A stretch of DNA of 64,000 bases from Candidatus Micrarchaeota archaeon (GTDB lineage Archaea; Micrarchaeota; Micrarchaeia; Anstonellales; JAHKLY01), in contig JAHKLY010000002.1 of NCBI GenBank assembly GCA_020854825.1, positions 31,487 to 95,486 on the forward strand, in the 5' to 3' direction. The notes beneath the pieces are model-generated. The model was given only the letters and a program-made list of their open reading frames with translations, had not been told where the DNA came from and did not search any database. Position numbers and translations under genes: made by a program. Positions 1 to 64,000 of this stretch are shown one piece after another. How positions within the stretch are numbered: the stretch's first letter is position 1; the number at the start of each line of letters is the position of its first letter.

Positions 1-598
1 AATACAATTTCATTATTGTAATATGCATCATTGAATTTTTTTAGTCTGTTGATAATTCTTTCTTTTTTGAAAAAATATATTCTCCTTTTTAAATCTGGGT
101 TATTTCCTCTGATGATTGTTTTATTAAAAGTATTACAAAATAAATAAAAAAATATTCTTGATCTAATTACTGGACCACAGGAGTTTATTTTATTACAAAT
201 ATCTTCTAATTCCTCAGTTTTAATGCTGTAGATGTAATTAGGGAGAATTTCCAATAAAATTTCTTTTTGAATTTCAAATGGGATGTTTTTATTAGATAAA
301 ATTATTATATCCTTAAAAAAATCAGAATTTTTTGAAAATGCACCTTTTTCAATATCTTTTTTAAAAATTGAATTATATTTTTTATTAATAATTTCTTTTA
401 ATACAGTAATTAAGTTATGATAAAGTGGTTTTTTTTCCTCATATTCTTTTAATATTTTATTTATTAATTTTTGTTTTGGAGTTAATTTTATTTCATGAGG
501 GGTGTGTAATGAAACGATAGATAAAAATGGATTTCTATACCCTCTTCTTTTAGATTTTTGTGTAGGCGTACAGTTATAGTTATTACCAATCCTTTTCA
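1..598 (-). CDS. hypothetical protein (partial; starts at ATG 598..596, no stop before the window edge)
   Basis: Uninterrupted minus-strand reading frame from ATG at 598 to position 1 (MKRIGNNYNCTPTQKSKRRGYRNPF...). It is absent from the ORF track because it has no in-window stop. No recognisable motif. Confidence 0.3.
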
Positions 599-791
599 TA
601 AGAATATATTTATTACAAATGATTTTTATTTGTATTGAAAGTTCATTAATTTTTGTTTTTCTAATAATATGAAAAGCTTTAAAAAGAGTTCCCTTAAATA
701 AATAAATACTCTTTATGATTTAAAGTTAAATGAATATTTAAAAGGTGTCTATTTGGGAAAACGACCAAGAAAATGGAAGAAGAAAGGAAGA

Positions 792-866
792 ATGCGTTGG
801 AAATGGCTACAAAAAAGAAGACGCAGACTTAAAAAGAGAATGAAGAGAAGAAAAGGAGAGCTTTAA
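792..866 (+). CDS. rpl41e: ribosomal protein eL41 (L41e)-like 24-aa ultra-basic peptide
   Basis: ATG..TAA ORF encoding [24 protein letters not shown]. Its length and composition closely resemble eukaryotic/archaeal L41e ([21 protein letters not shown]...). An AT-rich promoter-like sequence lies upstream. Confidence 0.45.
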
Positions 867-927
867 GTTAAAGCTAATTTTTATAAATTATTCCTTCTTA
901 GTATTAACCATAAAAGGAGGGATATTT

Positions 928-1398
928 ATGGATTATGTTAAAATATTGGCTTCAGCAATTTTTGTAATGTTTGTTAGTTTAATTATATATACTGCAGGTT
1001 CATTTGTGGATATGGAGTATTATACTAATTCAGATAATTTTGGCCTATGGAGCAAAATAATGATGCCAAATATGGGTCCTCCGGGTGTTGAATTTTATTT
1101 TGTTTCGTTAGTATTTAAATTCATAATCGGATTGATATTTACTCTATTTTATATGGTAATTGCGAAATCTATAAGACAAGAATCAATACTCAAAACAGGA
1201 ATTTTCTATGGATGTTTATTATTTGTAATATTAGGGATACCTACTACATTAAACACGTTTTTACTTTTTGCAGTTCCATTGGGATTATTGATAAGTTGGA
1301 CAATACAGGGGCTACTAGTGTTAGTAATTAGCGGAATGGGAGTAGTATATATAATGCGTTATACTTGTAAGTTCAATAATGCAGGAAGTTTAAGATAG
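928..1398 (+). CDS. small integral membrane protein (about 4 TM), 7 nt upstream of hydA
   Basis: ORF with four hydrophobic helices. GGAGG-like RBS (aaaaggaggg) before the ATG. Tightly spaced with the downstream hydrogenase gene. Confidence 0.5.
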   Translation: MDYVKILASAIFVMFVSLIIYTAGSFVDMEYYTNSDNFGLWSKIMMPNMGPPGVEFYFVSLVFKFIIGLIFTLFYMVIAKSIRQESILKTGIFYGCLLFVILGIPTTLNTFLLFAVPLGLLISWTIQGLLVLVISGMGVVYIMRYTCKFNNAGSLR

Positions 1399-1405
1399 GG
1401 ATTTT

Positions 1406-2509
1406 ATGATATCCAAGGATTCAAAGCAAGTATTGGGAATGCTTGAAAATAAAAAAACTATTATGGTGGCGCAAATAGCACCAGCAGTAAGAGTTTCTAT
1501 GGGTGAAGAGTTTGGGTATAATTTAGGAACAGAAATAACTGAAAAATTAATAAGTGCTTTAAAGCAATTAGGTTTTGATTATGTTTTTGATACCTGTTTT
1601 GGTGCAGATGTTGTTACATTGGAAGAAGCATATGAGTTAGATTTAAGAATAAAAAATAATGGGCCTTTCCCTTTAATGACTTCTTGCTGTATTGGTTGGA
1701 GAAATCATGGATTGCAATTTTATCCTCAAAAATTAAAGAAGTTATCCACTTGTATGGCACCGCAAATAACTTTGGGTGCATTGATAAATAGTTATCTTCT
1801 TAAATATTTGAAAGTTAAAGATGATAAAAAAGTGGGAGTAGTTTCAATAATGCCTTGTATATTAAAAAAACAAGAAGCAAAACAAGAAGCTACAATTGGG
1901 TTAGAAGAAGTAAATTTTGTTTTAACAACAAAAGAATGTGCTGATTTATTAAAATATAAAAACATTGATTTGAAAAAATGTGGAAAAACTGATTTTGATA
2001 AATACTTAGGTCATGCAACTCAAGCAGGCAAAAAGTTTGGTGCGACAGGGGGAGTTTTAGAAGCAGTAATAAATACATATGCAGCAATGAAAGGTGATAA
2101 AACAAGAATAACAATTGATGATGATAAACCATTAAATGAATATTCTGTTAACATAGATGGAAAAAAATTGAATATCGCAAAGGTTTGGGGATTGCAGAAT
2201 TTAGATAAAATTATAGAACAAATTAAATGCGAAAAAAAAGAAATACATTTAATTGAAGTAATGGCTTGTCCATTTGGGTGTGTTGGAGGTCCAGGACAAC
2301 CAACTCCCGTAAATAATGAGAAGAATAAAAAACGTGCAAATGCATTAAGAAAATATGCTAAACAAGAAAATATGGAAACTCCATATGATAATAAAGATAT
2401 AAGAAAAATATATAATTTATATTTAGATAAAATAGGAACTGAAAAAACAAAAGAACTTTTACATATGGGTTTTATTCATTCAAAAATTAAAAATAATTTA
2501 AAAAGGTGA
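1406..2509 (+). CDS. hydA: [FeFe]-hydrogenase catalytic H-cluster domain protein (ultraminimal, no ferredoxin-like N-terminal domains)
   Basis: All three H-cluster signature motifs are present: P1 TSCCIGW (TSCCPxW), P2 MPCILKKQE (MPCxxKxxE), P3 EVMACPFGCVGGPGQP (ExMACxxGCxxGGGQP). The 367-aa protein begins directly with the H-domain. Confidence 0.8.
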   Translation: MISKDSKQVLGMLENKKTIMVAQIAPAVRVSMGEEFGYNLGTEITEKLISALKQLGFDYVFDTCFGADVVTLEEAYELDLRIKNNGPFPLMTSCCIGWRNHGLQFYPQKLKKLSTCMAPQITLGALINSYLLKYLKVKDDKKVGVVSIMPCILKKQEAKQEATIGLEEVNFVLTTKECADLLKYKNIDLKKCGKTDFDKYLGHATQAGKKFGATGGVLEAVINTYAAMKGDKTRITIDDDKPLNEYSVNIDGKKLNIAKVWGLQNLDKIIEQIKCEKKEIHLIEVMACPFGCVGGPGQPTPVNNEKNKKRANALRKYAKQENMETPYDNKDIRKIYNLYLDKIGTEKTKELLHMGFIHSKIKNNLKR

Positions 2510-2513
2510 ATCT

Positions 2514-3098
2514 ATAGTACAAGAAATAATTTTAGCAACAGGATCAAAACATAGAATTAAAGCTTTTGAAGAACTTAATCTCTCATTTATTTATGAAAAA
2601 AGTAATGTTGATGAGTATATAGATATAAGACCAAAAAATCCAGAAGAGTTAGTTAAATTTTTAGCAAGATTAAAAACTGAAGCAGTAGCTAAGAATTATT
2701 CTGAAGGTATAGTTATTGGTTTTGATTCTGTAGGTTATTTTGATAATAAAATATTGGAAAAACCAAAATCTAAAGAAGAAGCTTTTTTAAGATTACAAAA
2801 AATGTCTGAGCAGTCTTTTTCATTTTATACTGGAATTCATATAATAGATCTAGTTAAAAATATTTCAAGAACAGAAGTTTCAATTACAAATGCAAAATTA
2901 CGAAAAATAAGTAAGGATGAAATTGATAATTATTTAAATCAAGATCAAGATTATACTACATTCGCGTTAGGTTTTGATCCATTAAATATGTATAGCTGTA
3001 CATTTATTTCATCTATAACTGGAAGTTATAATAATATACTTAAAGGAATACCTTTGGAAAGAATAATAGAACTATTGAATGAGGTTAAGAAAAAATGA
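2514..3098 (+). CDS. maf: Maf-like nucleoside triphosphate pyrophosphatase (start codon uncertain)
   Basis: The frame is open from 2502. It translates ...IILATGSKHRIKAFEELNLSF...GFDSVGYFDNKILEKPKSKEEAF...GIPLERIIELL, which matches the Maf/Ham1 fold signature (ILASxSPRR-like N-terminus). There is no ATG/GTG/TTG before the Maf-homologous N-terminus. The track ORF at 2754 is only the C-terminal part. Confidence 0.55.
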   Translation: MVQEIILATGSKHRIKAFEELNLSFIYEKSNVDEYIDIRPKNPEELVKFLARLKTEAVAKNYSEGIVIGFDSVGYFDNKILEKPKSKEEAFLRLQKMSEQSFSFYTGIHIIDLVKNISRTEVSITNAKLRKISKDEIDNYLNQDQDYTTFALGFDPLNMYSCTFISSITGSYNNILKGIPLERIIELLNEVKKK

Positions 3099-3364
3099 AA
3101 AGAGAATCTGTATTAATTGCATTTATTCTTGCAGGAATAATATTAATTGGTATTTTTATATTTGATAATAATCCTTTAACTAATGACACATTTTGTTTAA
3201 CAGATGATGATTGTCATGTATATAGAATTGATAATTGTTGTACATTTATACCGTTAAATACATTTAATTATCAAACTGTGCATAAGTATGAGATACTTTG
3301 TGATGCAGTTTGCCCAGAATATGAATCAAAATGTGCTTATTTTAGATGTGAATTAATTACCTAA
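3095..3364 (+). CDS. small secreted Cys-rich protein
   Basis: N-terminal hydrophobic signal/TM segment followed by about 9 Cys in 60 aa. Overlaps the maf stop by 4 nt. Confidence 0.4.
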   Translation: MKRESVLIAFILAGIILIGIFIFDNNPLTNDTFCLTDDDCHVYRIDNCCTFIPLNTFNYQTVHKYEILCDAVCPEYESKCAYFRCELIT

Positions 3365-3416
3365 CAATAACTAATTTATTTTTAAATATAGCTTTAATTA
3401 ATCAATAGGTGATTGT

Positions 3417-3806
3417 ATGAAAAAATATTTTTATGTATTTGGAATTGGGATATTGTTAATACTTATGGGATGTATAGAAAGACAAGAAATTGATTATACA
3501 AATAATTCCACTCTTGTTAATCCTGCATCAAAATTTTGTGTAGATAATGGCGGAAAATTAGATATACGAACAGAAACAGATGGATCTCAGATAGGCTATT
3601 GTATATTTAGAGAAAAAGAATGTGAAGAATGGGAGTTCTATAGAGGAGAATGTAGTCAAGCACATATTTGTACTAATGAAGAGAAACAGAATGAGATATG
3701 TACTATGGAATATATTCCAGTATGTGGAGATGATGGAATAATATATGGAAATAAATGCGCAGCTTGTTCAGCTAAAATTATTTCCTGGATAATAGGAGAA
3801 TGCTAA
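3417..3806 (+). CDS. lipoprotein with DUF333-like domain and C-terminal Kazal-type inhibitor-like domain
   Basis: Lipobox-like LILMGC. NPASKFCVDNGGKLDIR...GYCIF..ECEEWEFYRGEC matches the DUF333 signature. CTMEYIPVCGDDGIIYGNKCAACSA matches the Kazal motif C-x(n)-PVCG-x-DG-x-TY-x-N-x-C. Confidence 0.55.
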   Translation: MKKYFYVFGIGILLILMGCIERQEIDYTNNSTLVNPASKFCVDNGGKLDIRTETDGSQIGYCIFREKECEEWEFYRGECSQAHICTNEEKQNEICTMEYIPVCGDDGIIYGNKCAACSAKIISWIIGEC

Positions 3807-3944
3807 TCCTATATTTTTATTTTTTTTAAATTATCAGAATAAAAAATTGTAATAAATCTAATTTTAAGTTTAACATAATATTTATAAATCTATTTTACAA
3901 AGTATTTTCATCATACTAGAAAAGTATAATAAAAAGGGAGATGA

Positions 3945-6900
3945 TTGTGTATGTCTAATATTATAAAAAATATATTTTTAGTAGCATTTGTTTTAATTGT
4001 ATTTAGTTTTGGCATTGTAAATGCTTGGGTTCCTCAATGTAGTGGAAATACATATGACTTTATTTGTGGAGATATAGTAGATGAAAGCTGTATAATGAAT
4101 GGTAATTTAACTTCTATAGGAACGTGTTTTACAGTATATGCAGACAATATTGTAATAGATTGTGATGGATATACAATCACAGGAAGTCAAACTGGATATG
4201 GAGTTTTAAATGACGGGTATGATAATGTTAGTATAAATGGATGTATAATACATGATTTTACAGTTGGAATACAATTTTATGATTCTACAATTGGATTAAT
4301 TTATAATAATACTGTTTATGATAATAATAATGGAATTACATTAGATAATAGTTCCTTAATTAATGTTTCTGGTAATGATGTATATGGTCATGATTATGGT
4401 ATTTCTTTAATAGATGGATCAAATAATAACACAGTAGCAGATAATAGTGTGAATGGCAATGACTTTGGTATTTATTTAACTATTAGTCCTGGTAATAATC
4501 TAACTAATAATTTTGTATGTAGAAATTCAGAAGTAGATGTATATGATAATGAATTTCCAAATAATAATTGGGCTAGAACTATATATTCCTCATCAGACCC
4601 AAATAATTCAACTTATTTTGCACAAGTAGGGGATTGTTCTTTTGAACAAGGAGTATGTGGACAATTTATAAATGAAGATATAGTATTAACTGAAGATATA
4701 GAATGTACTGAAGAAGGAATAGGAGATTCCGGAATTGTAGTTGAAGCTGATAATATTACAATAGATTGTAATGGATATTCAATAATTGGTTTTATGGGTT
4801 CAGGGATTGGAGTTGAAGTTAGTGGTTATGATGGAATTACAATTATAAATTGCAACGTTTCAAATTTCCTGACCGGAATTTATGTTGAAGATTCTATAGG
4901 TACTGAAGTTTATGACAGTATAATATATTACAATGGTATGTTGGGGCCCGATATGACTGGAATTCATTTCTATAATGTGAATTATTCAGCCATATATAAC
5001 AACTTAGTTCATGAAAATGATATTGGAATTGTTCTTGAAGATTCATACGAAAATGAAGTTTATGAAAATGAAGTGTATGATAATCTATTCCAAGGCATAC
5101 ATCTTGTAAATTCTGAACATAATGTGATTTATGATAATCACATATACTGGAATGCTGACATTGGTTTGTACATTTTAAATTCAACTAACAACTTGTTTGA
5201 AAATAATACAGTTTGCACTAATAGGTTATCTGATATTCTTTTTAGGGGGACAAGCGAAGGAAATGAAGGAGACAATACCTGCAATGTTCTTGATGATACT
5301 GAGGAAGATATGAACATGGAAGTAACTTGTTCAATTACTTGTCCATATTATGGCAATTGCGGTGATGAAATTGACGGAGATATTGTTTTAGCAAGGGATA
5401 TTGAAGATTGCGAAGACGGTTTAATAGTAACCACAGATAACATTGTAATTGACTGTAATGGATATAGAATTTATGGTGATGGAATAAATGGCGGAATAGG
5501 AATTTTAGTTGATAGTTTGGATAATATAACAATAAAGAATTGCACTATCAAATATTTCGGGGTAGGTATTGCTTTGTTTAATTCTAATTCCAGCACACTT
5601 ATGAGCAATTATATGGATTCCAATGGTATGGGTGGAGAAACCGGAATCTATATGTTTAATAGCAATTATACAACAGTTGAAAACAATTTAGTTGAAAATG
5701 ATGACGGCACGGGCATAAACCTGGAATTTGGGTTTTTGAATACTCTTACCAATAACACTTTGTTAAACAATCTTTATGGTATCTATTTAATATCTAGCCA
5801 CAATAATACTTTGACAGATAATACTGCGAATGAAAATGTATTCGGAATTGATTTAGGTAATTCTGCAAACAATACATTATCTGGAAACACTGCAAATAAA
5901 AATATAGTAGTAGGGGTTTATTTAACTGGTACGAGTACTAACAATTACTTAATTGAGAATACTGTAAATCAAAACATAGGTGAAACTTATGGAATATTAT
6001 TATCAGAGGGAGCAGATGAAAATACCTTAATAAACAATACAATAATTGGCAATACTGCGGGTATGAACGTAGGTTCTTTAAATAATACATTAATAGACAA
6101 TTTCGCTTGTGCAAATATTGTTGATATTATTGATTATACTGATGGAAATGATTGGACAAGAACAACTTATACTTTCTCTGATCCAGTGAACACAACATAT
6201 TTTGATCAATTAGCCACTTGTCCATTTATTCAAGGTTTATGCGGACAGACAGTAACTGAAAGTGTAACTTTAACAGAAGACATTGTTTGCGAAGAAGGGG
6301 ATATATTTAGTCCCCGGCCTACTGCATTGGTAATCGGGGCAAATAACCTCACAATTGACTGTGATGGAAACTATTTAATCGGATATGCAGATTATGCAGG
6401 AATTTTATCATCTGGATACAATAATACTGAAATAATAAATTGTGATATTTCAGGATTCTTTTACGGAATCTATTTTGAGGACTCAAACAATTCAATTGTA
6501 GAGGATTCAAATCTTCATGAAAATATGTGTGAGGGAATGTATATCTACTCTTCCAGTGAGGACCCATATCATGCATACGTTTATGATACAGTTTTTGAAG
6601 ATAATTATCAAGAATGTGTACTGACTGGATTGTATTTATCTTCGTCCACATTATTTATGTGGAACAGTGAATTCATAAATAATGGAGAATATGGGTTATA
6701 CGAGGAGTTTAGGGGCATTCCAGATACTGTTTATTGGACCATAGATGATTATGCATATTGCAAGGACAACGGAATTTATATCAGCACAGCAGACGGTTAC
6801 ATAACTTTTGATGAAGGTGTTTTGGAAATAGATAACTGTACAATTGAGATATATAACAGAGAAACAGAAACATGGGCAATATGGTCTATAGAAGGTAACA

Positions 6901-7670
6901 TGACTGATTATATACCAGAAAGAGAAGTTGAAGCAAATGAATCTGAAGAATTTGTGTTTGAAAATTCAGATGCAATAATAACTTTAGAATTAAATGAAAC
7001 AACAAATATTTCATTCTTTGTTGGTTTATTAAATGCAGGTCAATTAGAAGCATTAGGAGATTCTCCAACAGGATTAATTCCATTCAAAGGAATAAATGTA
7101 GAAATTAATGAAAATGAAATAAATGGTACTATAACAATTTGTATTACCTATACTGATGATGAATTAGATGATGCAGGAATAGAAGAAGATACATTAGTTA
7201 TGTATTATTTCAATGAAACATCTGATGAATGGGAAATAATAACTCTCCAAAGGCAAGGGTCAAATAGAGTATGTGCAGAAATACCACATTTCAGTATATA
7301 TGCATTATTTGGTGAAAAAACTGAAGAAGATGGAGGCTCACCTAGAGGAAGCAGTTATACTGGTGGCGGTGCAAGACCAGTAGGACAGAGTCCAATAACA
7401 ACTGAAGAAGAAGAGGAAGAATTACAAATAGATGAAGAAGAATTAGAAGAAGAAATAATAGTACCAGAAAAACCAAGTGAAGAAATACCAGATGAAAAAC
7501 CAATAGATACAACTAAACCATATGTACCTCCAACAATTGAAGAACAACAAGAAGAAAGTGATTTTACAGGTATATATATTGTTGCAGGAATAATTATAAT
7601 TGCAGGAATAATATACTGGTGGATGACAGCAGCAAAAGCAGGTAAAAAAGGATTAATGAGATTTAAATAA
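3945..7670 (+). CDS. large cell-surface protein with parallel beta-helix (NosD/pectate-lyase-like) repeats, acidic linker and C-terminal TM anchor
   Basis: Signal peptide. Repeated I(D/E)CNGY(T/S/R)I(T/I/Y)G and N-x-(I/V)-x-x-N repeat units typical of right-handed beta-helix proteins. Two long internal module duplications (WARTIYSSSDPNNSTYFAQVGDCSFEQGVCGQ / WTRTTYTFSDPVNTTYFDQLATCPFIQGLCGQ). E/P-rich spacer. C-terminal hydrophobic helix plus basic tail (..IIYWWMTAAKAGKKGLMRFK). Confidence 0.7.
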   Translation: MCMSNIIKNIFLVAFVLIVFSFGIVNAWVPQCSGNTYDFICGDIVDESCIMNGNLTSIGTCFTVYADNIVIDCDGYTITGSQTGYGVLNDGYDNVSINGCIIHDFTVGIQFYDSTIGLIYNNTVYDNNNGITLDNSSLINVSGNDVYGHDYGISLIDGSNNNTVADNSVNGNDFGIYLTISPGNNLTNNFVCRNSEVDVYDNEFPNNNWARTIYSSSDPNNSTYFAQVGDCSFEQGVCGQFINEDIVLTEDIECTEEGIGDSGIVVEADNITIDCNGYSIIGFMGSGIGVEVSGYDGITIINCNVSNFLTGIYVEDSIGTEVYDSIIYYNGMLGPDMTGIHFYNVNYSAIYNNLVHENDIGIVLEDSYENEVYENEVYDNLFQGIHLVNSEHNVIYDNHIYWNADIGLYILNSTNNLFENNTVCTNRLSDILFRGTSEGNEGDNTCNVLDDTEEDMNMEVTCSITCPYYGNCGDEIDGDIVLARDIEDCEDGLIVTTDNIVIDCNGYRIYGDGINGGIGILVDSLDNITIKNCTIKYFGVGIALFNSNSSTLMSNYMDSNGMGGETGIYMFNSNYTTVENNLVENDDGTGINLEFGFLNTLTNNTLLNNLYGIYLISSHNNTLTDNTANENVFGIDLGNSANNTLSGNTANKNIVVGVYLTGTSTNNYLIENTVNQNIGETYGILLSEGADENTLINNTIIGNTAGMNVGSLNNTLIDNFACANIVDIIDYTDGNDWTRTTYTFSDPVNTTYFDQLATCPFIQGLCGQTVTESVTLTEDIVCEEGDIFSPRPTALVIGANNLTIDCDGNYLIGYADYAGILSSGYNNTEIINCDISGFFYGIYFEDSNNSIVEDSNLHENMCEGMYIYSSSEDPYHAYVYDTVFEDNYQECVLTGLYLSSSTLFMWNSEFINNGEYGLYEEFRGIPDTVYWTIDDYAYCKDNGIYISTADGYITFDEGVLEIDNCTIEIYNRETETWAIWSIEGNMTDYIPEREVEANESEEFVFENSDAIITLELNETTNISFFVGLLNAGQLEALGDSPTGLIPFKGINVEINENEINGTITICITYTDDELDDAGIEEDTLVMYYFNETSDEWEIITLQRQGSNRVCAEIPHFSIYALFGEKTEEDGGSPRGSSYTGGGARPVGQSPITTEEEEEELQIDEEELEEEIIVPEKPSEEIPDEKPIDTTKPYVPPTIEEQQEESDFTGIYIVAGIIIIAGIIYWWMTAAKAGKKGLMRFK

Positions 7671-7696
7671 TTTAATCCTTTTTCTTTTTTATTTTT

Positions 7697-8281
7697 TTAT
7701 CTTTTTGCATACCTTACTCTATTTTCAATAATATCTGCGCGTGTTAGTACGTCTTTATCTCCAAATGATTTATATTCATCTAAGAAAAAAATACCTTTTA
7801 TTTCTCCCAATGCTTTTTTCATTGTGACAACATCCATAGCTTTATCTTCTATTTTTTTAGAGAAATAACCTAACCCAAAATCAATAACTACTAGTCCCTT
7901 CTTTGTTTGAATTAAATTAGCAGGTGTGTAATCGCCGTGTATTATATCTAGTTTATGAAGTTTTGCCAGTATTTCAGCTGCATGTTTTATTTGTGATTTA
8001 GAAATATTTTTATGATCATAAAGCATTTTACCTTCTACTCTTTTTAGAATTATTTTATTTTCATATATATCATATATAATAGGACACAATATTCCAGATT
8101 CTTTTGCAGTTGTTAATAATTTTGCTTCTTGTCTTGTTCTTTCAGTTCTTAATCTAATATCTAATGTTTTTTCTCTATATGATTTCTCAATACGTTCTTT
8201 TACTAATACATCTAGGTCAAAATATGATATTGGATAAACAATTGCTTCAGCACCTTTAAACTCCTGCATATCTTTGACCAC
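7697..8281 (-). CDS. bud32: Bud32/PRPK-type small protein kinase (KEOPS subunit)
   Basis: About 194 aa. GAEAIVY glycine loop, catalytic IIHGDYTPANL, VIDFG (DFG) motifs. Size and motif order are typical of archaeal Bud32. Confidence 0.7.
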   Translation of the reverse strand: MVKDMQEFKGAEAIVYPISYFDLDVLVKERIEKSYREKTLDIRLRTERTRQEAKLLTTAKESGILCPIIYDIYENKIILKRVEGKMLYDHKNISKSQIKHAAEILAKLHKLDIIHGDYTPANLIQTKKGLVVIDFGLGYFSKKIEDKAMDVVTMKKALGEIKGIFFLDEYKSFGDKDVLTRADIIENRVRYAKR

Positions 8282-9089
8282 CTAAAATAGATCTAAATAA
8301 GAACCCCATCAACATCATCATTACAATAAAGGATACAGCTCCGCCACCTCCAATTAAAAATAAGATGCTTATTGAAATTAGTACAATACCTAACCAAATG
8401 CCCATATTATAACTCATTACTTTTCCACCATCTAATGGATGCATAGGTACCATATTAAATGCTGCTAAAAATGCATTAATATATGCTGAAAATATTAATA
8501 CATGGAGCCAAAATCCAGTTGAAAATAATTGTCCTGCCTGAATTCCAAACCCTTCATTAGCGCCTTCAATAATTCCTATTGACGTTAAACTTGTTAACAA
8601 AAAGAATCCAATTAACATTATAATTGCTAAGATAATATTAATAACTGCACCTGCAGATGCAATATGGCCTCGTTCTTTTTTGCTTAAATATCCTGATGCA
8701 ATATAAACTGCACCTGGCGCTGCAAATATAAACCCTGCAAAAACACCGATTATAAACATAAATGCTAAACCAAATACCCAAGCTCTAAATTCTGCATAAC
8801 ACCCATATTTTATTGCAGTAAACTTATGTCCCATTTCATGAAGAATAAATGCGGGTGAAACTGCAAACAAAAATAACATAAAATTATATGTAAATTGTTC
8901 AGGAGGCTGTAATATTCTTTGAGTTATTACTTCAATTAGCCCAGCGTTTGGGTCATTGACTACTCCTGTTGCTATTGTTAAAGCTAATGAAATAGCTAAT
9001 ACAGAAATTATTATTTCTAATATTTCTCTCGAGGTAAATGTATATTTATTTTGAATTGGAAAGGGATATGGATCCATTTTATCACCCAA
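8256..9089 (-). CDS. site-2 protease family (M50) membrane metalloprotease
   Basis: Polytopic membrane protein with HEMGHK zinc-binding motif in a TM helix, plus a downstream hydrophobic region typical of S2P/M50. Confidence 0.7.
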
Positions 9090-11235
9090 ACATATAGGAA
9101 GTGGATTCTTTAAACTTTTCTAATCTTTCCTTATATTCTTTTTTTGTGCTTGGTTTTATTATTTCTTTGGCTCTTTCAAAATGCTTTTTAGAAACTTGTT
9201 TTGTTTTAATATTTTCTCTTAATGCTTCCATTCCTGCTTCTCTGCATAAATTTTCCAAATCTGCTCCGCTAAATGAATCAGTTTCAGATGCGATTTCTTT
9301 TAAATCTACATTTTTATCCAAAGGCATTTTTGAAGTATGAACTTTCAATATTTCCAATCTTGTATCTTCTTCTGGCATAGGTATATCTAAAACTCTATCA
9401 AATCTACCTGGCCTTAATAAAGCAGGGTCTAGAATATCTGGCCTATTAGATGCAGCTATAACAACGATATCTTTTATTGAGGATAACCCATCCATTTCTG
9501 TTAATAAAGTATCTACAAGTCTTTCCATAACTCCTGAATCTCCAGAACCTCTTCCTCTTCTTGGTGCAATTGCATCAATTTCATCAATAAATATTACACA
9601 AGGTGAAGCTAATTTTGCTTTTCTAAATATTTCTCTAACCATTTTCTCGCTTTCTCCAACCCATTTAGATAATATTGCAGGGCCTTTTATAGATATAAAA
9701 TTAGATTCACTTTCATTAGCAACAGCTTTAGCTAATAATGTTTTACCAGTTCCAGGTAAACCTACTAAAAGTATTCCTTTAATTGGTCTTATTCCCATTT
9801 TTGAAAATATATCTGGATTTTTTAAAGGTAATTCAATTGCTTCTTTTAACTCTCTTTTTTCTTTTTCTAATCCCCCAATATCTTCCCATTTTACATTTGG
9901 ATGTTCAACAAAAACTTCTCTTAATGCAGAGGGAGTTATTCCTTTAATTGCTTCAAAAAAATCATCTCTTTTAACATTTAAATTTTCTATAATTTCTGGA
10001 GGTATTGTTTCACTTTCTAAATCTATTTGTGGTATTATTCTTCTTAATGCCCTCATTGCAGCTTCTCTTATTAATGAAGATATATCTGCTCCAGTATACC
10101 CATGGGTTATAGATGCTAATTCATCTAAATCAACATCTTTTTCTAAAGGCATTCCTCTTGTGTGTATCATTAAGATTTCTTTTCTATCTTTTCTATCTGG
10201 TACTCCAATTTCTAATTCTCTGTCAAATCTACCAGGTCGCCTTAGTGCAGGATCAATTGAATTTACTCTATTTGTAGCTCCGATAACAATTACTTCTCCT
10301 CTTGCTTTCAAACCATCCATAAGAGATAATAATTGGGAAACCATCCTTTTTTCTACTTCTCCACTAACTTCTTCTCTTTTAGGAGCCAATGAATCTAATT
10401 CATCCATAAATATTATTGAAGGTGCATTTTCTTCAGCTTCCCTAAATACTTCTCTTAATTTTTCTTCTGATTCTCCAACAAATTTGCTTACTAGTTCTGG
10501 TCCTGCAATAGGTATAAAATGTGCTTCACTTTCATTAGCAACAGCTTTAGCTAATAATGTTTTACCAGTTCCAGGTGAGCCATGTAATAAAACTCCTTTT
10601 GGAGGGTCTATTCCTAGTTTTTCAAATAATTCTGGATGTCTTAATGGTAATTCTACCATCTCTCTTATTTTTTGAACCTCCTCTTTTAATCCCCCAACAT
10701 CTTCATATGATATTTGTGAAATTGGAGAAGTAGATATTGGTTCTGATTTTAATGTAACTTCTGTTGAATTATTGATTATAACAATTCCTGTTGGTTGTGA
10801 GTTTGCAACAACTAATGGGAATGAAGTTCCAAAAACTCCTATAAATAAATTATCTTCTCTTGTTACTGCTCTGCCAATTAATCTTTTTTTAACATATTCT
10901 TCAAATCCTGGTGAATATTTTATAGGTTGCAATGGAGCTAATGTTATTTTTTTAGCTTCTTTTGAGTCTGCTTTTTTTAATTTTACTTTATCTCCTATAC
11001 CTGTTTTTGTATTTTGTCTAATATATCCATCCATTCTTATTATTTCTAATCCTTCATCTTGAGGTCGTGCTTGCCAAACAATTGCAGCAGTTGATTTTTT
11101 TCCTTTAATTTCAATGATGTCTCCACTAATTACTCCTAATTGTTCCCTTGTTTTTGAATCTATACGAATTATATTTCTACCCACATCTGCTTGTAGTGCT
11201 TCAGCAACTTTTAATTGTATTTCGTTTTTTTCCAT
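9082..11235 (-). CDS. cdc48: CDC48/VCP-type AAA+ ATPase (two AAA domains)
   Basis: Two Walker A motifs ([16 protein letters not shown]) and two Walker B/SRH regions. N-terminal double-psi-barrel-like region. 717 aa. Confidence 0.9.
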
Positions 11236-11304
11236 ACAATGACCTCTAATGAATAAATACCTTTTGTATAGTATAATCTTTAAAAGGTTTTTAAAAGATT
11301 TTTA

Positions 11305-12396
11305 TTATCTAGAAAAGGTTATAATTCGTTTTTTTCCTTCATTTTTTATCATTATAATTTTTAATTTCTCAAATTTATCTAAAATATTGCGCACATTCCT
11401 TTTTTCATTTTCAGTTAATTTTAATTTTTTATATAATACAATATTTTCAATTTCTTTATTTTTTTTTAATATTTTTAAAATTCGTTTCTCATTATCATTA
11501 AATATTGAATAATCTAAAGGTTTTCCTAACTCTTTTTTAATTTCTTCTTCTGTTTTTAAAGAGTTTTTGATATTTTGAACATTTTCAATTTTAACTTTAT
11601 CTTCTCCTTTTTTCTCAGCATCTTTTGCTGCTTTCCATAATGCATTTATAGCAATTCTTGCATCTCCTTTATGGTTTAATCCTATTGCTGCACAAAGAGG
11701 AATTACTTCTTCGTCTAATATATTTGGATAAAATGCTAATTTGGCCCTATTAGATAAAATATTTTTTAATGCAATTGAATCATATGATTTAAATTCTAAA
11801 CTTCTTGGATTTAATGAACTTCTGATCCTATTATCTAATTTTGCTAAAATATCTCTATTATTTGAAATTGCAATAATTGATATATTAACTCCTAAATTTT
11901 CTTTAGATCTGCTTAAATCATATAAGACTTCTTTATCTCCAGTTTTTGAAACAAATAATCTATCTATTTCATCTAAAACAACAACAATACCTTTGTATAA
12001 ACTTTTGTTAAATCCTTCAACTATTTTTTCAGTTACTTCATCTACTGATATTCCTCTTCTTGGTATTAGCATATCTAATTCACTAGCAATTAATCCTAAA
12101 ATTACAAATCTTGAGGAGTGTTCCCAGCAATTGATATATATAGGTAAAATTCTTTGGGTATGCTGTTCTAATTCAGTTAGTATGTATTTAGAACAGCAGG
12201 TTTTTCCAGTTCCTGGGTTACCAATTAAAAATAAATTTTCTCCTTTTCTTCCGTGTATTAAGACGTTTATTGAACTTACAATCTCCTTTATTTCAGTTTC
12301 TCTATGTAAAATATCCGTAGGTAGGTAATCCGGCATTAGTATAACTTCATTTTTGAAAATGCTGTGTTCAGAGGAGAATTTATCAAATAGATTCAT
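11305..12396 (-). CDS. cdc6: Orc1/Cdc6 replication initiator
   Basis: AAA+ N-terminus with GNPGTGKT. 363 aa. Charged C-terminal region consistent with a winged-helix domain. Confidence 0.85.
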   Translation of the reverse strand: MNLFDKFSSEHSIFKNEVILMPDYLPTDILHRETEIKEIVSSINVLIHGRKGENLFLIGNPGTGKTCCSKYILTELEQHTQRILPIYINCWEHSSRFVILGLIASELDMLIPRRGISVDEVTEKIVEGFNKSLYKGIVVVLDEIDRLFVSKTGDKEVLYDLSRSKENLGVNISIIAISNNRDILAKLDNRIRSSLNPRSLEFKSYDSIALKNILSNRAKLAFYPNILDEEVIPLCAAIGLNHKGDARIAINALWKAAKDAEKKGEDKVKIENVQNIKNSLKTEEEIKKELGKPLDYSIFNDNEKRILKILKKNKEIENIVLYKKLKLTENEKRNVRNILDKFEKLKIIMIKNEGKKRIITFSR

Positions 12397-12477
12397 GATT
12401 AAATATCTTTAATCAGATTTAAATTCTTTTGCAATTTTTAACTTACCTTTTTAAATGTTATTTTCGTTGCAATATGT

Positions 12478-13539
12478 ATGGTAAATGATATTTTAGAACT
12501 TACAAAAGCATTAGTAGGTATGAAAACTCCTTGTGGAGACATAAGGAGATTAAACAGATGTATAGATTTTATAATGGATTATTATCATGGTATCGCGCGT
12601 GTTAAAAGATTCCAATATAACAGATTTCCTTCACTTATGATTTCTAATTATGTAAGGCCAAATTTAATATTAAATGCACATATAGACGTAGTAGGTGCAG
12701 ATGAATCTATGTTTACTCCTAGAATTAAAGGAGATAAATTGTATGGTAGGGGTGCATTTGATTCAAAAGCCCAAGTTGCTGCGTTTATGCAGGTTATGAA
12801 AGAAAATCCAAATTCAAGTATTGGATTAATGATAACTTCAGATGGAGAAGTAGGGGGAAAATGGGGGACTGGAAGATTAGCAAAGGAATATCCATGTAAA
12901 TTTGCAATTGTAGGTGAAGCAACAAATTTAGATATTATTTATGAAACAAAAGGTGCAATGTGGATTGATGTAGAATATAGAGGTAAAAGTGCACATGCAG
13001 TTGAACCTTGGAAAGGAGTTAATGCAATAGAAGAAGGTATGAAAAGATTAGAAAAAATATTCAAAAAATACAATAATAAGAAATCAGATTTTTCACCAAC
13101 TTACAATGTTGCAGCTGTTTCAACTAGAAATACTTTTTATAATAAATTACCAGATCAAGCAGTGTTTTCATTAGATATTAGATTTATTGGATCTCCAGAA
13201 CCAATTTTAAAAGAACTTAAAAAAGAGAATTTTGTATTTAATGGAAAAAGTTATCCTGCGTTGAATAAAAAAGTTTTTCCAGCGCTTAAAACAAAACAAA
13301 ATGATAAATATTTATTAGATTTTAAAAATATTGCTGAAAAAGCAACAAAAACTAAATTAAAATTAAGAAAAGATGCAGGATTTACAGATGCGCGGTATTT
13401 TAAAAATGCAATAGAATTTGGAGCAAAAGGAGGAGATGCGCATTCAGATACTGAATATGTTGAAATTAAAAGCATAGAAAAATTATATCAAGCAGTTTCA
13501 GCATTTTCTAAAACTCAAGAAGAAAAAACAAAAAAATAA
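12478..13539 (+). CDS. M20-family metallopeptidase/deacylase (ArgE/DapE/CPG2-like)
   Basis: AHIDVV, GRGAFDSKAQ and GEATN motifs typical of M20 zinc peptidases. Confidence 0.65.
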   Translation: MVNDILELTKALVGMKTPCGDIRRLNRCIDFIMDYYHGIARVKRFQYNRFPSLMISNYVRPNLILNAHIDVVGADESMFTPRIKGDKLYGRGAFDSKAQVAAFMQVMKENPNSSIGLMITSDGEVGGKWGTGRLAKEYPCKFAIVGEATNLDIIYETKGAMWIDVEYRGKSAHAVEPWKGVNAIEEGMKRLEKIFKKYNNKKSDFSPTYNVAAVSTRNTFYNKLPDQAVFSLDIRFIGSPEPILKELKKENFVFNGKSYPALNKKVFPALKTKQNDKYLLDFKNIAEKATKTKLKLRKDAGFTDARYFKNAIEFGAKGGDAHSDTEYVEIKSIEKLYQAVSAFSKTQEEKTKK

Positions 13540-13540
13540 T

Positions 13541-14461
13541 TTATTTTATTTCAAAATTATAACCTACAACCTTTTCATATGGATTGATTTCTATATTTCC
13601 AGTTGTTTCTATGTAATTTGAGTATGTATCAGTATTTATATAAACTAAAACGTGATTTATTTCTTTAGGATCTTCTATATTATCTAAATCAACGTAAACT
13701 AAATATACTTTCCAATCTGAGTTCATTGCTTTAAGTATACTTGCAGTTAAAACAGCTGTATCTTCACAATCTCCTCCTGCACCTAATAATGTTTCTAAAG
13801 GAAGTCTTGGAGTTTCTTCAATTTCTTGTGTGTATTTATATAAACTAGTTGTTACATACCAAACAGCTTCAATTCTTTCTTCATCAGTTAAATATTTATT
13901 ATAAATATGTTTTCCAAAAGTATAAAAATATTCTTTTTCAATATAAGGTCTTAAATCAATAGCTAATTGATTGTTTATAGATAGATATTTTGTATTATTA
14001 AATTTTTTAGATAATTCAGGTAAGTATTTGTCCATTTCAGAAATTTCTTTTTCTCTCATTATTTGGCCTTTATAAAAAGAATTTTCTAAACTTTCTAATG
14101 GCCAAGACCAAACTTGTAGTTTTGTTTCATTTTTAAAATAAAAATTTAATTTTATAGTTCTGTTAGTAATATGGACGTATGGGGGATTTAAAGAATTTTC
14201 ATCAAGTATTTTATATTCATTTAATAAGTCATTATATTTATCCACAAGAAGATTATAATCATTAATTTGTTCGTTAGCAGAAGAATTGTATGTATTTAAT
14301 ATAGAATTATATTCAGTAACTAATAAGTTATGTTTATCAATACATGAAGAATATTGGACTTTATATTCATTACTCTCATTGATTAAAGAAAATGAATATA
14401 TAAAAATAATAAAAATAATTAAACAAGCGAGTATTCCATAAATTTTAGCTCCAAATTCCAT
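13541..14461 (-). CDS. secreted/membrane-anchored protein with transglutaminase-like Cys protease-like C-terminal domain
   Basis: N-terminal TM helix and a coiled-coil-like N/K-rich region. C-terminal GAGGDCEDTAVLTASILKAMN...INHVLVYIN resembles the transglutaminase-like Cys-His core. Confidence 0.35.
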   Translation of the reverse strand: MEFGAKIYGILACLIIFIIFIYSFSLINESNEYKVQYSSCIDKHNLLVTEYNSILNTYNSSANEQINDYNLLVDKYNDLLNEYKILDENSLNPPYVHITNRTIKLNFYFKNETKLQVWSWPLESLENSFYKGQIMREKEISEMDKYLPELSKKFNNTKYLSINNQLAIDLRPYIEKEYFYTFGKHIYNKYLTDEERIEAVWYVTTSLYKYTQEIEETPRLPLETLLGAGGDCEDTAVLTASILKAMNSDWKVYLVYVDLDNIEDPKEINHVLVYINTDTYSNYIETTGNIEINPYEKVVGYNFEIK

Positions 14462-14474
14462 AGTAATTACCTCT

Positions 14475-16328
14475 TTATATTACTGGTCTTAAACTTAAAT
14501 GTTTATTAGTATTTAATGGCATAAAACTTCTGTCTTTTGTTTTTTCGTGTATTTCTTTAATTAATTCTTCTTTGTTCATTTCTTTTTTATTACTATTTCT
14601 AATATTAACTGCAAGAATATTTTTTTCCATTTCTTTTTCTCCTATTACAATAACATAGGGTATCCATTCTTTTTCTGCATTTCTTATTCTTTTACCTAAT
14701 GATTCATTTGTATCATCCATATCTATTCTAATATTTTCTTTTTCTAATTCTTTTGATAGATTTACACAATATTCTTTTTGTTCTTCACTTATAGGTATTA
14801 TTCTTACTTGTGTTGGGGATAACCAAACAGGAAACATTGGTTTTCCATCCTTTCTCATAAATTCTTGTTCTAATAATGCATAAATTATTCGTTCAATTGC
14901 CCCACTTATTGAAGCATGTAATATATATGGTCTCTTTTTTGATCCATCAGAATCAATGTATGAAATATCATAAGTATCTGCATTTTCAACATCTATTTGA
15001 ACAGTAGATAATGCAGCTGCTTTTGAAAACGCATCTACAAAATTAAATTCAAATTTAGTTATGAAATATGCGTATCTAATATCAAATAATTCTAATAAAA
15101 CAGGTCTACCTAATTCTTTAACCATTGAAATATACCAGTCTTTATTTTCTTTATAAAAATCATTTTGTACTCTAAATGCTGCTTCATAATTTTCAATTCC
15201 ACTAATTTTTAAAAATTCTATTGATTTTTTAAATTGAGCATCAAATTCTTGTTTTGAAGAGTCAACTGTTTTACAGAATGTATGCATATCTGGCATTGTA
15301 AATGCTCTTAATCTTTTTAATCCGGATAATTCTCCCCGCTGTTCTCTTCTAAATGAATATCTTGTTATTTCAACCATTCTTAATGGTAGGTTTTTATAAG
15401 AAATAACTGTATCATGTGCCATTAAAAACATTCCAAAACATGCTGCAAATCTTAAAAAGAATTTTTTATTATCTGATAAAACATTATATTGTCTTGCTGG
15501 AAATCTGTTTAAATATTTTTTTAATGTTGGATGTTCAAAATCATACATTATTGGAGTTTCAACTTCCATTGCTCCATAATCAACACAAAATTTTGTTATT
15601 TCTCTTTCTAAAAGTCTTTTCATTAATGTCCCATTAGGATACCATCTCATATTACCGCTATCACTGCCTGGTTCGTAATCTGCTATTCCGTGTTCTTTCA
15701 TTAATTTAATGTGAGGAGGTTCTTTTTCATCTGTTCTATTTCCTCCTTCTTCATATTTAGCAAATTTCTTTAAATTTTGATATTTTGAAAAATTAAATGT
15801 ATTTAAATCAATTTCTTCACCTTCTGGTGTTAAAATAAAAAATTCAGATTTTTTCTTTGATTCTTGTTTTATTGATTCGTTTTCTTCTTCAATTTTATTT
15901 TCTTCTTTTTTAGTATCTGCATAAATTTCCCTAGATAATTCAGATACAGGATGTCCTTTGCAGGATATTGTAAATGCTTTATACCACCCAAAAGGTGCAT
16001 TTTCAACGATATACTTTTCTGAACTTAAAGTTTCTGAAATTTCTTTTAATATTCTTTGAGCTTCATTTGGTGAAGAGGGTTTTGAACTTAAATGGACCCA
16101 TGGATATAAAACAATATTTTTTGTTTTAACTTGTTCTGCAATCTGTTTTATTTCTTTAACTGCTTTTTCTGCAATATTTGTTTCTTCATCCTCTTTTTCT
16201 ACAGAAGTTAAAACTACTAAACATTCTTCAAATCTTTTCATTTCTTTAGGAATTTCTTTAGCTGTTTTAAGCGCTTTTGAAACAGGCTTTATTTCAATAA
16301 AATCACTGTGTAATGCAATAAATCTCAT
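14475..16328 (-). CDS. thrS: threonyl-tRNA synthetase, archaeal type with N-terminal editing domain
   Basis: MRFIALHSDFIEIKPV... archaeal ThrRS editing-domain N-terminus. Class II aaRS core motifs. 617 aa. Confidence 0.85.
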   Translation of the reverse strand: MRFIALHSDFIEIKPVSKALKTAKEIPKEMKRFEECLVVLTSVEKEDEETNIAEKAVKEIKQIAEQVKTKNIVLYPWVHLSSKPSSPNEAQRILKEISETLSSEKYIVENAPFGWYKAFTISCKGHPVSELSREIYADTKKEENKIEEENESIKQESKKKSEFFILTPEGEEIDLNTFNFSKYQNLKKFAKYEEGGNRTDEKEPPHIKLMKEHGIADYEPGSDSGNMRWYPNGTLMKRLLEREITKFCVDYGAMEVETPIMYDFEHPTLKKYLNRFPARQYNVLSDNKKFFLRFAACFGMFLMAHDTVISYKNLPLRMVEITRYSFRREQRGELSGLKRLRAFTMPDMHTFCKTVDSSKQEFDAQFKKSIEFLKISGIENYEAAFRVQNDFYKENKDWYISMVKELGRPVLLELFDIRYAYFITKFEFNFVDAFSKAAALSTVQIDVENADTYDISYIDSDGSKKRPYILHASISGAIERIIYALLEQEFMRKDGKPMFPVWLSPTQVRIIPISEEQKEYCVNLSKELEKENIRIDMDDTNESLGKRIRNAEKEWIPYVIVIGEKEMEKNILAVNIRNSNKKEMNKEELIKEIHEKTKDRSFMPLNTNKHLSLRPVI

Positions 16329-16380
16329 ATAAAATCACCTTTTAAGTAGTTATTAATATAATAGAATAACTTTTAATAGT

Positions 16381-17220
16381 TTATCTTGATGTAAACGAAA
16401 GTTTATTGCCTGAAACTTTTTCTTCTTCTTTATGTTTTTTTAGAATTCTTTCTCTTAGTTCTCTTTTAAAAAACAATTCCCTCATAATTTTTTCTAATTC
16501 TTTTGATGAACATGATTTTATTTCTCTATTCTCTGGAGGACCAGTTTTTATTTTTTCTCTTAAAGCATCCAATTCCATTATCAATCTTCTTGTTTTTTTT
16601 GGGTTTCTTTGGTTGTTGCCTTTTCTATCTGGGTTAAGTTTCCATTCTATTTTTCTTATTCTTTGTTTTATTTGTAAATATTTTTCATTTTTATTTAATC
16701 TTGTTTGCATTAAACTTAAAATAGTTAATTCAGTTAATCCTTTTTTTTGTTCACATTCAATAATTTTTTCTAATATTGATGTTTTCCAGAAGAAAATTAG
16801 ATTTTCATTAATTATACTTTGTTCAAGAATATCAAAATGTCTGTTTGGTAATTCAAGATTATCGATTACAAAGGTTTCAAATTTTTTATTTCCTGGAGGT
16901 TGTCTCATTAATCTTATTAATTTAATTTTTTCTTCTAAACTAATTTTTTCTGAAACAAATACTACAAGATCTACATCCGAATGATTATGTGTTTTTTTTG
17001 GTTCTCTTGCATTACTTCCAAAAATTGCAGCCCCTAATATATTAGGATTCCATTCTTTTTTTGCTTTTTCTAATAGAACTTTAGTAAGTTTAATTACTTC
17101 AAGAACATCTGGATGTATAGGAGTTTCTTTTTTTAGAACTATATCTAAACCTTCTGCATCTGTTGAATTTTCAACCAATGTACTTATTTGTTTAAATTGG
17201 AGTATAATATCCATATACAT
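16381..17220 (-). CDS. nucleotidyltransferase-domain protein (Pol-beta superfamily) with basic C-terminal tail
   Basis: GSNAREPKKTHNHSDVDLVVFV matches the GS-x(n)-D-x-D minimal NTase motif. Confidence 0.5.
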   Translation of the reverse strand: MYMDIILQFKQISTLVENSTDAEGLDIVLKKETPIHPDVLEVIKLTKVLLEKAKKEWNPNILGAAIFGSNAREPKKTHNHSDVDLVVFVSEKISLEEKIKLIRLMRQPPGNKKFETFVIDNLELPNRHFDILEQSIINENLIFFWKTSILEKIIECEQKKGLTELTILSLMQTRLNKNEKYLQIKQRIRKIEWKLNPDRKGNNQRNPKKTRRLIMELDALREKIKTGPPENREIKSCSSKELEKIMRELFFKRELRERILKKHKEEEKVSGNKLSFTSR

Positions 17221-17259
17221 CGCCAGTTATTTTTTTAGTAATATAAAAGTTTATATACC

Positions 17260-17919
17260 TCACTTCGTCTTTACACAAATAGCAGCAAAACTCATACACT
17301 CTTGTTCTGATTTTCTTGTTAACTCTAAAAATTCATTTTTTAAGTTAAAATCTGATTCTTTTAAGAGTATCTCTTTTTTCTCATTTTCTGCTTTTCCATT
17401 AAAGATAATTGTCTTACCAAAATTTAAATTTAATATGGTTTCTATTCTTTTATAATTAGTTTGGATGTGATCTGGATTTGCTAGTTCATAATCATCAAAT
17501 GCATATATATCAAAAGAAATAACAAATATCCCTCCTTTTTTAATTATTCTAGTAGTTTTAGGTATAATTTTTTTTAAATTATTTCCACTATGTCCTTCTC
17601 CTTCAATATTTTTATTTGTAAACATATGTATATCTACTCTATCAAAAATATTATTCCAACTCTCTGGAAATTCTTTAGTAACCAAATCTAGTTTTACAAA
17701 TTCGAAATTATTTGGATATAATATGGTATATCCTTTAGAGCTTATTTCAACTCCATTAGAAATGTCAATAGCAATATGTTTTAAATTAGGATTTCTTAAA
17801 ATTAATAAGTTAAATAATCTAAATTCACTTCCACAAGCTAAATTAGCACTTCTAGAAACGGGTTTATCCAATAGTTTCTTTGCTTCTTCAATAGTTAACT
17901 TATTTTTGCTAATATACAT
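17260..17919 (-). CDS. putative class I SAM-dependent methyltransferase (weak)
   Basis: ANLACGSEF (motif I-like) and KKGGIFVISFD (post-II-like). Otherwise unassigned. Confidence 0.3.
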   Translation of the reverse strand: MYISKNKLTIEEAKKLLDKPVSRSANLACGSEFRLFNLLILRNPNLKHIAIDISNGVEISSKGYTILYPNNFEFVKLDLVTKEFPESWNNIFDRVDIHMFTNKNIEGEGHSGNNLKKIIPKTTRIIKKGGIFVISFDIYAFDDYELANPDHIQTNYKRIETILNLNFGKTIIFNGKAENEKKEILLKESDFNLKNEFLELTRKSEQECMSFAAICVKTK

Positions 17920-18082
17920 ATAAGATTAGTGTTCTTTGGTGTTTATAAATGTTTTTATTTAAGATATTTGTATTAAAAAATAAGCACAAGCTTTTTAAAT
18001 ATACTTTTTAATAATATGTTCTAGAAAAAGAATATACACAGAAGTTATTAATTAAAATTATATAAATAAATGAGGTGAATGT

Positions 18083-18787
18083 ATGTATCCTGTTTCTCCA
18101 CAGGCTTATGATAGGGCCATAACAGTATTTAGTCCAGATGGACGTTTATTTCAAGTTGAATATGCTAAAGAAGCAGTAAAAATGGGAGCTACTGCATTTG
18201 GAATGGTATGTAAAGAAGGAGTGATTTTAGTTTCTTTTAAGAATATTCAATCTACATTATTAGTTCCAGAATCAATGAAGAAAATATTTTCAATAGATGA
18301 CCATATTGCTGCAACAGCAAGCGGGATTGTAGGAGATTCTAGAAGGTTAATTGATTATGCTAGAGTTGAAGCTCAAAAACATAGAGTTTCATATAATGAA
18401 CCTTCAAAAGTTGAAACCGTTGCAAGAGAAATTGGGGATGTTATGCAATTATATACTCAATATGGTGGAGGACGGCCGTTTGGTGTCTCGTTATTAATAG
18501 GAGGAGTAGATGACGAACCTTATTTATTTGAAACAGAACCTAGCGGTTCAGTAATTGGATTAAATGCAGGAGTAATCGGAAGAAGTAAAAAAGAAGGCGA
18601 AGAATTTTTAGAAAAAAATTACAAAAAAGGGATTTCGATAGAAGAAGGGATTAAATTATGTATTAGAGCTTTGAAAAAAACTGGGGAATCCCCAATCACT
18701 AAAGAAACTGTTGAAATTGCAGTTTGTACTACTAAAGAAGGAAAGTTTAAAGAATTGACACAAAAAGAAGTCGCTTCTTATTTATAA
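18083..18787 (+). CDS. psmA: proteasome alpha subunit
   Basis: YDRAITVFSPDGRLFQVEYA alpha-subunit signature. 234 aa. Confidence 0.9.
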   Translation: MYPVSPQAYDRAITVFSPDGRLFQVEYAKEAVKMGATAFGMVCKEGVILVSFKNIQSTLLVPESMKKIFSIDDHIAATASGIVGDSRRLIDYARVEAQKHRVSYNEPSKVETVAREIGDVMQLYTQYGGGRPFGVSLLIGGVDDEPYLFETEPSGSVIGLNAGVIGRSKKEGEEFLEKNYKKGISIEEGIKLCIRALKKTGESPITKETVEIAVCTTKEGKFKELTQKEVASYL

Positions 18788-18796
18788 GGTGATTTT

Positions 18797-19489
18797 TTGG
18801 TATCATTGGATAACGCGCTTATAGCGCATTATGATAAAGATAATGTTAGATTTGAAATATTTGTTGATGCAGAAAAAGCATATGAGTTTAAAGAAGGAAA
18901 AATAAAAGAAGTAAGACAAGTTTTAGCAACTGATGAAATATTTAAAGATGCTAAGAATGGGGAAAGGCATAAAGATGAAAGTTTGATTATTGCATTTGGA
19001 ACAACTGACCCATTACAAATAGCTAAACAAATTATAACTATGGGGGAAGTTCCATTAACTACAAACTTAAGAAGAAAATTAATTGAAGACAAAACAAATA
19101 AAATTATTGCAATAATTTTGAGAGAATCAATTGATCCGCGTACAAAAGCACCACATACTAGAGTAAGATTGGAAAATGCATTAGAACAAGTAAAAGTACA
19201 TATTGATCCTTTTAAATCTGCTGAAATACAGGTTGATTCAGTTGTTGATGCATTAAAACCTGTTTTACCAATAAAATTTAAAAGGATACAAATTGCAGTA
19301 AAAGTACCTGCAGAGTATTCTCAAAAGAGCTATGGGCTTTTAAAAGAGTTCGGTATAAAAAAAGAACAGTGGACTAATACTGGTTCTTTAGTTGTAGTAA
19401 TAGAAATTCCGGCAGGAATACAAATGGAGTTTTATGATAAAATAAATTCATTTACTCATGGTAATGTTGAAACAAAAGTTTTAGAATAA
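18797..19489 (+). CDS. sdo1: ribosome maturation protein SDO1/SBDS
   Basis: IAHYDKDNVRFEIFVD N-terminal FYSH-like signature. 230 aa. TTG start. Conserved position after psmA. Confidence 0.8.
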   Translation: MVSLDNALIAHYDKDNVRFEIFVDAEKAYEFKEGKIKEVRQVLATDEIFKDAKNGERHKDESLIIAFGTTDPLQIAKQIITMGEVPLTTNLRRKLIEDKTNKIIAIILRESIDPRTKAPHTRVRLENALEQVKVHIDPFKSAEIQVDSVVDALKPVLPIKFKRIQIAVKVPAEYSQKSYGLLKEFGIKKEQWTNTGSLVVVIEIPAGIQMEFYDKINSFTHGNVETKVLE

Positions 19490-19543
19490 AAGTAAGGAGA
19501 TAGGAAGTATAAAAATTAGATTTTATATTACAAGAATAAAAAG

Positions 19544-20152
19544 GTGAAGTTTATGGAAGATGAAATTATAATGCCTGGAACACAGATTGCAGATAAACCA
19601 TTAAGGCTTTCTTATGGGCATGTGGAAAATGAAAAAACATATTCTACAGTTTTAGGTTTAAAAAGAGAAGATAAATTAATTCCTTTAAAAGGAATATATG
19701 AACCAAGATTTGGAGATTATATAATAGGTGTTGTATCAGAAGTAAAATTTTCAGGATACGATATAGAAATGAAAACTCCATATCCTGCATTTGTACCTGA
19801 TAGAATGTTAAGAGAAAAATTAGATCATGGAGAAGTAATTTTTGCAAAAGTTATGAATGTTAATGAGATAGGGGAATTAGATTTAGGACAAGTTAAAGTA
19901 TTAAAAAAAGGCAGAATAATTGAAGTTCCTGCTGTTAAAATACCAAGAGTTATTGGTAGAGACAATTCTATGATTACGTTAATAAGAGAGTCTACTGATT
20001 GTAGTATATTTGTAGGTAAAAATGGATTTGTTTGGATAAGTGAAAAAGGGAATTCTGCATTAGCAATATCTGCAATAAGAAAAATTGTAAGAGAAGCACA
20101 TACATCGGGGTTAACAGATAAAATGCAAGAATATCTCAAGAATTCTAATTAA
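19544..20152 (+). CDS. rrp4: exosome RNA-binding subunit Rrp4 (S1 + KH)
   Basis: VMPGTQIA...G.G pattern, S1 then KH-like C-terminus. Sits in the canonical rrp4-rrp41-rrp42 order. Confidence 0.7.
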   Translation: MKFMEDEIIMPGTQIADKPLRLSYGHVENEKTYSTVLGLKREDKLIPLKGIYEPRFGDYIIGVVSEVKFSGYDIEMKTPYPAFVPDRMLREKLDHGEVIFAKVMNVNEIGELDLGQVKVLKKGRIIEVPAVKIPRVIGRDNSMITLIRESTDCSIFVGKNGFVWISEKGNSALAISAIRKIVREAHTSGLTDKMQEYLKNSN

Positions 20153-20163
20153 AAGGTGATAAA

Positions 20164-20904
20164 ATGGAAGAAGTAGAATTATTCAAAAATGGAAAAAGAT
20201 ATGATGGGAGAACAGTTGAAGAATTAAGACATGTTAAAATAAAAGCGCATGTTTTAAATGATGCAGACGGTTCAGCATATTTAGAATGGGGAAATAATAA
20301 GATTATTGTTGGAGTATATGGTCCAAAAGAATGTATACCAAGACATTTAGCAAGTCCATATGGTGCAGTAGTTAAATGTATTTATAATATGTCTCCATTT
20401 TCTTCATTAGGAGAACATGGGAGAAGCGGACCTTCAAGAAGAAGTAGAGAGCTTTCAATGGTTATTGGGCAAGTATTTGAAAATGTTATTGAAAGGGAAA
20501 AATTCCCAAAAGCAGCAATTGAAATATTTGTAGATGTTCTTCAAGGAGATGGGGGAACAAGATGTGCTGCAGTAACAGCAGCATCAGTTGCATTAGCAGA
20601 TGCAGGAATACCTATGAAAGATATGGTTTCTGCTGTTGCAGTAGGAAAAGTAAAAGATACAGTTGTTATAGATTTAGATTATGTTGAGGATAGTCAAGGT
20701 CAGGCAGATTGTGCAATTGCATTTGCAAATCGTAATAAGGAAGTATTATTATTACAAATGGAAGGAGAAATGTCTAAAGAAGATATGCAAAAAGCATTTG
20801 AATTAGCATCAATTGCCCAAGAAAGATTACATCAATTACAAGTAGAAGCACTAAAAGAAGTGTATATGCATATTAATGAAGGAGATGCATTTGTAGATAT
20901 ATAA
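20164..20904 (+). CDS. rrp41: exosome RNase PH subunit Rrp41
   Basis: KRYDGRTVEELR..GSAYLEWGNNKIIVGVYGP RNase PH signature. Confidence 0.85.
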   Translation: MEEVELFKNGKRYDGRTVEELRHVKIKAHVLNDADGSAYLEWGNNKIIVGVYGPKECIPRHLASPYGAVVKCIYNMSPFSSLGEHGRSGPSRRSRELSMVIGQVFENVIEREKFPKAAIEIFVDVLQGDGGTRCAAVTAASVALADAGIPMKDMVSAVAVGKVKDTVVIDLDYVEDSQGQADCAIAFANRNKEVLLLQMEGEMSKEDMQKAFELASIAQERLHQLQVEALKEVYMHINEGDAFVDI

Positions 20905-20917
20905 AAGGTGATTATTT

Positions 20918-21700
20918 ATGGAAATTTTAGATCAATTAAAAAGAGATACAATTCAAAGTTTAGTATCTGCAGGTAAAAGAGCAGATGACAGAGATAATTT
21001 TTCTTATAGGGATATTTCTGTTAAAAAAAATATTTTAGAATATTCAGAAGGATCAGCATTAGTTAGAGTTGGTAAATCTCAAGTTTTATGTGCAATAAAG
21101 ATTGGAATTGGAGAGCCATTTCCAGATAGATTAGATGAAGGAATTTTAACCACATCAGCAGAATTAATGCCTTTAGCTTCATATTTATTTGATCCGGGTC
21201 CTCCAAGTGATGAGGCAATTGAATTGGCAAGAATTGTAGATAGAGGAGTTCGCGCAGCAGAAATTATTGATGTTAAAAAATTGTATATAAGTGAAAATAA
21301 AGTTTTTGTTGTATATATTGATGTTTATGTTATGGACCATGATGGTAATTTAATTGATGCAGCTGGATTAGCAGCAATGGCAGCATTACAATGTACTAGA
21401 ATGCCAAAAATAGAAAATGGTCAAATTGTAAAAGGAGAATATGAAGGAAAATTAGATTTATTAAAAGATGTAACAACTCATACCTTTGCAAAAGTAGGAA
21501 ATACCTTACTTATAGACCCTTGTTTAGATGAAGAAAAAGGTATGGATGCGAGAGTTACATTAGGTATAACTGATAAGAATACTATTTGTGCAATACAAAA
21601 ATGGGGGTCTGGTTCATTTTCTCAAGATGAACTTTTTCAGGTTATAGACATAGCATTTAAAAAGAGAAAAGAACTAAAAGAATTAATAGATAATGCTTGA
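20918..21700 (+). CDS. rrp42: exosome RNase PH-like subunit Rrp42
   Basis: Second RNase PH-fold protein immediately after rrp41. 260 aa. Confidence 0.8.
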   Translation: MEILDQLKRDTIQSLVSAGKRADDRDNFSYRDISVKKNILEYSEGSALVRVGKSQVLCAIKIGIGEPFPDRLDEGILTTSAELMPLASYLFDPGPPSDEAIELARIVDRGVRAAEIIDVKKLYISENKVFVVYIDVYVMDHDGNLIDAAGLAAMAALQCTRMPKIENGQIVKGEYEGKLDLLKDVTTHTFAKVGNTLLIDPCLDEEKGMDARVTLGITDKNTICAIQKWGSGSFSQDELFQVIDIAFKKRKELKELIDNA

Positions 21701-21710
21701 GGTGTGAAAT

Positions 21711-21944
21711 ATGGTAAGTAAACAAGTTAGAGGCGGAACAAAAATTAGAAAACGTGCGAAATCAATAGATAAATTGAAAAACAGTGTTTATGAATGTCCA
21801 GAATGCAGAAAGGTGTCTCTAAAAAGAGTGTCAAATGCAATTTGGAAATGTAATTCTTGTGGTGCAGAAATAGCAGGAGGTGCATATACTCCTTCAACAA
21901 CCCCAGGAAAAGATATTAAAAGGAAATTAGAGGGTAAATCCTAA
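21711..21944 (+). CDS. rpl37ae: ribosomal protein L37Ae (eL43)
   Basis: C4 zinc ribbon CPECRK...CNSCG. 77 aa. Basic. Confidence 0.85.
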   Translation: MVSKQVRGGTKIRKRAKSIDKLKNSVYECPECRKVSLKRVSNAIWKCNSCGAEIAGGAYTPSTTPGKDIKRKLEGKS

Positions 21945-21963
21945 TCAAGGAGGAGATAGCCGT

Positions 21964-22098
21964 ATGTATATTTGTGGAAGATGTGGCAAAGAAGTGAAAT
22001 CAATTGAAGACGGAAAATTTGTTAGGTGTCCTTTTTGTGGTTATAGAATGGTATACAAAACACGTGCACCTTTAGCAAGAGAAGTCAGTACTGATTAA
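21964..22098 (+). CDS. rpoP: RNA polymerase subunit P (Rpb12/RpoP), 44 aa
   Basis: MYICGRCGKEVKSIEDGKFVRCPFCGYRMVYKTRAP CxxC..CxxC zinc ribbon. Conserved position after rpl37ae. Too short for the ORF track. Confidence 0.65.
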   Translation: MYICGRCGKEVKSIEDGKFVRCPFCGYRMVYKTRAPLAREVSTD

Positions 22099-22167
22099 TT
22101 TTTATTCTTTTTTTTATTTTTACTATAGGTTTAAAAAGTATAACTTTAATATAATCTAGGGAGTTGT

Positions 22168-22410
22168 ATGGAGTTTATTAATTCACTGAAGATAAATTGT
22201 AATGACGAATTAGAAGCAAAAAATATCTATAAGTTATTAATAGTAGAAATGCAGAATAGTGATAGATTTTTTTCAAAAATTGAAAGAATTAAAAATATAG
22301 TGGATATTAATATAACAGCAAAAGATGCAACTGCACTAAGGTCTGTACTTAATAGTTATTTACGGATTTTATCTATGACAGAAAAAGTCGAAGAAATGGA
22401 GGATGATTAA
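22168..22410 (+). CDS. pcc1: KEOPS subunit Pcc1-like
   Basis: 80 aa. ...ITAKDATALRSVLNSYLRIL matches the Pcc1 A.D..ALRA.LNSYLR signature. Canonical superoperon position. Confidence 0.6.
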   Translation: MEFINSLKINCNDELEAKNIYKLLIVEMQNSDRFFSKIERIKNIVDINITAKDATALRSVLNSYLRILSMTEKVEEMEDD

Positions 22411-22693
22411 TATGACAGAAGGGGGAAATTTACAACAACAAATACAAATTTTAAATATGCAAAAACAACAATTATCAGCACAACAAAAAGAATTTGATAA
22501 TGCATTAGAAGAATTAAAAAATGCTAAAGGATTAGTTTATAAATCTGCAGGTAATTTGTTAATTGAGGTTTCAAAAGAAGATGCTAAAAAAGAATTAGAA
22601 GAAAAACAAGAGACTATAACTAAACGATTAGAAACCCTAGAACTCCAAGAAAAAAGATTAAATTCTAAGTTAAAAAACTTAGAAAAAGAGTAG
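22403..22693 (+). CDS. pfdB: prefoldin beta subunit
   Basis: 96-aa coiled-coil protein with Q-rich heptads (QQQIQILNMQKQQLSAQQKEF). Confidence 0.7.
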   Translation: MINMTEGGNLQQQIQILNMQKQQLSAQQKEFDNALEELKNAKGLVYKSAGNLLIEVSKEDAKKELEEKQETITKRLETLELQEKRLNSKLKNLEKE

Positions 22694-22701
22694 GTGATAT
22701 A

Positions 22702-23388
22702 GTGGAAAGAGTTCCATTTGATATAGAAGGGTTGGATAGGATTTTGTTTGGTGGGCTTCCAAAATACCATGATATTTCCATTTGTGGAGGTCCAGGAACA
22801 GGTAAAACATTATTAGGTTTTGAATATATATATAGAGGGGCTCTAAGGGGAGAACCGGGAGTTTTTATTTCATTAGTTGAAAATGAAGAATCAATTCTTG
22901 AAAATATGAAAGCAACATTTAAAAATTGGAAAGATATTGATAAACTAATAGAAAATGGAAAAATATTTATTGTAAAACCAGAATCATTAGATGTTTTGGC
23001 ATTAGCAGATATTTTAGAAAAACACATTATTGATCATAAAATAAATAGAGCAGTAATTGATTCAGCTACTGTATTAAGAACAACTTTTTCAGAGCATTCT
23101 AAATATAGACAAACTATGCAGGAATTATTATCTTTAATTGGAGGATTAAAATGTACCACTTTATTAACATATGAGTATCCATCCTATGAAAGGAATAATA
23201 TGACATTTTCAGTTGAACAGTTTATTGCAGATGGAATAATTAATTTGTATAATCTACAAAGAGCAGAAAAAAGAGTAAGAGCATTAGAAGTAGTTAAGAT
23301 GAGAGGAACAAGACATGTTGAAGAACTAGTTCCATTTAAAATTAGTGCTTCTGGATTAGAAGTGTATATAGGGGAAAAAGTATTTTGA
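22702..23388 (+). CDS. single-domain KaiC/RecA-superfamily ATPase
   Basis: Walker [17 protein letters not shown]. 228 aa. KaiC-like architecture (COG0467-like). Confidence 0.65.
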   Translation: MERVPFDIEGLDRILFGGLPKYHDISICGGPGTGKTLLGFEYIYRGALRGEPGVFISLVENEESILENMKATFKNWKDIDKLIENGKIFIVKPESLDVLALADILEKHIIDHKINRAVIDSATVLRTTFSEHSKYRQTMQELLSLIGGLKCTTLLTYEYPSYERNNMTFSVEQFIADGIINLYNLQRAEKRVRALEVVKMRGTRHVEELVPFKISASGLEVYIGEKVF

Positions 23389-23397
23389 GGGAGATAA

Positions 23398-24570
23398 TTG
23401 ACAACAGATAAAAAAATAGAGTATTGGTTTAAATTAACATATGATGCAGACGCAAAAACTAGATTAAAAGCTGCAAAGGAACTATCAGAATATCCAGAAT
23501 CTCCAACAGCTGTTTTTGCTATTTATGAATTGACTTATGATAAAGATGAAAAAGTAAAACAATTAGCTAAAGATATAATTAATTCTTGGAAAGAAGAAGA
23601 CGAAGAAATAATTCCATTAGGTGAAATATTAGCTGAAAAAATGAAAAAAGTTGAAGAAGGCACAGTAAAAGATGAAGAAAGAGATGAAAGAATAAAAGAA
23701 ATTAAGAAAAAATTAATGCCTTCGTTAGAAAATTATTTCAAATCAGAGGATACTAAAAATAAATTAATGCCTTCGTTAGAAAAGCTTTTTGAAAGGTTAG
23801 TAGAATTAGAAACTAAAGGACATCAAACATTTGAAAAGAAAAGATTAGTTGAAGAAAAATCAGAACAAGAAACACAAAAGAGTTTGTTTGATGAAGATGA
23901 AGAATTAGAGATGCCTCCAGAATATAGGGAATATTTAGATACATTATCACAGATTGATAGAATTGCGTTTTCGTCAGCACCTTCTTCAAAAGGAAAGAAA
24001 AAAATAAAAATCAAAAAGATTAAAGAGCATAGAGATAAAGAGGAAGTAGAAGAAATGCTTGAAGAAGTAGAAGAAGAAACTGAAGAAGAAGAAAAAATAC
24101 CTACTGCAGATATTTTTGAAAGGACAATTTATAAAAAAGCATTTAAATTACAAACAACTCCAGGTATTACACAGAGTCTAATAAATCAAGAGATGAAACG
24201 AACAATACATGAATATTCATTGAAGATTAAGTCCGCATTTTCATTAGCTAAATTAAGATCCACACGTAATGAAATAGATAAAATATCAGATTTAGAAAAA
24301 GGTATGAAAAATATATATACTGCTGCTTTTAAAGTTGAAGAAGTTGAAAATAAAGAAATTAAAAGAGGAACCAGAACTTCAAATTATTTAAGAATAGTAT
24401 TATCTGATAAATCTGGAAAATTCCCCGTTTTTATTTGGAAAGGAAGGGGCAGAGGGATATATGAAAATGAATATATTAAATTAGAAAATGCATTTGTAGA
24501 TGAATATCCAGAAATAGGTGAAATTGCACTTTCAATAGATAAAAAAGGAAAAATAATTGTTATAAAATAA
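23398..24570 (+). CDS. hypothetical protein: N-terminal HEAT-like repeats, E/K-rich low-complexity middle, OB-fold-like C-terminus
   Basis: TTG start. KAAKELSEYPESPTAVFAIYELTYDKDEKVKQLA HEAT-like pair. Short tandem KLMPSLE repeat. C-terminal beta-rich segment. Confidence 0.35.
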   Translation: MTTDKKIEYWFKLTYDADAKTRLKAAKELSEYPESPTAVFAIYELTYDKDEKVKQLAKDIINSWKEEDEEIIPLGEILAEKMKKVEEGTVKDEERDERIKEIKKKLMPSLENYFKSEDTKNKLMPSLEKLFERLVELETKGHQTFEKKRLVEEKSEQETQKSLFDEDEELEMPPEYREYLDTLSQIDRIAFSSAPSSKGKKKIKIKKIKEHRDKEEVEEMLEEVEEETEEEEKIPTADIFERTIYKKAFKLQTTPGITQSLINQEMKRTIHEYSLKIKSAFSLAKLRSTRNEIDKISDLEKGMKNIYTAAFKVEEVENKEIKRGTRTSNYLRIVLSDKSGKFPVFIWKGRGRGIYENEYIKLENAFVDEYPEIGEIALSIDKKGKIIVIK

Positions 24571-24647
24571 CTCTCATTTTAATGTTTTCAAACGCTTTTT
24601 AAATACTACTTATCAATATATTAATACGTCAATTTTTGGTGTTTTTT

Positions 24648-26117
24648 ATGAATGAGGAGGAATTTATTAAAGGAATTTTAGATAAAGGAATGCGATTAAC
24701 CCCAGAAGCATCAAAGTTGATTTTAGAAGTAAAAGATAAAGAAAAAATTCTTGATAATTTAATAAGAGAAGGATTTACAATAATAACTAAAGAAGATTTA
24801 GAATCAATTATCGCAGAATATGAAAAAATTCCAGAGCCAGAAGTTGAAATTAAAAGAAAAAACTCTTTTGAACCAATAGCAAAAGATTATGCTTTTAATA
24901 TTAGAGTTTATCCAGATAAAGACATAACAAACAATTCAAGATGCACTGGAAAACCTGAAGATTTTGTTATGTATTTTAGAAGTAGGTTATTAATGACTAA
25001 ATCTGTTTTATCTGAGCGTATCGGTGAAACACCAATAATTAGAATTAATGAATTAAAAACAAGAAACAATTCAGATGTTAGATTAATAGGTATGGTTATT
25101 GATAAAAGAGATTCACAAAAAGGAAATTTAATAGTTGAAATTGAAGATGAACAAGAAGTATGTTTAGTTATTATGATGAAAAGTGATGAAAATGTATATG
25201 CTTTAGCAGATCAAATTGTATTAGATGATATTTTATTATTTGAAGGAAGAGTTTATAATGGAATTTTAATAGCAAAAGAAATTATTTGGCCAGATATACC
25301 TATAATGAGGAATAAAAAAACAATAGAAGAGGATCTAGCTGTTGCTTATTTATCAGATCTGCATGTTGGGAGTAAATTATTTATGGAAAAAGAATTTAAC
25401 AAATTCTTAGATTGGATAAATGGGAATGGAGAAGATAAAGAGTTAGCAGGTAAGATAAAGTATATTAGTATTTCTGGAGATATAGTTGATGGGATAGGAA
25501 TTTATCCTAGACAAGAAGATGAATTAGTAGTTAAAGATATTTATAAACAATATGGAATTTTTATGGATTTAATGGAGAAAATACCAGATTATATTAAAGT
25601 TATTGTAAGTCCAGGAAATCACGATGCAGTAAGAAGAGCACAACCTCAACCACAGTTACCTAAGGAATTACTTAATGGAAAAACATTAAATGTTGGTAGT
25701 CCTTCTTGGATTGATTTAGAAGGATTTAAACATTTAATTTACCATGGGGATTCACTTGATTCAATAATTTCTTCTTTATCAAATTGTGATCATACTCATC
25801 CGGAAGTGCCTATGATAGAACTTTTAAAAAGAAGGAATTTATCTCCAATTTATGGAAGGAATCCAATTGTTCCTGAAAAAAAAGATTATCTATTCATTGA
25901 TCAAATACCAGATGTTTTACATATGGGACATGTACATAAAAATGGATACTCTTTGTATAGAGGAACACATATAATTAATTCAGGAACATTTCAAGAACGT
26001 ACAAATTTTCAAATAAAACAAGGACATATTCCAACTCCGGGCATAGTGCCAATTTTATGTATGAAAACTGGAGAGGTAGTGCATAAAAAATTTGTAGCTG
26101 GTGTTAATTATGGTTGA
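24648..26117 (+). CDS. dp1: DNA polymerase II (PolD) small subunit DP1
   Basis: Calcineurin-like phosphoesterase motifs (SGDIVDG, GNHD, GHVH) in the C-terminal half plus an OB region. About 490 aa. Confidence 0.85.
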   Translation: MNEEEFIKGILDKGMRLTPEASKLILEVKDKEKILDNLIREGFTIITKEDLESIIAEYEKIPEPEVEIKRKNSFEPIAKDYAFNIRVYPDKDITNNSRCTGKPEDFVMYFRSRLLMTKSVLSERIGETPIIRINELKTRNNSDVRLIGMVIDKRDSQKGNLIVEIEDEQEVCLVIMMKSDENVYALADQIVLDDILLFEGRVYNGILIAKEIIWPDIPIMRNKKTIEEDLAVAYLSDLHVGSKLFMEKEFNKFLDWINGNGEDKELAGKIKYISISGDIVDGIGIYPRQEDELVVKDIYKQYGIFMDLMEKIPDYIKVIVSPGNHDAVRRAQPQPQLPKELLNGKTLNVGSPSWIDLEGFKHLIYHGDSLDSIISSLSNCDHTHPEVPMIELLKRRNLSPIYGRNPIVPEKKDYLFIDQIPDVLHMGHVHKNGYSLYRGTHIINSGTFQERTNFQIKQGHIPTPGIVPILCMKTGEVVHKKFVAGVNYG

Positions 26118-29100
26118 AATTACAAAAAAAATGGAAAATTATTTTAATATGCTTGAAATGTATTTAAATAAAGAATATACTATTGCACAAAAAGCTAGAA
26201 AAAAAGGATTAGATCCAAAAACGGAAGTAGAAACTAAATTTGCACAAGATGTTGCAGGAAGAGTTGAAGGATTAGTAGGTCCGGAAGGAATTGCAGAAGA
26301 AATTAGAATTTTAGAAAACCAAGGAATGCAAAGAACAATTATTGCATATGAAATTGTAAAAAAATTAGTGAATTTAAATAAAGAAAAAGGAGTTGAAAAA
26401 GCAATTGATCAAGCTGTAAGAACAGGAGTTGCTATTTTAACCGAAGGAGTATTAGTTGCACCAACAGAAGGAATAGGAGGATTAAAAATAAATCAAAATC
26501 CGGATGGTACTGATTATTTATCTATATATTTTTCAGGACCTATTAGAAGTGCAGGAGGGACAATTGCAGCATTAAGTGTAGTATTAGCAGATGTTGCAAG
26601 AAGAGAAGTTGGAATTAAGGATTATAGACCAACAGATACGGAATTAGATAGATATGTTGAAGAAATAACTATTTATGATGCAAGAGATTCACGATTACAA
26701 TATATGCCAACAGAACAAGAAATAAAAACAATTGTAAAAAATTGTCCTGTTTGTATTGAAGGAGATCCAACAAGTAAATTTGAAGTTGCAGTATATAGGA
26801 ATATGGAAAGAATAAAAACAAATAGATTAAGGGGAGGTATGGCATTAGTTATAGGAGAGGGAATAGCACAAAAAGCACCAAAAGTTTTTAAATATACAAA
26901 ACAAATTGGATTAGATTGGGATTGGATTGAATCAATTATGAAAGTTAAATCATCAAGCAAAGGAACTGTTGAAATAAAACCAATAAATACATATATAAGT
27001 GAAATACTTGCAGGAAGACCTATTTTTTCATATCCTATGGTAAAAGGAGGATTTAGGTTAAGATATGGAAGAACAAGAATAAGTGGTATAATGGCCAAAT
27101 GTATTCATCCTGCCACTATGGAAATTTTAGATGAATTTCCTGCAATAGGTACTCAATTAAAAATCGAAAGGCCGGGAAAAGGGTGTATTGTTTTGCCTTG
27201 TGATTCAATAGATCCACCTATTGTTAAACTTACTAATGGAGATGTAATTAGAGTTAATTCTATACAAGAAGCAAAACAATTGAAATCCCAAGTAGAAGAA
27301 GTATTATTTTTAGGAGATATGTTAATTACAATTGGGGATTTTATAAAATCAAATCATCCATTAATACCAGGAGCTTTTTGTGAAGAGTGGTGGGATGTAA
27401 TTTGTGAATCTAAAAATTGTAAAATAAAAGAGGATTTTGATGTTTATGATGCATTTGAATTTTCAAAAGAAAATGAAGTTCCTTTACATCCGAGATATCT
27501 TTATTTTTGGGGGGATATAAGTTCTACGCAATTAAAAGAATTATCAGAAGAAATAGTAAACGCAGAAATTGAATTTGAGTCATTAGGTATTTTAGGTAAA
27601 ATTTCTAATTTCAAATTATCAACAGAAAACAAAAAAGTTAAAAGAACATTAGAGGAATTAGGAGTAATACATAGAGTTAGAGAAAATAAAATAATATTAG
27701 ATCCAGAAACTGCATATTCTGTTTTAACTACATTAGGAATAAAAAATGGTAAAGACCTTTCATTAGATAAATTCAATAAAGTTTGGGATGAGGACAAAAA
27801 AGTTTTGGAAATGTTGAATGAATTATCTGGAATAGAACTTAAAAATAAAGCACCCATATATATTGGTTCAAGAATGGGCCGTCCTGAAAAAGCTAAAGAA
27901 AGAGAAATGACTCCAGATGTTAATGTTTTATTTCCATTAGGACATATAAGCAAACACAGAGATATTATTAAAACATATAATGAATTAAAAGAAAAAACAA
28001 AAGATAGGGGAATAAAAATAGAAATCTCGAGAAGAAAGTGTAAAGAATGCGGGAAAATAACTTTTTATAATTTATGTGATTGTGGGAGTGAAACAGAACC
28101 TCAAAAAATATGTTCGAAATGTGGGAGAGAAATAAAGGTAGGGGATGAATGTCCTTGTGGAGGAAAGGTTTGTATTTATGATTCAAGATCCATTAATATT
28201 GTAAATATATTGGATGAACTAAAAGAAAGAATTGGGAATAAATTACCAGATAAAATAAAAGGAGTAAAAGGATTAATTAATAGCTCAAAAATACCTGAAA
28301 GACTTGAAAAAGGAGTATTTAGATCAAAATATGGATTATCTTGTTTTAAAGATGGGACTTCTAGATTTGATTTTACAGATGCACCTATGACTCATTTTAA
28401 ACCAAATGAAATTGGAGTTTCAGTTGAAAAGATAAAAGAATTAGGATATAAACATGATTATTTAGGAAAAGAAATAACAGACGGAGATCAAGTTATTGAA
28501 ATGTTTCCTCAAGATTTTATTGTTTCTGAAGATGGAATAAAATTTTTTATTAAAACAGCCAATTTTGTAGATGAGATATTAGTATATTTATATCATTTAC
28601 CTCCATATTATAATATTAAGACGCATGAAGATGTAATTGGTCATTTGACAGTTATACAATCCCCCCATACTTCTGCTGGAATTTTATCAAGACTTATTGG
28701 GTATACAAAAGGAAGAGTTGCATATATGCACCCGTATTTAGTTTGTGGTACAAGGAGAAATTGTGATGGAGATGAAAATTGTTTTATGGTTTTAATGGAT
28801 GTGTTGTTGAATTTTTCAAGAAGCTACTTACCTGAAACAAGAGGGGGAACTATGGATATTCCAATTGTTTTAACTACAATCTTAAATCCTAAAGAAGTTG
28901 ATGATGAAGTTCATGTAATGGAAGCAATAAATAAACTTCCCTTAGAATTTTATGAAAAAACGGAATTATTTGAAAACCCAAGTAATCTTAACTTAGAATT
29001 AATTGAAAATAAGTTAGAAAAACCAGATAAGTATGAAAATATATATTTTACACATGATGTTTCTAATATAAATCTTGGACCAACAAGAACTACTTATGTT

Positions 29101-29508
29101 CAATTTAAGAGTATGAAAGATAAAGTTGGTGCACAATTTGAGTTACATAAAAAGATAAGAGCAGTTGATGCAGTTGATGCAGCTGAAAAATTAATTTTGA
29201 GTCATTTTATACCAGATCTTTATGGTAATTTAAGAAAATTTTCACAACAAACTTTTAGGTGTGTAAATTGTAATGAGAAATATAGGCGGGTTCCTTTAAT
29301 TGGTAAATGCAGAAAATGTGGTGGAAAAATTGTTTTAACTGTATATCAAGGAGGAGTAACTAAATATCTTAAATTATCTCAAGAAATGGCGCAAAAATAT
29401 GATTTGCCTATTTATCTTAAACAGCGCCTTGAATTATTAGAAAAAGATATTGCAAGTATTTTCGTAGACGAAAAAGCCCCGCAAGTCTCACTTTCTGAAT
29501 TTATGTAA
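26110..29508 (+). CDS. dp2: DNA polymerase II (PolD) large subunit DP2 (no intein)
   Basis: MVEITKKMENYFN..EYTIAQKARKKGLDP N-terminus. Multiple Cys clusters (CKECG..CDCG, CVNCNEKY..CRKCGG). About 1130 aa, overlapping the dp1 stop. Confidence 0.9.
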   Translation: MVEITKKMENYFNMLEMYLNKEYTIAQKARKKGLDPKTEVETKFAQDVAGRVEGLVGPEGIAEEIRILENQGMQRTIIAYEIVKKLVNLNKEKGVEKAIDQAVRTGVAILTEGVLVAPTEGIGGLKINQNPDGTDYLSIYFSGPIRSAGGTIAALSVVLADVARREVGIKDYRPTDTELDRYVEEITIYDARDSRLQYMPTEQEIKTIVKNCPVCIEGDPTSKFEVAVYRNMERIKTNRLRGGMALVIGEGIAQKAPKVFKYTKQIGLDWDWIESIMKVKSSSKGTVEIKPINTYISEILAGRPIFSYPMVKGGFRLRYGRTRISGIMAKCIHPATMEILDEFPAIGTQLKIERPGKGCIVLPCDSIDPPIVKLTNGDVIRVNSIQEAKQLKSQVEEVLFLGDMLITIGDFIKSNHPLIPGAFCEEWWDVICESKNCKIKEDFDVYDAFEFSKENEVPLHPRYLYFWGDISSTQLKELSEEIVNAEIEFESLGILGKISNFKLSTENKKVKRTLEELGVIHRVRENKIILDPETAYSVLTTLGIKNGKDLSLDKFNKVWDEDKKVLEMLNELSGIELKNKAPIYIGSRMGRPEKAKEREMTPDVNVLFPLGHISKHRDIIKTYNELKEKTKDRGIKIEISRRKCKECGKITFYNLCDCGSETEPQKICSKCGREIKVGDECPCGGKVCIYDSRSINIVNILDELKERIGNKLPDKIKGVKGLINSSKIPERLEKGVFRSKYGLSCFKDGTSRFDFTDAPMTHFKPNEIGVSVEKIKELGYKHDYLGKEITDGDQVIEMFPQDFIVSEDGIKFFIKTANFVDEILVYLYHLPPYYNIKTHEDVIGHLTVIQSPHTSAGILSRLIGYTKGRVAYMHPYLVCGTRRNCDGDENCFMVLMDVLLNFSRSYLPETRGGTMDIPIVLTTILNPKEVDDEVHVMEAINKLPLEFYEKTELFENPSNLNLELIENKLEKPDKYENIYFTHDVSNINLGPTRTTYVQFKSMKDKVGAQFELHKKIRAVDAVDAAEKLILSHFIPDLYGNLRKFSQQTFRCVNCNEKYRRVPLIGKCRKCGGKIVLTVYQGGVTKYLKLSQEMAQKYDLPIYLKQRLELLEKDIASIFVDEKAPQVSLSEFM

Positions 29509-29564
29509 AATTTACTTTTGTAAATTTGACATATTTACAACAGAGTTGTAAATCATGTGATAAC

Positions 29565-29620
29565 CTTTTTCTTTCTTTTTAAAAAGAAAGAAAAACGTTA
29601 ACGAAAAAGAAAAGAAACAA
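29565..29620. repeat. orphan copy of a polypyrimidine/polypurine palindromic element (TTTCTTTCTTTTT|AAAAAGAAAGAAA + ...AACGAAAAAGAAAAGAAA) also found in two tRNA introns
   Basis: Perfect 26-bp palindrome at 29568..29593. About 55 bp aligns with 43851..43905 and with the minus strand of about 30040..30112. Confidence 0.5.
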
Positions 29621-29741
29621 AAAGAAAGAAAAATAAAGGAAAAAAATAAAACTTTAATGAAAAAGAGTATTTTAGTAGAGTTATAAAAAAGAAATTAAAA
29701 GCAACAAAAGAACTTTCTGATTTAGCAAATGAGATATTAAG

Positions 29742-30014
29742 TTAATCATCGTTTTTCATGCTTTCTAATGCGCTTAAAATAGTCCAAATTTGAGTTCTTG
29801 CATGTGAAGGAATATTTATATCTTCTGCTATCTCTTCAAGAGAATAAACAACTGCGCCAATTTTTAAAGTAGCATCTTCATTTGTTTTTAATCTTTTTTT
29901 AGCATCTGTAATTGTTTTTCTAATATTTTTTGGAATAGAAGTATCTTCTTCAATTTCATCCATAATATCTATAATATCATTAAGATTAATTTCTGTCATA
30001 TTCACCACCCTCAC
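29742..30014 (-). CDS. small conserved archaeal protein (UPF0147-like)
   Basis: 90 aa, acidic/helical. IPKNIRKTITDAKKRL...IPSHARTQIWTILSALE is a pattern I associate with the UPF0147 family. Recalled from memory, not verified. Confidence 0.35.
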   Translation of the reverse strand: MRVVNMTEINLNDIIDIMDEIEEDTSIPKNIRKTITDAKKRLKTNEDATLKIGAVVYSLEEIAEDINIPSHARTQIWTILSALESMKNDD

Positions 30015-30024
30015 AATTAATAAG

Positions 30025-30233
30025 CGGGCCTGGAGAGATTTATTTGTTTATTTCTTTTCTTTTTAGTTGAGTTTTTTATTTTCTTTTTTAAAGAAAAGAA
30101 AAAAGTCATTGAACTCTCGACCATCAGCTTAGAAGGCTTACGTGATATAGTTTTCTTTTTTGGAAAACGTAGCTTTTTTCTTTTACAAAAGAAAAAAGAT
30201 CGTGCCGCTCTGTCCAAGCTGAGCTACAGGCCC
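30025..30233 (-). tRNA. intron-containing tRNA, candidate tRNA-Arg(UCU), with at least 2 introns (one in the T-loop, one 5' of the anticodon arm)
   Basis: Minus strand: GGGCCTG-TA-GCTC-AGCTTGGACA-GAGC-G ... TAAGC-CTTCTAA-GCTGA-TGGTC-GAGAG-TTCAA[69-nt intron]AT-CTCTC-CAGGCCC-G. The acceptor, D and T stems pair perfectly and the T-loop reconstitutes TTCAAAT. The anticodon arm TAAGC/CTTCTAA/GCTGA has one A.G mismatch, and the exact 5' exon junction is ambiguous because of a repeated CACG. Confidence 0.5.
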
Positions 30234-30293
30234 ATTAATTGTATAATCTTATTTGTATAACCATTTAAAAAGGTTCTTTTGCATTTATATTAT

Positions 30294-30542
30294 ATGGCAG
30301 AAGCAGGATTTGCACAAAAGAAAAAACAAGATATTATGAAAAATATAATCAAATGCCCTAAATGTAGCGCAGATAATGCAGTAGGTGCATTAAGATGTGG
30401 GAGATGTGGATATTCATTTGTAAAACCTGAAGAAGAATTCACAAAAGAGGAGGATGAGAAAAAGAAATGTCCTGTCTGCAGTGAAGATAATTTAAAAAGC
30501 GCAAAAGAATGCAAATACTGTGGTTATAAATTTCATGTTTAA
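30294..30542 (+). CDS. double zinc-ribbon protein
   Basis: CPKC..CGRCG and CPVC..CKYCG pairs. Acidic linker. Confidence 0.45.
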   Translation: MAEAGFAQKKKQDIMKNIIKCPKCSADNAVGALRCGRCGYSFVKPEEEFTKEEDEKKKCPVCSEDNLKSAKECKYCGYKFHV

Positions 30543-30543
30543 T

Positions 30544-32322
30544 TTACATTTTTTCTAATTCTGTTAAGCCTAATAAATTCATTCCTGTTTTAAGAGTTTC
30601 TGCTGTTTTTTCTAAAATTAATAATCTAAAGTTCTGTGCATCCTTATTTTCTTCTTTAAGAACAGAAACAGCGCTGTAAAAACTTGCAAATTCAGATGAA
30701 GTGCGCAATAAGTAATCACATATTTGATGTGGTTTTAATTCGTCTGCAGATTTTTCAATAATTTCTGAAAATTCTGATAGTAAAAGTAATAGTTTTTTTT
30801 CAGTATCATTTATTTTAATATTTTGTATATCTATCTTGAATGTTGGTTTTTTCTTTTTGAGAATACTTTTACATCTTACATAGGAGTACATAACATAGGG
30901 TGCAGAATCACCTTCTAAACTTAAAGCTTCCTCCCAATCAAAAGCAATTTTAGTTTCAGGTGCATATTTTAAAATGTAAAAGATCATTGAGTTAGTTGCT
31001 ATTGTTTTTGCTATTTTTTTATCTTCACAGTTTTTTTCTAATGCTTTTTCTATTCCTTGTTCAATAAAATCATCTACTGAATATCCTATCCATGTTCCTT
31101 TTCTTCCTGAAAATTTAATATTTTTTAAAGTGACTTGTTCATAAGTTAAATGATGATAATTTTCTGATTGTTTTGTATAACCCATTTGATTTAAACTATG
31201 TTTAACTACTTTTTGAGGATAAATTTGTTCATTGCCAATCACATTTACTATTTTATCTGCTTTAATTTTTTTCTTAGAACCTTTTTTATTGGTCATATAT
31301 GCAATTTTTTTAGAGGGTTGTGTCATAAATTTAGAAAAATTAAAATCACTTTTTAATAAACCAAATTTCCACATGTGAAAAATAATGTCTTTCCCAGTAT
31401 AGGTTGCAATTCCATTACTTCTTATTAAAATTTTATCTGGATTTTTCATTTTATCAAATTCTTTCCCAGACATTTTTATCACATAACATCCGTTATTCTC
31501 TCCAGTTTTTTCTAAATGAATTATTTTATTTTCTTTTAAGTGTTTGATTCCTTCATTAAAAATAGTATTCATTATATCTGATTCAAATACTAATATTTCG
31601 TGTTCAATATTGAAATTAAAACCAGTTTCCCATTGTGCTTTAACACATTTTTCACTTATTTCTCTTGCTTTTTTTGATATTTTTTCGTCTCCTTGTTCTA
31701 ATTTATGTAATAGTTCTTCTATTTCTTTTTTGATATTGGGATCTTCTGTTTTTAAAGCAACTTTAACATATTCTCTTCCCATCCATTGATCAAATTTAAG
31801 ATTACTATCTGGTTTATTATTTAAGTTTAGAATTCCCCATAAACTTTGTGCAACCTGTAATCCTAAATCATCAATATAATCCATTCTAATAACATCATAT
31901 CCTGAATATGACATTAAATTTGATACTGAATTTCCTAATACTGCATTTCTAAAGTGTCCTATATGCCATGGTTTATTTGGATTAACTGAAGGGAATTCAA
32001 TTATCACTGTTTTTTTATTTTTTTTATTTTTTTCTTTATTTTTCAAAACTTCTTCAAAAAAATTATTTGAAAAATAGATATTGATGTATGGGCCAATACA
32101 GTCTATTTTTTCAATATTTTTATCTTTTAATTCATTACTTATTTTTTTTGCTATTAAATTAGGATTTGTTTTATCTTTTTTAGCAATAGAAAAAGCGATA
32201 GTACACGCTAGATCGCCAAATGAACTTTTTGGTTTTTCTAAAGAGGAATAACATATTGGATAGTCTAAATTAGTAATTTTATTTAGTTTTATCGCTATTG
32301 TTTCCTTTATTTTAGTATACAT
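30544..32322 (-). CDS. argS: arginyl-tRNA synthetase
   Basis: HIGH motif (PNKPWHIGHFRNAVLG). N-terminal Arg-tRNA-synthetase additional domain. C-terminal DALR-like helical domain. 592 aa. Confidence 0.85.
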   Translation of the reverse strand: MYTKIKETIAIKLNKITNLDYPICYSSLEKPKSSFGDLACTIAFSIAKKDKTNPNLIAKKISNELKDKNIEKIDCIGPYINIYFSNNFFEEVLKNKEKNKKNKKTVIIEFPSVNPNKPWHIGHFRNAVLGNSVSNLMSYSGYDVIRMDYIDDLGLQVAQSLWGILNLNNKPDSNLKFDQWMGREYVKVALKTEDPNIKKEIEELLHKLEQGDEKISKKAREISEKCVKAQWETGFNFNIEHEILVFESDIMNTIFNEGIKHLKENKIIHLEKTGENNGCYVIKMSGKEFDKMKNPDKILIRSNGIATYTGKDIIFHMWKFGLLKSDFNFSKFMTQPSKKIAYMTNKKGSKKKIKADKIVNVIGNEQIYPQKVVKHSLNQMGYTKQSENYHHLTYEQVTLKNIKFSGRKGTWIGYSVDDFIEQGIEKALEKNCEDKKIAKTIATNSMIFYILKYAPETKIAFDWEEALSLEGDSAPYVMYSYVRCKSILKKKKPTFKIDIQNIKINDTEKKLLLLLSEFSEIIEKSADELKPHQICDYLLRTSSEFASFYSAVSVLKEENKDAQNFRLLILEKTAETLKTGMNLLGLTELEKM

Positions 32323-32395
32323 GTAGTAATTATAGTAATAAATACATATAAAAACATTAGTTGATATAATATATATACAATGTGGGGGTGGTTTA

Positions 32396-32800
32396 ATGGG
32401 AGATGGAGGAATCAGACCAACACATTTATCAAAAAAAAAGATTACATCTCGAAGAACTGAGCGTCAGTCAAGTTTTGGAAAGCATAGCGGAATAAAAGGA
32501 GATTCTAAGTATATTGAGAACGAGAAAGAATATCTACTTGCTAGATATATGTTAATAGATGCAGATAATATCTACAAATTATCTAGAGGAATTGATTTAA
32601 TAGAATTTTTAAAAAAGAAGTATAAGTCAGAAGCATTAAAATATTTAAAAGAAGTATCAAATATTTATGCGGATAAAATAGCAAAAGAAGGAACAGAAAA
32701 ATATCAAAAGCAATTTGAAAAATTAATTTTTCTTGCTAATTCCTTAAAATCTAAGGAAATACTTAATTTTCTTGAAAATGTGTCAGATAAATACCTTTAA
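32396..32800 (+). CDS. hypothetical protein
   Basis: ORF only. Basic N-terminus. Confidence 0.3.
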   Translation: MGDGGIRPTHLSKKKITSRRTERQSSFGKHSGIKGDSKYIENEKEYLLARYMLIDADNIYKLSRGIDLIEFLKKKYKSEALKYLKEVSNIYADKIAKEGTEKYQKQFEKLIFLANSLKSKEILNFLENVSDKYL

Positions 32801-32825
32801 ATAGGCAAAAACACTTAATAAATAG

Positions 32826-33623
32826 GTGTTGGTTATGGAGAAAAGAACTTTACCTATTGAGAAATCTAAACGCAAAAAAAATATCTTAGAAGATGAGGTA
32901 TTCCTCAGAAATATTCAGGGCCAAACAGGAGAAATAGAAGAATTAAAAGGATTATTTTTAGAATATTATATACGTGGAGAAATTAAACAATTAAATTCAT
33001 TAGCTTTTGAAATTAAAGAAAAATATAACTCTAAACTTGAAATATATAAAAATAAAGAATTTGAATATATTTCACTTTGTCTTGATGCATTAGATTTTTT
33101 TTTAAAATATTCAGATAAGTATCAAGATTTTTGTAATGAATTTTATGATCTAGTAAAAAGTAGGTTAACTCCAGAAGTATTAACTAATTTAAGTGGTTCA
33201 ATTTTAATTTTTAAAATAATAAGATTATCAAAGAAAATGGAAGATATAGGATTCTCTGATAAAGTATATGATGATTTTTTAATTATTGAAGAATCCAAAA
33301 TGGATGAGATAGTAAAACAGAGTGTAAAAACTCAAGGCCCATCTGGGAATTTATCTGTAGATTTTGATATTTCTTTATTATTATCAAGAATTAATTCAGC
33401 TTTACATTGGTTTATTTTTGCAGGGGAAAACGGAATTTTATTTTCGCAGCAAGAGCTTTGTATAGTGGGGGAATTATTTTTTAATTTACAGAATAAAAAT
33501 AAATTTCTAGAAAATGAATTAAAACGAGTATGGAAACATATTTTTAATGAAGACTTTAATGAATTTAACCTAGATAAACAACGAGAACATTTAAAAGGGA
33601 TTAAAAATGGAAGAAGAGATTAA
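32826..33623 (+). CDS. hypothetical protein
   Basis: ORF only. Confidence 0.3.
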   Translation: MLVMEKRTLPIEKSKRKKNILEDEVFLRNIQGQTGEIEELKGLFLEYYIRGEIKQLNSLAFEIKEKYNSKLEIYKNKEFEYISLCLDALDFFLKYSDKYQDFCNEFYDLVKSRLTPEVLTNLSGSILIFKIIRLSKKMEDIGFSDKVYDDFLIIEESKMDEIVKQSVKTQGPSGNLSVDFDISLLLSRINSALHWFIFAGENGILFSQQELCIVGELFFNLQNKNKFLENELKRVWKHIFNEDFNEFNLDKQREHLKGIKNGRRD

Positions 33624-33810
33624 AGTATGTCCTGTTTGTGGAAATACAAACTTTCAATGGGTTGGTGGGGGATTAGAACAAATAGGAATATCTTCTGTAT
33701 CTGGAAAATCAAGATGTATTGGATGTGGAAATGTTATTATTCCAATTTATTTTAAACAGAAGGATTACAAAAAATTTTTAGAACATTTAAAACTTTTATC
33801 TAAAAAATAA
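33607..33810 (+). CDS. small zinc-ribbon protein
   Basis: CPVCGN...CIGCGN. Overlaps the upstream ORF by 17 nt. Confidence 0.35.
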   Translation: MEEEIKVCPVCGNTNFQWVGGGLEQIGISSVSGKSRCIGCGNVIIPIYFKQKDYKKFLEHLKLLSKK

Positions 33811-33847
33811 ATCGCGCAGGGTAACACCCCCCGCTAAATTAACAATA

Positions 33848-34006
33848 TTACTTTTTCTTTGTAGTTTTTTTCTTTGTTGTTGTTTTTTTAACTGCAGTTT
33901 TTTTTGTTGCAGGTTTTTTCTTTACTGTTTTTTTCTTTGTTGTTGTTTTTTTAACTGCAGTTTTTTTTGTTGCAGTTTTCTTTTTTGCACATTTTTTTAC
34001 AACCAT
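33848..34006 (-). CDS. 52-aa Lys/Thr-rich basic repeat protein (histone H1/Hc1-tail-like), putative nucleic-acid binding
   Basis: ATG(34006)..TAA(33848) encodes MVVKKCAKKKTATKKTAVKKTTTKKKTVKKKPATKKTAVKKTTTKKKTTKKK. It contains a tandem KKTAVKKTTTKKK repeat produced by a direct DNA repeat. Confidence 0.35.
   Translation of the reverse strand: MVVKKCAKKKTATKKTAVKKTTTKKKTVKKKPATKKTAVKKTTTKKKTTKKK
33865..33975. repeat. two 48-bp direct repeats (period 63 bp), T-rich on the + strand
   Basis: tttttttctttgttgttgtttttttaactgcagttttttttgttgcag occurs at 33865..33912 and again at 33928..33975. Confidence 0.6.
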
Positions 34007-34160
34007 TTGTAAAACACCTCAAATTTTTTATAGTTTAGTCTCTGCAATAACTTTTATAAACGTTCCTTCAATTTTTAATTTTTCTAAAATTTTATTTTTT
34101 AAAATTTTTCATTAAAAAATTTAGAAAAGTTTTATAAATTAGTTTATTTAAATTTAAATC

Positions 34161-34781
34161 ATGGATCAGAAAAACAAAGCGAGTAAAGAAGAAGAATTAA
34201 AGAAAAAAGTTTATGAAGCAGCAATTGATACTGCAATCTTAATTGCTAAAAAAGGAGAAGGAGGATTAATAGTTATTGGAAAAACAAAAGATTATGAATG
34301 CCATTTTCCAAATTTTTTTGAAAATAAAAAATTTTATATAACTGATAATGGAATGACTGAAGTTTTATCTAAATTAGGTATTGTTGATGGCGCAATAGTT
34401 TTAGATCCAGATGGCAGAATTAAAGCATATGGTGCAAGAATTTTAAAACAAGAAACTGCTAAAGGGTTTGGAACAAGGCATTCTGCAGCAAAAGGAATTT
34501 CTAATTCTGGTTGTTTAGCAATTTTAGCATCAGAACAAGATAAAGTAGTTAGAATTTTTAAAGAAGGAAATAAAGTTATGGAAATAAACCCCCATACAAA
34601 AACAGTAGAAAAAAATGTATCCAAAATTGTTAAAATTTTAACAAAAACAGAAACAGCAGGATTAATTGCAGGGGCAGCAGCAGTTCCCATTATTGGGATA
34701 CCAGGAGTCATAGTTTTTGGAGGGAGTTATTTTGTTTCTAAAACTTTACTGGGAATGATTAGAGAGATAGACTTTAAATAA
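34161..34781 (+). CDS. diadenylate cyclase (DAC/DisA_N domain) with C-terminal hydrophobic segment
   Basis: DAC signature motifs DGAIVL and GTRHSAA (canonical DGA... and GTRHRAA). C-terminal GLIAGAAAVPIIGIPGVIVFGG membrane-like helix. Confidence 0.7.
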   Translation: MDQKNKASKEEELKKKVYEAAIDTAILIAKKGEGGLIVIGKTKDYECHFPNFFENKKFYITDNGMTEVLSKLGIVDGAIVLDPDGRIKAYGARILKQETAKGFGTRHSAAKGISNSGCLAILASEQDKVVRIFKEGNKVMEINPHTKTVEKNVSKIVKILTKTETAGLIAGAAAVPIIGIPGVIVFGGSYFVSKTLLGMIREIDFK

Positions 34782-34832
34782 GTTTCTTTTTATAATTAAT
34801 TACTTATTTTATATATTAAATGAGGAATTTTT

Positions 34833-35951
34833 ATGAAAATACCAAATATTTATGAACAAGATTACAAAAAACTAATGGTTCTTCCAATTCTATTAATTAT
34901 AATTTCGTTATTTTTTATACCTCAAATCAAAGTAGGAATTGATTTTAAAGGAGGCACTATAATTACATTATATTCAGATTATACAATACAAACAGAAAAT
35001 TTAGAAAATGATTTATTACAAGCAGGAATTAGTTTACATTCAGTAAAACAATTTAAAACCACATTAGGAAATGTAGTTGAAATTGAAATTGAAAATGAAG
35101 AATTAATATATGAAGCAGAACAATTAAGATCTGATTTTTCAAATATTTTTGAAAATGTTTCAAGACTTGAATCATATGTTGCACAAACAAATGGGGAAAA
35201 TCAAACTATAATTAATGAATATACTAATGAAAGAAGCAAAGCAGATAAAATTGCAAATAATTTATTTAAGTTATCTGGTTATACCGAAAAAACAGCAGAA
35301 CAAGCAGAATCAACAAATGAATTGAAAAGTTTAGTAACTAAAGCGTATCTGAATATAAAATCTGATTATGAAGATAAATTAGATAGTATATTAAAAAGTA
35401 ATGTTAATTACTCTTCTATAACAGTAGATATTGTTTCACCCTCTCTAAGTTCTAAATTTATTGAAAAAGCAACGTTTGTAACAGTAATTGCAATAGTTTT
35501 TGCTGTTATACTTTCATTTATTGTTTTTAGAGATATTATGCCAAGTTTACTTGTATTAACTGGTGCAGCAGCAGATATTATTATTTGTTTAGGTGCTATG
35601 GGGTTATTTCAAATTCCATTTACTTTGCCTTCATTTGCGGCATTATTAATGATGTTAGGGTTTTCACTAGATACAGATATGCTTTTAACTATGAGAATGT
35701 TAAAACAACATGAAGGAACACCAAAAGAAAGAGCATATGAAGCAATGAAGACAGGTGCAACAATGAGTTTAACTGATTTTATTGCATTTGTAGCATTATT
35801 TGTTCTTGCAATAATGACAAATATATCAACATATTATGAAATTTCTGCAATAGCAATTTGTGGATTAATAGGAGATATAATTGCAACATGGTTATTTAAT
35901 GCAGTTATATTACTAATATATTTAGAAAAAACAAAAAAGGTGTATATATGA
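34833..35951 (+). CDS. secF: protein-export membrane protein SecF
   Basis: GIDFKGGT motif after TM1, periplasmic domain, C-terminal 5-TM bundle. Overlaps the downstream secD-like gene. Confidence 0.65.
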   Translation: MKIPNIYEQDYKKLMVLPILLIIISLFFIPQIKVGIDFKGGTIITLYSDYTIQTENLENDLLQAGISLHSVKQFKTTLGNVVEIEIENEELIYEAEQLRSDFSNIFENVSRLESYVAQTNGENQTIINEYTNERSKADKIANNLFKLSGYTEKTAEQAESTNELKSLVTKAYLNIKSDYEDKLDSILKSNVNYSSITVDIVSPSLSSKFIEKATFVTVIAIVFAVILSFIVFRDIMPSLLVLTGAAADIIICLGAMGLFQIPFTLPSFAALLMMLGFSLDTDMLLTMRMLKQHEGTPKERAYEAMKTGATMSLTDFIAFVALFVLAIMTNISTYYEISAIAICGLIGDIIATWLFNAVILLIYLEKTKKVYI

Positions 35952-37513
35952 GTTTTTCAAGTTTAATTAGAGATAAAAGAGTAATTGCATTGTTTATATT
36001 TACATTATTAGCTATTAGCATAGCTTATTTTGGCGGATTAAAATTTGGTATTGATTTTAGTGGGGGTACAAGAATTCCTGTTATACTTGAAAGACCGGTT
36101 TCAACAGAAGTCATGGATCAAATGATTGAGACTATTAAAACAAGAGTAAGCACTTTTGGTTTAACTGAAATTAAAGTTAGGGCCAGAGGGGATGATGAAA
36201 TAATTGTAGAAATTCCAAGTTATGACGATCAGACTGTAAGACAAACAATAGAAATATTAGAAAGACAAGGAGTATTTTTAGCAGTTTTTGATGGAAAATC
36301 TGCACTCAAAGGGAGTGAAATTTATACTGGTTCCATAGTTCAAATTCCAGCAGAAAGATCCGGTTGGTGGTCTGTTAGTGTTTCTGTATCAAATGCTGCA
36401 TCAACAAAGTTTGGAGAAGTTTCAGAAGGAAAAGCAGGATACCCAATTTATATGTTTTTAGATAGGCCTTCAGACGCATCTATATTTATTACAAAAGAAC
36501 ATTTAGTACAAGATACGGAGTTATCTACTGAAGATGCAATAACAATGCTTAATGATGCATTAAGATTAGAAGGTAATTCAATTGGTTTATATTTAATTGA
36601 CGCTTTTGATAATTATAAAGAAGATTTAACTCCAATTTCAAATACTTCAAAAGCAATAATTTCTAAAGAAACATCTAATGAAATTAAACAAGAATTAAGA
36701 GATAAGGGATTTATTTTAATTGAAAAGGAGGATAAAGATTTATATCCCAAATATTCAATATCCACAACACATAATACTGTTGTTAAATGGGATGCAATTG
36801 GACTAGTATCAGTTCCTTATTTAAGTCCTTCGTTAGCAGGGGGCCCAGCATCACATAGAGGAACATATGCTATTTCTGGACCTGGAGAAGGGAATACAGT
36901 TCAAGAGATGAATTTTAATGCTCAGTTAAAAGCAAGAGAGATGCAATCAATACTCAAAGGAGGATCATTACCTGTAGGTATATCAGTTGGAAGTAAAACC
37001 TCAATTCCAGCCCCATTAGGGTCTAAGTTTTTAGAATGGAGTGCAATTGGAGGATTAGTGGCATTATTAATAATAAGTTTAGTGGTAAGTATAAGATATA
37101 TGGATTTTAAATTAGTATTTCCAATATTAATTGTTTCATTAGCACAAATAACCATTTTAGTTTGTATAATTGGGTATTTTACAATTGATTTGGGTGCATT
37201 TGCAGGTCTAATCGCAGCAGTAGGTACTAGTGTTGATGAACAAATTGTTATTACAGATGAATTAATGAAAAAAGATGGTTCTGATGTTAGGACTAAACTA
37301 AAGCGTGCTTATGCAATTGTTACAAGGTCAAGAGCAATTATTATTGTTGCAATGCTTCCTTTGTTATTATTTTCAGGATTAGTAGAAATTATTGGTTTTG
37401 CAACATCTACAATCTTAGGTGCATTTTTAGGAGTATTATTAGCAAGGTATTCATATGCAGCATTTGTTGAACATTTAATTTTGAAAAAGAAAATACCTTC
37501 TGAAAAAAAGTAA
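35948..37513 (+). CDS. secD: protein-export membrane protein SecD
   Basis: GIDFSGGT motif, large periplasmic domain, C-terminal 6-TM domain. 521 aa. Confidence 0.65.
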   Translation: MSFSSLIRDKRVIALFIFTLLAISIAYFGGLKFGIDFSGGTRIPVILERPVSTEVMDQMIETIKTRVSTFGLTEIKVRARGDDEIIVEIPSYDDQTVRQTIEILERQGVFLAVFDGKSALKGSEIYTGSIVQIPAERSGWWSVSVSVSNAASTKFGEVSEGKAGYPIYMFLDRPSDASIFITKEHLVQDTELSTEDAITMLNDALRLEGNSIGLYLIDAFDNYKEDLTPISNTSKAIISKETSNEIKQELRDKGFILIEKEDKDLYPKYSISTTHNTVVKWDAIGLVSVPYLSPSLAGGPASHRGTYAISGPGEGNTVQEMNFNAQLKAREMQSILKGGSLPVGISVGSKTSIPAPLGSKFLEWSAIGGLVALLIISLVVSIRYMDFKLVFPILIVSLAQITILVCIIGYFTIDLGAFAGLIAAVGTSVDEQIVITDELMKKDGSDVRTKLKRAYAIVTRSRAIIIVAMLPLLLFSGLVEIIGFATSTILGAFLGVLLARYSYAAFVEHLILKKKIPSEKK

Positions 37514-38254
37514 CTAAAGGTGTATATTTCTTCCTTTTATATATGTTGCTTTTTGACATAAAAATCTTATTTTTTTGTTTTTGAAATTATTAAACTGCTC
37601 TTCAAGTGTACTTCCTATGCAGTCAAGCATTTTCCAAGGTTTTCTACATATTAAATCATTTGATATTTTTGTTTTGTATGAACTTGTTATTGCCCAATAG
37701 TCTTCTTTTTTCTCTCTGTTTTCTAGAATATATTTTATAGCACCAGATCCACAACTTAGTATGAAAAGGACTTTTATTCCGTTTATCTCATCAAGCATAT
37801 CAAATAAGGTCTCATATTCTAATTTTGTATCTTCTAATCTCAAATAAGGATTGATTTTTTTTCCATTTCCATGTGCTGCAATTATTATAAAGGTTATATC
37901 ATTTTCTTTAGATATTTTAGACGTATTTGTAATCTGAGTAATAAAATCTTCGTAAGTTAAACTAATATTCTCTCCAAAAGTTTTTTTTAACTCTGAATTT
38001 ACAAATTCTTTTTTATTATCTAAGAAGTTTAATACAGGTTTAACTATTAAATATGGGATTCTATCAAAAAAAGGCATTTTGTTAATTTCTGGTAGTATCT
38101 TTGGATTTGTTCTTCTAAAACCGATTACTCGGTTTGTTCCACAAAAAGGAATACTCTCTGTATTTGATTTAGGATTAGTTAAAATAGTTGAGATTTCTCT
38201 ATTTTGTGAGGATGTAATTAAAGTTATTGGATTGTCTTGTTGTATCATGTTCAT
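37514..38254 (-). CDS. caspase/clostripain-fold (CHF-class) cysteine peptidase-like protein
   Basis: His-Cys dyad context IIAAHGNG ... LFILSCGSGA, typical of caspase/legumain/gingipain-like peptidases. Confidence 0.4.
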   Translation of the reverse strand: MNMIQQDNPITLITSSQNREISTILTNPKSNTESIPFCGTNRVIGFRRTNPKILPEINKMPFFDRIPYLIVKPVLNFLDNKKEFVNSELKKTFGENISLTYEDFITQITNTSKISKENDITFIIIAAHGNGKKINPYLRLEDTKLEYETLFDMLDEINGIKVLFILSCGSGAIKYILENREKKEDYWAITSSYKTKISNDLICRKPWKMLDCIGSTLEEQFNNFKNKKIRFLCQKATYIKGRNIHL

Positions 38255-38392
38255 AATAAACTTGTGTATTTTTATGTTTATAAATGTTTTTATATCTTGT
38301 TTTAAATATATATTTTATATTTTTATAGCAGTTATTTTTTAGAATATATTAAAATAGCATAAGAATATAAATAATATCTTCTTATTTTTTTT

Positions 38393-39043
38393 ATGAAACA
38401 ATTTTCAGTTTATCTAGATGATTTACATGCAATTTATATATTAGATCCTAAGAATAAATTTAATTTTCAGTTTTTTCAAGATAAACCAAAGGAGATTTAT
38501 ATTCACCATACAGGAAATAATTCACATAGTTTAGAAGAAGCTTATAATATAGGAATTTCAAGATTTAATCAGCCTTCATATCATTTTATAATAGATAGAA
38601 AAGGGTCAATATATCAAACTCTTCCAATAAATGTAGCAGGTGCACATGTTAGACGCCATAATGAAAACTCATTTGGGATCGCACTTTTAGATTTAATTTC
38701 ACCTTCTTCTCCTACTCTAGCGATGAAATATTCATTGGGTGCATTAATTGATTTTCTTAAATCTAATTATCCCATAGAAAAAGTCTCTACTCATGTTGAA
38801 GCAACAGTTTCTGATGTTAATGAAATAATAGAACAGACGAGAATAAAACAGGATTTACCTTTATTAGATATAAATGAGATAGGTGAATTGACATTAAGTA
38901 ATGTCGAAAAGTATAAGGAAAATGTTAAAAAAGAAATTAAATATTCAGATGTAGATAAGATTGTAAAAGATTTGTTAAACCAAAGAGTAGAATATGTTAA
39001 AAATTGTCCAGGTCCATATTTCAAAGATCTTTTAGATTTATAA
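38393..39043 (+). CDS. N-acetylmuramoyl-L-alanine amidase (Amidase_2/PGRP) domain protein
   Basis: IYIHHTGN...YHFIIDRKGSIYQ...AGAHV...NSFGIALLD matches the Amidase_2 zinc-amidase core (HHT, IDR.G, AxH, S.GI). Confidence 0.6.
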   Translation: MKQFSVYLDDLHAIYILDPKNKFNFQFFQDKPKEIYIHHTGNNSHSLEEAYNIGISRFNQPSYHFIIDRKGSIYQTLPINVAGAHVRRHNENSFGIALLDLISPSSPTLAMKYSLGALIDFLKSNYPIEKVSTHVEATVSDVNEIIEQTRIKQDLPLLDINEIGELTLSNVEKYKENVKKEIKYSDVDKIVKDLLNQRVEYVKNCPGPYFKDLLDL

Positions 39044-39185
39044 TCTAAAAATAATAGTATAAATTTAATTTATAAAGTTAAAGTTGCTATTTCTGTTAAG
39101 ACATCAAAGTATAATTATTGCACATTATCTCGAAAGATCTATATGCTTTAAAAACCTATATGTTGTAGTATTAGAGTACTTATAA

Positions 39186-39201
39186 ACACAATATATTGTG
39201 T
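39186..39201. promoter_or_regulatory. NrdR-box operator (perfect 16-bp palindrome ACACAATATATTGTGT)
   Basis: Matches the bacterial NrdR-box consensus acaCwAtATaTwGtgt. Lies 53 bp upstream of the nrdR start, inside the nrdR-nrdDG leader. Confidence 0.6.
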
Positions 39202-39253
39202 TTTAAGATATTTATCAATAGGTGTGAAAAATGATTAAAATGAGGCGTAATTT

Positions 39254-39706
39254 ATGAGATGTCCATATTGTATGTATGAAGATACTAAAGTTATTGATTC
39301 AAGGCAAGATGAGGACATTGTTAGAAGAAGAAGGGAGTGCGAAAAATGTGAAAAAAGATTCACTACTTTTGAAAGAGCAGAAATTGTCGAGTTTTATGTT
39401 ATTAAAAAAGATGGGAGAAGAGAGCTTTTTGACAGAAAAAAATTAAGATCGGGCATAATAAAAGCATGTGAAAAAAGACCAATAAGTCAAGAACAAATAG
39501 AAGAATTAGTTGATATAATAGAAAAAAAATTGAGGCAACGAAAAACATTGGAAGTTAATTCAACTTTAGTAGGAGATTGTGTTATGAAAAAACTAAAAGT
39601 AATAGACACAATTGCATATATTCGATTTGCTTCAGTTTATAAAGAATTTGATGATATTGAGTCTTTTGAAGCAACTCTTGAAAATCTTAAGAATAAAAAG
39701 GGGTGA
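39254..39706 (+). CDS. nrdR: transcriptional repressor NrdR (zinc ribbon + ATP-cone)
   Basis: MRCPYCMYEDTKVIDSRQ...RRRRECEKCEKRFTTFE is the canonical NrdR N-terminus. ATP-cone follows. 150 aa. Confidence 0.85.
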   Translation: MRCPYCMYEDTKVIDSRQDEDIVRRRRECEKCEKRFTTFERAEIVEFYVIKKDGRRELFDRKKLRSGIIKACEKRPISQEQIEELVDIIEKKLRQRKTLEVNSTLVGDCVMKKLKVIDTIAYIRFASVYKEFDDIESFEATLENLKNKKG

Positions 39707-39710
39707 AAAA

Positions 39711-41906
39711 ATGGAAGTATCGCAAATAAGAAAAAGAGATGGGACAATCGTTTTGTTTAATAAACAAAAGATTATTGATGCAATTTGGAAAGCTATGAGA
39801 ACTGTTAATGAAGGAGATAGAGATAGGGCAGAAGAAGTAGCAGATCAAGTAGTTGAATTATTAAATCATAAATTTAGGAAAACAACTTCCCCTACAGTTG
39901 AAGAAATTCAAGACGTTATTGAAGAAGTGTTAATTTTAAATAAGTATGTTAAAACTTCAAAAGCATTTATTTTATATAGAAAACAGCATTCAGATGTTAG
40001 AAGAATGGCTAGTTTAATGAATACAGTAGAAACAATAGAAAAGTATATAGACCAAGCAGACTGGAGAGTAAAAGAAAATGCTAATATGACATATTCATTA
40101 CAAGGATTAAATAATCATATTGCAAGTTTAGTTGTTGCAGAATATTGGTTAGATAAATTATATCCTTCAAAAATTGCATTTGCACATAGAAATGCAGAGA
40201 TACATATACATGATTTAAGTACTTTAGGAGCTTATTGTGTAGGTTGGGATTTACAAGATGTATTGATGACAGGGTTCACAGGAGTGGAAGGAAAGATACA
40301 ATCAAAACCACCCAAACATTTAAGAGTAGTTTTAGGACAAATAGTCAATTATATTTATACATTGCAAGGTGAGACTGCAGGTGCGCAAGCATTTAGTAAT
40401 TTTGATACGCTTTTAGCTCCATTTGTAAGATATGATAGATTAGATTACCAGCAATTAAAACAAACTTTTCAGGAATTTTTATTTAACATGAATGTACCTA
40501 CGAGAGTTGGATTTCAAACACCATTTTCTAATATAACTATGGACCTAACTCCCCATCCTAGTTATAAAAATTTACCTGTAATCATTGGGGGTAAAATGAC
40601 TGACGATGTTTATGGTGATTTTCAAGAAGAAATGAATATGATTAATCAAGTTTTTGCTGAAGCAATGATAGAAGGAGATGCACATGGAAGAATTTTTACT
40701 TTTCCAATACCTACATATAATATTACAAAAGATTTTGATTGGGATTCACCAGAAGTTAAAAAAGTATTTGAAATGACTGCAAAATATGGAATTCCTTATT
40801 TTTCAAATTTTATAAATAGTGATATGAAACCAGAAGATGCCCGCAGTATGTGTTGCCGACTTAGGCTTGACAATAGGGAATTAAGAAAAAGAGGCGGAGG
40901 ATTATTTGGTGCAAATCCGCTAACTGGCAGTATAGGAGTAGTAACGATTAATCTTCCAAGAATTGGATATTTAGCAAGAACTGAAGAAGAATATTTTGAA
41001 AAATTAGATGAAGCAATGGATTTAGCATATACTAGTTTAGAAATAAAAAGAAAAGTATTAGAAAGTTTTACAGAACGTGGATTGTACCCATATTCTAAAT
41101 TTTATTTAAGAAAAATAAAAGAAACTCATAACCAATATTGGAAAAATCATTTTAGTACAATAGGATTAATTGGTATGAATGAGTCTATGATGAATATGTT
41201 TGGTTCTGGGTTATTAGATACTGAAAGTAGAAAATTTGCAATAAAAATTTTAGATTACATGAGAAAAAAATTAGAAGACTATCAGTTAGAGTCAGGCAAT
41301 ATATTTAATTTAGAAGCAACACCTGGAGAAGGAACAACACACAGACTCGCAAAAATTGATAAAACAAATTATCCAAGCATAATTGTAGCTAATGAAGAAT
41401 CCTATCAGGAAAGAGGAGCAGCACCTTACTATACAAATTCAACCCAATTACACGTTGCATCAACAATAGATTTGTTTGACGCGTTGGATATAGAAGATGA
41501 ATTGCAAACCAAGTATACTGGGGGGACCGTATTTCATACTTTTCTAGGAGAAAAAATTCAAGATTGGAAAATGACAAGAGAGTTAGTTAAAAAAATTGCA
41601 CATAATTTTAAACTCCCGTATTTTACATTGACTCCAACTTTCAGTGTTTGTCCCGTTCATGGGTATATTGCAGGAGAATATGAAGTATGCCCTAAATGTG
41701 ATGAAGAAATAGGGTATGCAGGCATGATAAGACAACTTAATCAAGGTAAAACTATAGATCAAGAAATTTTAGAAGCAACAAAGAAAAAAAGGAATTATTG
41801 TGAAGTATATAGTAGAGTGGTTGGATATATACGACCAGTTAAACAATGGAATGCAGGAAAGGTAGAGGAATATAAGGAAAGAAAAGTTTTTGACAAATGT
41901 TTTTAA
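39711..41906 (+). CDS. nrdD: anaerobic ribonucleoside-triphosphate reductase (class III) NrdD
   Basis: N-terminal ATP-cone. C-terminal Zn ribbon CPVHG...CPKCDE. Glycyl-radical motif SRVVGY near the C-terminus. About 730 aa. Confidence 0.9.
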   Translation: MEVSQIRKRDGTIVLFNKQKIIDAIWKAMRTVNEGDRDRAEEVADQVVELLNHKFRKTTSPTVEEIQDVIEEVLILNKYVKTSKAFILYRKQHSDVRRMASLMNTVETIEKYIDQADWRVKENANMTYSLQGLNNHIASLVVAEYWLDKLYPSKIAFAHRNAEIHIHDLSTLGAYCVGWDLQDVLMTGFTGVEGKIQSKPPKHLRVVLGQIVNYIYTLQGETAGAQAFSNFDTLLAPFVRYDRLDYQQLKQTFQEFLFNMNVPTRVGFQTPFSNITMDLTPHPSYKNLPVIIGGKMTDDVYGDFQEEMNMINQVFAEAMIEGDAHGRIFTFPIPTYNITKDFDWDSPEVKKVFEMTAKYGIPYFSNFINSDMKPEDARSMCCRLRLDNRELRKRGGGLFGANPLTGSIGVVTINLPRIGYLARTEEEYFEKLDEAMDLAYTSLEIKRKVLESFTERGLYPYSKFYLRKIKETHNQYWKNHFSTIGLIGMNESMMNMFGSGLLDTESRKFAIKILDYMRKKLEDYQLESGNIFNLEATPGEGTTHRLAKIDKTNYPSIIVANEESYQERGAAPYYTNSTQLHVASTIDLFDALDIEDELQTKYTGGTVFHTFLGEKIQDWKMTRELVKKIAHNFKLPYFTLTPTFSVCPVHGYIAGEYEVCPKCDEEIGYAGMIRQLNQGKTIDQEILEATKKKRNYCEVYSRVVGYIRPVKQWNAGKVEEYKERKVFDKCF

Positions 41907-41912
41907 TTATTT

Positions 41913-42638
41913 GTGTATGAAATAAATGCGGGAGGTCAAAGGATGGAATTTGCATATATACAGAAGACTAGTCTAGTAGATTATCCAGGGAATATTTGTT
42001 CAACAGTATTTACCATAGGGTGTAATTTTAAGTGTCCTTTCTGTTATAATAAATCCTTAGTACTTCCTGAAGAGTTTCCAAGAAATCCTTTAACTGAAGA
42101 ACAAGTTTTATCAACTTTAATTAAAAGAAAAAAATTTGTTTCTGCAGTATGTATTACAGGAGGGGAACCCACAATGTATGATGAATTATATAATTTTATT
42201 AAATCTTTAAAAAATGAAGGTTTTTTAGTAAAATTAGATACTAATGGTACAAATCCTAAAATAATAAAAAAGTTAATAGAAAATAAATTAGTTGATTATA
42301 TTGCGATGGATATTAAAAATTCTTTTGAAAATTATACTCTTACTACAGGTGTAGATACCAATACTGATAATATTCAAGAGACAATTAAAATACTAAAAAA
42401 TAGTGATTTGGAATATGAATTAAGAATTACCATTGTTCCTTCAATTCATAAAATTGAGGATATCGAAAAAATAGGTATGGTATCTGGAGGAAATAATTTT
42501 TCAATACAAATTTTCAAAAGAACAAACACATTAATTGATTCTTCTTTAGTAAATGTTGCTCCTTTTTCACAAAATGAATTAAGTATGTTTAAAAAAACAG
42601 CAGAAAAATATTTTAGCAAAGTAGAGTTAAAAGGGTAA
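41913..42638 (+). CDS. nrdG: anaerobic RNR activating enzyme NrdG (radical SAM)
   Basis: CNFKCPFCYN radical-SAM CxxxCxxC cluster motif. 241 aa. Immediately downstream of nrdD. Confidence 0.8.
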   Translation: MYEINAGGQRMEFAYIQKTSLVDYPGNICSTVFTIGCNFKCPFCYNKSLVLPEEFPRNPLTEEQVLSTLIKRKKFVSAVCITGGEPTMYDELYNFIKSLKNEGFLVKLDTNGTNPKIIKKLIENKLVDYIAMDIKNSFENYTLTTGVDTNTDNIQETIKILKNSDLEYELRITIVPSIHKIEDIEKIGMVSGGNNFSIQIFKRTNTLIDSSLVNVAPFSQNELSMFKKTAEKYFSKVELKG

Positions 42639-43712
42639 ACTCTTTTCTTTGCCAATAATAGTTTTTATGTTAATTAATGCTTCACTAACAGATGAAGGTA
42701 AATCCCATCCATTTCCAACTGCATTAATCACTTTATTTTCTATTTCTAATCTTGCCATTACTGTATATCTATTGCCATATTTTTTAATATGTAAAGCAAG
42801 TTTTCCAATGTGTTTATTATGTTTTGTTAATTTATCTAAAAGTTTTTCCCCTTCATGTATTATTTCTTTTGCAAAAGGTTTGTCATATCTATCTAATCCG
42901 GAGATATTAATTCTAAGTTCTCTTTCTTTTGAGTTAATCATAGTTTCAAATATATCTTTTGTACTAACTAATCCAACAGGTTCTCCATTTAAACATACAA
43001 TTAATGAAGGAACTTTTTTATCTATCATTTTTTTAATTGCTTCTGTCAAAGTTTTTTCTGGAGTTATCATCTCAATTTTAGATTTTATAAATGGACTAAT
43101 TGGTTGTTCCCAAGGATTAATTTTTTCATGTTTTAGTTTTGGTAATCTTTCAGCTGGTTTTATTAATTGTAATCCAATGTCATAAGCACTTAATAATCCA
43201 ATTAATTTTTTATTATCATCAACAACAGCAAGTCTTCTTACTCCATATTTTCTCATTTTTGTTGTTGCTTCATTTGATAATGCGTTTTTATTTATAGTTA
43301 TTATGGGAGAAGACATAATTTCTACAACTCTTTTTTTAGGAATATCTTTTTCTCTTAATAATTCGGTTAATACATCAAATCTAGATAAAGAACCTACAAC
43401 TTTTCCTTTTTTTGTTGTGACTGCTAAGTTTTGAAATCTAACACTAAAAAATGCATTTGATATTTCTAAAATATCTGTATTTTCTTCAAAAATTGTTGGT
43501 GCTTTTTGTGTTATTCGTCCACATGGCGTATTGCTGGGATCTTTTACTATATGTTCTATTGTATGTCTTGTATCTAATATTCCATAATATTTATTATCTT
43601 TAATCACAATTATAGATTCTTTTTTCTTACCTATTTTAGCCTGGGCTTTTGTTATACTATCATTAAAATTTATCAAATTTGCTTTATTAATTCTAACCAT
43701 TTCCTCACCCAT
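42627..43712 (-). CDS. CBS-domain protein (tandem CBS pairs)
   Basis: Repeated CBS-like segments (e.g. VVEIMSSPIITINKN..., LIVCLNGEPVGLVSTKDI). No catalytic domain recognised. Confidence 0.55.
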   Translation of the reverse strand: MGEEMVRINKANLINFNDSITKAQAKIGKKKESIIVIKDNKYYGILDTRHTIEHIVKDPSNTPCGRITQKAPTIFEENTDILEISNAFFSVRFQNLAVTTKKGKVVGSLSRFDVLTELLREKDIPKKRVVEIMSSPIITINKNALSNEATTKMRKYGVRRLAVVDDNKKLIGLLSAYDIGLQLIKPAERLPKLKHEKINPWEQPISPFIKSKIEMITPEKTLTEAIKKMIDKKVPSLIVCLNGEPVGLVSTKDIFETMINSKERELRINISGLDRYDKPFAKEIIHEGEKLLDKLTKHNKHIGKLALHIKKYGNRYTVMARLEIENKVINAVGNGWDLPSSVSEALINIKTIIGKEKSLPF

Positions 43713-43790
43713 TTCTTTTTTTAAATAAAAATGTTTAAAACGGCTACATTTATAAAGGGTTTCTAACCTTAAAATAATAGTTTTGTAATT

Positions 43791-43959
43791 GCAGGGCTGA
43801 CAGATCGGCTATGTGTTCGGCTGCAGACCGAAATAGGGGGGTTCGAATGATCTTTTTCTTTCTTTTGAGAAAAGAAAGAAAAACCTCAACGAAAAAGAAA
43901 GAAAATGAGGTTTCTTAAAAAAAGGAAGAAACAGGAAAGAACAACTCCCTCGCCCTGCT
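43791..43959 (+). tRNA. tRNA-Cys(GCA) with an about 98-nt intron in the T-arm (after the T-loop)
   Basis: GCAGGGC-TG-ACAG-ATCGGCT-ATGT-G-TTCGG-CTGCAGA-CCGAA-ATAG-GGGGG-TTCGAAT[intron]CCCTC-GCCCTGC-T. Perfect 7-bp acceptor and 5-bp anticodon stems. Anticodon GCA. TATA-like TTTATAAA about 35 bp upstream and an oligo-T after the 3' end. Confidence 0.6.
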
Positions 43960-44061
43960 TTTTTAGGTATGTACTCAAAAAATCAAAGAAGAACCTTTTT
44001 AAATATTCTTATATTAAGATAAACTATAAGAGTACTTATTTTTAACCAATCAGGTGATTAT

Positions 44062-44676
44062 GTGGATGATTCTAATAAAGTAAAAACAGGAACAACAACA
44101 TTAGGTCTTGTTTGTTCTGATGGCGTTGTATTTGCTTCTGATAAAAGAGCAACTATGTGGCATTTTATTGCTGATAAAAATATACAAAAAGTATATCCTA
44201 TAACAGATTATATTGCAATAACTACTGCAGGAAGTGTAGGTGATGCACAGGCTTTAGTTAGATATATACAGTCAGATATAAAGTTATATGAAACTAGAGA
44301 AGGAAGAAAAATGACAGTTCAAGGAGCAACAACATTAATGTCAAATATATTATTTGGTTACAAAATGTTTCCATTTTTAGTTCAATTAATTATTGGGGGA
44401 GTAGATAAGGAACCAAGATTATATTCATTAGATCCTGGTGGAGGAGTTACTTCTGAAGATTTTATTTCAACAGGAAGTGGTTCTCCAATAGCATATGGTG
44501 TATTAGAAACTAACTATAAAAAAGATAAATCTATTAAAGAAAACTTACCTTTAGCAGTAAAAGCAATAGCTACTGCTATGAAAAGAGATAGTGCAACAGG
44601 AGATGGAATTGATTTAGTTTCAATTGATAAATCAGGATTTAAAAGATATACAAAAGAAGAGATCGAAAAATTTTAA
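44062..44676 (+). CDS. psmB: proteasome beta subunit (propeptide then catalytic Thr)
   Basis: MDDSNKVKTG-TTTLGLVCSDGVVFASDKRAT: short propeptide followed by the TTT active-site N-terminus. Confidence 0.9.
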   Translation: MDDSNKVKTGTTTLGLVCSDGVVFASDKRATMWHFIADKNIQKVYPITDYIAITTAGSVGDAQALVRYIQSDIKLYETREGRKMTVQGATTLMSNILFGYKMFPFLVQLIIGGVDKEPRLYSLDPGGGVTSEDFISTGSGSPIAYGVLETNYKKDKSIKENLPLAVKAIATAMKRDSATGDGIDLVSIDKSGFKRYTKEEIEKF

Positions 44677-44774
44677 TAATTCACTAACCTCTTTGTTTAG
44701 TTAACCAGGTTTATTTTCAAAATTTGAATAAATTTATAGGTGTATTTTGTTCAAAATATATAGAGAGTGATTTT

Positions 44775-46661
44775 ATGGATTTTAAAGAAATAGAGCAAAA
44801 AATAAGAGAAATTGTCCCTGAGCAATGTGGGATTACAAATATAGAAGCAGAAGGATTAGATGTAGTTATATATCTCAAAAATGTTAAATTATTTTATGAT
44901 TCAGAATATTTAATTAAACGACTTTCTGGAAGCATAAGAAAGAGAATAATAGTTAGGGTTGAGTCTAATTTATTAATGGAACCAGAAAAAGCAGAAACTA
45001 AAATAAGGGAATTAATCCCAGTAGAAGCAGAAGTTCATAAAATAAGATTTGATCCTATTTTTTCAGAAGTTTGGATTGAATCAGTTAAACCAGGATTAGT
45101 TATAGGAAAAAAAGGTATAACATTAAGGAGTATAATAGAAACAGTAGGGTGGACCCCAAAAATATTAAGAGTCCCTACTATGAAATCAGAAACTATAGAG
45201 GGGATAAGAAGTTCTTTATTTAAAGAAAGTAAGAAAAGAAAAAAATTTTTAGAAAAATTAGGTAAAAGTATTTGTAAAAATGTTGAAAAAAGTGAATGGG
45301 TCAAAGCAACTGCCTTAGGTGGATTTAAGGAAGTGGGAAGATCAAGTGTATTAATTCAAACTCAAAATACAAATGTTTTAATAGACTGTGGGATAAATCC
45401 AGTTGTATTTGAAGGATCAAAGGCATTTCCTTATTTAAAATCAATGAATTTAGAACCCTCTGATTTAGATGCAGTTATATTATCACATACTCATTTAGAC
45501 CATACTGGATTTGTTCCATATTTGTATGCTTATGGGTATAGAGGGCCAGTATATTGTACTGAACCTACAAGAGACCTTATGATAATGTTGCAAAGAGATT
45601 ATTTAAACATAGTAAATAGATATGCGGGAGTTACTGCTCCATATGCAGTTAAAGATATTCATGAAGAATTATTACATACAGTTACAATTGGATATAATGA
45701 AGTAGTAGATATATCCCCAGATGTAAAATTAACATTTTATAATGCGGGCCACGTTCTAGGAAGTTCAATGATACATTTACATATTGATAATGGGTTACAT
45801 AATTTAGTATATACTGGAGATTTTAAATTTGGGTTTACTAGATTATGTAATAATGCAAATAATCTATTTCCAAGAGTCGAATCTTTATTTATGGAAAGTA
45901 CTTATGGGGGAAAATTGGATGTTTTACCAGATAGGAGAGAAACTGATGAAAAATTAATTTCAGTAATAAAAGAAGTAACTGATAATGGAGGAAAGGTATT
46001 AATTCCTGCTTTTGCAGTTGGAAGATCACAAGAGGTCATGTTAGTTTTAGAAGATGCATTTCAAAGAGGAGAGTTAAAAGTACCAGTATATTTAGATGGA
46101 ATGATTTTGGAAGCATCAGCAGTACATACTGCATATCCAGAGTATTTAAGGAACACACTTAAAAGAAAAGTTTTATCAAACCAAAGTCCATTTGAATGTG
46201 AAATTTTTGAAATTGCTAGTGATAGACAAGCAATAATTGATGGGGGACCATGTGTTATTATATCAACATCAGGTATGCTTTCTGGAGGTCCGATAATGGA
46301 ATATTTAAGACAATTATCAGATGATCCAAAGAATTTAATGGTATTTATTGGGTATCAGTCTCCTTTGTCGTTAGGACATAAAATACAAAGGGGAGAAAAA
46401 GAGATTCCTTTACTCACTAAAGATGGAAGAAGTGAGATGGTGAAATTAAATATGCGTGTTGAAACTGTTGAAGGTTTTTCTGGACACTCAGGAAGAAGAC
46501 AATTAATGGCATTTGTACATAATATTTCTCCAAAACCTGAAAGAATATTTGTTATGCATGGGGATGAGAAAAAGTGTTTAGATTTAAGTCAATCTATAAA
46601 AAATACCTTGAAAGTTGAAGCACAATCACCGATGAACATGGATACAATTCGTTTAAGATAA
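44775..46661 (+). CDS. archaeal beta-CASP ribonuclease aCPSF1 (FttA-like; KH + metallo-beta-lactamase + beta-CASP)
   Basis: N-terminal KH-like segments. HTHLDHTG MBL motif. Beta-CASP region. Conserved position downstream of psmB. An upstream in-frame ATG at 44724 is possible. Confidence 0.8.
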   Translation: MDFKEIEQKIREIVPEQCGITNIEAEGLDVVIYLKNVKLFYDSEYLIKRLSGSIRKRIIVRVESNLLMEPEKAETKIRELIPVEAEVHKIRFDPIFSEVWIESVKPGLVIGKKGITLRSIIETVGWTPKILRVPTMKSETIEGIRSSLFKESKKRKKFLEKLGKSICKNVEKSEWVKATALGGFKEVGRSSVLIQTQNTNVLIDCGINPVVFEGSKAFPYLKSMNLEPSDLDAVILSHTHLDHTGFVPYLYAYGYRGPVYCTEPTRDLMIMLQRDYLNIVNRYAGVTAPYAVKDIHEELLHTVTIGYNEVVDISPDVKLTFYNAGHVLGSSMIHLHIDNGLHNLVYTGDFKFGFTRLCNNANNLFPRVESLFMESTYGGKLDVLPDRRETDEKLISVIKEVTDNGGKVLIPAFAVGRSQEVMLVLEDAFQRGELKVPVYLDGMILEASAVHTAYPEYLRNTLKRKVLSNQSPFECEIFEIASDRQAIIDGGPCVIISTSGMLSGGPIMEYLRQLSDDPKNLMVFIGYQSPLSLGHKIQRGEKEIPLLTKDGRSEMVKLNMRVETVEGFSGHSGRRQLMAFVHNISPKPERIFVMHGDEKKCLDLSQSIKNTLKVEAQSPMNMDTIRLR

Positions 46662-46702
46662 TCACATAAAGATAGTTTTTTAAACACTTAGTTATTTATT
46701 TA

Positions 46703-47011
46703 TTGCTGGTGATTAATTTGGCTAAAAAAAAGAAAACTAGTGAAGTTGAAGATAAGTTAAAGGCATTAGTTCCAGAACTATTTGATACCTCTGAGGTTTT
46801 TGTTAATTCAGATGATTTATCTGAGGAATCTAAAAGTAAAGTAAGAGAATGGGGCGATAAATTTATGACTAATTGTGAATCAGCTAATACTCCGTTTAAT
46901 ATTATGACAGAAGATGAAAAAAGGGCGTATTTATCGAAAATCAGAAATATAATGAGAGCAACAGAAGCAAAAGAAATAGCTGAAGGTAAACACAAAAAAG
47001 TATCTATCTAA
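46703..47011 (+). CDS. hypothetical charged protein (non-ATG start: TTG 46703 or GTG 46709)
   Basis: ORF with charged, helical-looking composition. Preferred over the antisense ORF 46696..46995. Confidence 0.3.
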   Translation: MLVINLAKKKKTSEVEDKLKALVPELFDTSEVFVNSDDLSEESKSKVREWGDKFMTNCESANTPFNIMTEDEKRAYLSKIRNIMRATEAKEIAEGKHKKVSI

Positions 47012-47756
47012 TAAATTTAGCAGTTAATAATGCAAACAGGCCTCCTAAAATAGGAAAAGTTATTATTGTTATACCTAATCTTGTGATTATTCCATTTAAA
47101 TTTAAAGCAACGTTTCCACCAGATAGTGCTATAATAAGATTTAATAAATTTGTATCTAAGAATCCAAATATACTTGAGACTATTCCATATATTTGAGCGC
47201 CCAAAAATACTTCTAAGGATATAATTAAAATTAAAGACACTAAAGCAGCAACAATTCCGGTTAATGCTCCGGTTATAAATCCTGTTTTAGCACTAATATA
47301 TACTTTATAATCATGTTCTGCTCTTAAGTAAATGATAGAAACTATACCTCCAATTGGGAGAATTATAAAAAATAATAAACTTAGGATAGGAATCCCACAT
47401 AATATTCCAGTTATTGTTCCGACAAATAATACAGGGGTTAAAAGTTCTGCATTAATCTTGTTTGTTTCATTTAGATCTTTTTTTTCATTAAATAATTTTT
47501 GAAATAATCCAGATCCTGCAGGTTTTGAAGAATATGAAGAACTAATTTGTGAGGGAATTCTTTGTTCTGGTTCGTTTTTAGTGCCTGTATTAATTAAAGG
47601 TCTTCTATCTTGTTTAAGCATTTGTATTCCTTTTCTCATGCAATTTTTACATATGAGTTCAGGTGTATCATCTCCAACGCAATCTTTACATATAGCTTTA
47701 TAGCATACTGAGCAAAGACCAACTGCATCTTTTTTTGGATGAAAATAACATTTCAA
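47004..47756 (-). CDS. membrane protein with N-terminal B-box-like zinc finger
   Basis: CYFHP...CSVCYKAICKDC...CKNC N-terminus, then S/P-rich linker and 4-5 TM helices. Confidence 0.35.
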   Translation of the reverse strand: MKCYFHPKKDAVGLCSVCYKAICKDCVGDDTPELICKNCMRKGIQMLKQDRRPLINTGTKNEPEQRIPSQISSSYSSKPAGSGLFQKLFNEKKDLNETNKINAELLTPVLFVGTITGILCGIPILSLLFFIILPIGGIVSIIYLRAEHDYKVYISAKTGFITGALTGIVAALVSLILIISLEVFLGAQIYGIVSSIFGFLDTNLLNLIIALSGGNVALNLNGIITRLGITIITFPILGGLFALLTAKFIR

Positions 47757-47761
47757 ATTAA

Positions 47762-48337
47762 TTACCTCTTAGTTTTCTTTGTACTTTTTCTTTTTACATG
47801 TATCTTTTTATTGCTTTCGTTTTTTTTATTTAATAAACCAATTAAAAAAAAAGGCATAATAAATCCAGCGAGCATACCAGTAATTATTCTTAATATGTTA
47901 TTGCTCTGTCTTATTCCGAGTATTTGAGTAATCCCATCTATTGCTAACGGAGTTATAAAAAGTATAAAAACCCATAACGGAGGAACATATGAATAAGGTT
48001 TTCCTTTATATAAATAAATGATCATCCCCCCAATTAACATAAATAAGAAAAAAGAAACATCTCTCGCACAAACTGGAAGTTTATATCCTATTCCTTGTGA
48101 ATTTTCAACAAATATTTTAGTAGTTAAGTTATTATACATAATTGTTTGATCATAACAATCTCCTATTGTGTTTTCATACATACAAAGCGATCTTTGAGTT
48201 ATTTGATGACAAAAAGGACTAAATATTGAATAAATTAATGGATTTTCAAAAGTTTGGTATATAAATGGAGTTGCCCAAATAAGCAGATTAAATATTACTA
48301 GAATTAAAATATACATCTCTAACACATTGATTTTCAT
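47762..48337 (-). CDS. DUF2085-like membrane protein
   Basis: FCHQITQRSLCMY...PVCARD Cys/His pattern between TM helices. Confidence 0.35.
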   Translation of the reverse strand: MKINVLEMYILILVIFNLLIWATPFIYQTFENPLIYSIFSPFCHQITQRSLCMYENTIGDCYDQTIMYNNLTTKIFVENSQGIGYKLPVCARDVSFFLFMLIGGMIIYLYKGKPYSYVPPLWVFILFITPLAIDGITQILGIRQSNNILRIITGMLAGFIMPFFLIGLLNKKNESNKKIHVKRKSTKKTKR

Positions 48338-48382
48338 AGTTTCTTTATTTCCCTTAAGTTTTTAAATACGTATATATAAAGA

Positions 48383-48793
48383 ATGTATATGGAAAACTAT
48401 GAGTCATTATTAGATAAGGCATATGAAGAAATTCCAAAAAAAGCAAAGACCAGTGAAAGGTTTGAAGTGCCAAAACCAGAAATTTTAGTTGAAGGATCAA
48501 AAACAATAATCAAAAATTTTGATCAAATTTTAATAACTTTGAGATCTAATAAGGATTTGATGATAAAATATTTTAGTAAAGAATTAGCAGTGCCTGTTGC
48601 GATAGAAGGTAAAAGATTAGTATTATATGGTAAGGTTCAGCCAAGATTATTTGTAGAGAAATTAAATACGTTTGTTAAAAAATTTGTAGTTTGCAGAGAA
48701 TGTAATAGGCCAGATACTTCTATTAAAGAAATGGATAAAGGAATTAAAGTAATGATTTGTGAAGCTTGTGGTGCTAGAACTCCTATAAGGTGA
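48383..48793 (+). CDS. eif2b: translation initiation factor aIF2 beta subunit
   Basis: ILITLRSNKDLMIKYFSKELA...VVCRECNRPDT...CEACG zinc-ribbon C-terminus characteristic of a/eIF2beta. Confidence 0.8.
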   Translation: MYMENYESLLDKAYEEIPKKAKTSERFEVPKPEILVEGSKTIIKNFDQILITLRSNKDLMIKYFSKELAVPVAIEGKRLVLYGKVQPRLFVEKLNTFVKKFVVCRECNRPDTSIKEMDKGIKVMICEACGARTPIR

Positions 48794-48797
48794 ATAA

Positions 48798-49106
48798 ATG
48801 GAAGATGATGAAAAAAAAGTAATGCGTGTTAGACTCCCAAATGAAAAAGATGGTGAAATGTTTGGATTAGTAATAAGTTTATTAGGTGCAGGAAGATTAT
48901 TAGTTTCTTGCGAAGATGGCAATGAAAGAGTTTGTAGGATACCTGGGAAAATGAAAAGGTTTATCTGGGTTAGAGAAAGTAATTATGTTATTGTTAAACC
49001 TTGGGAAATTGAGAGAGATAAAAAAGGAGATGTAATCTGGAGATATAATAAATTTCAAGAAGATTGGTTAAAGGCAAAAGGGCATTTAAAAAATATCGAA
49101 TTGTAA
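48798..49106 (+). CDS. eif1a: translation initiation factor aIF1A
   Basis: S1-like OB with RIPGKMKRFIWVRESNYVIV. About 100 aa. Confidence 0.85.
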   Translation: MEDDEKKVMRVRLPNEKDGEMFGLVISLLGAGRLLVSCEDGNERVCRIPGKMKRFIWVRESNYVIVKPWEIERDKKGDVIWRYNKFQEDWLKAKGHLKNIEL

Positions 49107-50102
49107 ATTTATTATTGTTTTAAATCTAATTTTTAATCCTTCATCTATCTCTGAATATTTTTCGCCGTCATATAGTATTAATGTTTTTGCATGTCTTTTA
49201 TGTAACACTTTTGAATATAATCCAGGAGTTGTAATTAAGATATCCTCACCAAATAATGGGGGTTTTGTATTATTTGTAATTGAGGTGCAGAATATATCAG
49301 AATTATTTAAATAATGTGAGATATATTCAATCTGTTTTTTATCAGAAACTAATATTATTGTTTTTCCAGAATTTTCTAAAGTTTTTAATAAGTAATTTAA
49401 TTTTGGATCTTCTTTTTCATTATTTAAAATCTTTAAAATTGAGATGATAATCTGTTTTTTAAATAAGATATTTGTTTTTGAACAAATAGATAGTTCTTTA
49501 GTTAAAAGGTCTTTTACACTATATCCCTCAAAGTATTTTTCATTTAAGGTTTCAAAAAATGTTTTTATTCTTTTATTTTTTTCCATATTTTTTAAATCTT
49601 CTATATATTCAGTTAATTTCATTCCGTTATTTAAATTTAAATTTAAATTGGTATAACTGTTTTTTAATTCATCTAAAAAGCTACAAATTTTTTCATCAAC
49701 ATAATCCAAAAATCTTTGGATTCCATAAAAAGTTAGAAATTGTTCCATGTTCTTTATTTCTAAAATATGTTTTATTGCTCCAAAAAATTTCCTTTTTTGT
49801 GGGCCACTTACTTTTTTTTCTATGTAGTTACTTATTGTATTTAATTCATTATATGATAAATCTTTTTTATTTGTTAAGTCTTTAAATACTAGATATAATA
49901 TAGAATTAGACAACCCTTCAATTTGTTTTATTTTAAATTCTTGTAAAACGGTTAAAATATCTGTTAGTTTGGAATTTTTTAATTTTATTTTTTTAATTAA
50001 TGTTTCATCTATTTCTGGATTAATTCCTTTAATTGATCTATGTATTTCTGTATTAGTAGGAGTAAAAAGATCTCCAACCCAGTCTCCGTTATTAAATTCC
50101 AT
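49086..50102 (-). CDS. hypothetical protein
   Basis: ORF only. N/K-rich. Confidence 0.3.
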   Translation of the reverse strand: MEFNNGDWVGDLFTPTNTEIHRSIKGINPEIDETLIKKIKLKNSKLTDILTVLQEFKIKQIEGLSNSILYLVFKDLTNKKDLSYNELNTISNYIEKKVSGPQKRKFFGAIKHILEIKNMEQFLTFYGIQRFLDYVDEKICSFLDELKNSYTNLNLNLNNGMKLTEYIEDLKNMEKNKRIKTFFETLNEKYFEGYSVKDLLTKELSICSKTNILFKKQIIISILKILNNEKEDPKLNYLLKTLENSGKTIILVSDKKQIEYISHYLNNSDIFCTSITNNTKPPLFGEDILITTPGLYSKVLHKRHAKTLILYDGEKYSEIDEGLKIRFKTIINLQFDIF

Positions 50103-50174
50103 TATGAATTAATGCATTTCTTGCTTTTTAAATCTTTTGTACCTATTTAAATACTTTCTTGTTATAATAAATAA

Positions 50175-50936
50175 ATGGCAATTAGAAAATCTAAGACAAA
50201 AGCACCTGCGCGTGAGAAAAAGCAATATAAACAAAAAAGAATGATTGAATCGCAGGTATTTGATATTCCTACTCTTAAAGAGCTTTCTCGTTTAATTGGA
50301 AAAAGAATATTTGATACTTTAGATCACCCAATAGCTATTGGAAAAGAAGCGAAAGTATTCAGAGCAACAAAAGAATCAGTTAATGGAAAAAAAACATACT
50401 TAGCAGTTAAAATATATAGAATTGAAACTTCTTCATTTGATAAAATGATGGATTATTTAAAAGGAGATGCAAGGTTTAACAAAGTTAAAAATAAAAAATT
50501 AGATATTATCAAAACTTGGACAAGAAAAGAATACACAAATTTAAGACTTGCTTATGGTGCAAAAATACATGTTCCTAAACCAATTGGGTATGCAAGAAAT
50601 GTTTTAATAATGCATTTTCTTGGGGAAAAAGGCAAACCATATCCAACCTTACATGATTATGGGCCAATAAATCCAAAAGAAGATTTTAATCAACTATTGG
50701 TAGATATCAGAAAGTTATATACGCTTGGATTAGTTCACGGTGATCTAAGTCCATTTAATATTTTACAAACTCCAAAAGGACTTTATATGATTGATATGGG
50801 GCAAGCAGTAATATTAAAACATCCAAAGGCCCAAGAGTTTTTAGAGCGGGATGTTAGAAATATATTAAAATATTTTAAAAAATATGGTATTAAAAAATCA
50901 GAAGAAGAAATGATTAAGTACATAAAACAGAAGTAA
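50175..50936 (+). CDS. rio1: RIO-type serine/threonine kinase (Rio1-like)
   Basis: IAIGKEAKVFRA...LAVKIYRI and LVHGDLSPFNIL RIO motifs. Conserved position after eif1a. Confidence 0.8.
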   Translation: MAIRKSKTKAPAREKKQYKQKRMIESQVFDIPTLKELSRLIGKRIFDTLDHPIAIGKEAKVFRATKESVNGKKTYLAVKIYRIETSSFDKMMDYLKGDARFNKVKNKKLDIIKTWTRKEYTNLRLAYGAKIHVPKPIGYARNVLIMHFLGEKGKPYPTLHDYGPINPKEDFNQLLVDIRKLYTLGLVHGDLSPFNILQTPKGLYMIDMGQAVILKHPKAQEFLERDVRNILKYFKKYGIKKSEEEMIKYIKQK

Positions 50937-50944
50937 TCCTTTCT

Positions 50945-51691
50945 TTAATCTTCTTCTTTTCTTGGTGCTAAATAGTATGTTAGATCTGCGTCTTCAATAT
51001 TATATTTTACTTTAATAGGCATATCTGATTTTAAAAATAAATTTATAATATTGGCATCTGGGCATGCTTTTATTATATTTTCTAAATATTGAAGTGAAAA
51101 GCTGGCCCTTGCTTTTTTATCTGCTTTTACTTCTCTTATAATATTTCCATCTTTTTGATTTTCAATCCTTAATTTTCCAGAGTCTCCTTTAACATCAAAT
51201 GTTAGAGTTTCTCCATTTACTTCTAATGCTAGATATGAACTAACTAATCCTGCGTCTTTTAAAGATTCTTTAATACTTCCAGATAACATTTTAATTTCAG
51301 CATCTGCATCAATATTTAATTCTTTTTGAACCATATCTTTTGTTTCTAATAAGGGTATTTTGAAAGTTCTTTTACTTTTTTCTGAAGAGAATTCTATTAT
51401 TAATGTATTTTCATCTAAATTTAATGTTAAATTTTCTTTTGGTCTTGCTCTCGCAAGTATTTTATCTAGATTTACAAAATTAAGTCCAAGCGTTGTAGGT
51501 GAATCAACAGTATATTCCACAAAAGCTTCTTTTGGAACATTTAAGGTTATCATTGCAATCTGTGATGGATCTATAGCTCTTAAAAATAATCCATCTTTTT
51601 TAATTTCTAAGGGTCCTTCATCTATTAAATTAACGACAGCATCAATTATATTCTTTAACGATTTTGCGTTTTGCATTACAATTTTAAACAT
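50945..51691 (-). CDS. pcn: DNA polymerase sliding clamp PCNA
   Basis: MFKIVMQNAKSLKNIIDAVVNLIDEGPLEIKKDGLFLRAIDPS matches the PCNA N-terminal pattern. About 249 aa. Confidence 0.8.
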   Translation of the reverse strand: MFKIVMQNAKSLKNIIDAVVNLIDEGPLEIKKDGLFLRAIDPSQIAMITLNVPKEAFVEYTVDSPTTLGLNFVNLDKILARARPKENLTLNLDENTLIIEFSSEKSKRTFKIPLLETKDMVQKELNIDADAEIKMLSGSIKESLKDAGLVSSYLALEVNGETLTFDVKGDSGKLRIENQKDGNIIREVKADKKARASFSLQYLENIIKACPDANIINLFLKSDMPIKVKYNIEDADLTYYLAPRKEED

Positions 51692-51753
51692 TAATAGCAC
51701 CTCCTATTGAATATATTTACTTATGAAATGTTTATAATCATTTGTTTTATACT

Positions 51754-52710
51754 TCAATATTCAACAATAAAGCTTTCACATCCTTGTGGTTCTACCCACA
51801 TCCCAAATAAAAATAGTTTTGCATACCCAACATATGGAATTCTTAATATCACAATTCCCTTTGATTGTTGTTTTGATACAAGTGAATTACCCCTTTGATA
51901 TGTGGAAGAATGCATTTGTAAGTCAAAAATAGCATTATTATCTCCTTTTATTAAATAGTATTCACCTTGCGGTGAATTTATTTTTAAATAGACTCTATGG
52001 ATTATATCTCCAGTTAAAGCAAATAAATCCTCTTTTTTTGGTTCATAAACCATTATATCATTAGTTTTATTTAATTCATATATTTTTTCTTTGAATTCTA
52101 TATTTTTTACACAAATAGTATTAATATTAGATTTGTCTTGATACTCTCTTTTACAAGTTCCATAATTAAATTTTAATGGCCCATGCATTTCGTAATATTT
52201 TTCAGGATATATTTTAAAGTCTGTACAAAAATCAGTATTTTTATCTAAACAATATACAAATATTGATCCATTTAGGCCATATGTATTTCCTTCAATTTCT
52301 ATGATTGCTGTATTATTTATGTCATTTATATTTTCAACATATATGCTGGGAGCATTAATTTCTTGTTCTCCTTTTAATATGATCAGATCTCCTCTTTCAT
52401 AGTCAGGTAACATACTACAAGATACTATTGCATTTATAGGAATAGAAGTACCTAATAAAAATACAAGTCCAAACCATATACTTAAAGCTAATACAATGGC
52501 TATGACAATTTCTTTTATTTCATTTTTCATTCCTTTTTTAATTGTTCCTTTAACAATATCCATACCTACTATTAACAGAATGGATGATCCTCCTAAAACC
52601 GCAAAAATAACATGTCTAGTAAGTAGATATAATAAAAAAGAAATAATAAGCAGGATATAATGTAAATAATATTTTTCAATAACATCTATTTTTTTTAATA
52701 TTTTTTTCAT
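51754..52710 (-). CDS. signal peptidase I (S26/Sec11-like) with extended C-terminal domain
   Basis: SCSMLPDYERGDLIIL resembles the catalytic-Ser box SGSMEP...GDL. N-terminal TM helices. Confidence 0.5.
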   Translation of the reverse strand: MKKILKKIDVIEKYYLHYILLIISFLLYLLTRHVIFAVLGGSSILLIVGMDIVKGTIKKGMKNEIKEIVIAIVLALSIWFGLVFLLGTSIPINAIVSCSMLPDYERGDLIILKGEQEINAPSIYVENINDINNTAIIEIEGNTYGLNGSIFVYCLDKNTDFCTDFKIYPEKYYEMHGPLKFNYGTCKREYQDKSNINTICVKNIEFKEKIYELNKTNDIMVYEPKKEDLFALTGDIIHRVYLKINSPQGEYYLIKGDNNAIFDLQMHSSTYQRGNSLVSKQQSKGIVILRIPYVGYAKLFLFGMWVEPQGCESFIVEY

Positions 52711-52719
52711 TAATTATCC

Positions 52720-52986
52720 CTATTTTTTAAGTTGTGATTCTATTTTATCAAGGTCTTTTTGAAATTCTTCAACAGCATTTTTAATTAAACCTAATGCATC
52801 TTTTTTAGTAGTTCGTACATACAATATGTGATTATCCTTTAAAAAATGTCCTCTTTTAACTGCAGTAAATTCTACATCTTTATCTTTTAGAAGTTTTTCT
52901 TTAATAGAATTTAATAAACCAATATCTAAATCTTCAACTTCAATTTCTATATAATTTTTTTCTTTTTTAAGAAATTTAAATTTCAT
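52720..52986 (-). CDS. rpoL: RNA polymerase subunit L (Rpb11-like)
   Basis: 88 aa. NYIEIEVEDLDIGLLNSIKEKLLKDKDVEF pattern. Sits at the conserved csl4-rpoL locus. Confidence 0.6.
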   Translation of the reverse strand: MKFKFLKKEKNYIEIEVEDLDIGLLNSIKEKLLKDKDVEFTAVKRGHFLKDNHILYVRTTKKDALGLIKNAVEEFQKDLDKIESQLKK

Positions 52987-53004
52987 TTTTATCCCCCCTT
53001 ATTT

Positions 53005-53574
53005 TTATTTTAAAGCCAGGTTTCTATAATCATTACTAATCACTCTATTATCTTTAAATCCACATTGTTCACAAACAAGTGTGTTGTCTTCTTTTTTTAG
53101 TATATTTCTACATTTTGAACAAAATGCTTTTACCACTCCTAAATTAGGTTTATCTGTTGCTATTTCTATTTGTCCTTTTCTGATATCCACATTGATTACT
53201 ATTGCTTTAATTATATCTCCTATTTTTACTTCATTTTTTAAACTATCTACAAAACCTTGTTTTACATTTGAAACATGTAAACTGGCATAGTCATTCGTTT
53301 TTGGGTATCTCCCAATTTTTTGATCTATGGGTATAATTGAAGCTAAAGCCATTTGATCACTAACTTTTTCTATTCTTCCAAAAACCAATACTCCCCTATG
53401 GAGATTTCTATACCTATAAGGTCGGTCTACAGTCATTTTTCTATCCTCTATTTTTTTCTCTCCTAGTAATAGAGAACATATTTTTTCATTTTCTAGATAA
53501 GTTCCAGTTCCTTTAAGGAATTCTTCTTCTGTGCCTAATTCTTCTCCAGGTTTGGTTAAATCCATATTTATCAC
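53005..53574 (-). CDS. csl4: exosome subunit Csl4 (S1 + C-terminal zinc ribbon)
   Basis: S1-like middle domain. C-terminal CSKCRN...CEQCG ribbon. 189 aa. Confidence 0.65.
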   Translation of the reverse strand: MINMDLTKPGEELGTEEEFLKGTGTYLENEKICSLLLGEKKIEDRKMTVDRPYRYRNLHRGVLVFGRIEKVSDQMALASIIPIDQKIGRYPKTNDYASLHVSNVKQGFVDSLKNEVKIGDIIKAIVINVDIRKGQIEIATDKPNLGVVKAFCSKCRNILKKEDNTLVCEQCGFKDNRVISNDYRNLALK

Positions 53575-53647
53575 TAAAAATAGCTTTTATTTGTATATTA
53601 TTGTTAAATACCAATATTTAAATATGTTGCCTATGCTTTTATAATAC

Positions 53648-54871
53648 ATGAAAGGAATTCTTATACTATCTGTAGATAGGGATAATGATTTATTTGAGAA
53701 AGCTAAGATATCCGGTCCAATTATAGGCAGGGAAGCAAACTTAAATGCAGCGAATAAATTAGCGTTAGCAGATCCTCAGGATACAGATGCAAATGCTATT
53801 TTTCAAGCAGTTAAAAAGTATGATGAATTAGGAAAAGATTATGAAGTTCAAATAGTTACTTTAACTGGGAATAAGAAACTAGGGTATGAAGCAGATAAAA
53901 CAATTGCTAATCAATTAGATAAAATATTGCAAGGGTCTTCTTTTACTTCTTGTGTTTTAGTTACAGATGGTCAACATGATGAAGAGATTATTCCAATTCT
54001 TAAATCTAGAATTAAAATAGATTCAGCTCAAATTGTAGTTATGAAACAAGCAAAAGAATTAGAGAAAACATATGTAGTTTTATTAGAAAAATTAAAGGAT
54101 CCATATTACGCAAGAATTATTTTAGGAATTCCTGCGTTATTACTTATAATGTTTGCTTTAAGTAGTTATATGAATTGGGGATGGGAACCAGTAGCAATTG
54201 TTATTGCATTATTTCTTTTAATGAGATTATTTGGGATTGATGAATATATAGTTTCAACTTCAAGACATTTTAATTTTTCAGTAGAGAATAGTAGTTTTGT
54301 GATATATTTATCTGCATTTGCAATAATACTTGTTTCATTTTGGACAACCTATCAAACATATTCAATAAATTTTATGGAGTTTGATGCAGTTAAAATTCTA
54401 GGTATGAGTTTACAATCTTTAATGAGATTATTACCTTGGGGATTATTATTATTAGTTATAGGAAAAGTATTTGATGCATATAAAGAAGGAAAAAAGATAA
54501 AAATAACAAAATACGGGGCATATATGACTTCAATTATGTTATTTTGGTTAATATTTTCAGTAGGTGCAGATTGGGTTGTTAATATTTCTCCACCTTATGT
54601 TTCATTTGGAGATTTTATTTTAGTAATTTTGATAAGTTTAATTTTGGGGTATATATGTATTTATGTAATACATAAGATAAAAGTAGATATTGTATCAAGA
54701 CTTAAACTTGAAGATAAAGAAGTTATAAATGAATATGGATCTTTTATAGGAACTGTAGTTGGGGTAGATAAGAAGAAATCTATATTAATAGTTCAATCTC
54801 CTTTTGGACAAAAGAAAAAACTTAATTTTGATTTGATATCTGAAGTTAATGAAAGAATAATAGTCAAATGA
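53648..54871 (+). CDS. archaeal membrane protein (DUF373-like: soluble N-domain + multi-TM C-domain)
   Basis: ILILSVDRDNDL N-terminus then about 7 TM helices. The family assignment is from memory. Confidence 0.4.
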   Translation: MKGILILSVDRDNDLFEKAKISGPIIGREANLNAANKLALADPQDTDANAIFQAVKKYDELGKDYEVQIVTLTGNKKLGYEADKTIANQLDKILQGSSFTSCVLVTDGQHDEEIIPILKSRIKIDSAQIVVMKQAKELEKTYVVLLEKLKDPYYARIILGIPALLLIMFALSSYMNWGWEPVAIVIALFLLMRLFGIDEYIVSTSRHFNFSVENSSFVIYLSAFAIILVSFWTTYQTYSINFMEFDAVKILGMSLQSLMRLLPWGLLLLVIGKVFDAYKEGKKIKITKYGAYMTSIMLFWLIFSVGADWVVNISPPYVSFGDFILVILISLILGYICIYVIHKIKVDIVSRLKLEDKEVINEYGSFIGTVVGVDKKKSILIVQSPFGQKKKLNFDLISEVNERIIVK

Positions 54872-54877
54872 TTTATT

Positions 54878-55858
54878 TTAAATTAATTTTATTAATCCCC
54901 TGCCTATTTCTGCTAAATCCGCACCTAACATCATAGCAAATGAACGTATAAAGGTATAAGTAATAATTAATGCTATTACTGGTGAAATAAATATTCTCAA
55001 TAATATTGCAAAAAAACTACTTTCAAAAAACATTCCAAGTATTGTTTGATAATCAATACTCATTGCCATGTTCTTAATTAAACTTGCAGTTGCTATATTA
55101 TTACCAATACATAATTCTTCTAACATTTTATTATACTCATCTAGATTTTCAATTTCAAATGCTTCTAAGGATTCTGATGTACTACCTGATACAAAAAGAG
55201 TCATTAAAAAAGCAGAGGGAAGCACAATTGCAAAACCTAATCCCATAGCAATAAACATTGCTCCTACACCCCTAGTTGGAGGAAATGCTCTTAATATAAT
55301 ACCCATGGGTAATATTATTACTGCTAGATAATCTCCAAATTTCATTACCTCAACAAAAAAATACATCCACATTACAAATATCCCTAATACGTTTATTATC
55401 CAAGTGAATGTTCCGATAATTGTATTTGGGAGTGAGGCTGCACCAGGAATAAATGTTTTACTTAATAATCCTCCCATATCAGTTCCTATTATTGAAATTT
55501 CTTTACCAAATGCAAAAAAGAAACCTGCACTAAATACATTTCTATATGTTTTTTTAATTGGCCCCAATATTTTATAAACTTCAAAAACTGCGGCATTAAC
55601 AGGGTCTGAACCAAGTACTGGTGCAGTTGAAGTTGTATGTGTTAATTCATTTGAAACTTCTTGGGTTAAATAAAGCATACCTTGAATAAATCCTATAATT
55701 GCTAAAATTATAAATGCAGTTATTAAAATTTCCATATACTCACTTTTACACCATTTTTCTAATCCTTTTAAAGAAAATGCTCTCGCCATCATATAGAATA
55801 TAGTAATTCCCCCCAAGCAAAAAATTGCCAATATTAGAGTTAATATTATCCAATCCAT
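54878..55858 (-). CDS. paralog 6 of tandem polytopic membrane protein family (R-x-F-P-x-T-R motif)
   Basis: LPMGIILRAFPPTRGVGAMFIAMG motif. C-terminal MLGADLAEIGRGLIKLI. Its start overlaps the upstream gene's stop. Confidence 0.6.
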   Translation of the reverse strand: MDWIILTLILAIFCLGGITIFYMMARAFSLKGLEKWCKSEYMEILITAFIILAIIGFIQGMLYLTQEVSNELTHTTSTAPVLGSDPVNAAVFEVYKILGPIKKTYRNVFSAGFFFAFGKEISIIGTDMGGLLSKTFIPGAASLPNTIIGTFTWIINVLGIFVMWMYFFVEVMKFGDYLAVIILPMGIILRAFPPTRGVGAMFIAMGLGFAIVLPSAFLMTLFVSGSTSESLEAFEIENLDEYNKMLEELCIGNNIATASLIKNMAMSIDYQTILGMFFESSFFAILLRIFISPVIALIITYTFIRSFAMMLGADLAEIGRGLIKLI

Positions 55859-56979
55859 TATATCATCCGTGTTAGATTTGATAAATCTATTTGTTCACCA
55901 AAGAACCTTGAAAATTCTCTCATTGATGTTGCCAATATAGCAAAATTTAATAGGGGTAAAAATAAACTACCCAAAATATTAATTGCCAACATTTTCCAAG
56001 TTGCCATAGATAATGCACTAAACATTATTTTCATAGGTTCAATTATACCAATCTTAAAAGTTATTGGTGCACTTGTATGTATATTTCCATCAAACATATC
56101 TGCAGGACTATTAATATGTAGATTAATAAATTGATTTGCTTGCATTTGTTCTGCAACAAATTCAATAATTCCTTCCCACATTCCAAATACTCCAATACCT
56201 TGTAATGCGACACTATTAATAACTAAGAGCATAGGCCAAAATAAACCCAATGCAATTGTTAATCCAATAAGTGTTCCCCCAAACCTTCTTGTAGGTTCAA
56301 AGCATCTTAGTAATATGCCAATAGGCAGGTATATAGTAAACATTCCAGCATATACATAATTAAATAACATAAGTTGGGTTATAGATGTTACAAGCATTGT
56401 TATTATTCCTATTTGTGCTATTTCAAATACTCTATTTAAACTATTTAATCCCTTTCCAGGAGTAATGCCAATACCCAAACCTATAATATCCACTGAAAAT
56501 TTAAAATTTCCAATAGTTTCTCTTTGAATATTAAAGAAAAGTATGCTTGTTAAAGAAATAGTATTCATTCTCATAAGTGTGGTTAAATAATCTTTTGCTT
56601 CTACGACCATTGAGTCATCGCCAGCACCTAGAACATTACCAAAAATCATTTTAGGAGTTAAACCTCCAGAACATAAAATAAATTCTGAAAATCCAACAAT
56701 AACGAGCAATATTAATACAGTTGCACCAACTTGTAGCATTTCATATTTTGCCCATGTTTCACCTTTTTGTATTTGCATCCCCCTACATATAAGAAATATA
56801 ATTAATAGAATTAAAAGAGAAATCATTATTGCTATATAGCAAGTGACAGCCCATGAAGACATAAATGCATTCAAATCTCCCCCACAAACATCATCTGGAA
56901 ATATATCAAATAATGCAGAATGCGACAGATTAAATAGTAGAATTATGCATAGGATAAATAAGGGAATTTTTTTGATCAT
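55858..56979 (-). CDS. paralog 5 of tandem membrane protein family
   Basis: LPIGILLRCFEPTRRFGGTLIGLT. C-terminal FFGEQIDLSNLTRMI. Signal-peptide-like N-terminus. Confidence 0.6.
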   Translation of the reverse strand: MIKKIPLFILCIILLFNLSHSALFDIFPDDVCGGDLNAFMSSWAVTCYIAIMISLLILLIIFLICRGMQIQKGETWAKYEMLQVGATVLILLVIVGFSEFILCSGGLTPKMIFGNVLGAGDDSMVVEAKDYLTTLMRMNTISLTSILFFNIQRETIGNFKFSVDIIGLGIGITPGKGLNSLNRVFEIAQIGIITMLVTSITQLMLFNYVYAGMFTIYLPIGILLRCFEPTRRFGGTLIGLTIALGLFWPMLLVINSVALQGIGVFGMWEGIIEFVAEQMQANQFINLHINSPADMFDGNIHTSAPITFKIGIIEPMKIMFSALSMATWKMLAINILGSLFLPLLNFAILATSMREFSRFFGEQIDLSNLTRMI

Positions 56980-58181
56980 ATTAATTTCACCAATTCTGCT
57001 ACATTCATATCTGAACCTAAGAATTTTCCCATTTCTTGTATAAATGTAAATGTAATGAATATATTTAATGAAGGCAATATAAAACTACCTATCATTACTA
57101 GAAAAATACCTTCTTGGAGCATAATATAAAAGGCGTCCATATATAAATCACTAATTGCTCCAGCAACCATTGGATAAAGAAGCTGCCGATTTTTAAATAT
57201 AGTGGGAGTTCCACTTGTCATAAATTCTTTAAATGATTTATATAATGGATCTATTATGGCATTTGTAATTTCTCTACCTGGCCTATTAAGAGTAGGAGGG
57301 AAAGCATAGAAATGGTCTTGTGCATAATTTATCATTTCATAAGGATATACTCCAATATATGCAGACATTATTAAATTATTGAGATTAAGCATAATTGGAT
57401 AAACAAAATATAGGCCTAGTGCAAGGGCAATTAATCCCCCCCCTACAGAACGAGTAGTTGGAAAACTTCGCAATATTAATCCCAATGGTAAAAATAAAGC
57501 AAGCATTTTATCTGAAGTAAAACATAGAATAAACATATTACCAATCCAGCTTGTTATTGCAGGTAATAAAATAACCAAAGACCAATCAGTTAGTTTAGAC
57601 ACAATGCCAAACATTGAACCAAAATCATAATTAATTCCAATCATATTAAATGGAGTGAAATTAATTTCTATTGAGAATAACCCTTCTAAAAACATATTTA
57701 TAGTTAACATATGGTATCCTAAATGCATTAGTTCTGCAGCCATTGCTTCTGAATAATAATATGCAGTTTGTAATAAAGTGCACCCCGCATTTGGATCGCT
57801 TGGGTCAGAGTATCCACATAAAGTTACATCACAATCACCTACATTTTGACAAGAAGGGTTATTTAATTTTCCAATTTGATCTAAAGGCCCTATCAATGCA
57901 AGCAATAAAACAATAAGTATGAAGGATGCACTAACTTGCCAAATTTCATTTTTTCCCCATGCACTAATATTTGGAAGGTCCACTGCTTTTCCGATTAAAA
58001 ACACACAAACAGCAATCATAAATACAAGAAAAACTCCAGTAATAGATAGTACTAACCAGTTTAATGATGAATCTTGTAGTCCAATTGTTGGGCATGTTTG
58101 AGTCGGTTGTACTAAACTAAATCCTGTGATATTATTAATACAAAGGAAAAACATAATTACTAAAATTAATTTATTATTCAT
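56976..58181 (-). CDS. paralog 4 of tandem membrane protein family
   Basis: LPLGLILRSFPTTRSVGGGLIALA. C-terminal FLGSDMNVAELVKLI. Confidence 0.6.
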   Translation of the reverse strand: MNNKLILVIMFFLCINNITGFSLVQPTQTCPTIGLQDSSLNWLVLSITGVFLVFMIAVCVFLIGKAVDLPNISAWGKNEIWQVSASFILIVLLLALIGPLDQIGKLNNPSCQNVGDCDVTLCGYSDPSDPNAGCTLLQTAYYYSEAMAAELMHLGYHMLTINMFLEGLFSIEINFTPFNMIGINYDFGSMFGIVSKLTDWSLVILLPAITSWIGNMFILCFTSDKMLALFLPLGLILRSFPTTRSVGGGLIALALGLYFVYPIMLNLNNLIMSAYIGVYPYEMINYAQDHFYAFPPTLNRPGREITNAIIDPLYKSFKEFMTSGTPTIFKNRQLLYPMVAGAISDLYMDAFYIMLQEGIFLVMIGSFILPSLNIFITFTFIQEMGKFLGSDMNVAELVKLI

Positions 58182-58189
58182 TTTTTCAC

Positions 58190-59437
58190 CTATAAGAAAT
58201 GTGATAATCCTGCAATTGATGCATCTCCTCCAAAAAATGGAGCCATTGTTTTTATTGAAGCTAAAATAGCGAATAATACAAGTAAAGGTATAATAACAGT
58301 TAGCATAGCAATTTTACCAATCATATGTAAGATACCGTCTATTTCAAGAGCCATATTCTGTCCTTTAAGATGCATAAGAAGATATGCATCAGAAATCGAA
58401 AAAACTCTATTATAATATTCAGTAAATCCTTTACCTATATTTTTAAGCGATTCAAGAGGATGAAGAAAATCAAAATGTGCATTTTCAAAATCAAATTGAG
58501 GTAACAAACTTGCACTTCCTTCAGTCATAAAATCAGCATAAGGCAGTAGTTTTTGTCCAGTCAAAGAGGTCTGTAATCCTATAAAGTTTCCTGATTCAAA
58601 CATTGCCCTATGGCCAATAATATATGGTAATGGAGCAATATAATACAGGCTAAGAGATGTAGCTATTAAAAACCCCCCCAATTTTCTAGTAAATTCAAAA
58701 CTTCTAAATACAAATCCACTAATTAATAAAACTGGAAATAAAACTTGTGCTACTATATCTACTGCATTTTTTTGAATTATATTAATAATTAAAGAATGTG
58801 ATAAAAGTTTGAATGCTTTAGCATACATTCCAAATTCTACTGAATATCCTACTCCCGGCATAATTTTTAGTATTTCTGGAAGCAACAAGAAAGGAGGTTT
58901 AGGCGCAATTACGTATCCTTGTAATAAAAATTTAAAAGATGAAAAAAAGCTTAATTGTTGGTATAATAATAACATTTGTGTCATTGTTTCTGATATCAAC
59001 CATTCTGTTCTATCTAAAAATGATAGTGTTACACATATATGAGGAGCGTAATTTCTGCCTACTACTTCAAATCCTTTTTTTGTATATAAACACTTTCCAT
59101 CTGGATTTAATGCAACACCTGCCTCTTGCATAGTCAAAGTATTGGATAATATTAAATCAATATTTGGAGTTGTATCTATTGAAGAATATGGATCTAATTG
59201 CACAATTCCTTTGGGGATGATTTCGTTATCTATAATTGGTATTGCAACAACGACAATCAAAAAGAAAAAGAATAGATTTAGAATGACTTGCCCATATTCA
59301 GTTTTTGCCTTTGCTCTTAAAGATTCGTCTTGTAATATAAATGAAAATAAATGTATTAGAACATAAATTCCAAGCATAATTAAAGATAGTACAAATGTAA
59401 GCAAAAGCCCCTGTGTTTGTAATTCTATAGGTATCAT
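58190..59437 (-). CDS. paralog 3 of tandem membrane protein family
   Basis: FPVLLISGFVFRSFEFTRKLGGFLIATS. C-terminal FFGGDASIAGLSHFL. Confidence 0.6.
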   Translation of the reverse strand: MIPIELQTQGLLLTFVLSLIMLGIYVLIHLFSFILQDESLRAKAKTEYGQVILNLFFFFLIVVVAIPIIDNEIIPKGIVQLDPYSSIDTTPNIDLILSNTLTMQEAGVALNPDGKCLYTKKGFEVVGRNYAPHICVTLSFLDRTEWLISETMTQMLLLYQQLSFFSSFKFLLQGYVIAPKPPFLLLPEILKIMPGVGYSVEFGMYAKAFKLLSHSLIINIIQKNAVDIVAQVLFPVLLISGFVFRSFEFTRKLGGFLIATSLSLYYIAPLPYIIGHRAMFESGNFIGLQTSLTGQKLLPYADFMTEGSASLLPQFDFENAHFDFLHPLESLKNIGKGFTEYYNRVFSISDAYLLMHLKGQNMALEIDGILHMIGKIAMLTVIIPLLVLFAILASIKTMAPFFGGDASIAGLSHFL

Positions 59438-60390
59438 TAATCAAACCTCTGTATTAAGAATTTTTGAAAACTATTTATAAAAGATACTGTTATTGCCATA
59501 CTTATTGTAGGTAAAAATAATCCCTGCATTAAAACAACTGACAGCATTATAAATCCATTAAATATTTCATATAGTTTTGGCTCTATTACTTGAAATGTTT
59601 TTCCCCAAGCACCTGTAAATGCATCAAATGTTGTGCTATTTGGTATTTCATCAAATATTATTTGAGTTATTGAAATCATGAAGTTATCTTGTATATCTGA
59701 AACAATATTTTCAACTATTGCTGCGTGGATTACATATGAAAATGGAAAAACAATATAAAATCCAATTGCAACTGCGATTAAAAATGAACCTGAATTTCTT
59801 GTAGTTGGAAATATTCTTAAGAAAATTCCGATTGGCAATACAAAAGGAATCATTATTGCTTTTATAATTGATAATGCAAATTGTTGTATTGCTAAACTTG
59901 CATAAAATGGACTCATTAAAGCAAATACTTTATCTAATGCTTTTGTTAAAGTACTTAAATCAAACGGAGGAAAGGTAACGTCTGCTCTTATTGGAATTCC
60001 TATCAAGGCTACTCCAGGTATGTCATTTAATCCTATCTTTATATTTATTTTAGTTAATATATCCATTCCCACCCTCCCATAGAATACAGATTTCATAGTT
60101 CCAAATGTATCAACAAGTAGGTTTTCTAAATATTCTAAAGATATAGTAAATGGGTCATTTCCAATTAATTGAGTGCTTATTTCAAATAATCCTTGTATTC
60201 CAAATATAATAAATAACAAAATAGCAATAGATACCAATATCTGATATAATTCCATTCTTGCAAAAATTTCAAATTCTTTATTATTTAATAATTTAGAAAG
60301 CAAATAAGAAATTGCAGTTAATGCTACCATAATCATTAAAGGTACGATAGAAAGTTGCAATGCAGTTATAAATGCTTGATCAAATGCCAT
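59437..60390 (-). CDS. paralog 2 of tandem membrane protein family
   Basis: LPIGIFLRIFPTTRNSGSFLIAVA. Stop/start overlap with neighbours. Confidence 0.6.
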   Translation of the reverse strand: MAFDQAFITALQLSIVPLMIMVALTAISYLLSKLLNNKEFEIFARMELYQILVSIAILLFIIFGIQGLFEISTQLIGNDPFTISLEYLENLLVDTFGTMKSVFYGRVGMDILTKINIKIGLNDIPGVALIGIPIRADVTFPPFDLSTLTKALDKVFALMSPFYASLAIQQFALSIIKAIMIPFVLPIGIFLRIFPTTRNSGSFLIAVAIGFYIVFPFSYVIHAAIVENIVSDIQDNFMISITQIIFDEIPNSTTFDAFTGAWGKTFQVIEPKLYEIFNGFIMLSVVLMQGLFLPTISMAITVSFINSFQKFLIQRFD

Positions 60391-60391
60391 A

Positions 60392-61663
60392 TTATCCCAA
60401 CTTTAATTTTTCAATTCCAAATATTTTTGTTTCTCCTCCTAAAATTCCAGAGATATTTGCAAATAAGGTTAAACAAATAATAACATCCATAAAAAAACAA
60501 ATAGCAATAAAAATAAACTTCTGTAAAACTTGATTTGCTAAAGCGGCTGTGTAATGAATTGGTTCAGCTGCAAATTCACTTAAATTAATGCCTAATGCAG
60601 CACCAGCAAGTGCAGTTGTTAATTTGGATAATTTACTTAAGGTTCCAAATAATAAATTGTTTATTGTATTGCTAATTACTTCTCCTGCTCTTATCACAGA
60701 TCTTCCAATATATGCAAAAAAGTTTTTTATTTTATCACCTAAATTTGAATTCCAATTAGTTTCTTCGTTTATATCATTTATATTATCTGTTAATGAACCA
60801 AATTCATCAATTAATATATCTCCCCCTTCAGGATAATGTTCATCCATTTTTTCCTGCATTTTTGTTTCATCTTCAAGTTTTTGTTCTAATCTTTCTTCTA
60901 ATAATGCAACAGAAATTGGATCCTCATTATCATATGATAAACCACCTAAGAACATATTGACATATATATATTGATTAAATAAAATAGTCATTGGAAAAAT
61001 GAAATAAAAAGTAATTGCTAATGCAATTAATGTAGAACCTAATCTTCTTGTTATGGGTAATGCGCGTAATATTATCCCCAATGGGAAAAATATTGTGAAT
61101 GAAGTTATTTTAATAAAATCCAATATGGAATCCATTACAGATACTAAAAAGTTTGTCATAATAACAGTTTTAGTTATATCTCCAATCATATCTGCAACTA
61201 TATTCAATCCTGCTAATGGTTGCATGCTTACACTCACTACAAAACCAACAAGACCCCCCATAGGTATGGGAACTCCAAATGTTATTCCATATTTAGAATA
61301 ACCAGATAAAATTGCACTAGTTCGTACTCCTCTTTCCGCAATATTTTGTAGATTTAAATCCAGTACTTTTAGAAACACTTTTCCTTGTGTAAAATATACG
61401 GGATCGTTTATATCTAAAGGTCCTGAATAACCTATTAATGCATAACATACTAATAATACCACATAATGAAGTAAAAACATCCCAAGAAAAACTATTAATA
61501 CAGAATAAATCAATTCTTTAAATTCTTTTTGTGCCCAGCCTTTTAATTGAGGAAATCCTCCCAAAGTAGATATTAAATATGCAAATAAAGCACCGCCTAG
61601 ACTTATCATTAATCCTATAAATACTAGTACATATGCTTGTGAACTAAATACCATATAATTCAT
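60392..61663 (-). CDS. paralog 1 (first gene) of tandem membrane protein family, with acidic insertion
   Basis: FPLGIILRALPITRRLGSTLIALA motif. E/D-rich insertion (EERLEQKLEDETKMQEKMDEH). C-terminal FGIEKLKLG. Confidence 0.6.
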   Translation of the reverse strand: MNYMVFSSQAYVLVFIGLMISLGGALFAYLISTLGGFPQLKGWAQKEFKELIYSVLIVFLGMFLLHYVVLLVCYALIGYSGPLDINDPVYFTQGKVFLKVLDLNLQNIAERGVRTSAILSGYSKYGITFGVPIPMGGLVGFVVSVSMQPLAGLNIVADMIGDITKTVIMTNFLVSVMDSILDFIKITSFTIFFPLGIILRALPITRRLGSTLIALAITFYFIFPMTILFNQYIYVNMFLGGLSYDNEDPISVALLEERLEQKLEDETKMQEKMDEHYPEGGDILIDEFGSLTDNINDINEETNWNSNLGDKIKNFFAYIGRSVIRAGEVISNTINNLLFGTLSKLSKLTTALAGAALGINLSEFAAEPIHYTAALANQVLQKFIFIAICFFMDVIICLTLFANISGILGGETKIFGIEKLKLG

Positions 61664-61724
61664 TTAATTGTGTTAAATATATAAAGGTTTATTTATCGGG
61701 CATTTATAAAGAAATAGTATAAAT

Positions 61725-61790
61725 CGCTCAGTCCGCTCGTCAATCCTCATTGGCTTGCGCCTTAGTGATCACCTTCGTCCTCATTGCGAT
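61725..61790 (-). ncRNA. candidate box C/D-like sRNA or structured 5' leader, upstream of the membrane-paralog operon
   Basis: Minus strand: AUCGC-AAUGAGGA-[12 nt CGAAGGUGAUCA]-CUAA-GGCGCAAGCC-AAUGAGGA-[12 nt UUGACGAGCGGA]-CUGA-GCG. Two C-like boxes (UGAGGA variant of UGAUGA), D'/D boxes, two 12-nt spacers, terminal CGC/GCG stem. It is the only GC-rich intergenic island in the window. Confidence 0.3.
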
Positions 61791-61827
61791 ATAAATATTA
61801 TTGGGTTTTCCTTTATAAATATGTGTA

Positions 61828-62526
61828 TTAATTTATAGTTCTTTTCTTTAAATGTTTAGGCATTTTTTCAATAGCATATCTTAAAGCGGTTCTTGGCATC
61901 TTATGTTTATTTTTCATTACATATTCAAAAACTTGTTTTTGATCTTGATCTGCGCCTACTTTAAGCGCCCAGCCATATGCTTTTTGTACTAGATATTCTT
62001 TGTCCTGCAATAAAATATCAGATATTTCAAAAATAGTTTTTAAGAATTTTTTATCTTTTCTTACAGGAAGAATAAGAGAAACAGCTGATGCTCTTTTCAT
62101 CCACATATTTTTATGTTTTGCCCATTTTTTTAAATGTTTTACATATTTCGGATATTCTAAAATAAAATAACCCATTGTATGACAGCAGAAATCATCACAT
62201 TTTGCCCAATTATTTACATATTTATTTATCCATCTTTCAAATATTTTAAAATCTTGTTCTGTTATTTGTTTTTTTCTTTTATATATCCATTGAAAAACGA
62301 TAAATGTTTCTTCAATTGATTTTGTTTTTAATAGTTCTTCACATTTCTTATAAAATTCCTTTTTATCTAATTCTTTAATATCTTTAAAATATCCATTAGC
62401 TATTTTTCTTACAATAGGAACTCTAACTCCGTGTGCTTTTATTTTATGTCCAAATGCACGATGTAAATTATTTCTATATTTTATATCAATATTTTTTCCT
62501 AATTCTTTTTGTATTTGTTTTAACAT
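61828..62526 (-). CDS. DNA alkylation repair protein (AlkD/AlkC-like HEAT-repeat glycosylase family)
   Basis: All-helical. W..KRASAVSL and KAYGWALK motifs resemble the DNA_alkylation family. Confidence 0.55.
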   Translation of the reverse strand: MLKQIQKELGKNIDIKYRNNLHRAFGHKIKAHGVRVPIVRKIANGYFKDIKELDKKEFYKKCEELLKTKSIEETFIVFQWIYKRKKQITEQDFKIFERWINKYVNNWAKCDDFCCHTMGYFILEYPKYVKHLKKWAKHKNMWMKRASAVSLILPVRKDKKFLKTIFEISDILLQDKEYLVQKAYGWALKVGADQDQKQVFEYVMKNKHKMPRTALRYAIEKMPKHLKKRTIN

Positions 62527-62644
62527 ACTTTATACCTCATGTTATACTTATCCAGTATATACTAGAATGCATAACCTTTATATACTCTACGATACATTGG
62601 ATATATATAAATAATAGAAATATTATAAAATATGAGGTGATTTT

Positions 62645-62884
62645 GTGGTTAATATAAATTTAGGAGCCCCATACGAAGCAATAATTAAAAGAATAATTGA
62701 AAAAGAATATGCAGGAAACCAAACAGAAGTTATAAGACAAGCACTTGTAGAATATGAGAATAAGATACAAGATGATGAAGCAGAAGTAATTAATCGATTT
62801 ATTGAAGATAGAAGAAGAAAAATAAATTCTGGAGAATTAAAACTAATCTCAGCAGAAGAAATTAAAAAGAAATATAAGTTGTGA
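62645..62884 (+). CDS. parD: type II antitoxin, ParD-like
   Basis: YAGNQTEVIRQALVEYEN matches ParD (GRYGSASEVIRAALRLLE). 79 aa. GTG start. Confidence 0.6.
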   Translation: MVNINLGAPYEAIIKRIIEKEYAGNQTEVIRQALVEYENKIQDDEAEVINRFIEDRRRKINSGELKLISAEEIKKKYKL

Positions 62885-62888
62885 TTTC

Positions 62889-63149
62889 ATGGAATTATTA
62901 TTTACTGAAGAAGCTAAAGAAGATCTTCTAAAACTTGATAAATATGAACAAAAAATATTTATGAAACACGCTGAAAAAATTTTAATTTATGAAAATCGAA
63001 AACATTTGAAACATGGTGTTCCACTTTATGTTGAAAAAGTTTCAAAACAAGCTAGGATAATTTACGATATTCAAAAAGAAAAATTAATAATATTAAAAAT
63101 TTGTGCAACACATAAAGAGTATGAAAAGATATATAATGAATTTAGATAA
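62889..63149 (+). CDS. parE: type II toxin, ParE/RelE family
   Basis: 86 aa. ARIIYDIQKEKLIILKICATHKEYEKIY matches the RelE/ParE C-terminal YRI.Y....I.I..I.HR..Y pattern. 4 nt after parD. Confidence 0.6.
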   Translation: MELLFTEEAKEDLLKLDKYEQKIFMKHAEKILIYENRKHLKHGVPLYVEKVSKQARIIYDIQKEKLIILKICATHKEYEKIYNEFR

Positions 63150-63993
63150 TCTGGATATCTAAACATATTTGAAAAACATTGGGTGCATAAGGCCTAACTA
63201 GTTTTTTATTTAATAATTTAGTTTTAAATCCATATTTTTTAGCTATTATTTCAACTTTTTTTATTTTTCTTTCAAATGGGTATTCTTTAGAATCAAACGC
63301 ATTTAAATGCTGTGCATTTAAATATTCGCCAGCTTTGCTGTCGAAAGCATAGATATGTAAAATAGTTCCTGTTTTAGCGCATTTTAAAACATAAGGTAAA
63401 AAATCTAGTGCATTTTTAGGTAAAGGCATAATTATTCTGTCTGCCCATTTTTTAAATTCAGGATATTTTTCAACTATTTTTGAAGCATCTCCTAAAAGCG
63501 CTTTACAATTATTTAATTTATTTAATTTTATATTTTCTTCAAAATATTTTACTGCTTCAGGATTTAATTCAATACCCACTACTTTTGTTTTTGGATTTTT
63601 TTTTGCAATTGTAATTGCAAACGGACCGTATCCTGCAAATGGTACTAAAATGTTTTCATTTCGCCCAGATTGTTCTGCAATACGTTTTCTATCTGTTGAT
63701 AATTTAGTTGAATAAAACATATTAGAAATATCTAATTTAAATAAACAGCTATTTTCTTTATAAGTAGTAACAAAATTTTTTTCTCCAGTAATAACTTTTA
63801 CTTTTCTTATTCTAAATTTACCAGACATCCCTGTTTCTTTTTTTAATACTGTTTTAATATTTTTATGCATCTGCATTACTGCATTACCAATTTGTTGTTC
63901 ATATTTTTCTAATGAGTTGGGTATTTCTATAATTGCAATAGTATTTAAAACTTCAAAAGATGAAACTAATTCATTTAATTCTTTTTCATTCAT
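63142..63993 (-). CDS. trm5: tRNA (guanine37-N1)-methyltransferase Trm5/Taw2-like (Met-10+ family); may extend beyond the window end
   Basis: VPFAGYGPFAITIAKKN...VVGIELNPEAVKYF...GDASKI...DRIIMPLP class-I MTase motifs typical of Trm5/TYW2. The upstream frame is still open at the window edge. Confidence 0.6.
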   Translation of the reverse strand: MNEKELNELVSSFEVLNTIAIIEIPNSLEKYEQQIGNAVMQMHKNIKTVLKKETGMSGKFRIRKVKVITGEKNFVTTYKENSCLFKLDISNMFYSTKLSTDRKRIAEQSGRNENILVPFAGYGPFAITIAKKNPKTKVVGIELNPEAVKYFEENIKLNKLNNCKALLGDASKIVEKYPEFKKWADRIIMPLPKNALDFLPYVLKCAKTGTILHIYAFDSKAGEYLNAQHLNAFDSKEYPFERKIKKVEIIAKKYGFKTKLLNKKLVRPYAPNVFQICLDIQII

Positions 63994-64000
63994 TAAATTT

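What the first reader, a model, noticed from the sequence alone, without database searches (positions are those of the whole stretch)
1406..2509. Ultraminimal [FeFe]-hydrogenase H-cluster protein in an archaeon
The 367-aa protein begins directly with the H-cluster domain and carries all three cluster-ligating signatures (TSCCIGW, MPCILKKQE, EVMACPFGCVGGPGQP). It lacks any ferredoxin-like F-cluster domain and is far smaller than bacterial HydA. No hydE/hydF/hydG maturase genes are present within this window. [FeFe]-hydrogenases are unusual in archaea. A catalytically competent minimal enzyme would give this organism fermentative H2 production or uptake.
Basis: partly seen in the sequence, partly recalled or inferred. 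Interest (0 to 1): 0.7.

Follow-up and report, generated by a model that had tools for sequence, protein, structure and literature searches.

The report
Minimal archaeal [FeFe]-hydrogenase, already described
The gene is a real, intact, very small iron-iron hydrogenase in a Micrarchaeota (DPANN) archaeon, but this enzyme class was surveyed and shown to make hydrogen in a 2024 Cell paper, so it is a confirmed yet already known kind of enzyme.

Summary
ORF 1406-2509 (+) encodes a 367-aa protein that is only an [FeFe]-hydrogenase H-domain plus a small-subunit-like C-terminal tail. All four H-cluster cysteines are conserved, as are the proton-relay Cys, the full CpI-type proton pathway, and the residues that in CpI contact the cluster's CO, CN and dithiolate groups. 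An AF2 model (pLDDT 92.6) overlays the CpI H-domain (TM 0.90). The window is archaeal and holds no HydE/F/G, ferredoxin, HydB or HydC.

It is not new. The exact protein is NCBI MCC7552377.1 (Candidatus Micrarchaeota archaeon). Greening et al. (Cell 2024, PMC11216029) described the class as "minimal group A1" archaeal hydrogenases, mean length 363 aa. They showed H2 production by a Micrarchaeota enzyme after artificial maturation, and reported that most such genomes lack HydEFG. They reserve "ultraminimal" for the ~286-aa group E.

Small additions from this work:
- The protein sits in a monophyletic DPANN clade marked by SCCIGW (CpI Pro301 to Ile) and GGPGQP.
- The gene is under purifying selection (dN/dS 0.09-0.16).
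- Its locus lacks the 6-TM gene that flanks hydA in many relatives, and instead carries a lineage-restricted 156-aa membrane ORF 7 nt upstream.

How the cofactor is matured remains the published open question.

The parts
1406..2509 (+). hydA: a 367-aa minimal [FeFe]-hydrogenase made of an H-domain plus a small-subunit-like tail.
   Evidence: - ORF listed.
- Pfam Fe_hyd_lg_C and Fe_hyd_SSU.
- PDB best hits are HydA of the T. kivui HydABC complex (E 1.2e-70) and CpI (E 1.7e-64).
- AF2 model with pLDDT 92.6, TM 0.90 to CpI.
- 100% identical to NCBI MCC7552377.1.
1679..1699 (+). Motif L1, TSCCIGW. C94 aligns with CpI C299 (proton relay) and C95 with C300 ([4Fe-4S]H ligand). Ile96 replaces the usual Pro301.
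   Evidence: - Translation.
- Mapping to CpI.
- Ile is invariant in 39/39 members of the archaeal clade and absent from 27/27 full-length homologues.
1850..1876 (+). Motif L2, MPCILKKQE. M149 aligns with CpI M353, C151 with C355 (cluster ligand) and K154 with K358.
2255..2302 (+). Motif L3, EVMACPFGCVGGPGQP. M286 aligns with CpI M497, C288 with C499 (cluster ligand) and C292 with C503 (the Cys that bridges to the [2Fe] subsite).
1625..1747 (+). The stretch holding the proton-transfer pathway residues. E74, E77, R81 and S114 align with CpI E279, E282, R286 and S319.
   Evidence: All four are identical to CpI. Within the wider clade R286 is kept in only 9/39 members.
2318..2470 (+). C-terminal helical tail homologous to the [FeFe]-hydrogenase small subunit (residues 305-355).
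   Evidence: - Pfam Fe_hyd_SSU, E 1.2e-9.
- Helices at residues 304-318, 330-340 and 346-352 in the AF2 model.
- Aligns with CpI residues ~515-573.
928..1398 (+). Lineage-restricted 156-aa membrane ORF with four to five TM helices. Its stop lies 7 nt before the hydA start, and a GGAGG-type ribosome-binding site sits at 915-921. It is a candidate operon partner of unknown function.
   Evidence: - ORF and sequence.
- TM helices.
- Only 4 protein clusters among 5.8 billion.
- Found upstream of hydA in all four species-level relatives: window, L007, L066 and L064.
- dN/dS 0.16-0.29.
- Not a member of the 6-TM family that flanks hydA elsewhere.

Best explanation
This is the catalytic, and probably the only, subunit of a minimal group A [FeFe]-hydrogenase in a genome-reduced anaerobic Micrarchaeota archaeon.

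**Shown from sequence and model.**
- The protein is a complete H-domain. Four cysteines (C95, C151, C288, C292) can hold the [4Fe-4S]-[2Fe] H-cluster.
- C94 and the chain E74/S114/E77/R81 provide the CpI-type proton relay.
- K154, M149, M286 and P119/Q120 align with the CpI residues that surround the cluster's CN, CO and dithiolate groups.
- The accessory FeS (F-cluster) domains are missing, so the [4Fe-4S] part of the H-cluster must be reduced directly by a soluble carrier.

**Inferred.**
- In vivo the enzyme most likely re-oxidises reduced ferredoxin made during fermentation and releases H2. This is the role proposed for all archaeal group A1 enzymes, and it is how algal HydA1 works.
- How the [2Fe] subsite is made without HydE/F/G is unknown.
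- The co-oriented upstream membrane ORF may tether or assist the enzyme, but nothing shown here supports a specific role.
For: - **Domains and motifs:**
- **Residue-by-residue identity with CpI at every ligand and pathway position:**
- **Conservation.** These positions are invariant across 39 clade members.
- **Fold.** AF2 pLDDT 92.6 and pTM 0.92. Foldseek TMq 0.89-0.91 and rmsd about 2.0 Å to CpI, CbA5H and T. kivui HydA.
- **Native and selected.** GC is 28.8% against 28.1% for the window, dN/dS is 0.09-0.16, and synteny is kept in four relatives and on 11 independent contigs.
- **Anaerobe context.** NrdD, NrdG and NrdR are present.
- **No partner subunits.** No HydB, HydC or ferredoxin in 64 kb.
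[quoted passage not shown] Ferredoxin-coupled fermentative H2 production is proposed for the class (PMC11216029).
Against: - No activity data exist for this protein or, as far as I could establish, for its SCCIGW sub-lineage.
- No maturase, ferredoxin or 2-oxoacid:ferredoxin oxidoreductase lies in the window, so neither cofactor supply nor electron donor is shown.
- The rest of the genome could not be searched.
- The Pro301-to-Ile and Ser357-to-Leu replacements next to two cluster ligands are untested and could alter activity or bias.
- The direction of catalysis in vivo (evolution or uptake) cannot be read from sequence.
Confidence: 0.8

Rival explanations
1. The protein never receives a [2Fe] subsite, because the organism lacks HydEFG. 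It then serves as a plain [4Fe-4S] protein or scaffold, like eukaryotic Nar1/Narf, and not as a hydrogenase.
For: - No HydE, HydF or HydG in 64 kb.
- 125 of 130 hydrogenase-encoding archaeal genomes lack a full maturase set (PMC11216029).
Against: - Residues needed only for the [2Fe] subsite and proton delivery are invariant in 39/39 clade members. These are C94 (C299), C292 (C503), K154 (K358), M149 (M353) and M286 (M497).
- The gene is under purifying selection.
- Relatives from maturase-free archaea bind the synthetic cofactor and make H2.
- There is no Nar1-type N-terminal Cys motif.
Confidence: 0.08
2. It works mainly as an uptake hydrogenase. It would oxidise H2 supplied by hosts or neighbours in order to reduce ferredoxin.
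For: [FeFe] H-domains are intrinsically bidirectional. A group E archaeal enzyme showed both currents in protein-film voltammetry.
Against: - That enzyme was biased toward proton reduction.
- DPANN carriers are predicted to be obligate fermenters without respiratory reductases or carbon fixation that would consume the electrons (PMC11216029).
- The window holds no electron sink.
Confidence: 0.08
3. It is one part of a membrane-associated two-gene module with the upstream 156-aa membrane protein. That protein would anchor HydA, or act in cofactor acquisition as a stand-in for the 6-TM gene found next to hydA in other lineages.
For: - The intergenic gap is 7 nt and the genes share a strand.
- Adjacency is kept in four of four species-level relatives, and the ORF is under purifying selection.
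- A different 5-6-TM family flanks hydA in at least 22 other loci.
Against: - The ORF is confined to one narrow lineage: 4 clusters in 5.8 billion proteins.
- It shows no homology to the 6-TM family (hhalign probability 0.1%).
- In L064 a HAD hydrolase gene sits between it and hydA.
- Its AF2 model is of low confidence (pLDDT 65.6).
- HydA has no predicted membrane-binding segment.
Confidence: 0.04

Closest known systems
Archaeal minimal group A1 [FeFe] hydrogenases (Greening et al., Cell 2024; for example 'Mu' from Micrarchaeota UBA95 sp002499405 and 'Ia' from Ca. Iainarchaeum andersonii)
   Same: - DPANN (Micrarchaeota) host.
- Monomeric, H-domain-only architecture; 367 aa against a class mean of 363 aa.
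- All H-cluster cysteines present.
- No F-clusters and no HydEFG nearby.
- Predicted ferredoxin-coupled fermentative role.
   Different: - I could not compare directly with the Mu and Ia sequences, because the paper's supplements are not held.
- The Mu gene cluster, as drawn in the paper, carries hyd6TM and a HydC gene. This window has neither.
- This protein keeps the whole CpI proton pathway. The paper notes differing proton-transfer residues among archaeal enzymes, and R286 is kept in only 9/39 members of this clade.
Chlamydomonas reinhardtii HydA1 (M1-type algal [FeFe] hydrogenase; PDB 3lx4, 6gm5)
   Same: - H-domain only, with no accessory FeS clusters.
- Direct reduction by ferredoxin.
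- Homologous at E about 2.5e-53.
   Different: - CrHydA1 is longer. The paper cites 457 residues, and the match is split into two stretches.
- From my own knowledge, it keeps TSCCPGW.
- From my own knowledge, it is matured by HydEF/HydG encoded in the same genome.
- It is eukaryotic.
H-domain of bacterial group A enzymes: T. kivui HydA of HydABC (8a6t), HDCR HydA2 (7qv7) and C. pasteurianum CpI (4xdc)
   Same: - About 37-40% identity across the whole 350-residue H-domain and C-terminal tail.
- Identical ligands and proton pathway.
- TM 0.89-0.91.
   Different: - Those enzymes carry 95-220 N-terminal residues with two to four extra FeS clusters, and some sit in multisubunit complexes.
- Here the protein starts about 14 residues before the H-domain core.
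- The scores against NCBIfam group A and group A6 models fall below the curated cut-offs, because the N-terminal model positions are unmatched.
Ultraminimal group E archaeal [FeFe] hydrogenases (for example 'Fm' from Ca. Forterrea multitransposorum)
   Same: DPANN host, single [4Fe-4S] plus [2Fe] cluster, no maturases.
   Different: - Group E enzymes average 286 aa with condensed loops and are sister to sensory group C.
- This protein is 367 aa, has the small-subunit-like tail, and scores best against group A models.

Membership tests
[FeFe]-hydrogenase catalytic H-domain (prototypical group A) | Pfam Fe_hyd_lg_C above its gathering score. | tested here: met
   251.8 bits against a cut-off of 22.1, residues 19-296, covering model positions 2-245 of 245.
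[FeFe]-hydrogenase catalytic H-domain (prototypical group A) | Three H-cluster motifs holding the four ligating cysteines: L1 TSCCPxW, L2 MPCxxKxxE and L3 ExMxCxxGCxxGxGQP. | tested here: met
   TSCCIGW, MPCILKKQE and EVMACPFGCVGGPGQP are present. C95, C151, C288 and C292 align with CpI C300, C355, C499 and C503. The only deviation in the L1 consensus is Pro to Ile.
[FeFe]-hydrogenase catalytic H-domain (prototypical group A) | Proton-transfer pathway C299-E279-S319-E282-R286, plus K358, M353 and M497 in the second sphere. | tested here: met
   All are identical in the alignment to CpI.
[FeFe]-hydrogenase catalytic H-domain (prototypical group A) | H-domain fold. | tested here: met
   AF2 pLDDT 92.6. 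Foldseek TMq 0.90 and rmsd 2.0 Å over 360 columns to CpI.
[FeFe]-hydrogenase catalytic H-domain (prototypical group A) | Curated NCBIfam cut-off for group A (TIGR02512) or group A6 (NF040763). | tested here: not met
   Scores are 293.5 bits against 405.95, and 348.3 against 765. Only the C-terminal model positions match (73-374 of 375, and 209-568 of 571), because the N-terminal FeS domains are absent. This reflects the architecture, not a loss of catalytic residues.
[FeFe]-hydrogenase catalytic H-domain (prototypical group A) | Binds the H-cluster and turns over H2. | not testable with these tools
   Needs expression, maturation, FTIR and an activity assay. Precedent exists only for relatives (PMC11216029).
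Archaeal minimal group A1 (Greening et al. 2024) | HydA-only enzyme of about 360 aa with no accessory FeS domain, in Micrarchaeota, Iainarchaeota or Nanoarchaeota. | tested here: met
   367 aa, no cysteine in residues 1-63, host named Candidatus Micrarchaeota archaeon.
Archaeal minimal group A1 (Greening et al. 2024) | No HydB or HydC partner that would make it a group A3 bifurcating enzyme. | tested here: met
   No Complex1_51K, NuoE or 2Fe-2S thioredoxin-like ORF in 64 kb. In contrast, full-length CPR relatives have a Nuo51-type gene upstream.
Archaeal minimal group A1 (Greening et al. 2024) | Falls in the same phylogenetic radiation as the published archaeal A1 sequences. | tested here: inconclusive
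   It lies in a clade of 39 Micrarchaeota and Iainarchaeota minimal enzymes with 100% bootstrap support (NJ tree).
Ultraminimal group E [FeFe] hydrogenase | About 286 aa with condensed loops, sister to group C. | tested here: not met
   367 aa, small-subunit-like tail present, best profile and structure matches are to group A.
Nar1/Narf-like non-catalytic homologues | Loss of the residues specific to the [2Fe] subsite, plus an N-terminal ferredoxin-like Cys motif. | tested here: not met
   C94, C292, K154, M149 and M286 are retained and invariant in the clade. There is no N-terminal Cys motif.

The most novel reading that the evidence does not exclude
The H-cluster of this enzyme is assembled or acquired by a route that does not use HydEFG. 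Small membrane proteins kept next to hydA would take part in that route, for example by importing a cofactor precursor from a host, or by docking HydA at the membrane. Here the candidate is the lineage-specific 156-aa ORF. In many other DPANN and CPR genomes it is a 5-6-TM family with a faint resemblance to ECF-transporter S-components.
Probability: 0.08. Interest if true: 0.8.

Novelty: already known. Interest (0 to 1): 0.22.

Why it matters
It confirms that this Micrarchaeota genome has the genetic capacity for hydrogen metabolism through the smallest group A hydrogenase architecture. The class matters for DPANN physiology and as a compact H2 catalyst. That significance was already established by Greening et al. 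2024.

What stays open, and is not made more testable by this window, is how archaea without HydEFG build the [2Fe] subsite.

The clade-wide Pro301-to-Ile and Ser357-to-Leu changes sit beside two cluster ligands. Together with the recurrent membrane-protein neighbours, they are modest new leads for enzyme engineers and for the maturation question.

Tried and rejected
1. **Is ORF 928-1398 the paper's "hyd6TM"?** I built a profile from 22 hydA-adjacent 5-6-TM proteins. blastp (best E 0.66), hmmsearch (E 0.37) and hhalign (probability 0.1%) were all negative. No family member was found in six-frame ORFs of the whole window (best E 0.14). Rejected.
2. **AF2 model of the membrane ORF.** The alignment had four sequences and the model reached only pLDDT 65.6, too low for a fold search. 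Abandoned.
3. **Supplementary tables of the Cell paper.** I wanted them to compare with Mu and Ia and to see whether this MAG was included. They are not held.
4. **GTDB species-representative scan.** It did not return the window's own genome; the best hit was 53% identical. I therefore could not retrieve the rest of the genome to look for HydEFG, ferredoxin or POR.
5. **Ferredoxin-motif scan.** Among ORFs of 35 aa or more, only zinc-ribbon proteins turned up.
6. **tRNA and Rfam scans of the window.** Nothing found.
7. **Neighbours of hydA in divergent archaeal loci.** They were checked for a conserved redox partner. They are housekeeping genes (EF-1-alpha with S10, and LemA with an M48 protease), not oxidoreductases.
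8. **Narf/Nar1 and group E readings.** Both rejected on residues, length and profile scores.

Full report
**Observation.**
The ORF at 1406-2509 (+) exists as described and encodes 367 aa. An in-frame TAA lies four codons upstream of the ATG, so the protein cannot have a longer N-terminus. The three quoted motifs translate exactly at nt 1679-1699 (TSCCIGW), 1850-1876 (MPCILKKQE) and 2255-2302 (EVMACPFGCVGGPGQP).

Pfam finds the [FeFe]-hydrogenase large-subunit C-terminal (H-cluster) domain over residues 19-296 (E 1e-74). It also finds the small-subunit domain over residues 305-355 (E 1.2e-9). NCBIfam's best models are group A6 and group A, matched only over their C-terminal halves. The scores therefore fall below the curated cut-offs. 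That is what a protein lacking the N-terminal FeS domains should give.

**Organism and surroundings.**
The window is archaeal. It encodes:
- Orc1/Cdc6, PolD DP1 and DP2, and ThrRS with the archaea-specific editing domain;
- proteasome alpha and beta subunits, and exosome Rrp41, Rrp42 and Rrp4;
- SBDS, PCNA, aIF2-beta, FttA, Bud32 and RIO kinases.

GC content is about 28%. An NrdR, NrdD and NrdG cluster points to an anaerobe.

The protein is 100% identical to NCBI MCC7552377.1. That entry is labelled, misleadingly, [quoted passage not shown]. It was seen on 11 independent contigs from ENA, JGI and Logan assemblies with the same neighbours.

hydA has the GC content of its genome (28.8% against 28.1%). 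It sits in conserved synteny with archaeal housekeeping genes in three further species-level relatives (84-87% identical). dN/dS is 0.09-0.16. It is therefore a native, selected gene and not a binning artefact.

**Catalytic competence on paper.**
I used the HMMER alignment to CpI chains in the PDB for numbering and mapped the residues with a script.

| Role | This protein | CpI |
|---|---|---|
| [4Fe-4S]H ligands | C95, C151, C288 | C300, C355, C499 |
| Cys bridging to the [2Fe] subsite | C292 | C503 |
| Proton relay | C94 | C299 |
| Rest of the proton pathway | E74, E77, R81, S114 | E279, E282, R286, S319 |
| Second sphere | K154, M149, M286, P119/Q120, F211 | K358, M353, M497, P324/Q325, F417 |

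The residue roles attached to the CpI positions come from my knowledge of the CpI literature.

An AlphaFold2 model built on a 34-sequence alignment has pLDDT 92.6 and pTM 0.92. It superposes on CpI, CbA5H and T. kivui HydA with TMq 0.89-0.91 and rmsd about 2 Å over about 360 columns.

**What is missing.**
- No cysteine occurs in the first 63 residues.
- No ferredoxin-type motif occurs in any ORF of the window.
- No HydB or HydC was found.
- No HydE, HydF or HydG was found. The single radical-SAM ORF is NrdG2, above its curated cut-off.

**Comparison with what is known.**
Greening et al. (Cell 2024, PMC11216029) searched 2,339 archaeal species clusters and found [FeFe] hydrogenases in 130 genomes of nine phyla. 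They defined "archaeal group A1" enzymes in Iainarchaeota, Micrarchaeota and Nanoarchaeota, averaging 363 residues, and "ultraminimal" group E enzymes averaging 286 residues.

They expressed a Micrarchaeota A1 enzyme ("Mu"), matured it with synthetic [2Fe]adt, and measured H2 evolution at half the CrHydA1 rate in lysates. They reported that only five of the 130 genomes carry a full HydEFG set and proposed an alternative maturation route. They proposed that these monomeric enzymes re-oxidise ferredoxin during fermentation.

The label "ultraminimal" belongs to group E, not to this protein.

**What this analysis adds.**
- **Clade.** A scan of GTDB species representatives with clade-specific patterns returned 51 loci. 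In a neighbour-joining tree, 39 Micrarchaeota and Iainarchaeota minimal enzymes (347-432 aa by first-ATG calls) form a clade with 100% bootstrap support. The window's protein lies in an eight-member subclade, also at 100%.
- **Signature residues.** The clade is marked by Ile at CpI position 301 (39/39), Leu at 357 (32/39) and Pro at 507 (38/39). None of these occurs in 27 full-length homologues. Ile301 and Leu357 also occur in a separate clade of 11 minimal enzymes from Bacilli MAGs. Whether that reflects shared ancestry or convergence after loss of the F-domain is unresolved.
- **Proton pathway.** The window's subclade keeps Arg286. Most of the clade does not (9/39).

**Gene neighbourhood.**
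At least 22 relatives, DPANN and CPR alike, have a conserved 165-225-aa protein with five or six TM helices directly beside hydA. This is probably the "hyd6TM" mentioned but not characterised in the paper. One member has a faint, sub-threshold, full-length match to ECF-transporter S-components (E 0.0056).

The window has no member of that family. Instead a 156-aa ORF with four to five TM helices ends 7 nt before hydA. It is confined to this narrow lineage (4 clusters in 5.8 billion proteins). It is found upstream of hydA in all four relatives; in one of them a HAD hydrolase gene lies in between. It is under purifying selection. Its function is unknown, and its AF2 model is too uncertain to use.

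**Mechanism and confidence.**
I am about 90% confident that this is a bona fide H-cluster-binding catalytic subunit. That it works in vivo as a ferredoxin-oxidising, H2-evolving fermentative valve is an inference from the architecture and from the published class. I put that at about 65%. Neither the electron donor nor the maturation route can be seen in this window.

**Verdict.**
This is a correct observation and a correct reading of an enzyme class that is already known and partly characterised. Interest is low. The residual value lies in the clade signature next to the cluster ligands, and in the recurrent membrane-protein neighbours as leads for the open maturation problem.

Noticed in passing
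L010:7453-7950 (-), L011:11892-12461 (-), L013, L016-L019, L022, L027, L028, L030, L038, L039, L045, L047, L048, L052, L054, L056, L058-L060 (coordinates): A conserved protein family of 165-225 aa with five or six TM helices lies directly beside hydA in at least 22 DPANN and CPR loci. Its motif is LPS-GA..NG-LFGP.T-FL.Y..PFIW.GN. One member gives a faint, full-length, sub-threshold hit to ECF-transporter S-components (PF12822, E 0.0056). It is probably the uncharacterised 'hyd6TM' of Greening et al. 2024. It is absent from this window.
   Followed up: partly
L032, L035, L037, L040, L042, L043, L046, L049, L050, L055, L057, L061 (hydA at about 10001-11100 in each): Bacilli/Firmicutes MAGs encode H-domain-only HydA, most 374-382 aa. 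These share the archaeal SCCIGW (Ile301) and Leu357 signature, but have Val in place of Met353. In the NJ tree they form a separate clade. In L032 the gene is followed by an Mrp/NUBPL-type iron-transfer P-loop ATPase gene and a CBS-domain gene.
   Followed up: partly
window 2514-3098 (+): The Maf-like gene downstream of hydA is called as 114 aa from a TTG at 2754. The same frame is open from 2502, and residues encoded from 2514 match the full-length Maf model (positions 3-184 of 185). No ATG, GTG or TTG occurs before 2754. Either a non-canonical start is used (ATA at 2514?) or the gene is damaged at its 5' end. The closest relative, L007, lacks this gene altogether.
   Followed up: partly
window 792-866 (+): An uncalled 24-codon ORF encodes [24 protein letters not shown]. 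From memory it looks like ribosomal protein eL41. A public gene call at this spot (32 aa, another frame) is probably wrong.
   Followed up: no
window 54878-61663 (-): Six consecutive, tightly packed ORFs of 317-423 aa, each with four to seven predicted TM helices. They are mutually paralogous (blastp E 1e-4 to 1e-12). None of the six has a Pfam match, and the two scanned against NCBIfam have none either.
   Followed up: partly
window 3095-3364 (+), 3417-3806 (+), 3945-7670 (+): Downstream of hydA lies a run of predicted secreted or surface proteins. The first is an 89-aa Cys-rich protein with a signal anchor; in L007 its ortholog sits immediately after hydA. The second is a protein with DUF333 and Kazal-inhibitor domains. 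The third is a 1241-aa protein of beta-helix/NosD repeats with a hydrophobic C-terminal anchor.
   Followed up: no
L064:835-1515 and L063:5448-6128: In one species-level relative a HAD-family hydrolase gene is inserted between the 156-aa membrane ORF and hydA. The reading frames overlap at their ends, which suggests a three-gene operon.
   Followed up: no
P0050, P0076 and PDB 7q4v_A: Eleven of 27 full-length group A homologues read TSCSPGW. That puts Ser at the column aligned with the CpI cluster ligand C300. I did not examine whether this is an alignment-register effect or a real ligand difference.
   Followed up: no
window 1406-2509; NCBI MCC7552377.1: The public annotation 'iron hydrogenase small subunit' is misleading. 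The protein is the catalytic large-subunit H-domain with a fused small-subunit-like tail.
   Followed up: yes

What the first reader, a model, noticed from the sequence alone, without database searches (positions are those of the whole stretch)
29565..29620. Family of homologous polypyrimidine/polypurine palindromic elements shared by two tRNA introns and one intergenic site
The T-arm introns of the tRNA-Arg candidate (minus strand, about 30040..30112) and of tRNA-Cys (43849..43946) both begin TGA(T)C-TTTTTCTTT(C)TTT... and share about 55 nt, (T)nCTTTCTTTT-AAAAGAAAG(A)n-AAC(C)TCAAC(G/T)AAAAAGAAA(A)GAAA. A third copy sits in intergenic DNA just after dp2 (29565..29620) with a perfect 26-bp palindrome TTTCTTTCTTTTT|AAAAAGAAAGAAA. 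The second intron of the tRNA-Arg candidate carries a related hairpin, TTTTTTCTTTT-GT-AAAAGAAAAAA. Homologous introns in different tRNAs at analogous positions suggest intron mobility (transposition of tRNA introns has been described in Thermoproteales). The orphan copy suggests the element can exist outside tRNAs, for example as a MITE-like element or a relic of a lost tRNA.
Basis: seen in the sequence. Interest (0 to 1): 0.75.

Follow-up and report, generated by a model that had tools for sequence, protein, structure and literature searches.

The report
Three-armed hairpin module in DPANN introns
The repeat after the DNA polymerase gene belongs to a family of small three-armed hairpin elements, apparently undescribed, that fill the tRNA and rRNA introns and sit right after genes in many tiny DPANN archaea; their sequence symmetry suggests a three-stranded fold, which has not been shown.

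Summary
The window comes from a Micrarchaeota (DPANN) archaeon and holds four copies, not three, of one architecture. It runs: short leader, pyrimidine arm (T5CT3C...), complementary purine arm, linker, then a third purine arm that mirrors the second. All three introns of tRNA-Arg(UCU) and tRNA-Cys(GCA) carry it, and so does the site right after dp2.

The similarity is not compositional. A structure-only scan finds exactly these 4 sites, against 0.15 expected. The dp2 copy is conserved in two related species. Two T-loop introns have precise empty sites in relatives.

The same module occurs in Micr-, Iain-, Aenigm- and Nanoarchaeota. It starts at 5' splice sites in the D, anticodon and T loops, in 16S rRNA introns, at the first base after complete tRNAs, or at ORF stop codons. 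In every copy whose host gene was identified, it is in sense orientation.

The three arms change in concert. The third arm equals the parallel complement of the first at 11.4 of 12 positions (0 of 20,000 permutations reach this).

My best reading is a transcribed, copy-exchanging intron module whose mirror symmetry fits an intrastrand triplex. Its function is unproven. The MITE and lost-tRNA readings are not supported.

The parts
29561..29565 (+). Leader TAACC of the dp2-downstream copy. UAAC pairs with GUUA of the linker, and the last C faces a C (C.C mismatch).
   Evidence: (MFE ((((.(((((((((((((....))))))))))))).)))) ). Leader/linker covariation across 18 variants is.
29566..29580 (+). Pyrimidine arm TTTTTCTTTCTTTTT (arm 1).
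29581..29595 (+). Purine arm AAAAAGAAAGAAAAA (arm 2), the perfect Watson-Crick partner of arm 1.
29596..29603 (+). Linker CGTTAACG. Its 5' half pairs with the leader, and it is itself palindromic.
   Evidence: This is the commonest linker of the family.
29604..29617 (+). Third arm AAAAAGAAAAGAAA, a mirror of arm 2 (parallel complement of arm 1) for the first 9 nt and then out of register by one A.
29618..29650 (+). A/G-rich tail of variable length. It is much longer in L007.
26101..29508 (+). dp2 (PolD large subunit) gene, whose 3' end hosts the orphan copy.
29509..29554 (+). 46-nt insertion between the dp2 stop and the element. It is present in the window and L007 and absent in L009. It is flanked by ATGTAA and ATGTGA and contains ATTTAC/GTAAAT inverted motifs.
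30025..30233 (-). tRNA-Arg(UCU) gene in three exons (30233-30206, 30140-30109, 30039-30025).
   Evidence: The ortholog with a single intron is in L009.
30040..30108 (-). Arg T-loop intron (69 nt, position 58/59, with an ambiguity of up to two bases because of the flanking A's). Leader TGAC 30108-30105, arm 1 30104-30090, arm 2 30089-30072 (one G>T mismatch), linker CTCAACT 30071-30065, third arm 30064-30051, rest 30050-30040.
30141..30205 (-). Arg intron 1 (65 nt, position 26/27 or 29/30). Arm 1 TTTTTTCTTTT 30197-30187, arm 2 30184-30174, linker GCTACGTTTTCC 30173-30162, third arm AAAAAAGAAAA 30161-30151. This is the fourth copy, with a different linker.
   Evidence: It is conserved in L007 and L009.
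43791..43959 (+). tRNA-Cys(GCA) gene, exons 43791-43846 and 43945-43959 (U73 discriminator).
43847..43944 (+). Cys T-loop intron (98 nt, 58/59 or 59/60). Leader ATGATC, arm 1 43853-43866, arm 2 43870-43883, linker CCTCAACG 43884-43891, third arm 43892-43905 (exact parallel complement of arm 1), TGAGG 43906-43910 pairing with CCTCA, and GAAC 43939-43942 able to pair with G53UUC.

Best explanation
The 29561-29650 sequence is a non-intronic member of a dispersed family of about 55-100 nt structured modules found in DPANN archaea.

Grammar of a module: a 3-4 nt leader (UAAC or UGA), a C, a pyrimidine arm, a short loop, the Watson-Crick purine arm, a C facing the first C, the leader's complement (GUUA or UCA), 1-3 nt, then a third purine arm that mirrors the second arm. 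The third arm is therefore the parallel complement of the first.

Shown:
- The module is repeated within genomes and shared across phyla.
- In every copy whose host gene I identified, it is in sense orientation.
- It begins exactly at a 5' splice site, at the first base after a complete tRNA, or at a stop codon.
- Two of its T-loop introns are each missing from one related species.
- Its leader helix, its hairpin and its third arm all covary.

Inferred:
- The module acts as RNA. It must be transcribed through, because it lies inside tRNA genes that are presumably needed.
- The hairpin starts at about intron base 2. It can therefore supply the helix on the intron side of the 5' splice-site bulge.
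- In T-loop introns the exon G53-U54-U55-C56 pairs with GAAY near the intron's 3' end. That leaves an AA|N bulge at the 3' splice site. This is a relaxed bulge-helix-bulge motif of the kind cut by the broad-specificity splicing endonuclease known from Micrarchaeota.
- The third arm lies along the hairpin as an intrastrand purine-motif triplex (A.A-U, G.G-C), capped at the C.C+G layer. This would make a compact, nuclease-resistant intron core. This step is the most speculative.
- Copies spread or homogenise between transcribed sites. The mechanism is unknown. Gene conversion between copies is one possibility.
- Copies behind dp2, other ORFs and tRNAs are insertions tolerated in 3' untranslated or trailer RNA. 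Their T-run may add to termination.
For: Family and homology:
- Motif hits are 3 against 0.04 expected.
- A structure-only scan finds exactly 4 sites in the window against 0.15 in Markov shuffles, all in the sense orientation of their host gene.
- The same scan gives 36 copies in 196 kb of DPANN loci and 36 in 232 kb of metagenome loci. Both sets were chosen for a motif hit, so about 12 and 10 of these are extra, unselected copies. It gives only 2, both G+C-rich, in 478 kb of bacterial loci that matched the motif by chance.
- The extra copies carry unrelated linkers (GCCCTCGGGG, CGCTGGCG, CCTGTACT, CATTAATG, GCTACGTTTTCC) but the same three-arm symmetry.

Third arm:
- In 18 copies found with a pattern that did not include the third arm, it matches the parallel complement of arm 1 at 11.39 of 12 positions. 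A direct repeat of arm 2 would match at 7.56.
- At the informative positions the score is 6.39 of 7, against 4.86 +/- 0.22 for permuted pairs. None of 20,000 permutations reaches it.
- Orthologous tRNA-Pro introns in two relatives carry T5CT5CT3 / A5GA5GA5 / A5GA5GA and T5CT4CT2 / AGA4GA5 / A5GA4GA2. In the third (L113, T5CT3CT5) the third arm has decayed.

Hairpin:
- 871 Watson-Crick pairs in 59 copies, with a conserved single C.C mismatch in 47.
- Leader-helix covariation gives 2.94 of 4 pairs against 1.97 +/- 0.19 permuted, 0 of 20,000.
- Predicted folds leave the third arm unpaired.

Context:
- Rfam places tRNA 3' ends at or 1 nt from TAACC in five loci.
- Intron contexts were resolved by in-silico splicing.
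- Five independent ORF stop codons lie within 9 nt upstream of arm 1. In three of them the stop is the leader's own TAA.
- Two 16S rRNA introns carry the core motif.

Turnover:
- Two empty sites.
- At the dp2 site the leader and linker differ between species: TGACC+CCTCAACG, TAACC+CCTCAACG and TAACC+CGTTAACG.

Background:
- In the Micrarchaeon ARMAN-2, 56% of tRNA genes are disrupted. They include a tRNA-Cys intron at 59/60 of hBH type, and the epsilon2 endonuclease cuts relaxed motifs (PMC3239211).
Against: - No RNA data exist for these organisms here. Splicing, transcription through the T5-T6 runs, and any triplex are all unverified.
- Purine-motif triplexes are well documented for DNA. To my knowledge they are little documented in natural RNAs.
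- In the window's Cys intron, and in the L113 T-loop intron, the third arm is enclosed in a hairpin loop (CCUCA...UGAGG, CCUG...CAGG). That is hard to reconcile with a fully extended third strand.
- Arms with two or fewer C's are partly self-mirror. Arm 1 can therefore also pair conventionally with the third arm over 7-12 bp. RNAfold does exactly this for the Arg T-loop intron.
- Mixed-sequence-arm relatives, including the rRNA introns, keep the core TAACC-T5 ... A5-CGTTAACG-A5 but not the mirror. Part of the conservation therefore rests on primary sequence of unknown meaning.
- The bulge-helix-bulge model is relaxed and incomplete. Arg has an A.C mismatch in the central helix, and intron 1 is ambiguous.
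- I did not locate the endonuclease gene in this genome.
- The polarity of each empty site (gain or loss) is unresolved.
Confidence: 0.55

Rival explanations
1. The structure matters in DNA, not RNA. The sense (non-template) strand folds into an intrastrand triplex or H-DNA when it is single-stranded during transcription, R-loop formation or replication. This would resemble the bacterial TMECO/BoxC triplex motifs. The fold would promote pausing, recombination and local rearrangement, and that would explain the spread and turnover of copies. Introns would simply be the places where such insertions survive.
For: - The block order pyrimidine-purine-purine, with a mirror third block, is exactly the purine-motif intrastrand triplex described for bacterial genomes. 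There it is tied to genomic instability (PMC4666352).
- Purine-motif triplexes are established for DNA (my own knowledge).
- The loci are visibly unstable. There is an ABC operon insertion/deletion next to the dp2 copy and a 46-nt insertion beside it. There are also tandem duplications of linker plus third arm in L111 and of a larger unit in L117 and L118.
- The purine-rich transcript would favour R-loops (inference).
Against: - All copies whose host gene was identified are in sense orientation. They begin exactly at RNA-defined boundaries: the 5' splice site, the base after N73, or a stop codon. That points to selection or insertion at the RNA level.
- The leader helix covaries, with some G.U pairs on the sense strand. 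This fits a single-stranded fold of that strand, but it cannot tell RNA from single-stranded DNA.
- A structure that destabilises tRNA genes presumed to be needed should be selected against.
Confidence: 0.2
2. The orphan copy, and the copies behind tRNAs and ORFs, are archaeal oligo-T transcription terminators. They would work in both directions, because all three arms read as T-runs on one strand or the other. The intronic copies would be secondary captures of the same sequence.
For: - The element starts with T5CT3C within 5 nt of stop codons and tRNA 3' ends.
- In the window it lies between convergent genes, dp2 (+) and UPF0147 (-).
- In L007 and L009 it lies between dp2 and the TTTAAATAT box of the next operon.
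- Archaeal RNA polymerase terminates at oligo-T tracts (my own knowledge).
Against: - The same T-runs sit in sense orientation inside tRNA-Cys and tRNA-Arg and in 16S rRNA, all of which must be read through.
- T-runs alone do not explain the Watson-Crick hairpin, the covarying leader helix, the conserved C.C mismatch or the mirror covariation of the third arm.
- At 28% G+C, T5 runs are common inside genes (inference).
Confidence: 0.15
3. The similarity is only low-complexity A/G and T/C bias in an A+T-rich genome, with no homology.
For: - The genome is 28% G+C.
- The arms are simple sequence, and dinucleotide shuffles of the elements still fold fairly well (z-scores only -1.6 to -3.0).
Against: - Exactly 4 sites against 0.15 expected.
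- 3 motif hits against 0.04 expected.
- Non-repetitive leader and linker sequences are shared across phyla.
- The copy is conserved at an orthologous site.
- Permutation tests give 0 of 20,000.
- The scan finds only 2 hits, both G+C-rich, in 478 kb of bacterial control loci.
Confidence: 0.02
4. The orphan copy is a relic of a lost tRNA gene, or a classical MITE moved by a DNA transposase.
For: Most family members lie in or beside tRNA genes. The element is short, non-coding and multicopy.
Against: - In L009 dp2 coding sequence runs right up to the element (TGA|TAACC), and no tRNA fragment flanks it in any of three species.
- I saw no terminal inverted repeats. At the one insertion junction I examined there was no target-site duplication beyond an ambiguous AA.
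- Orientation is strictly sense.
- No hit in 2.9 million viral contigs.
Confidence: 0.05

Closest known systems
Transposed tRNA introns of Thermoproteales (Fujishima et al. 2010, as summarised in PMC4033280)
   Same: Similar intron sequences occur in different tRNA species and at different positions. This implies intron gain by some form of transposition. Hosts have a broad-specificity splicing endonuclease and many non-canonical introns.
   Different: - The clade is different (DPANN, several phyla).
- The shared part is a defined three-arm module at the intron's 5' end.
- The same module also sits outside introns: in tRNA trailers, at ORF ends and in rRNA introns.
- As far as I know, no mirror-repeat architecture was described for the Thermoproteales introns.
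ARMAN-2 (Ca. Micrarchaeum acidiphilum) disrupted tRNA genes and epsilon2 EndA (PMC3239211)
   Same: Same phylum. A tRNA-Cys(GCA) has a T-loop intron at 59/60 with a relaxed hBH motif. There are T-loop introns in other tRNAs, and a tRNA-Pro with a degenerate D-arm, as seen here in L113, L117 and L111.
   Different: In the passages I read, that paper describes intron positions and the enzyme. It does not describe a conserved intron-borne sequence or structure module, nor its occurrence outside introns.
Bacterial intrastrand triplex motifs, e.g. TMECO in BoxC repeats: 5'-CCCTCNCCC-N3-6-GGGNGAGGG-N3-GGGNGAGGG (PMC4666352)
   Same: Same block order on one strand: pyrimidine stem, loop, purine stem, loop, second purine stem (purine motif). 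Both are multicopy, non-coding and associated with variable loci.
   Different: - TMECO is G/C-rich, bacterial and intergenic, and was shown to fold as DNA.
- Here the arms are A/T-rich and 9-15 nt long, and the second loop is 7-12 nt and partly base-paired to a leader.
- The host is archaeal, and the element is transcribed inside tRNA and rRNA genes.
ENE / MALAT1-type RNA triple helices
   Same: A hairpin-borne helix that clamps an A-rich stretch of the same RNA. MALAT1's triple helix also lies next to a tRNA-like processing site.
   Different: Those have two U-rich strands and one A-rich strand (U.A-U). The sense RNA here has one U-rich and two A-rich strands. Only the antisense transcript would fit the ENE chemistry.
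H-DNA-forming polypurine/polypyrimidine mirror repeats
   Same: Arm 2, the linker and the third arm form a textbook mirror repeat.
   Different: H-DNA needs only the mirror repeat in duplex DNA. Here a third, inverted-repeat arm on the same strand and a covarying leader helix are also conserved.

Membership tests
Archaeal endonuclease-spliced (BHB) tRNA introns | Removing the insertion restores a canonical tRNA. | tested here: met
   ARAGORN calls tRNA-Cys(GCA) and tRNA-Arg(TCT) after in-silico excision. L009 carries the Arg gene naturally without the T-loop insertion. This applies to the three intronic copies, not to the 29561-29650 copy.
Archaeal endonuclease-spliced (BHB) tRNA introns | [quoted passage not shown] | tested here: inconclusive
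   T-loop introns: exon G53UUC can pair with GAAC (Cys), GAAU (L113, L117) or AAAU (Arg, one A.C mismatch). An AA|N bulge follows at the 3' splice site, and the hairpin starts at intron base 1-2. Arg intron 1 gives only 3+3 bp with a 2-nt bulge. No canonical hBHBh' motif was found.
Archaeal endonuclease-spliced (BHB) tRNA introns | Cleavage by EndA and ligation by RtcB. | not testable with these tools
   This needs RNA data or enzymology. I did not search for the EndA gene of this genome.
Transposed (mobile) tRNA introns | Homologous intron sequence in different tRNA species or positions of one genome. | tested here: met
   Arg T-loop, Arg position about 26-30 and Cys T-loop in the window. Also tRNA-Pro at 37/38, a probable tRNA-Ser(UGA) at 37/38 (parsed by eye) and another T-loop intron in contigs of the same or sister genomes.
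Transposed (mobile) tRNA introns | Presence/absence polymorphism (empty sites) between relatives. | tested here: met
   The Arg T-loop intron is absent in L009. The T-loop intron of a second tRNA is absent in L111 but present in L113 and L117. Gain versus loss is not resolved.
Intrastrand triplex motif (purine motif, Hoyne/Holder class) | Three consecutive blocks on one strand, with block 2 the Watson-Crick complement of block 1 and block 3 the mirror of block 2. | tested here: met
   13 of 18 unbiased copies match at 12 of 12 positions.
Intrastrand triplex motif (purine motif, Hoyne/Holder class) | Short loops (1-6 nt in the ITxF definition). | tested here: not met
   The second loop is 7-12 nt or more, and its 5' half pairs with the leader. 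The ITxF search settings quoted would therefore not pick up the element.
Intrastrand triplex motif (purine motif, Hoyne/Holder class) | Physical formation of a triplex. | not testable with these tools
   Secondary-structure programs do not model triples. This needs CD, UV melting, NMR or chemical probing.
MITE | Terminal inverted repeats and target-site duplication. | tested here: not met
   Comparing the filled and empty Arg sites shows only an ambiguous AA at the junction. The inverted repeat is internal, and the 3' ends differ between copies.
Archaeal oligo-T terminator | A T-run of 5 or more directly downstream of a gene, causing transcript 3' ends. | tested here: inconclusive
   The T-run and its position fit at dp2, other ORFs and tRNAs. 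The same T-runs also lie inside tRNA and rRNA genes in sense orientation. Transcript 3' ends are not testable here.
ENE-type U.A-U RNA triple helix | Two U-rich strands clamping one A-rich strand. | tested here: not met
   The sense strand has one pyrimidine arm and two purine arms. Only the antisense strand would qualify.

The most novel reading that the evidence does not exclude
A conserved single-stranded three-arm fold is the defining core of a cross-phylum family of DPANN introns and gene-end elements. It would be a hairpin with a mirror-image purine third strand, that is an intramolecular purine-motif triplex capped by a C.C+G layer. It would be needed for their processing, their stability or their spread between RNA-defined sites. 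As far as I know, this would be the first natural A.A-U/G.G-C RNA triplex module, and the first structural signature tying together archaeal tRNA introns, rRNA introns and 3'-end elements.
Probability: 0.3. Interest if true: 0.88.

Novelty: new variant of a known kind. Interest (0 to 1): 0.72.

Why it matters
How archaeal tRNA introns arise and move has been debated since the Thermoproteales 'intron transposition' work. No sequence or structural feature has been tied to that mobility.

This family offers one: a recognisable module with a strict grammar. It is shared by tRNA introns at many positions, by rRNA introns, by tRNA trailers and by ORF ends, across several DPANN phyla. Empty sites and concerted three-arm changes are visible between close relatives.

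That makes several questions directly testable:
- Does the broad-specificity endonuclease need the module?
- Does a purine-motif triplex form in RNA?
- Do the non-intronic copies get excised?

There is also a practical point. Neither ARAGORN nor Rfam found any tRNA in this 64-kb window, so standard tools miss the tRNA genes here. A grammar-based scan could help find interrupted tRNA genes that such tools miss in DPANN genomes.

Tried and rejected
- ARAGORN and Rfam on the raw window (gathering threshold, and E up to 5) find no tRNA and no family at the elements. The consensus T-arm pattern GTTCRAWYC is absent from the window.
- Brute-force intron removal with ARAGORN works for single-intron genes. 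It is too permissive to fix exact junctions. Arg intron 1 therefore stays ambiguous between 26/27 and 29/30.
- Contigs carrying the identical ArgRS are the same strain and uninformative.
- The relatives P0002, P0004 and P0005 lack the tRNA next to ArgRS, or their contig ends too early. The polarity of the empty site could not be set.
- The viral contig scan found nothing.
- Literature searches for a description of this module in DPANN found none.
- Ideas I considered by eye and dropped:
  - C/D-box sRNA in the intron. ATGATC and GTGATAA resemble a C box only weakly, and there is no D box.
  - Integron attC or IS200/IS605-type hairpin ends. TAAC, TCAA and GTTAAC resemble their cleavage motifs. 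However, there is no conserved target sequence 5' of the element, orientation is strictly sense, and I did not search for a transposase.
  - A symmetric DNA-binding site. A two-fold protein would need inverted flanks, not mirror flanks.
  - A split tRNA with an internal promoter. The 3' exon is only 15 nt.
  - A hidden CCA exon behind trailer copies. I saw no evidence for one.
- I looked for a pseudoknot between the hairpin loop and the sequence after the third arm. It is present in some copies (L054 CCC/GGG, L090 UCCA/UGGA, L012 UUAC/GUAG) but is not general.
Full report
**What is at the coordinates**

The window is 28% G+C. Its arginyl-tRNA synthetase is closest to proteins from Candidatus Micrarchaeota, a DPANN phylum.

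The perfect 26-bp palindrome lies at 29568-29593, and nothing like it arises in shuffles. It is the centre of a longer hairpin, 29561-29600. UAAC pairs with GUUA, a C faces a C, and 15-nt arms TTTTTCTTTCTTTTT and AAAAAGAAAGAAAAA pair perfectly. The predicted energy is -14.3 kcal/mol, z = -3.0.

After the linker CGTTAACG comes a third block, AAAAAGAAAAGAAA, and then an A/G-rich tail. The element starts 52 nt after the stop codon of dp2 (26101-29508, +). It lies between dp2 and the convergent UPF0147 gene.

**The two tRNA genes**

ARAGORN and Rfam report no tRNA anywhere in the 64 kb. Removing the insertions in silico gives two tRNAs.
- tRNA-Cys(GCA): 43791-43959, with one intron at 43847-43944.
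- tRNA-Arg(TCT): minus strand, 30233-30025, with introns at 30205-30141 and 30108-30040.

The Arg gene lies about 300 nt from the ArgRS gene.

**Is the similarity more than composition?**

Yes, on four counts.
- The repeat finder joins the three named sites at 74-79% over 56-58 nt.
- A motif from the non-palindromic part, AAAAANSTYAACKAAAAAGAAA, hits exactly those three sites with up to 2 mismatches. The expectation is 0.04.
- I wrote a scanner that ignores the linker sequence. It asks only for a pyrimidine 9-mer containing a C, its Watson-Crick partner within 22 nt, and its parallel complement 3-16 nt further on. One mismatch is allowed in each.
- That scanner finds exactly four clusters in the window on both strands. 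They are the dp2 copy, the Cys intron and both Arg introns. Each is in the sense orientation of its host gene. Twenty Markov shuffles average 0.15.

The 'related hairpin' of the other Arg intron is therefore a fourth full copy: TTTTTTCTTTT GT AAAAGAAAAAA GCTACGTTTTCC AAAAAAGAAAA.

**Relatives**

Contigs with the identical ArgRS are the same strain. Two relatives are informative.

L007 (95% ArgRS identity):
- It has both Arg introns, almost unchanged.
- It has the dp2 copy.

L009 (77% ArgRS identity):
- It has Arg intron 1 but no T-loop intron. Its T arm reads GAGAGTTCAAATCTCTC, where the window has GAGAGTTCAA[TGAC...AAATAA]ATCTCTC. This is a precise empty site.
- It keeps the dp2 copy, which there starts directly after the stop codon (ATGTGA|TAACC).

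The orphan copy is therefore neither a tRNA relic nor a recent random insertion.

Its leader and linker differ between the three species: TGACC+CCTCAACG, TAACC+CCTCAACG and TAACC+CGTTAACG. This is either compensatory change or conversion from another copy. A tRNA-Pro intron found in the same metagenome (L113) is nearly identical to the window's dp2 copy over the first 49 nt.

A second empty site exists. One tRNA has a T-loop intron in L113 and L117 but not in L111. These three contigs are about 80% identical to each other in DNA.

**The family is much wider**

A scan of one genome per species gave 87 hits. About 60 are single chance matches in bacteria with no hairpin. About 25 are DPANN archaea: Micrarchaeota, Iainarchaeum, Aenigmatarchaeota, Nanoarchaeota and unclassified archaea. 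All of these show the whole architecture.

A metagenome scan whose pattern left the third arm free gave 30 more loci.

The structure-only scanner then found further copies with unrelated linkers. These two locus sets had been chosen for a motif hit, so only the surplus copies are unselected.
- 36 copies in 196 kb of DPANN loci, about 12 of them extra.
- 36 copies in 232 kb of metagenome loci, about 10 of them extra.
- 2 copies, both G+C-rich, in 478 kb of the bacterial chance loci.
- One Micrarchaeota locus (L079) has six copies in 8 kb.

No viral contig carries the pattern.

**Where the copies sit**

- Directly after complete tRNAs. Rfam places the tRNA 3' end at, or 1 nt from, the T of TAACC in L012, L054, L101, L102 and L121.
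- At the 5' end of tRNA introns. Upstream flanks read by eye place them in D-loop, anticodon-loop (including 37/38) and T-loop positions.
- In two introns of an archaeal 16S rRNA gene in L116. One is within the gene. The other lies between CCGTAG and GGGAACCTGCGG, just before the GATCACCTCC end.
- At ORF ends. Five independent cases have a stop codon within 9 nt upstream of arm 1. In three of them the stop is the leader's own TAA.

Every copy whose host gene could be identified is in sense orientation.

**Grammar and covariation**

In 59 non-identical copies the hairpin has 871 Watson-Crick pairs. It also has a conserved single C.C mismatch in 47 copies, at the junction between the leader helix and the arms.

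The leader helix takes many forms, among them UAAC/GUUA, UAAU/AUUA, UGUC/GACA, UGG/CCA, AAG/CUU and UGA/UCA. Across 18 variants it forms 2.94 of 4 pairs, against 1.97 +/- 0.19 for permuted partners. None of 20,000 permutations reaches that.

The third arm gives the most striking result. I used 18 pyrimidine/purine-armed copies from the scan that did not constrain the third arm.
- It equals the parallel complement of arm 1 at 11.39 of 12 positions, and 13 copies are perfect.
- A direct repeat of arm 2 would match at only 7.56.
- At the informative positions the score is 6.39 of 7, against 4.86 +/- 0.22 for permuted pairs. None of 20,000 permutations reaches it.

Variants such as T5CTCT3/A5GAGA3, T6CT3CT2/A6GA3GA2, T5CT5CT2/A5GA5GA2 and T5CT3CT2C3/A5GA3GA2G3 show the concerted change.

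Orthologous tRNA-Pro introns in two of three sister genomes carry three different, internally consistent arm sets. In the third genome (L113) the third arm has decayed.

The third arm usually begins G-A5-G. It therefore also 'complements' the mismatched C of the first strand.

**What the symmetry means**

Template-directed copying produces direct or inverted repeats, not mirror repeats. Symmetric proteins do not recognise mirror repeats either.

The one known physical reason I am aware of for the order pyrimidine-purine-mirror purine on a single strand is an intrastrand purine-motif triplex. Bacterial genomes contain such motifs, for example TMECO in BoxC repeats: CCCTCNCCC-loop-GGGNGAGGG-loop-GGGNGAGGG. 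These fold as DNA in vitro and mark unstable loci (PMC4666352).

Caveats:
- Arms with two or fewer C's are partly self-mirror. Arm 1 can then also pair conventionally with the third arm, and RNAfold does this in the Arg T-loop intron.
- In the Cys intron, and in the L113 T-loop intron, the third arm is enclosed by a CCUCA/UGAGG or CCUG/CAGG stem.
- Mixed-sequence-arm relatives, including the rRNA introns, keep only the core TAACC-T5 ... A5-CGTTAACG-A5.
- Some copies add a loop-to-tail pairing consistent with a third strand that runs from the base of the hairpin to its tip: L054 CCC/GGG, L090 UCCA/UGGA, L012 UUAC/GUAG.

**How it most likely works**

Shown:
- The family, its grammar and its covariation.
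- Its RNA-defined boundaries and its sense orientation.
- Its presence or absence between relatives.

Inferred:
- The module is transcribed, since it lies inside tRNA and rRNA genes.
- The hairpin begins at intron base 1-2, so it can supply the helix next to the 5' splice-site bulge.
- In T-loop introns G53UUC pairs with GAAC, GAAU or AAAU just before an AA|N bulge at the 3' splice site. This puts the splice at 58/59, in agreement with the empty site.
- That is a relaxed motif of the kind cut by the epsilon2 endonuclease of Micrarchaeota. In ARMAN-2, 56% of tRNA genes are disrupted, and tRNA-Cys has a 59/60 hBH intron (PMC3239211).

Whether the third arm forms a triplex in RNA or in single-stranded DNA, or instead serves as an alternative pairing partner, is open. 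So is the role of the non-intronic copies, which may act as stabilisers, as terminators, or do nothing.

**Comparison and novelty**

Homologous introns in different tRNAs are known from Thermoproteales (PMC4033280). Disrupted tRNA genes are known from Micrarchaeota, and intrastrand triplex motifs from bacteria.

Four literature searches found no description of this module. The module is a conserved three-arm unit shared across DPANN phyla by tRNA introns, rRNA introns, tRNA trailers and ORF ends.

I rate it a new variant of known kinds.

Noticed in passing
window 29509-29554: A 46-nt insertion lies between the dp2 stop codon and the element. It is present in the window and L007 and absent in L009. 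It is flanked by a near-duplicate ATGTAA / ATGTGA and contains four ATTTAC/GTAAAT inverted motifs, including the palindrome TTGTAAATTTGACATATTTACAA. It looks like a tiny insertion with a duplicated target, or a set of protein-binding sites.
   Followed up: partly
window 29650-29742; L007 12581-15465; L009 7281-7600: Between UPF0147 and dp2, L007 has a three-gene ABC transporter operon. L009 keeps only about 280 nt of its two ends, and the window has none. This is a deletion series right next to the element.
   Followed up: partly
whole window: Neither ARAGORN nor Rfam (gathering threshold or E<=5) detects a single tRNA in 64 kb. The consensus T-arm pattern GTTCRAWYC is absent (2.7 expected). 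The two tRNA genes I found are missed by both tools because of their non-canonical introns.
   Followed up: yes
window 30025-30233 and 30544-32322: The tRNA-Arg(UCU) gene lies about 300 nt from the arginyl-tRNA synthetase gene, on the same strand, with a small zinc-ribbon gene between them. The arrangement is kept in L007 and L009 but not in L008.
   Followed up: no
window 33837-34007: A run of about eight 15-nt tandem units (TTTTTCTTTGTTGTT... on the + strand) overlaps a 52-codon ORF called on the minus strand in the identical-strain contig. By eye it would encode a Lys/Thr-rich five-residue repeat.
   Followed up: no
L116 4973-5050 and 6446-6525: An archaeal 16S rRNA gene carries two near-identical introns of about 80 nt with the core TAACCTTTTT ... 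AAAAACGTTAACGAAAAA. In these, the 5' TAACCTTTT pairs with a 3' AAAAGGTTG, and the A5-CGTTAACG-A5 stretch sits in a hairpin loop. A further insertion of about 80 nt lies just upstream, near the 16S 3' end.
   Followed up: partly
L118 2580-2850 (also L102, L124): A complete tRNA-Cys(GCA) is followed by the element. Next comes a second T-arm-like hairpin plus the acceptor 3' strand TCCCAGC and a second, degenerate element. A third TCCCAGC follows. The unit 'tRNA 3' end plus element' appears to have duplicated in tandem.
   Followed up: no
L111 7150-7330; L117 11090-11260: Orthologous tRNA-Pro introns are expanding by tandem duplication. L111 has three repeats of GAAAAACGTTAACGAAAAAGAAAAGAACAAA (end of arm 2, linker and third arm). 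L117 has two repeats of a unit of about 75 nt.
   Followed up: no
L001 417-2612 vs L007 1-1262 and L008 1-4024: The anaerobic ribonucleotide reductase NrdD is 731 aa in the window's strain. In two relatives it is 1480 and 1953 aa and carries intein and LAGLIDADG domains. Intein presence therefore varies between close relatives.
   Followed up: no
59 copies across loci: A single C.C mismatch is conserved in 47 of 59 hairpins at the junction of leader helix and arms. The third arm starts with a G at the matching position. The three bases could form a C+.G-C layer. No explanation was tested.
   Followed up: partly

What the first reader, a model, noticed from the sequence alone, without database searches (positions are those of the whole stretch)
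30025..30233. Multi-intron tRNA (candidate tRNA-Arg UCU) located beside argS
A 209-nt minus-strand locus has perfect tRNA acceptor (GGGCCTG/CAGGCCC), D (GCTC/GAGC) and T (GAGAG/CTCTC) stems, but these are separated by about 135 nt of extra sequence. One intron splits the T-loop (TTCAA|69 nt|AT restores TTCAAAT). Another about 65-nt insertion lies between the D-arm and the anticodon arm (non-canonical position, with a repeated CACG at both junctions). The reconstituted anticodon loop CTTCTAA gives UCU(Arg), which fits the heavy AGA codon usage of this genome. It sits 300 bp from arginyl-tRNA synthetase. Multi-intron tRNAs with non-canonical intron positions are known mainly from Thermoproteales and a few other archaeal lineages.
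Basis: seen in the sequence. Interest (0 to 1): 0.75.

Follow-up and report, generated by a model that had tools for sequence, protein, structure and literature searches.

The report
Two-intron tRNA-Arg(UCU) gene, Micrarchaeota
This 209-base locus is a real arginine tRNA gene broken by two short protein-spliced introns, one in the anticodon stem and one in the T-loop; standard tRNA finders miss it, but such genes are already known from this group of tiny archaea.

Summary

**The gene.** Window 30025-30233 (minus strand) encodes a three-exon tRNA-Arg(UCU).
- Exons are 31, 29 and 15 nt.
- A 65-nt intron lies at tRNA position 29/30.
- A 69-nt intron lies in the T-loop at 58/59.
- The spliced 75-nt product is a canonical cloverleaf (ARAGORN score 119). 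None of 149 random window segments gave any call under the same deletion grid.

**Comparative evidence.** The host is a Micrarchaeota (DPANN) archaeon.
- Orthologous loci have nearly invariant exons with compensatory stem changes.
- Their 29/30 introns are 21-65 nt long.
- One close relative lacks the T-loop intron exactly (…GAGAGTTCAAATCTCTC…).
- One distant relative lacks the 29/30 intron exactly (…GGCAGCCTTCTAA…).
- Both junctions fit relaxed bulge-helix-bulge motifs, and the intron-side helix covaries.

**Importance to the host.** AGA makes up 77% of Arg codons in the window.

**Novelty.** Multi-intron, non-canonical-position tRNAs and a broad-specificity ε2 splicing endonuclease were described for ARMAN-1/2 (Micrarchaeum) in 2011. 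This is therefore a new member of a known kind. The added interest is intron turnover among orthologues, with T-loop introns at 56/57, 58/59 and 59/60.

The parts
30203..30233 (-). Exon 1 (31 nt): tRNA positions 1-29. It holds the acceptor 5' strand, the D arm (with A14, G18, G19, A20, A21), G26 and G27-C28-A29 of the anticodon stem.
   Evidence: The sequence is identical in L008, L010 and L019. Compensatory changes at 6-67 and 12-23 are seen in L017, L023 and L024.
30138..30202 (-). Intron 1 (65 nt) at position 29/30, with a relaxed BHB motif. The central helix H is G24C25G26G27 (30208-30205) paired with ACGU (30143-30140); three of four pairs form here. The 5' bulge is CA|C and the 3' bulge is AA|G. 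The intron helix h' is GAU (30201-30199) with AUC (30146-30144). Inside the intron are an 11-bp hairpin (CUUUUUUCUUU/AAAGAAAAAAG) and a 6-bp hairpin.
   Evidence: Orthologues have introns of 21, 23, 48, 60 and 65 nt at the same site, and all three h' pairs covary. L024 lacks the intron and reads GGCAGCCTTCTAA without interruption.
30109..30137 (-). Exon 2 (29 nt): tRNA positions 30-58. It holds G30-C31, the anticodon loop CUUCUAA, the 3' strand of the anticodon stem, the variable loop UGGUC, the T-stem 5' strand GAGAG and U54-A58.
   Evidence: Rfam's tRNA model gives a weak sub-threshold partial match here (30093-30159, 17.8 bits).
30131..30133 (-). Anticodon TCT (UCU), which reads AGA and, by wobble, AGG.
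   Evidence: AGA is 77% of Arg codons in the window.
30040..30108 (-). Intron 2 (69 nt) in the T-loop at 58/59, with an hBH-type relaxed BHB motif. The outer helix h pairs 49-52 with 60-63 (the T stem slipped by two positions, 4 bp). The central helix H is G53U54U55C56 (30114-30111) paired with AAAU (30045-30042); three of four pairs form here and four of four in L014, L017 and L019. The bulges are AA|U and AA|A. Inside the intron is a 12-bp hairpin.
   Evidence: The intron is absent, with an exact TTCAAAT junction, in L010/L011/L021/L022. It is 60-107 nt long in L017, L019 and L014.
30025..30039 (-). Exon 3 (15 nt): tRNA positions 59-73. It holds A59, U60, the T-stem 3' strand CUCUC, the acceptor 3' strand CAGGCCC and the discriminator G73. 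No CCA is encoded.
30264..30271 (.). TTTTTAAA, a TATA-like box 31-38 nt upstream of G1 and 23-30 nt upstream of the divergent Zn-ribbon gene's ATG (30294). It is a candidate shared or bidirectional archaeal promoter. This is inferred only.
   Evidence: Read directly from the sequence. The box, and its spacing in L008, L010, L014 and L019, are conserved across those loci while the spacer between box and tRNA diverges. No transcription data are available.

Best explanation
The locus is a functional, colinear three-exon gene for tRNA-Arg(UCU) in a Micrarchaeota (DPANN) archaeon.

The proposed pathway has four steps.
1. The gene is transcribed as one precursor of at least 209 nt.
2. The archaeal tRNA splicing endonuclease cuts at two relaxed bulge-helix-bulge motifs. 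At each site it cuts 2 nt 3' of a central 4-bp helix formed between exon nucleotides just upstream of the 5' splice site and intron nucleotides just upstream of the 3' splice site.
3. This removes a 65-nt intron from position 29/30 and a 69-nt intron from position 58/59.
4. An RNA ligase (RtcB in archaea) joins the three exons into a 75-nt tRNA, to which CCA is then added.

This tRNA decodes AGA, the dominant Arg codon in this genome.

Shown here: the exon/intron architecture, the exact junctions (from natural intron-less alleles), the cloverleaf with covariation, and the BHB-like pairings with covariation.

Inferred from the literature on Micrarchaeum/ARMAN-2: the enzyme (an ε2-type or otherwise loop-bearing broad-specificity EndA), the ligation step, and expression of the gene.
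For: **The locus is not detected as a tRNA until spliced.**
- ARAGORN and Rfam find no tRNA in the unspliced window.
- After removal of window 30138-30202 and 30040-30108, ARAGORN calls tRNA-Arg(TCT) with score 119.0.
- None of 149 random segments gave any call under the same procedure.

**The spliced RNA has the expected tRNA features.**
- It carries U8, A14, G18G19, A21, U33, G53-U54-U55-C56, A58 and C61, plus the Arg identity nucleotides A20 and C35 (read from the sequence).

**Orthologues agree (all upstream of the UPF0147 gene).**
- Exons are 100% identical in L008, L010 and L019, although ArgS is only 77-95% identical.
- Intron 1 is 21, 23, 48, 60 or 65 nt long, and the T-loop intron is 0, 60, 69, 83 or 107 nt long.
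- L010/L011/L021/L022 read GAGAGTTCAAATCTCTC, the exact junction expected when intron 2 is absent.
- L024 reads GGCAGCCTTCTAA, the exact junction expected when intron 1 is absent.

**Structure counts.**
- Cloverleaf: 97% of cells are paired against 27-46% when partners are slid. Five pairs change on both sides, including acceptor and T-stem pairs that span the introns.
- Intron 1 BHB: 91% paired against 23-53% when slid. All three h' pairs covary. H is a full 4 bp in L014, L017 and L023. In L014 the BHB is part of the unconstrained minimum-free-energy fold.
- Intron 2 BHB: h has 4 bp in every sequence, H has 4 of 4 pairs in L014, L017 and L019, and the bulges AA|U and AA|A are conserved.

**Importance and lineage.**
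- AGA is 475 of 615 Arg codons.
- ArgS and UPF0147 homologues place the host in Micrarchaeota/Micrarchaeia.
- ARMAN-2 (Micrarchaeum) has 56% disrupted tRNA genes, multi-intron tRNAs and an ε2 EndA shown in vitro to cut a relaxed hBH intron at 59/60 (PMC3239211).
- Positions 29/30, 56/57 and 59/60 are known intron sites (PMC4090602).
Against: - There are no RNA data, so splicing and expression are inferred.
- In the window sequence itself both central helices are imperfect (G·U, two Watson-Crick pairs, then a mismatch with A). The whole-precursor minimum-free-energy fold (-57.9 kcal/mol) prefers a competing pairing over the BHB-constrained fold (-47.8 kcal/mol).
- Intron 1 lacks a contiguous outer exon helix next to the 3' splice site, and intron 2 lacks a contiguous h' helix, so both motifs are relaxed rather than strict.
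- No splicing endonuclease or ligase gene was found among 40 window ORFs scanned with Pfam, so the enzyme type in this genome is unknown.
- A second, uninterrupted tRNA-Arg(UCU) copy elsewhere in the genome cannot be excluded from a 64-kb window.
- The covariation rests on only 5-7 distinct sequences, and the BHB alignment was anchored on the model's own splice sites.
Confidence: 0.9

Rival explanations
1. The locus is a decaying tRNA pseudogene disrupted by two A/T-rich insertions. It is no longer processed into a working tRNA, and the real tRNA-Arg(UCU) lies elsewhere in the genome.
For: - Both central BHB helices in the window carry a mismatch, and the minimum-free-energy fold does not adopt the BHB.
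- Standard finders do not call the locus.
- Only 64 kb of the genome can be inspected.
Against: - Exons are 100% conserved across relatives whose ArgS is only 77% identical, while the introns diverge.
- Stem changes are compensatory, with no stem-breaking substitutions.
- The splice-site helices covary.
- The same interrupted gene sits at the same syntenic slot in at least seven lineages.
- AGA is the main Arg codon.
Confidence: 0.04
2. The inserts are real and the RNA is functional, but they are not removed by the BHB endonuclease pathway. They might be retained as expansions, trimmed by other nucleases, or self-splicing.
For: - The motifs are relaxed, and no EndA gene was seen in the window.
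- The T-loop intron requires a slipped T-stem register to form the outer helix.
Against: - Inserts of 65 and 69 nt within the anticodon stem and between A58 and A59 are incompatible with the tRNA L-shape if they are retained.
- They are far too short for group I or II introns, and Rfam finds no match.
- In every orthologue the junction lies exactly 2 nt 3' of a 4-bp helix on both strands, which is the EndA ruler.
- The related ARMAN-2 enzyme cuts a relaxed T-loop motif in vitro (PMC3239211).
Confidence: 0.04
3. The region encodes a small basic protein, and the tRNA-like stems are coincidental. The candidate is the 66-aa ORF at 30017-30217 on the minus strand; a 54-aa gene is called at the equivalent place in L015.
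For: An ORF is present, and an automatic gene call exists in L015.
Against: - Intron lengths differ by amounts that are not multiples of three (21/48/60/65 nt and 0/60/69/83/107 nt), so no reading frame is conserved.
- The conservation pattern is exon-like only in the tRNA parts.
- The random-segment control gave 0 of 149 tRNA calls.
Confidence: 0.01

Closest known systems
[quoted passage not shown] 2011, PMC3239211; Hirata et al. 2012, PMC3488258)
   Same: - Same phylum.
- Several short introns in a single tRNA gene.
- One intron lies in the T-loop.
- The BHB motifs are relaxed (hBH / HBh').
- Default tRNA finders miss the gene.
   Different: - The isoacceptor is different: Arg(UCU).
- The intron positions are different: 29/30 plus 58/59.
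- The host is a 28% G+C lineage whose ArgS is under 50% identical to that of other described Micrarchaeota.
- The introns are longer (65 and 69 nt, against 13-25 nt in the ARMAN-2 substrates that were tested).
- The EndA type of this lineage was not determined.
Multi-intron tRNA genes of Thermoproteales (Pyrobaculum, Thermofilum, Caldivirga), with up to three introns at 3/4, 22/23, 29/30, 45/46, 56/57, 59/60 and other sites (Sugahara et al. 2008 and Fujishima et al. 2010, as summarised in PMC4033280 and PMC4090602)
   Same: - The architecture and mechanism class are the same.
- 29/30 is a recurrent site there too, including the split tRNA-Ala at 29/30 in Caldivirga.
- Introns turn over quickly between close relatives, and similar intron sequences appear at different sites.
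   Different: - The superphylum is different (TACK against DPANN).
- The endonuclease is different ((αβ)2 with the crenarchaeal loop).
- Those hosts are hyperthermophiles with G+C-rich introns, whereas these introns are A/T-rich.
Canonical archaeal tRNA intron at 37/38 with a strict hBHBh' motif (Marck & Grosjean 2003, cited in PMC8450103)
   Same: - The cleavage geometry is the same: cuts 2 nt 3' of a 4-bp helix on each strand.
- The orthologue L024 carries such a canonical intron in this same tRNA.
   Different: - The window gene has no 37/38 intron.
- Both of its introns are at non-canonical sites and each lacks one flanking helix, so α4- or α'2-type enzymes lacking the specificity-broadening loop insertions would not be expected to cut them.

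Membership tests
Archaeal BHB-intron-containing (multi-intron) tRNA gene | Removing the proposed introns yields a canonical cloverleaf tRNA with the universally conserved nucleotides. | tested here: met
   ARAGORN scores the spliced window sequence 119.0 and five distinct orthologous spliced sequences 114-123, all 75 nt. In the cloverleaf 97% of cells are paired and five pairs are compensatory. The random control gave 0 of 149 calls.
Archaeal BHB-intron-containing (multi-intron) tRNA gene | A BHB or relaxed (HBh'/hBH) motif at each exon-intron boundary, with both splice sites 2 nt 3' of a central 4-bp helix. | tested here: met
   Met in relaxed form. For intron 1, H has 3/4 pairs in the window, L008, L010 and L019 and 4/4 in L014, L017 and L023. 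The bulges are CA|N and AA|G (AU|G in L023), and h' has 3-6 bp and covaries. For intron 2, h has 4 bp, H has 3/4 pairs (window) to 4/4 (L014, L017, L019), and the bulges are AA|U and AA|A. The window's own helices are the weakest of the set.
Archaeal BHB-intron-containing (multi-intron) tRNA gene | Exons are conserved while introns vary or are absent in orthologues, with exact junctions. | tested here: met
   Intron 1 is 21-65 nt, or absent in L024. Intron 2 is 60-107 nt, or absent in L010-type loci. The junctions are GGCA|GCC and TTCAA|AT.
Archaeal BHB-intron-containing (multi-intron) tRNA gene | The host encodes a splicing endonuclease able to cut relaxed motifs ((αβ)2, ε2 or loop-bearing α4) and an RtcB-type ligase. 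| not testable with these tools
   No tRNA_int_endo or RtcB hit was found among 40 window ORFs, and the rest of the genome is not available. The feature is inferred from ARMAN-2 and Mancarchaeum (PMC3239211, PMC5829648).
Archaeal BHB-intron-containing (multi-intron) tRNA gene | The spliced mature RNA is observed. | not testable with these tools
   No transcriptome data are available.
tRNA-Arg(UCU) isoacceptor | Anticodon UCU in a 7-nt loop with U33, together with the ArgRS identity nucleotides A20 and C35. | tested here: met
   The loop is C32-U33-U34-C35-U36-A37-A38, with A20 in the D-loop and discriminator G73. The role of these nucleotides as identity elements comes from established knowledge of E. 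coli and yeast ArgRS and was not tested here.
Split or permuted tRNA gene (Nanoarchaeum, Caldivirga, Thermofilum) | The tRNA pieces are encoded at separate loci or in permuted order and joined in trans or through a circular intermediate. | tested here: not met
   All three exons are colinear within a single 209-nt locus, in the order 5' to 3'.
Group I / group II self-splicing tRNA intron | An intron of at least about 200 nt with a catalytic core that matches the Rfam models. | tested here: not met
   The introns are 65 and 69 nt. Rfam gives no match at gathering threshold or at E<=10.

The most novel reading that the evidence does not exclude
The orthologous tRNA-Arg(UCU) genes of this Micrarchaeota clade may record active tRNA-intron mobility outside Thermoproteales. 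Four observations point that way.

- The T-loop intron sits at three different adjacent sites in orthologues: 56/57 in L023, 58/59 in the window clade and 59/60 in L024.
- It was precisely lost in one nested lineage (L010).
- The 29/30 intron grew from about 21-23 nt to 60-65 nt in the window sub-clade. It gained a poly-U/poly-A hairpin that resembles the 5' module of the T-loop intron of the same gene.
- The precursor can form a 10-bp alternative helix between the D-loop (positions 12-20) and the anticodon arm (34-43). This helix could supply the missing outer helix for the 29/30 BHB, and it is disrupted in the one orthologue that lacks that intron.

If real, these loci would be a tractable natural series for studying how BHB introns move, slide and are lost.
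Probability: 0.3. Interest if true: 0.5.

Novelty: new member of a known kind. Interest (0 to 1): 0.35.

Why it matters
The gene most likely supplies the tRNA for 77% of the Arg codons seen in this window, yet ARAGORN and Rfam do not detect it. Genome completeness and tRNA-complement estimates for such DPANN genomes would wrongly report tRNA-Arg(UCU) as missing. Kaneta et al. 2018 (PMC5829648) explicitly flagged this problem. Biologically, the locus extends the ARMAN-2 observations to a distant, low-G+C Micrarchaeota lineage. It also provides a small natural series of orthologues with intron gain, loss, size change and apparent sliding. That series could be used to test models of BHB-intron mobility and the substrate limits of DPANN splicing endonucleases. 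It does not reveal a new kind of system.

Tried and rejected
**Searches that found nothing or little**
- ARAGORN, default and with -i (anticodon-loop introns), found nothing in the window. With a lowered threshold it gave only implausible calls with 300-2100-nt 'introns'.
- Rfam at gathering threshold found nothing. At E<=10 it gave only a 17.8-bit partial tRNA hit on exon 2.
- An exact-match scan of metagenome contigs with the 29-nt exon 2 returned only the contig already held as L008. Relatives were reached instead through the neighbouring ArgS and UPF0147 proteins.
- A genome-contig scan with ArgS gave only distant, non-syntenic Micrarchaeota loci.
- My own scans for tRNA 5' halves (acceptor + D arm + distant complementary acceptor) and for intact T arms found no other candidate tRNA in the 64 kb. 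The one extra hit, at 60609-60860, is at the level seen in shuffled sequence.
- A Pfam scan of 40 window ORFs found no EndA or RtcB.

**Registers and folds considered and rejected**
- For the window's T-loop intron, the registers 56/57, 57/58 and 59/60 give 0 or 1 pairs in the central helix. In addition, 59/60 would give TTCAATT, which contradicts the intron-less allele.
- A competing fold seen in minimum-free-energy predictions pairs G27·U, C28-G, and G24-C31, C25-G30. It places neither splice site in a 3-nt bulge and is not supported in L014.

**Other**
- The hairpin search used a mis-spaced pattern and its result is void. The corrected search finds the intron-1 hairpin only at its own site, so it is not a dispersed repeat in this window.
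- The paper PMC1852824 (Sugahara 2007) is not held. I therefore could not check whether 58/59 itself has been reported before.

Full report
**1. What is in the sequence**

On the minus strand, window 30233 to 30025 reads as follows:

GGGCCTGTAGCTCAGCTTGGACAGAGCGGCA / 65 nt / GCCTTCTAAGCTGATGGTCGAGAGTTCAA / 69 nt / ATCTCTCCAGGCCCG

ARAGORN (default and intron mode) and Rfam at gathering thresholds report no tRNA anywhere in the 64 kb. A permissive Rfam run gives only a 17.8-bit partial tRNA match over the middle piece.

I removed every combination of two intervals on a grid of 20,107 deletions and scored the products with ARAGORN. The best products were tRNA-Arg(TCT) with score 119.0. They correspond to removing 30138-30202 and 30040-30108. 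The same grid applied to 149 random 209-nt segments of the window produced no tRNA call at all. The resemblance is therefore not a by-product of the search.

The spliced 75-nt RNA has these features:
- U8, A14, G18G19, A21, G26, U33, G53-U54-U55-C56, A58 and C61.
- A G15:C48 Levitt pair.
- A20 and C35, which are ArgRS identity nucleotides by established knowledge.
- Discriminator G73.
- A single G27·A43 mismatch at the top of the anticodon stem.

The identical 209-nt locus is present in three independent assemblies (L001-L003), so it is not an assembly artefact.

**2. Host and context**

ArgS (30544-32322, minus strand) and the downstream UPF0147 protein have their best named homologues in Candidatus Micrarchaeota/Micrarchaeia. 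The window is 25-32% G+C. It carries archaeal core genes, including the PolD small and large subunits, proteasome subunits, exosome subunits, PCNA and Cdc6.

On the minus strand the order is argS, then a divergent 82-aa double Zn-ribbon gene on the plus strand, then the tRNA, then UPF0147. AGA accounts for 475 of 615 Arg codons in ORFs of at least 200 aa.

**3. Comparative evidence**

Using ArgS and UPF0147 as handles, I retrieved orthologous loci that carry a tRNA immediately upstream of UPF0147.

| Locus | Relatedness to window | Intron 1 (29/30) | T-loop intron | Other notes |
|---|---|---|---|---|
| L008 | ArgS 95% | 65 nt; one substitution that adds base pairs to a helix | 69 nt at 58/59 | |
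| L010/L011/L021/L022 | ArgS 77% | 65 nt, with substitutions | none: GAGAGTTCAAATCTCTCCAGGCCCG | |
| L019 | UPF0147 80% | 60 nt | 83 nt at 58/59 | |
| L014/L015 | UPF0147 77-78% | 21 nt | 107 nt at 58/59 | T stem GGGAG/CTCCC |
| L017/L018 | UPF0147 71-75% | 48 nt | 60 nt at 58/59 | acceptor GGGCCCG/CGGGCCC |
| L023 | UPF0147 55-56% | 23 nt | 128 nt at 56/57 | |
| L024 | UPF0147 54-59% | none: GGCAGCCTTCTAA contiguous | 32 nt at 59/60 | canonical 37/38 intron of 29 nt |

- The two intron-less alleles give exactly the exon-exon junctions predicted for the window.
- All five distinct spliced sequences are 75 nt, and ARAGORN calls each tRNA-Arg(TCT) with score 114-123.
- On their alignment, 97.1% of stem cells are paired. 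This compares with 27-46% when partners are slid, and none of 500 shuffles reached the observed value.
- Five pairs change on both sides. They include 6-67 and three T-stem pairs whose two halves lie on different exons.

**4. Splice-site structure**

I applied the archaeal rule, taken from established knowledge and the reviews PMC4090602 and PMC3239211. The 5' side reads: 4 nt of central helix, then 2 exon nt, then the cut, then 1 intron nt. The 3' side reads: 4 nt of central helix, then 2 intron nt, then the cut, then 1 exon nt.

*Intron 1.*
- H is G24C25G26G27 paired with NCGU (CCGC in L023).
- Three of four pairs form in the window, L008, L010 and L019, where N is A. All four form in L014, L017 and L023.
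- The 5' bulge is C28A29|N. The 3' bulge is AA|G30 (AU|G in L023).
- The intron helix h' starts directly after the bulge:

| Locus | h' pairing |
|---|---|
| window | GAU/AUC |
| L008 | GAUAU/AUAUC |
| L010, L019 | GAC/GUC |
| L014 | UCUGU/ACAGA |
| L023 | GAGGGG/CCCCUC |

- On a register-anchored alignment, 91% of cells pair, against 23-53% when slid, and all three h' pairs show changes on both sides. Because the alignment was anchored on the model, this supports the model but is not an independent test.
- There is no contiguous outer exon helix next to the 3' site, so the motif is of the HBh' type.
- The minimum-free-energy folds of all 29/30-containing precursors include a 10-bp helix between positions 12-20 and 34-43, which could act as a displaced outer helix. 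That helix is broken in L024, the one orthologue without this intron. This is a single contrast, so it is only a lead.

*Intron 2 in the window clade.*
- The outer helix pairs 49-52 with 60-63 (4 bp). This is the T stem slipped by two positions, which the GAGAG/UCUCUC repeat permits.
- H is G53U54U55C56 paired with AAAU in the window (C56·A mismatch), with GAAU in L014 and L019, and with GGAU in L017.
- The bulges are A57A58|U and AA|A59 (AU|A in L014).
- h' is not contiguous. Each intron instead forms a long internal hairpin (12 bp in the window). The motif is therefore of the hBH type, the class that ARMAN-2 ε2 EndA cuts in vitro at 59/60 (PMC3239211).
- For the window the registers 56/57, 57/58 and 59/60 give no usable central helix. 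In addition, 59/60 would produce TTCAATT, which disagrees with the intron-less allele.
- In L023 only 56/57 gives a good helix (GGGU/GCCC). In L024 only 59/60 does (UUCG/CGAG), with the T stem in register.

*Caveat.* In the window itself both central helices are the weakest of the series. The unconstrained fold (-57.9 kcal/mol) prefers a competing pairing over the BHB-constrained fold (-47.8 kcal/mol). In L014 the intron 1 BHB is part of the minimum-free-energy fold itself.

**5. Mechanism**

*Shown:* a colinear three-exon gene, exact junctions, a conserved cloverleaf, and BHB-like pairings at both junctions.

*Inferred:*
- The gene is transcribed as one precursor. A conserved TTTTTAAA box lies 31-38 nt upstream, and it also sits at promoter distance from the divergent Zn-ribbon gene.
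- A broad-specificity EndA cleaves both motifs. RtcB-type ligation and CCA addition follow.

I could not identify the enzyme. Forty window ORFs have no EndA or RtcB domain, and the rest of the genome is out of reach.

**6. Comparison with what is known**

- Fujishima et al. [quoted passage not shown] Their examples include an hBH intron at 59/60 and a tRNA with two T-loop introns, and they showed that the ε2 EndA cuts relaxed motifs.
- The 2014 review PMC4033280 lists ARMAN-1 and ARMAN-2 among lineages with multi-intron tRNAs.
- PMC4090602 lists 29/30, 56/57 and 59/60 among known non-canonical sites.
- PMC5829648 notes that incomplete tRNA sets in new DPANN genomes probably hide undetected disrupted genes.
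- tRNAscan-SE 2.0 has BHB models trained on Crenarchaeota, Euryarchaeota and Thaumarchaeota introns (PMC8450103). Whether it would call this gene was not testable here.

The finding is therefore a new member of a known kind. It is a different isoacceptor, with a different pair of positions and longer A/T-rich introns, in a lineage whose ArgS is under 50% identical to that of other named Micrarchaeota. I could not verify whether position 58/59 itself has been reported before.

**7. Evolutionary side-observations**

- A neighbour-joining tree of UPF0147, rooted with L023 and L024, places L010 inside the group that carries the 58/59 intron. Precise loss in the L010 lineage is the most parsimonious reading, but the tree rests on about 85 residues and is weak.
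- The enlarged (60-65 nt) intron 1 is confined to the window/L008/L010/L019 sub-clade.
- Its 5' hairpin resembles the 5' part of the T-loop intron. L010 intron 1 against L014 intron 2 gives z = 4.1, with 2 of 500 dinucleotide shuffles as high. The window's own two introns give z = 2.3. This is suggestive of module sharing, but the sequences are low-complexity.
- The hairpin is not repeated elsewhere in the window.
- The nearness to argS is inherited synteny. In an Anstonellales relative the block argS - small gene - tRNA - UPF0147 - PolD is kept, but the tRNA is an intron-less tRNA-Pro(CGG).

**8. Verdict**

My confidence that this is a functional, EndA-spliced, two-intron tRNA-Arg(UCU) gene is about 0.9. 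Interest is modest at 0.35: the phenomenon is established for this phylum, but the locus is a clean, well-controlled example and comes with an informative series of orthologues.

Noticed in passing
L023:2240-2464; L024:2363-2498; window 30040-30108: The orthologous tRNA-Arg(UCU) genes carry their T-loop intron at three different adjacent positions: 56/57 (L023, 128 nt), 58/59 (window clade, 60-107 nt) and 59/60 (L024, 32 nt). Each position is fixed by which register gives a 4-bp central helix. L024 also has a canonical 37/38 intron in place of the 29/30 one.
   Followed up: partly
L014:304-506 and L015:476-678: The orthologous tRNA-Arg in this lineage (GCA_964635315.1 and an independent ENA assembly) has C33 instead of the near-universal U33. 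Its anticodon loop is CCUCUAA.
   Followed up: no
window 30138-30202 versus 30040-30108, and L010 intron 1 versus L014 intron 2: The 5' hairpin module of intron 1 (UGACCUUUUUUCUUUUG…AAAGAAAAAAGCU) resembles the 5' part of the T-loop intron. L010 intron 1 against L014 intron 2 gives z = 4.1, with 2 of 500 shuffles as high. This may reflect module sharing or duplication between introns, but the sequences are low-complexity.
   Followed up: partly
window 30213-30222 with 30122-30131 (tRNA positions 12-20 with 34-43): A 10-bp alternative helix between the D-loop region and the anticodon loop / 3' stem appears in the minimum-free-energy fold of every precursor that has a 29/30 intron. It is disrupted in L024, which lacks that intron. 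It could serve as the outer helix of the BHB.
   Followed up: partly
L025/L026/L027:1832-1904: In an Anstonellales relative, the same syntenic slot (argS - small gene - tRNA - UPF0147 - PolD) holds an intron-less tRNA-Pro(CGG). Its D stem (UGCU/UGCU) is almost unpaired, which recalls the single-base-pair D arm reported for ARMAN-2 tRNA-Pro(CGG).
   Followed up: no
window 54881-61663 (-): Six consecutive same-strand ORFs (326, 373, 401, 415, 317 and 423 aa) have no Pfam match at E<=1e-3.
   Followed up: no
window 30017-30217 (-); L015:466-630: A 66-aa ORF runs across the tRNA gene, and an automatic 54-aa gene call exists at the equivalent place in L015. The frame is not conserved among orthologues, so these are spurious calls.
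   Followed up: yes
window 1-64000: No other tRNA-like locus is found in 64 kb by ARAGORN, Rfam, a scan for 5' halves plus a distant acceptor, or a T-arm scan. tRNAs with an intron in the D arm would escape these scans.
   Followed up: partly
window 1406-2506 (+): An ORF matches the Fe-only hydrogenase large-subunit C-terminal domain and the small-subunit domain (E = 1e-74 and 1e-9) in this small-genome DPANN archaeon.
   Followed up: no
L008:1-1262 and L009:1-4024: The anaerobic ribonucleotide reductase NrdD of close relatives is 1480 and 1953 aa long and carries intein and LAGLIDADG domains. The ORF at the corresponding position in the window's gene order (39612-41906) is only 764 aa and was not itself scanned against Pfam. 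This suggests intein presence/absence polymorphism.
   Followed up: no
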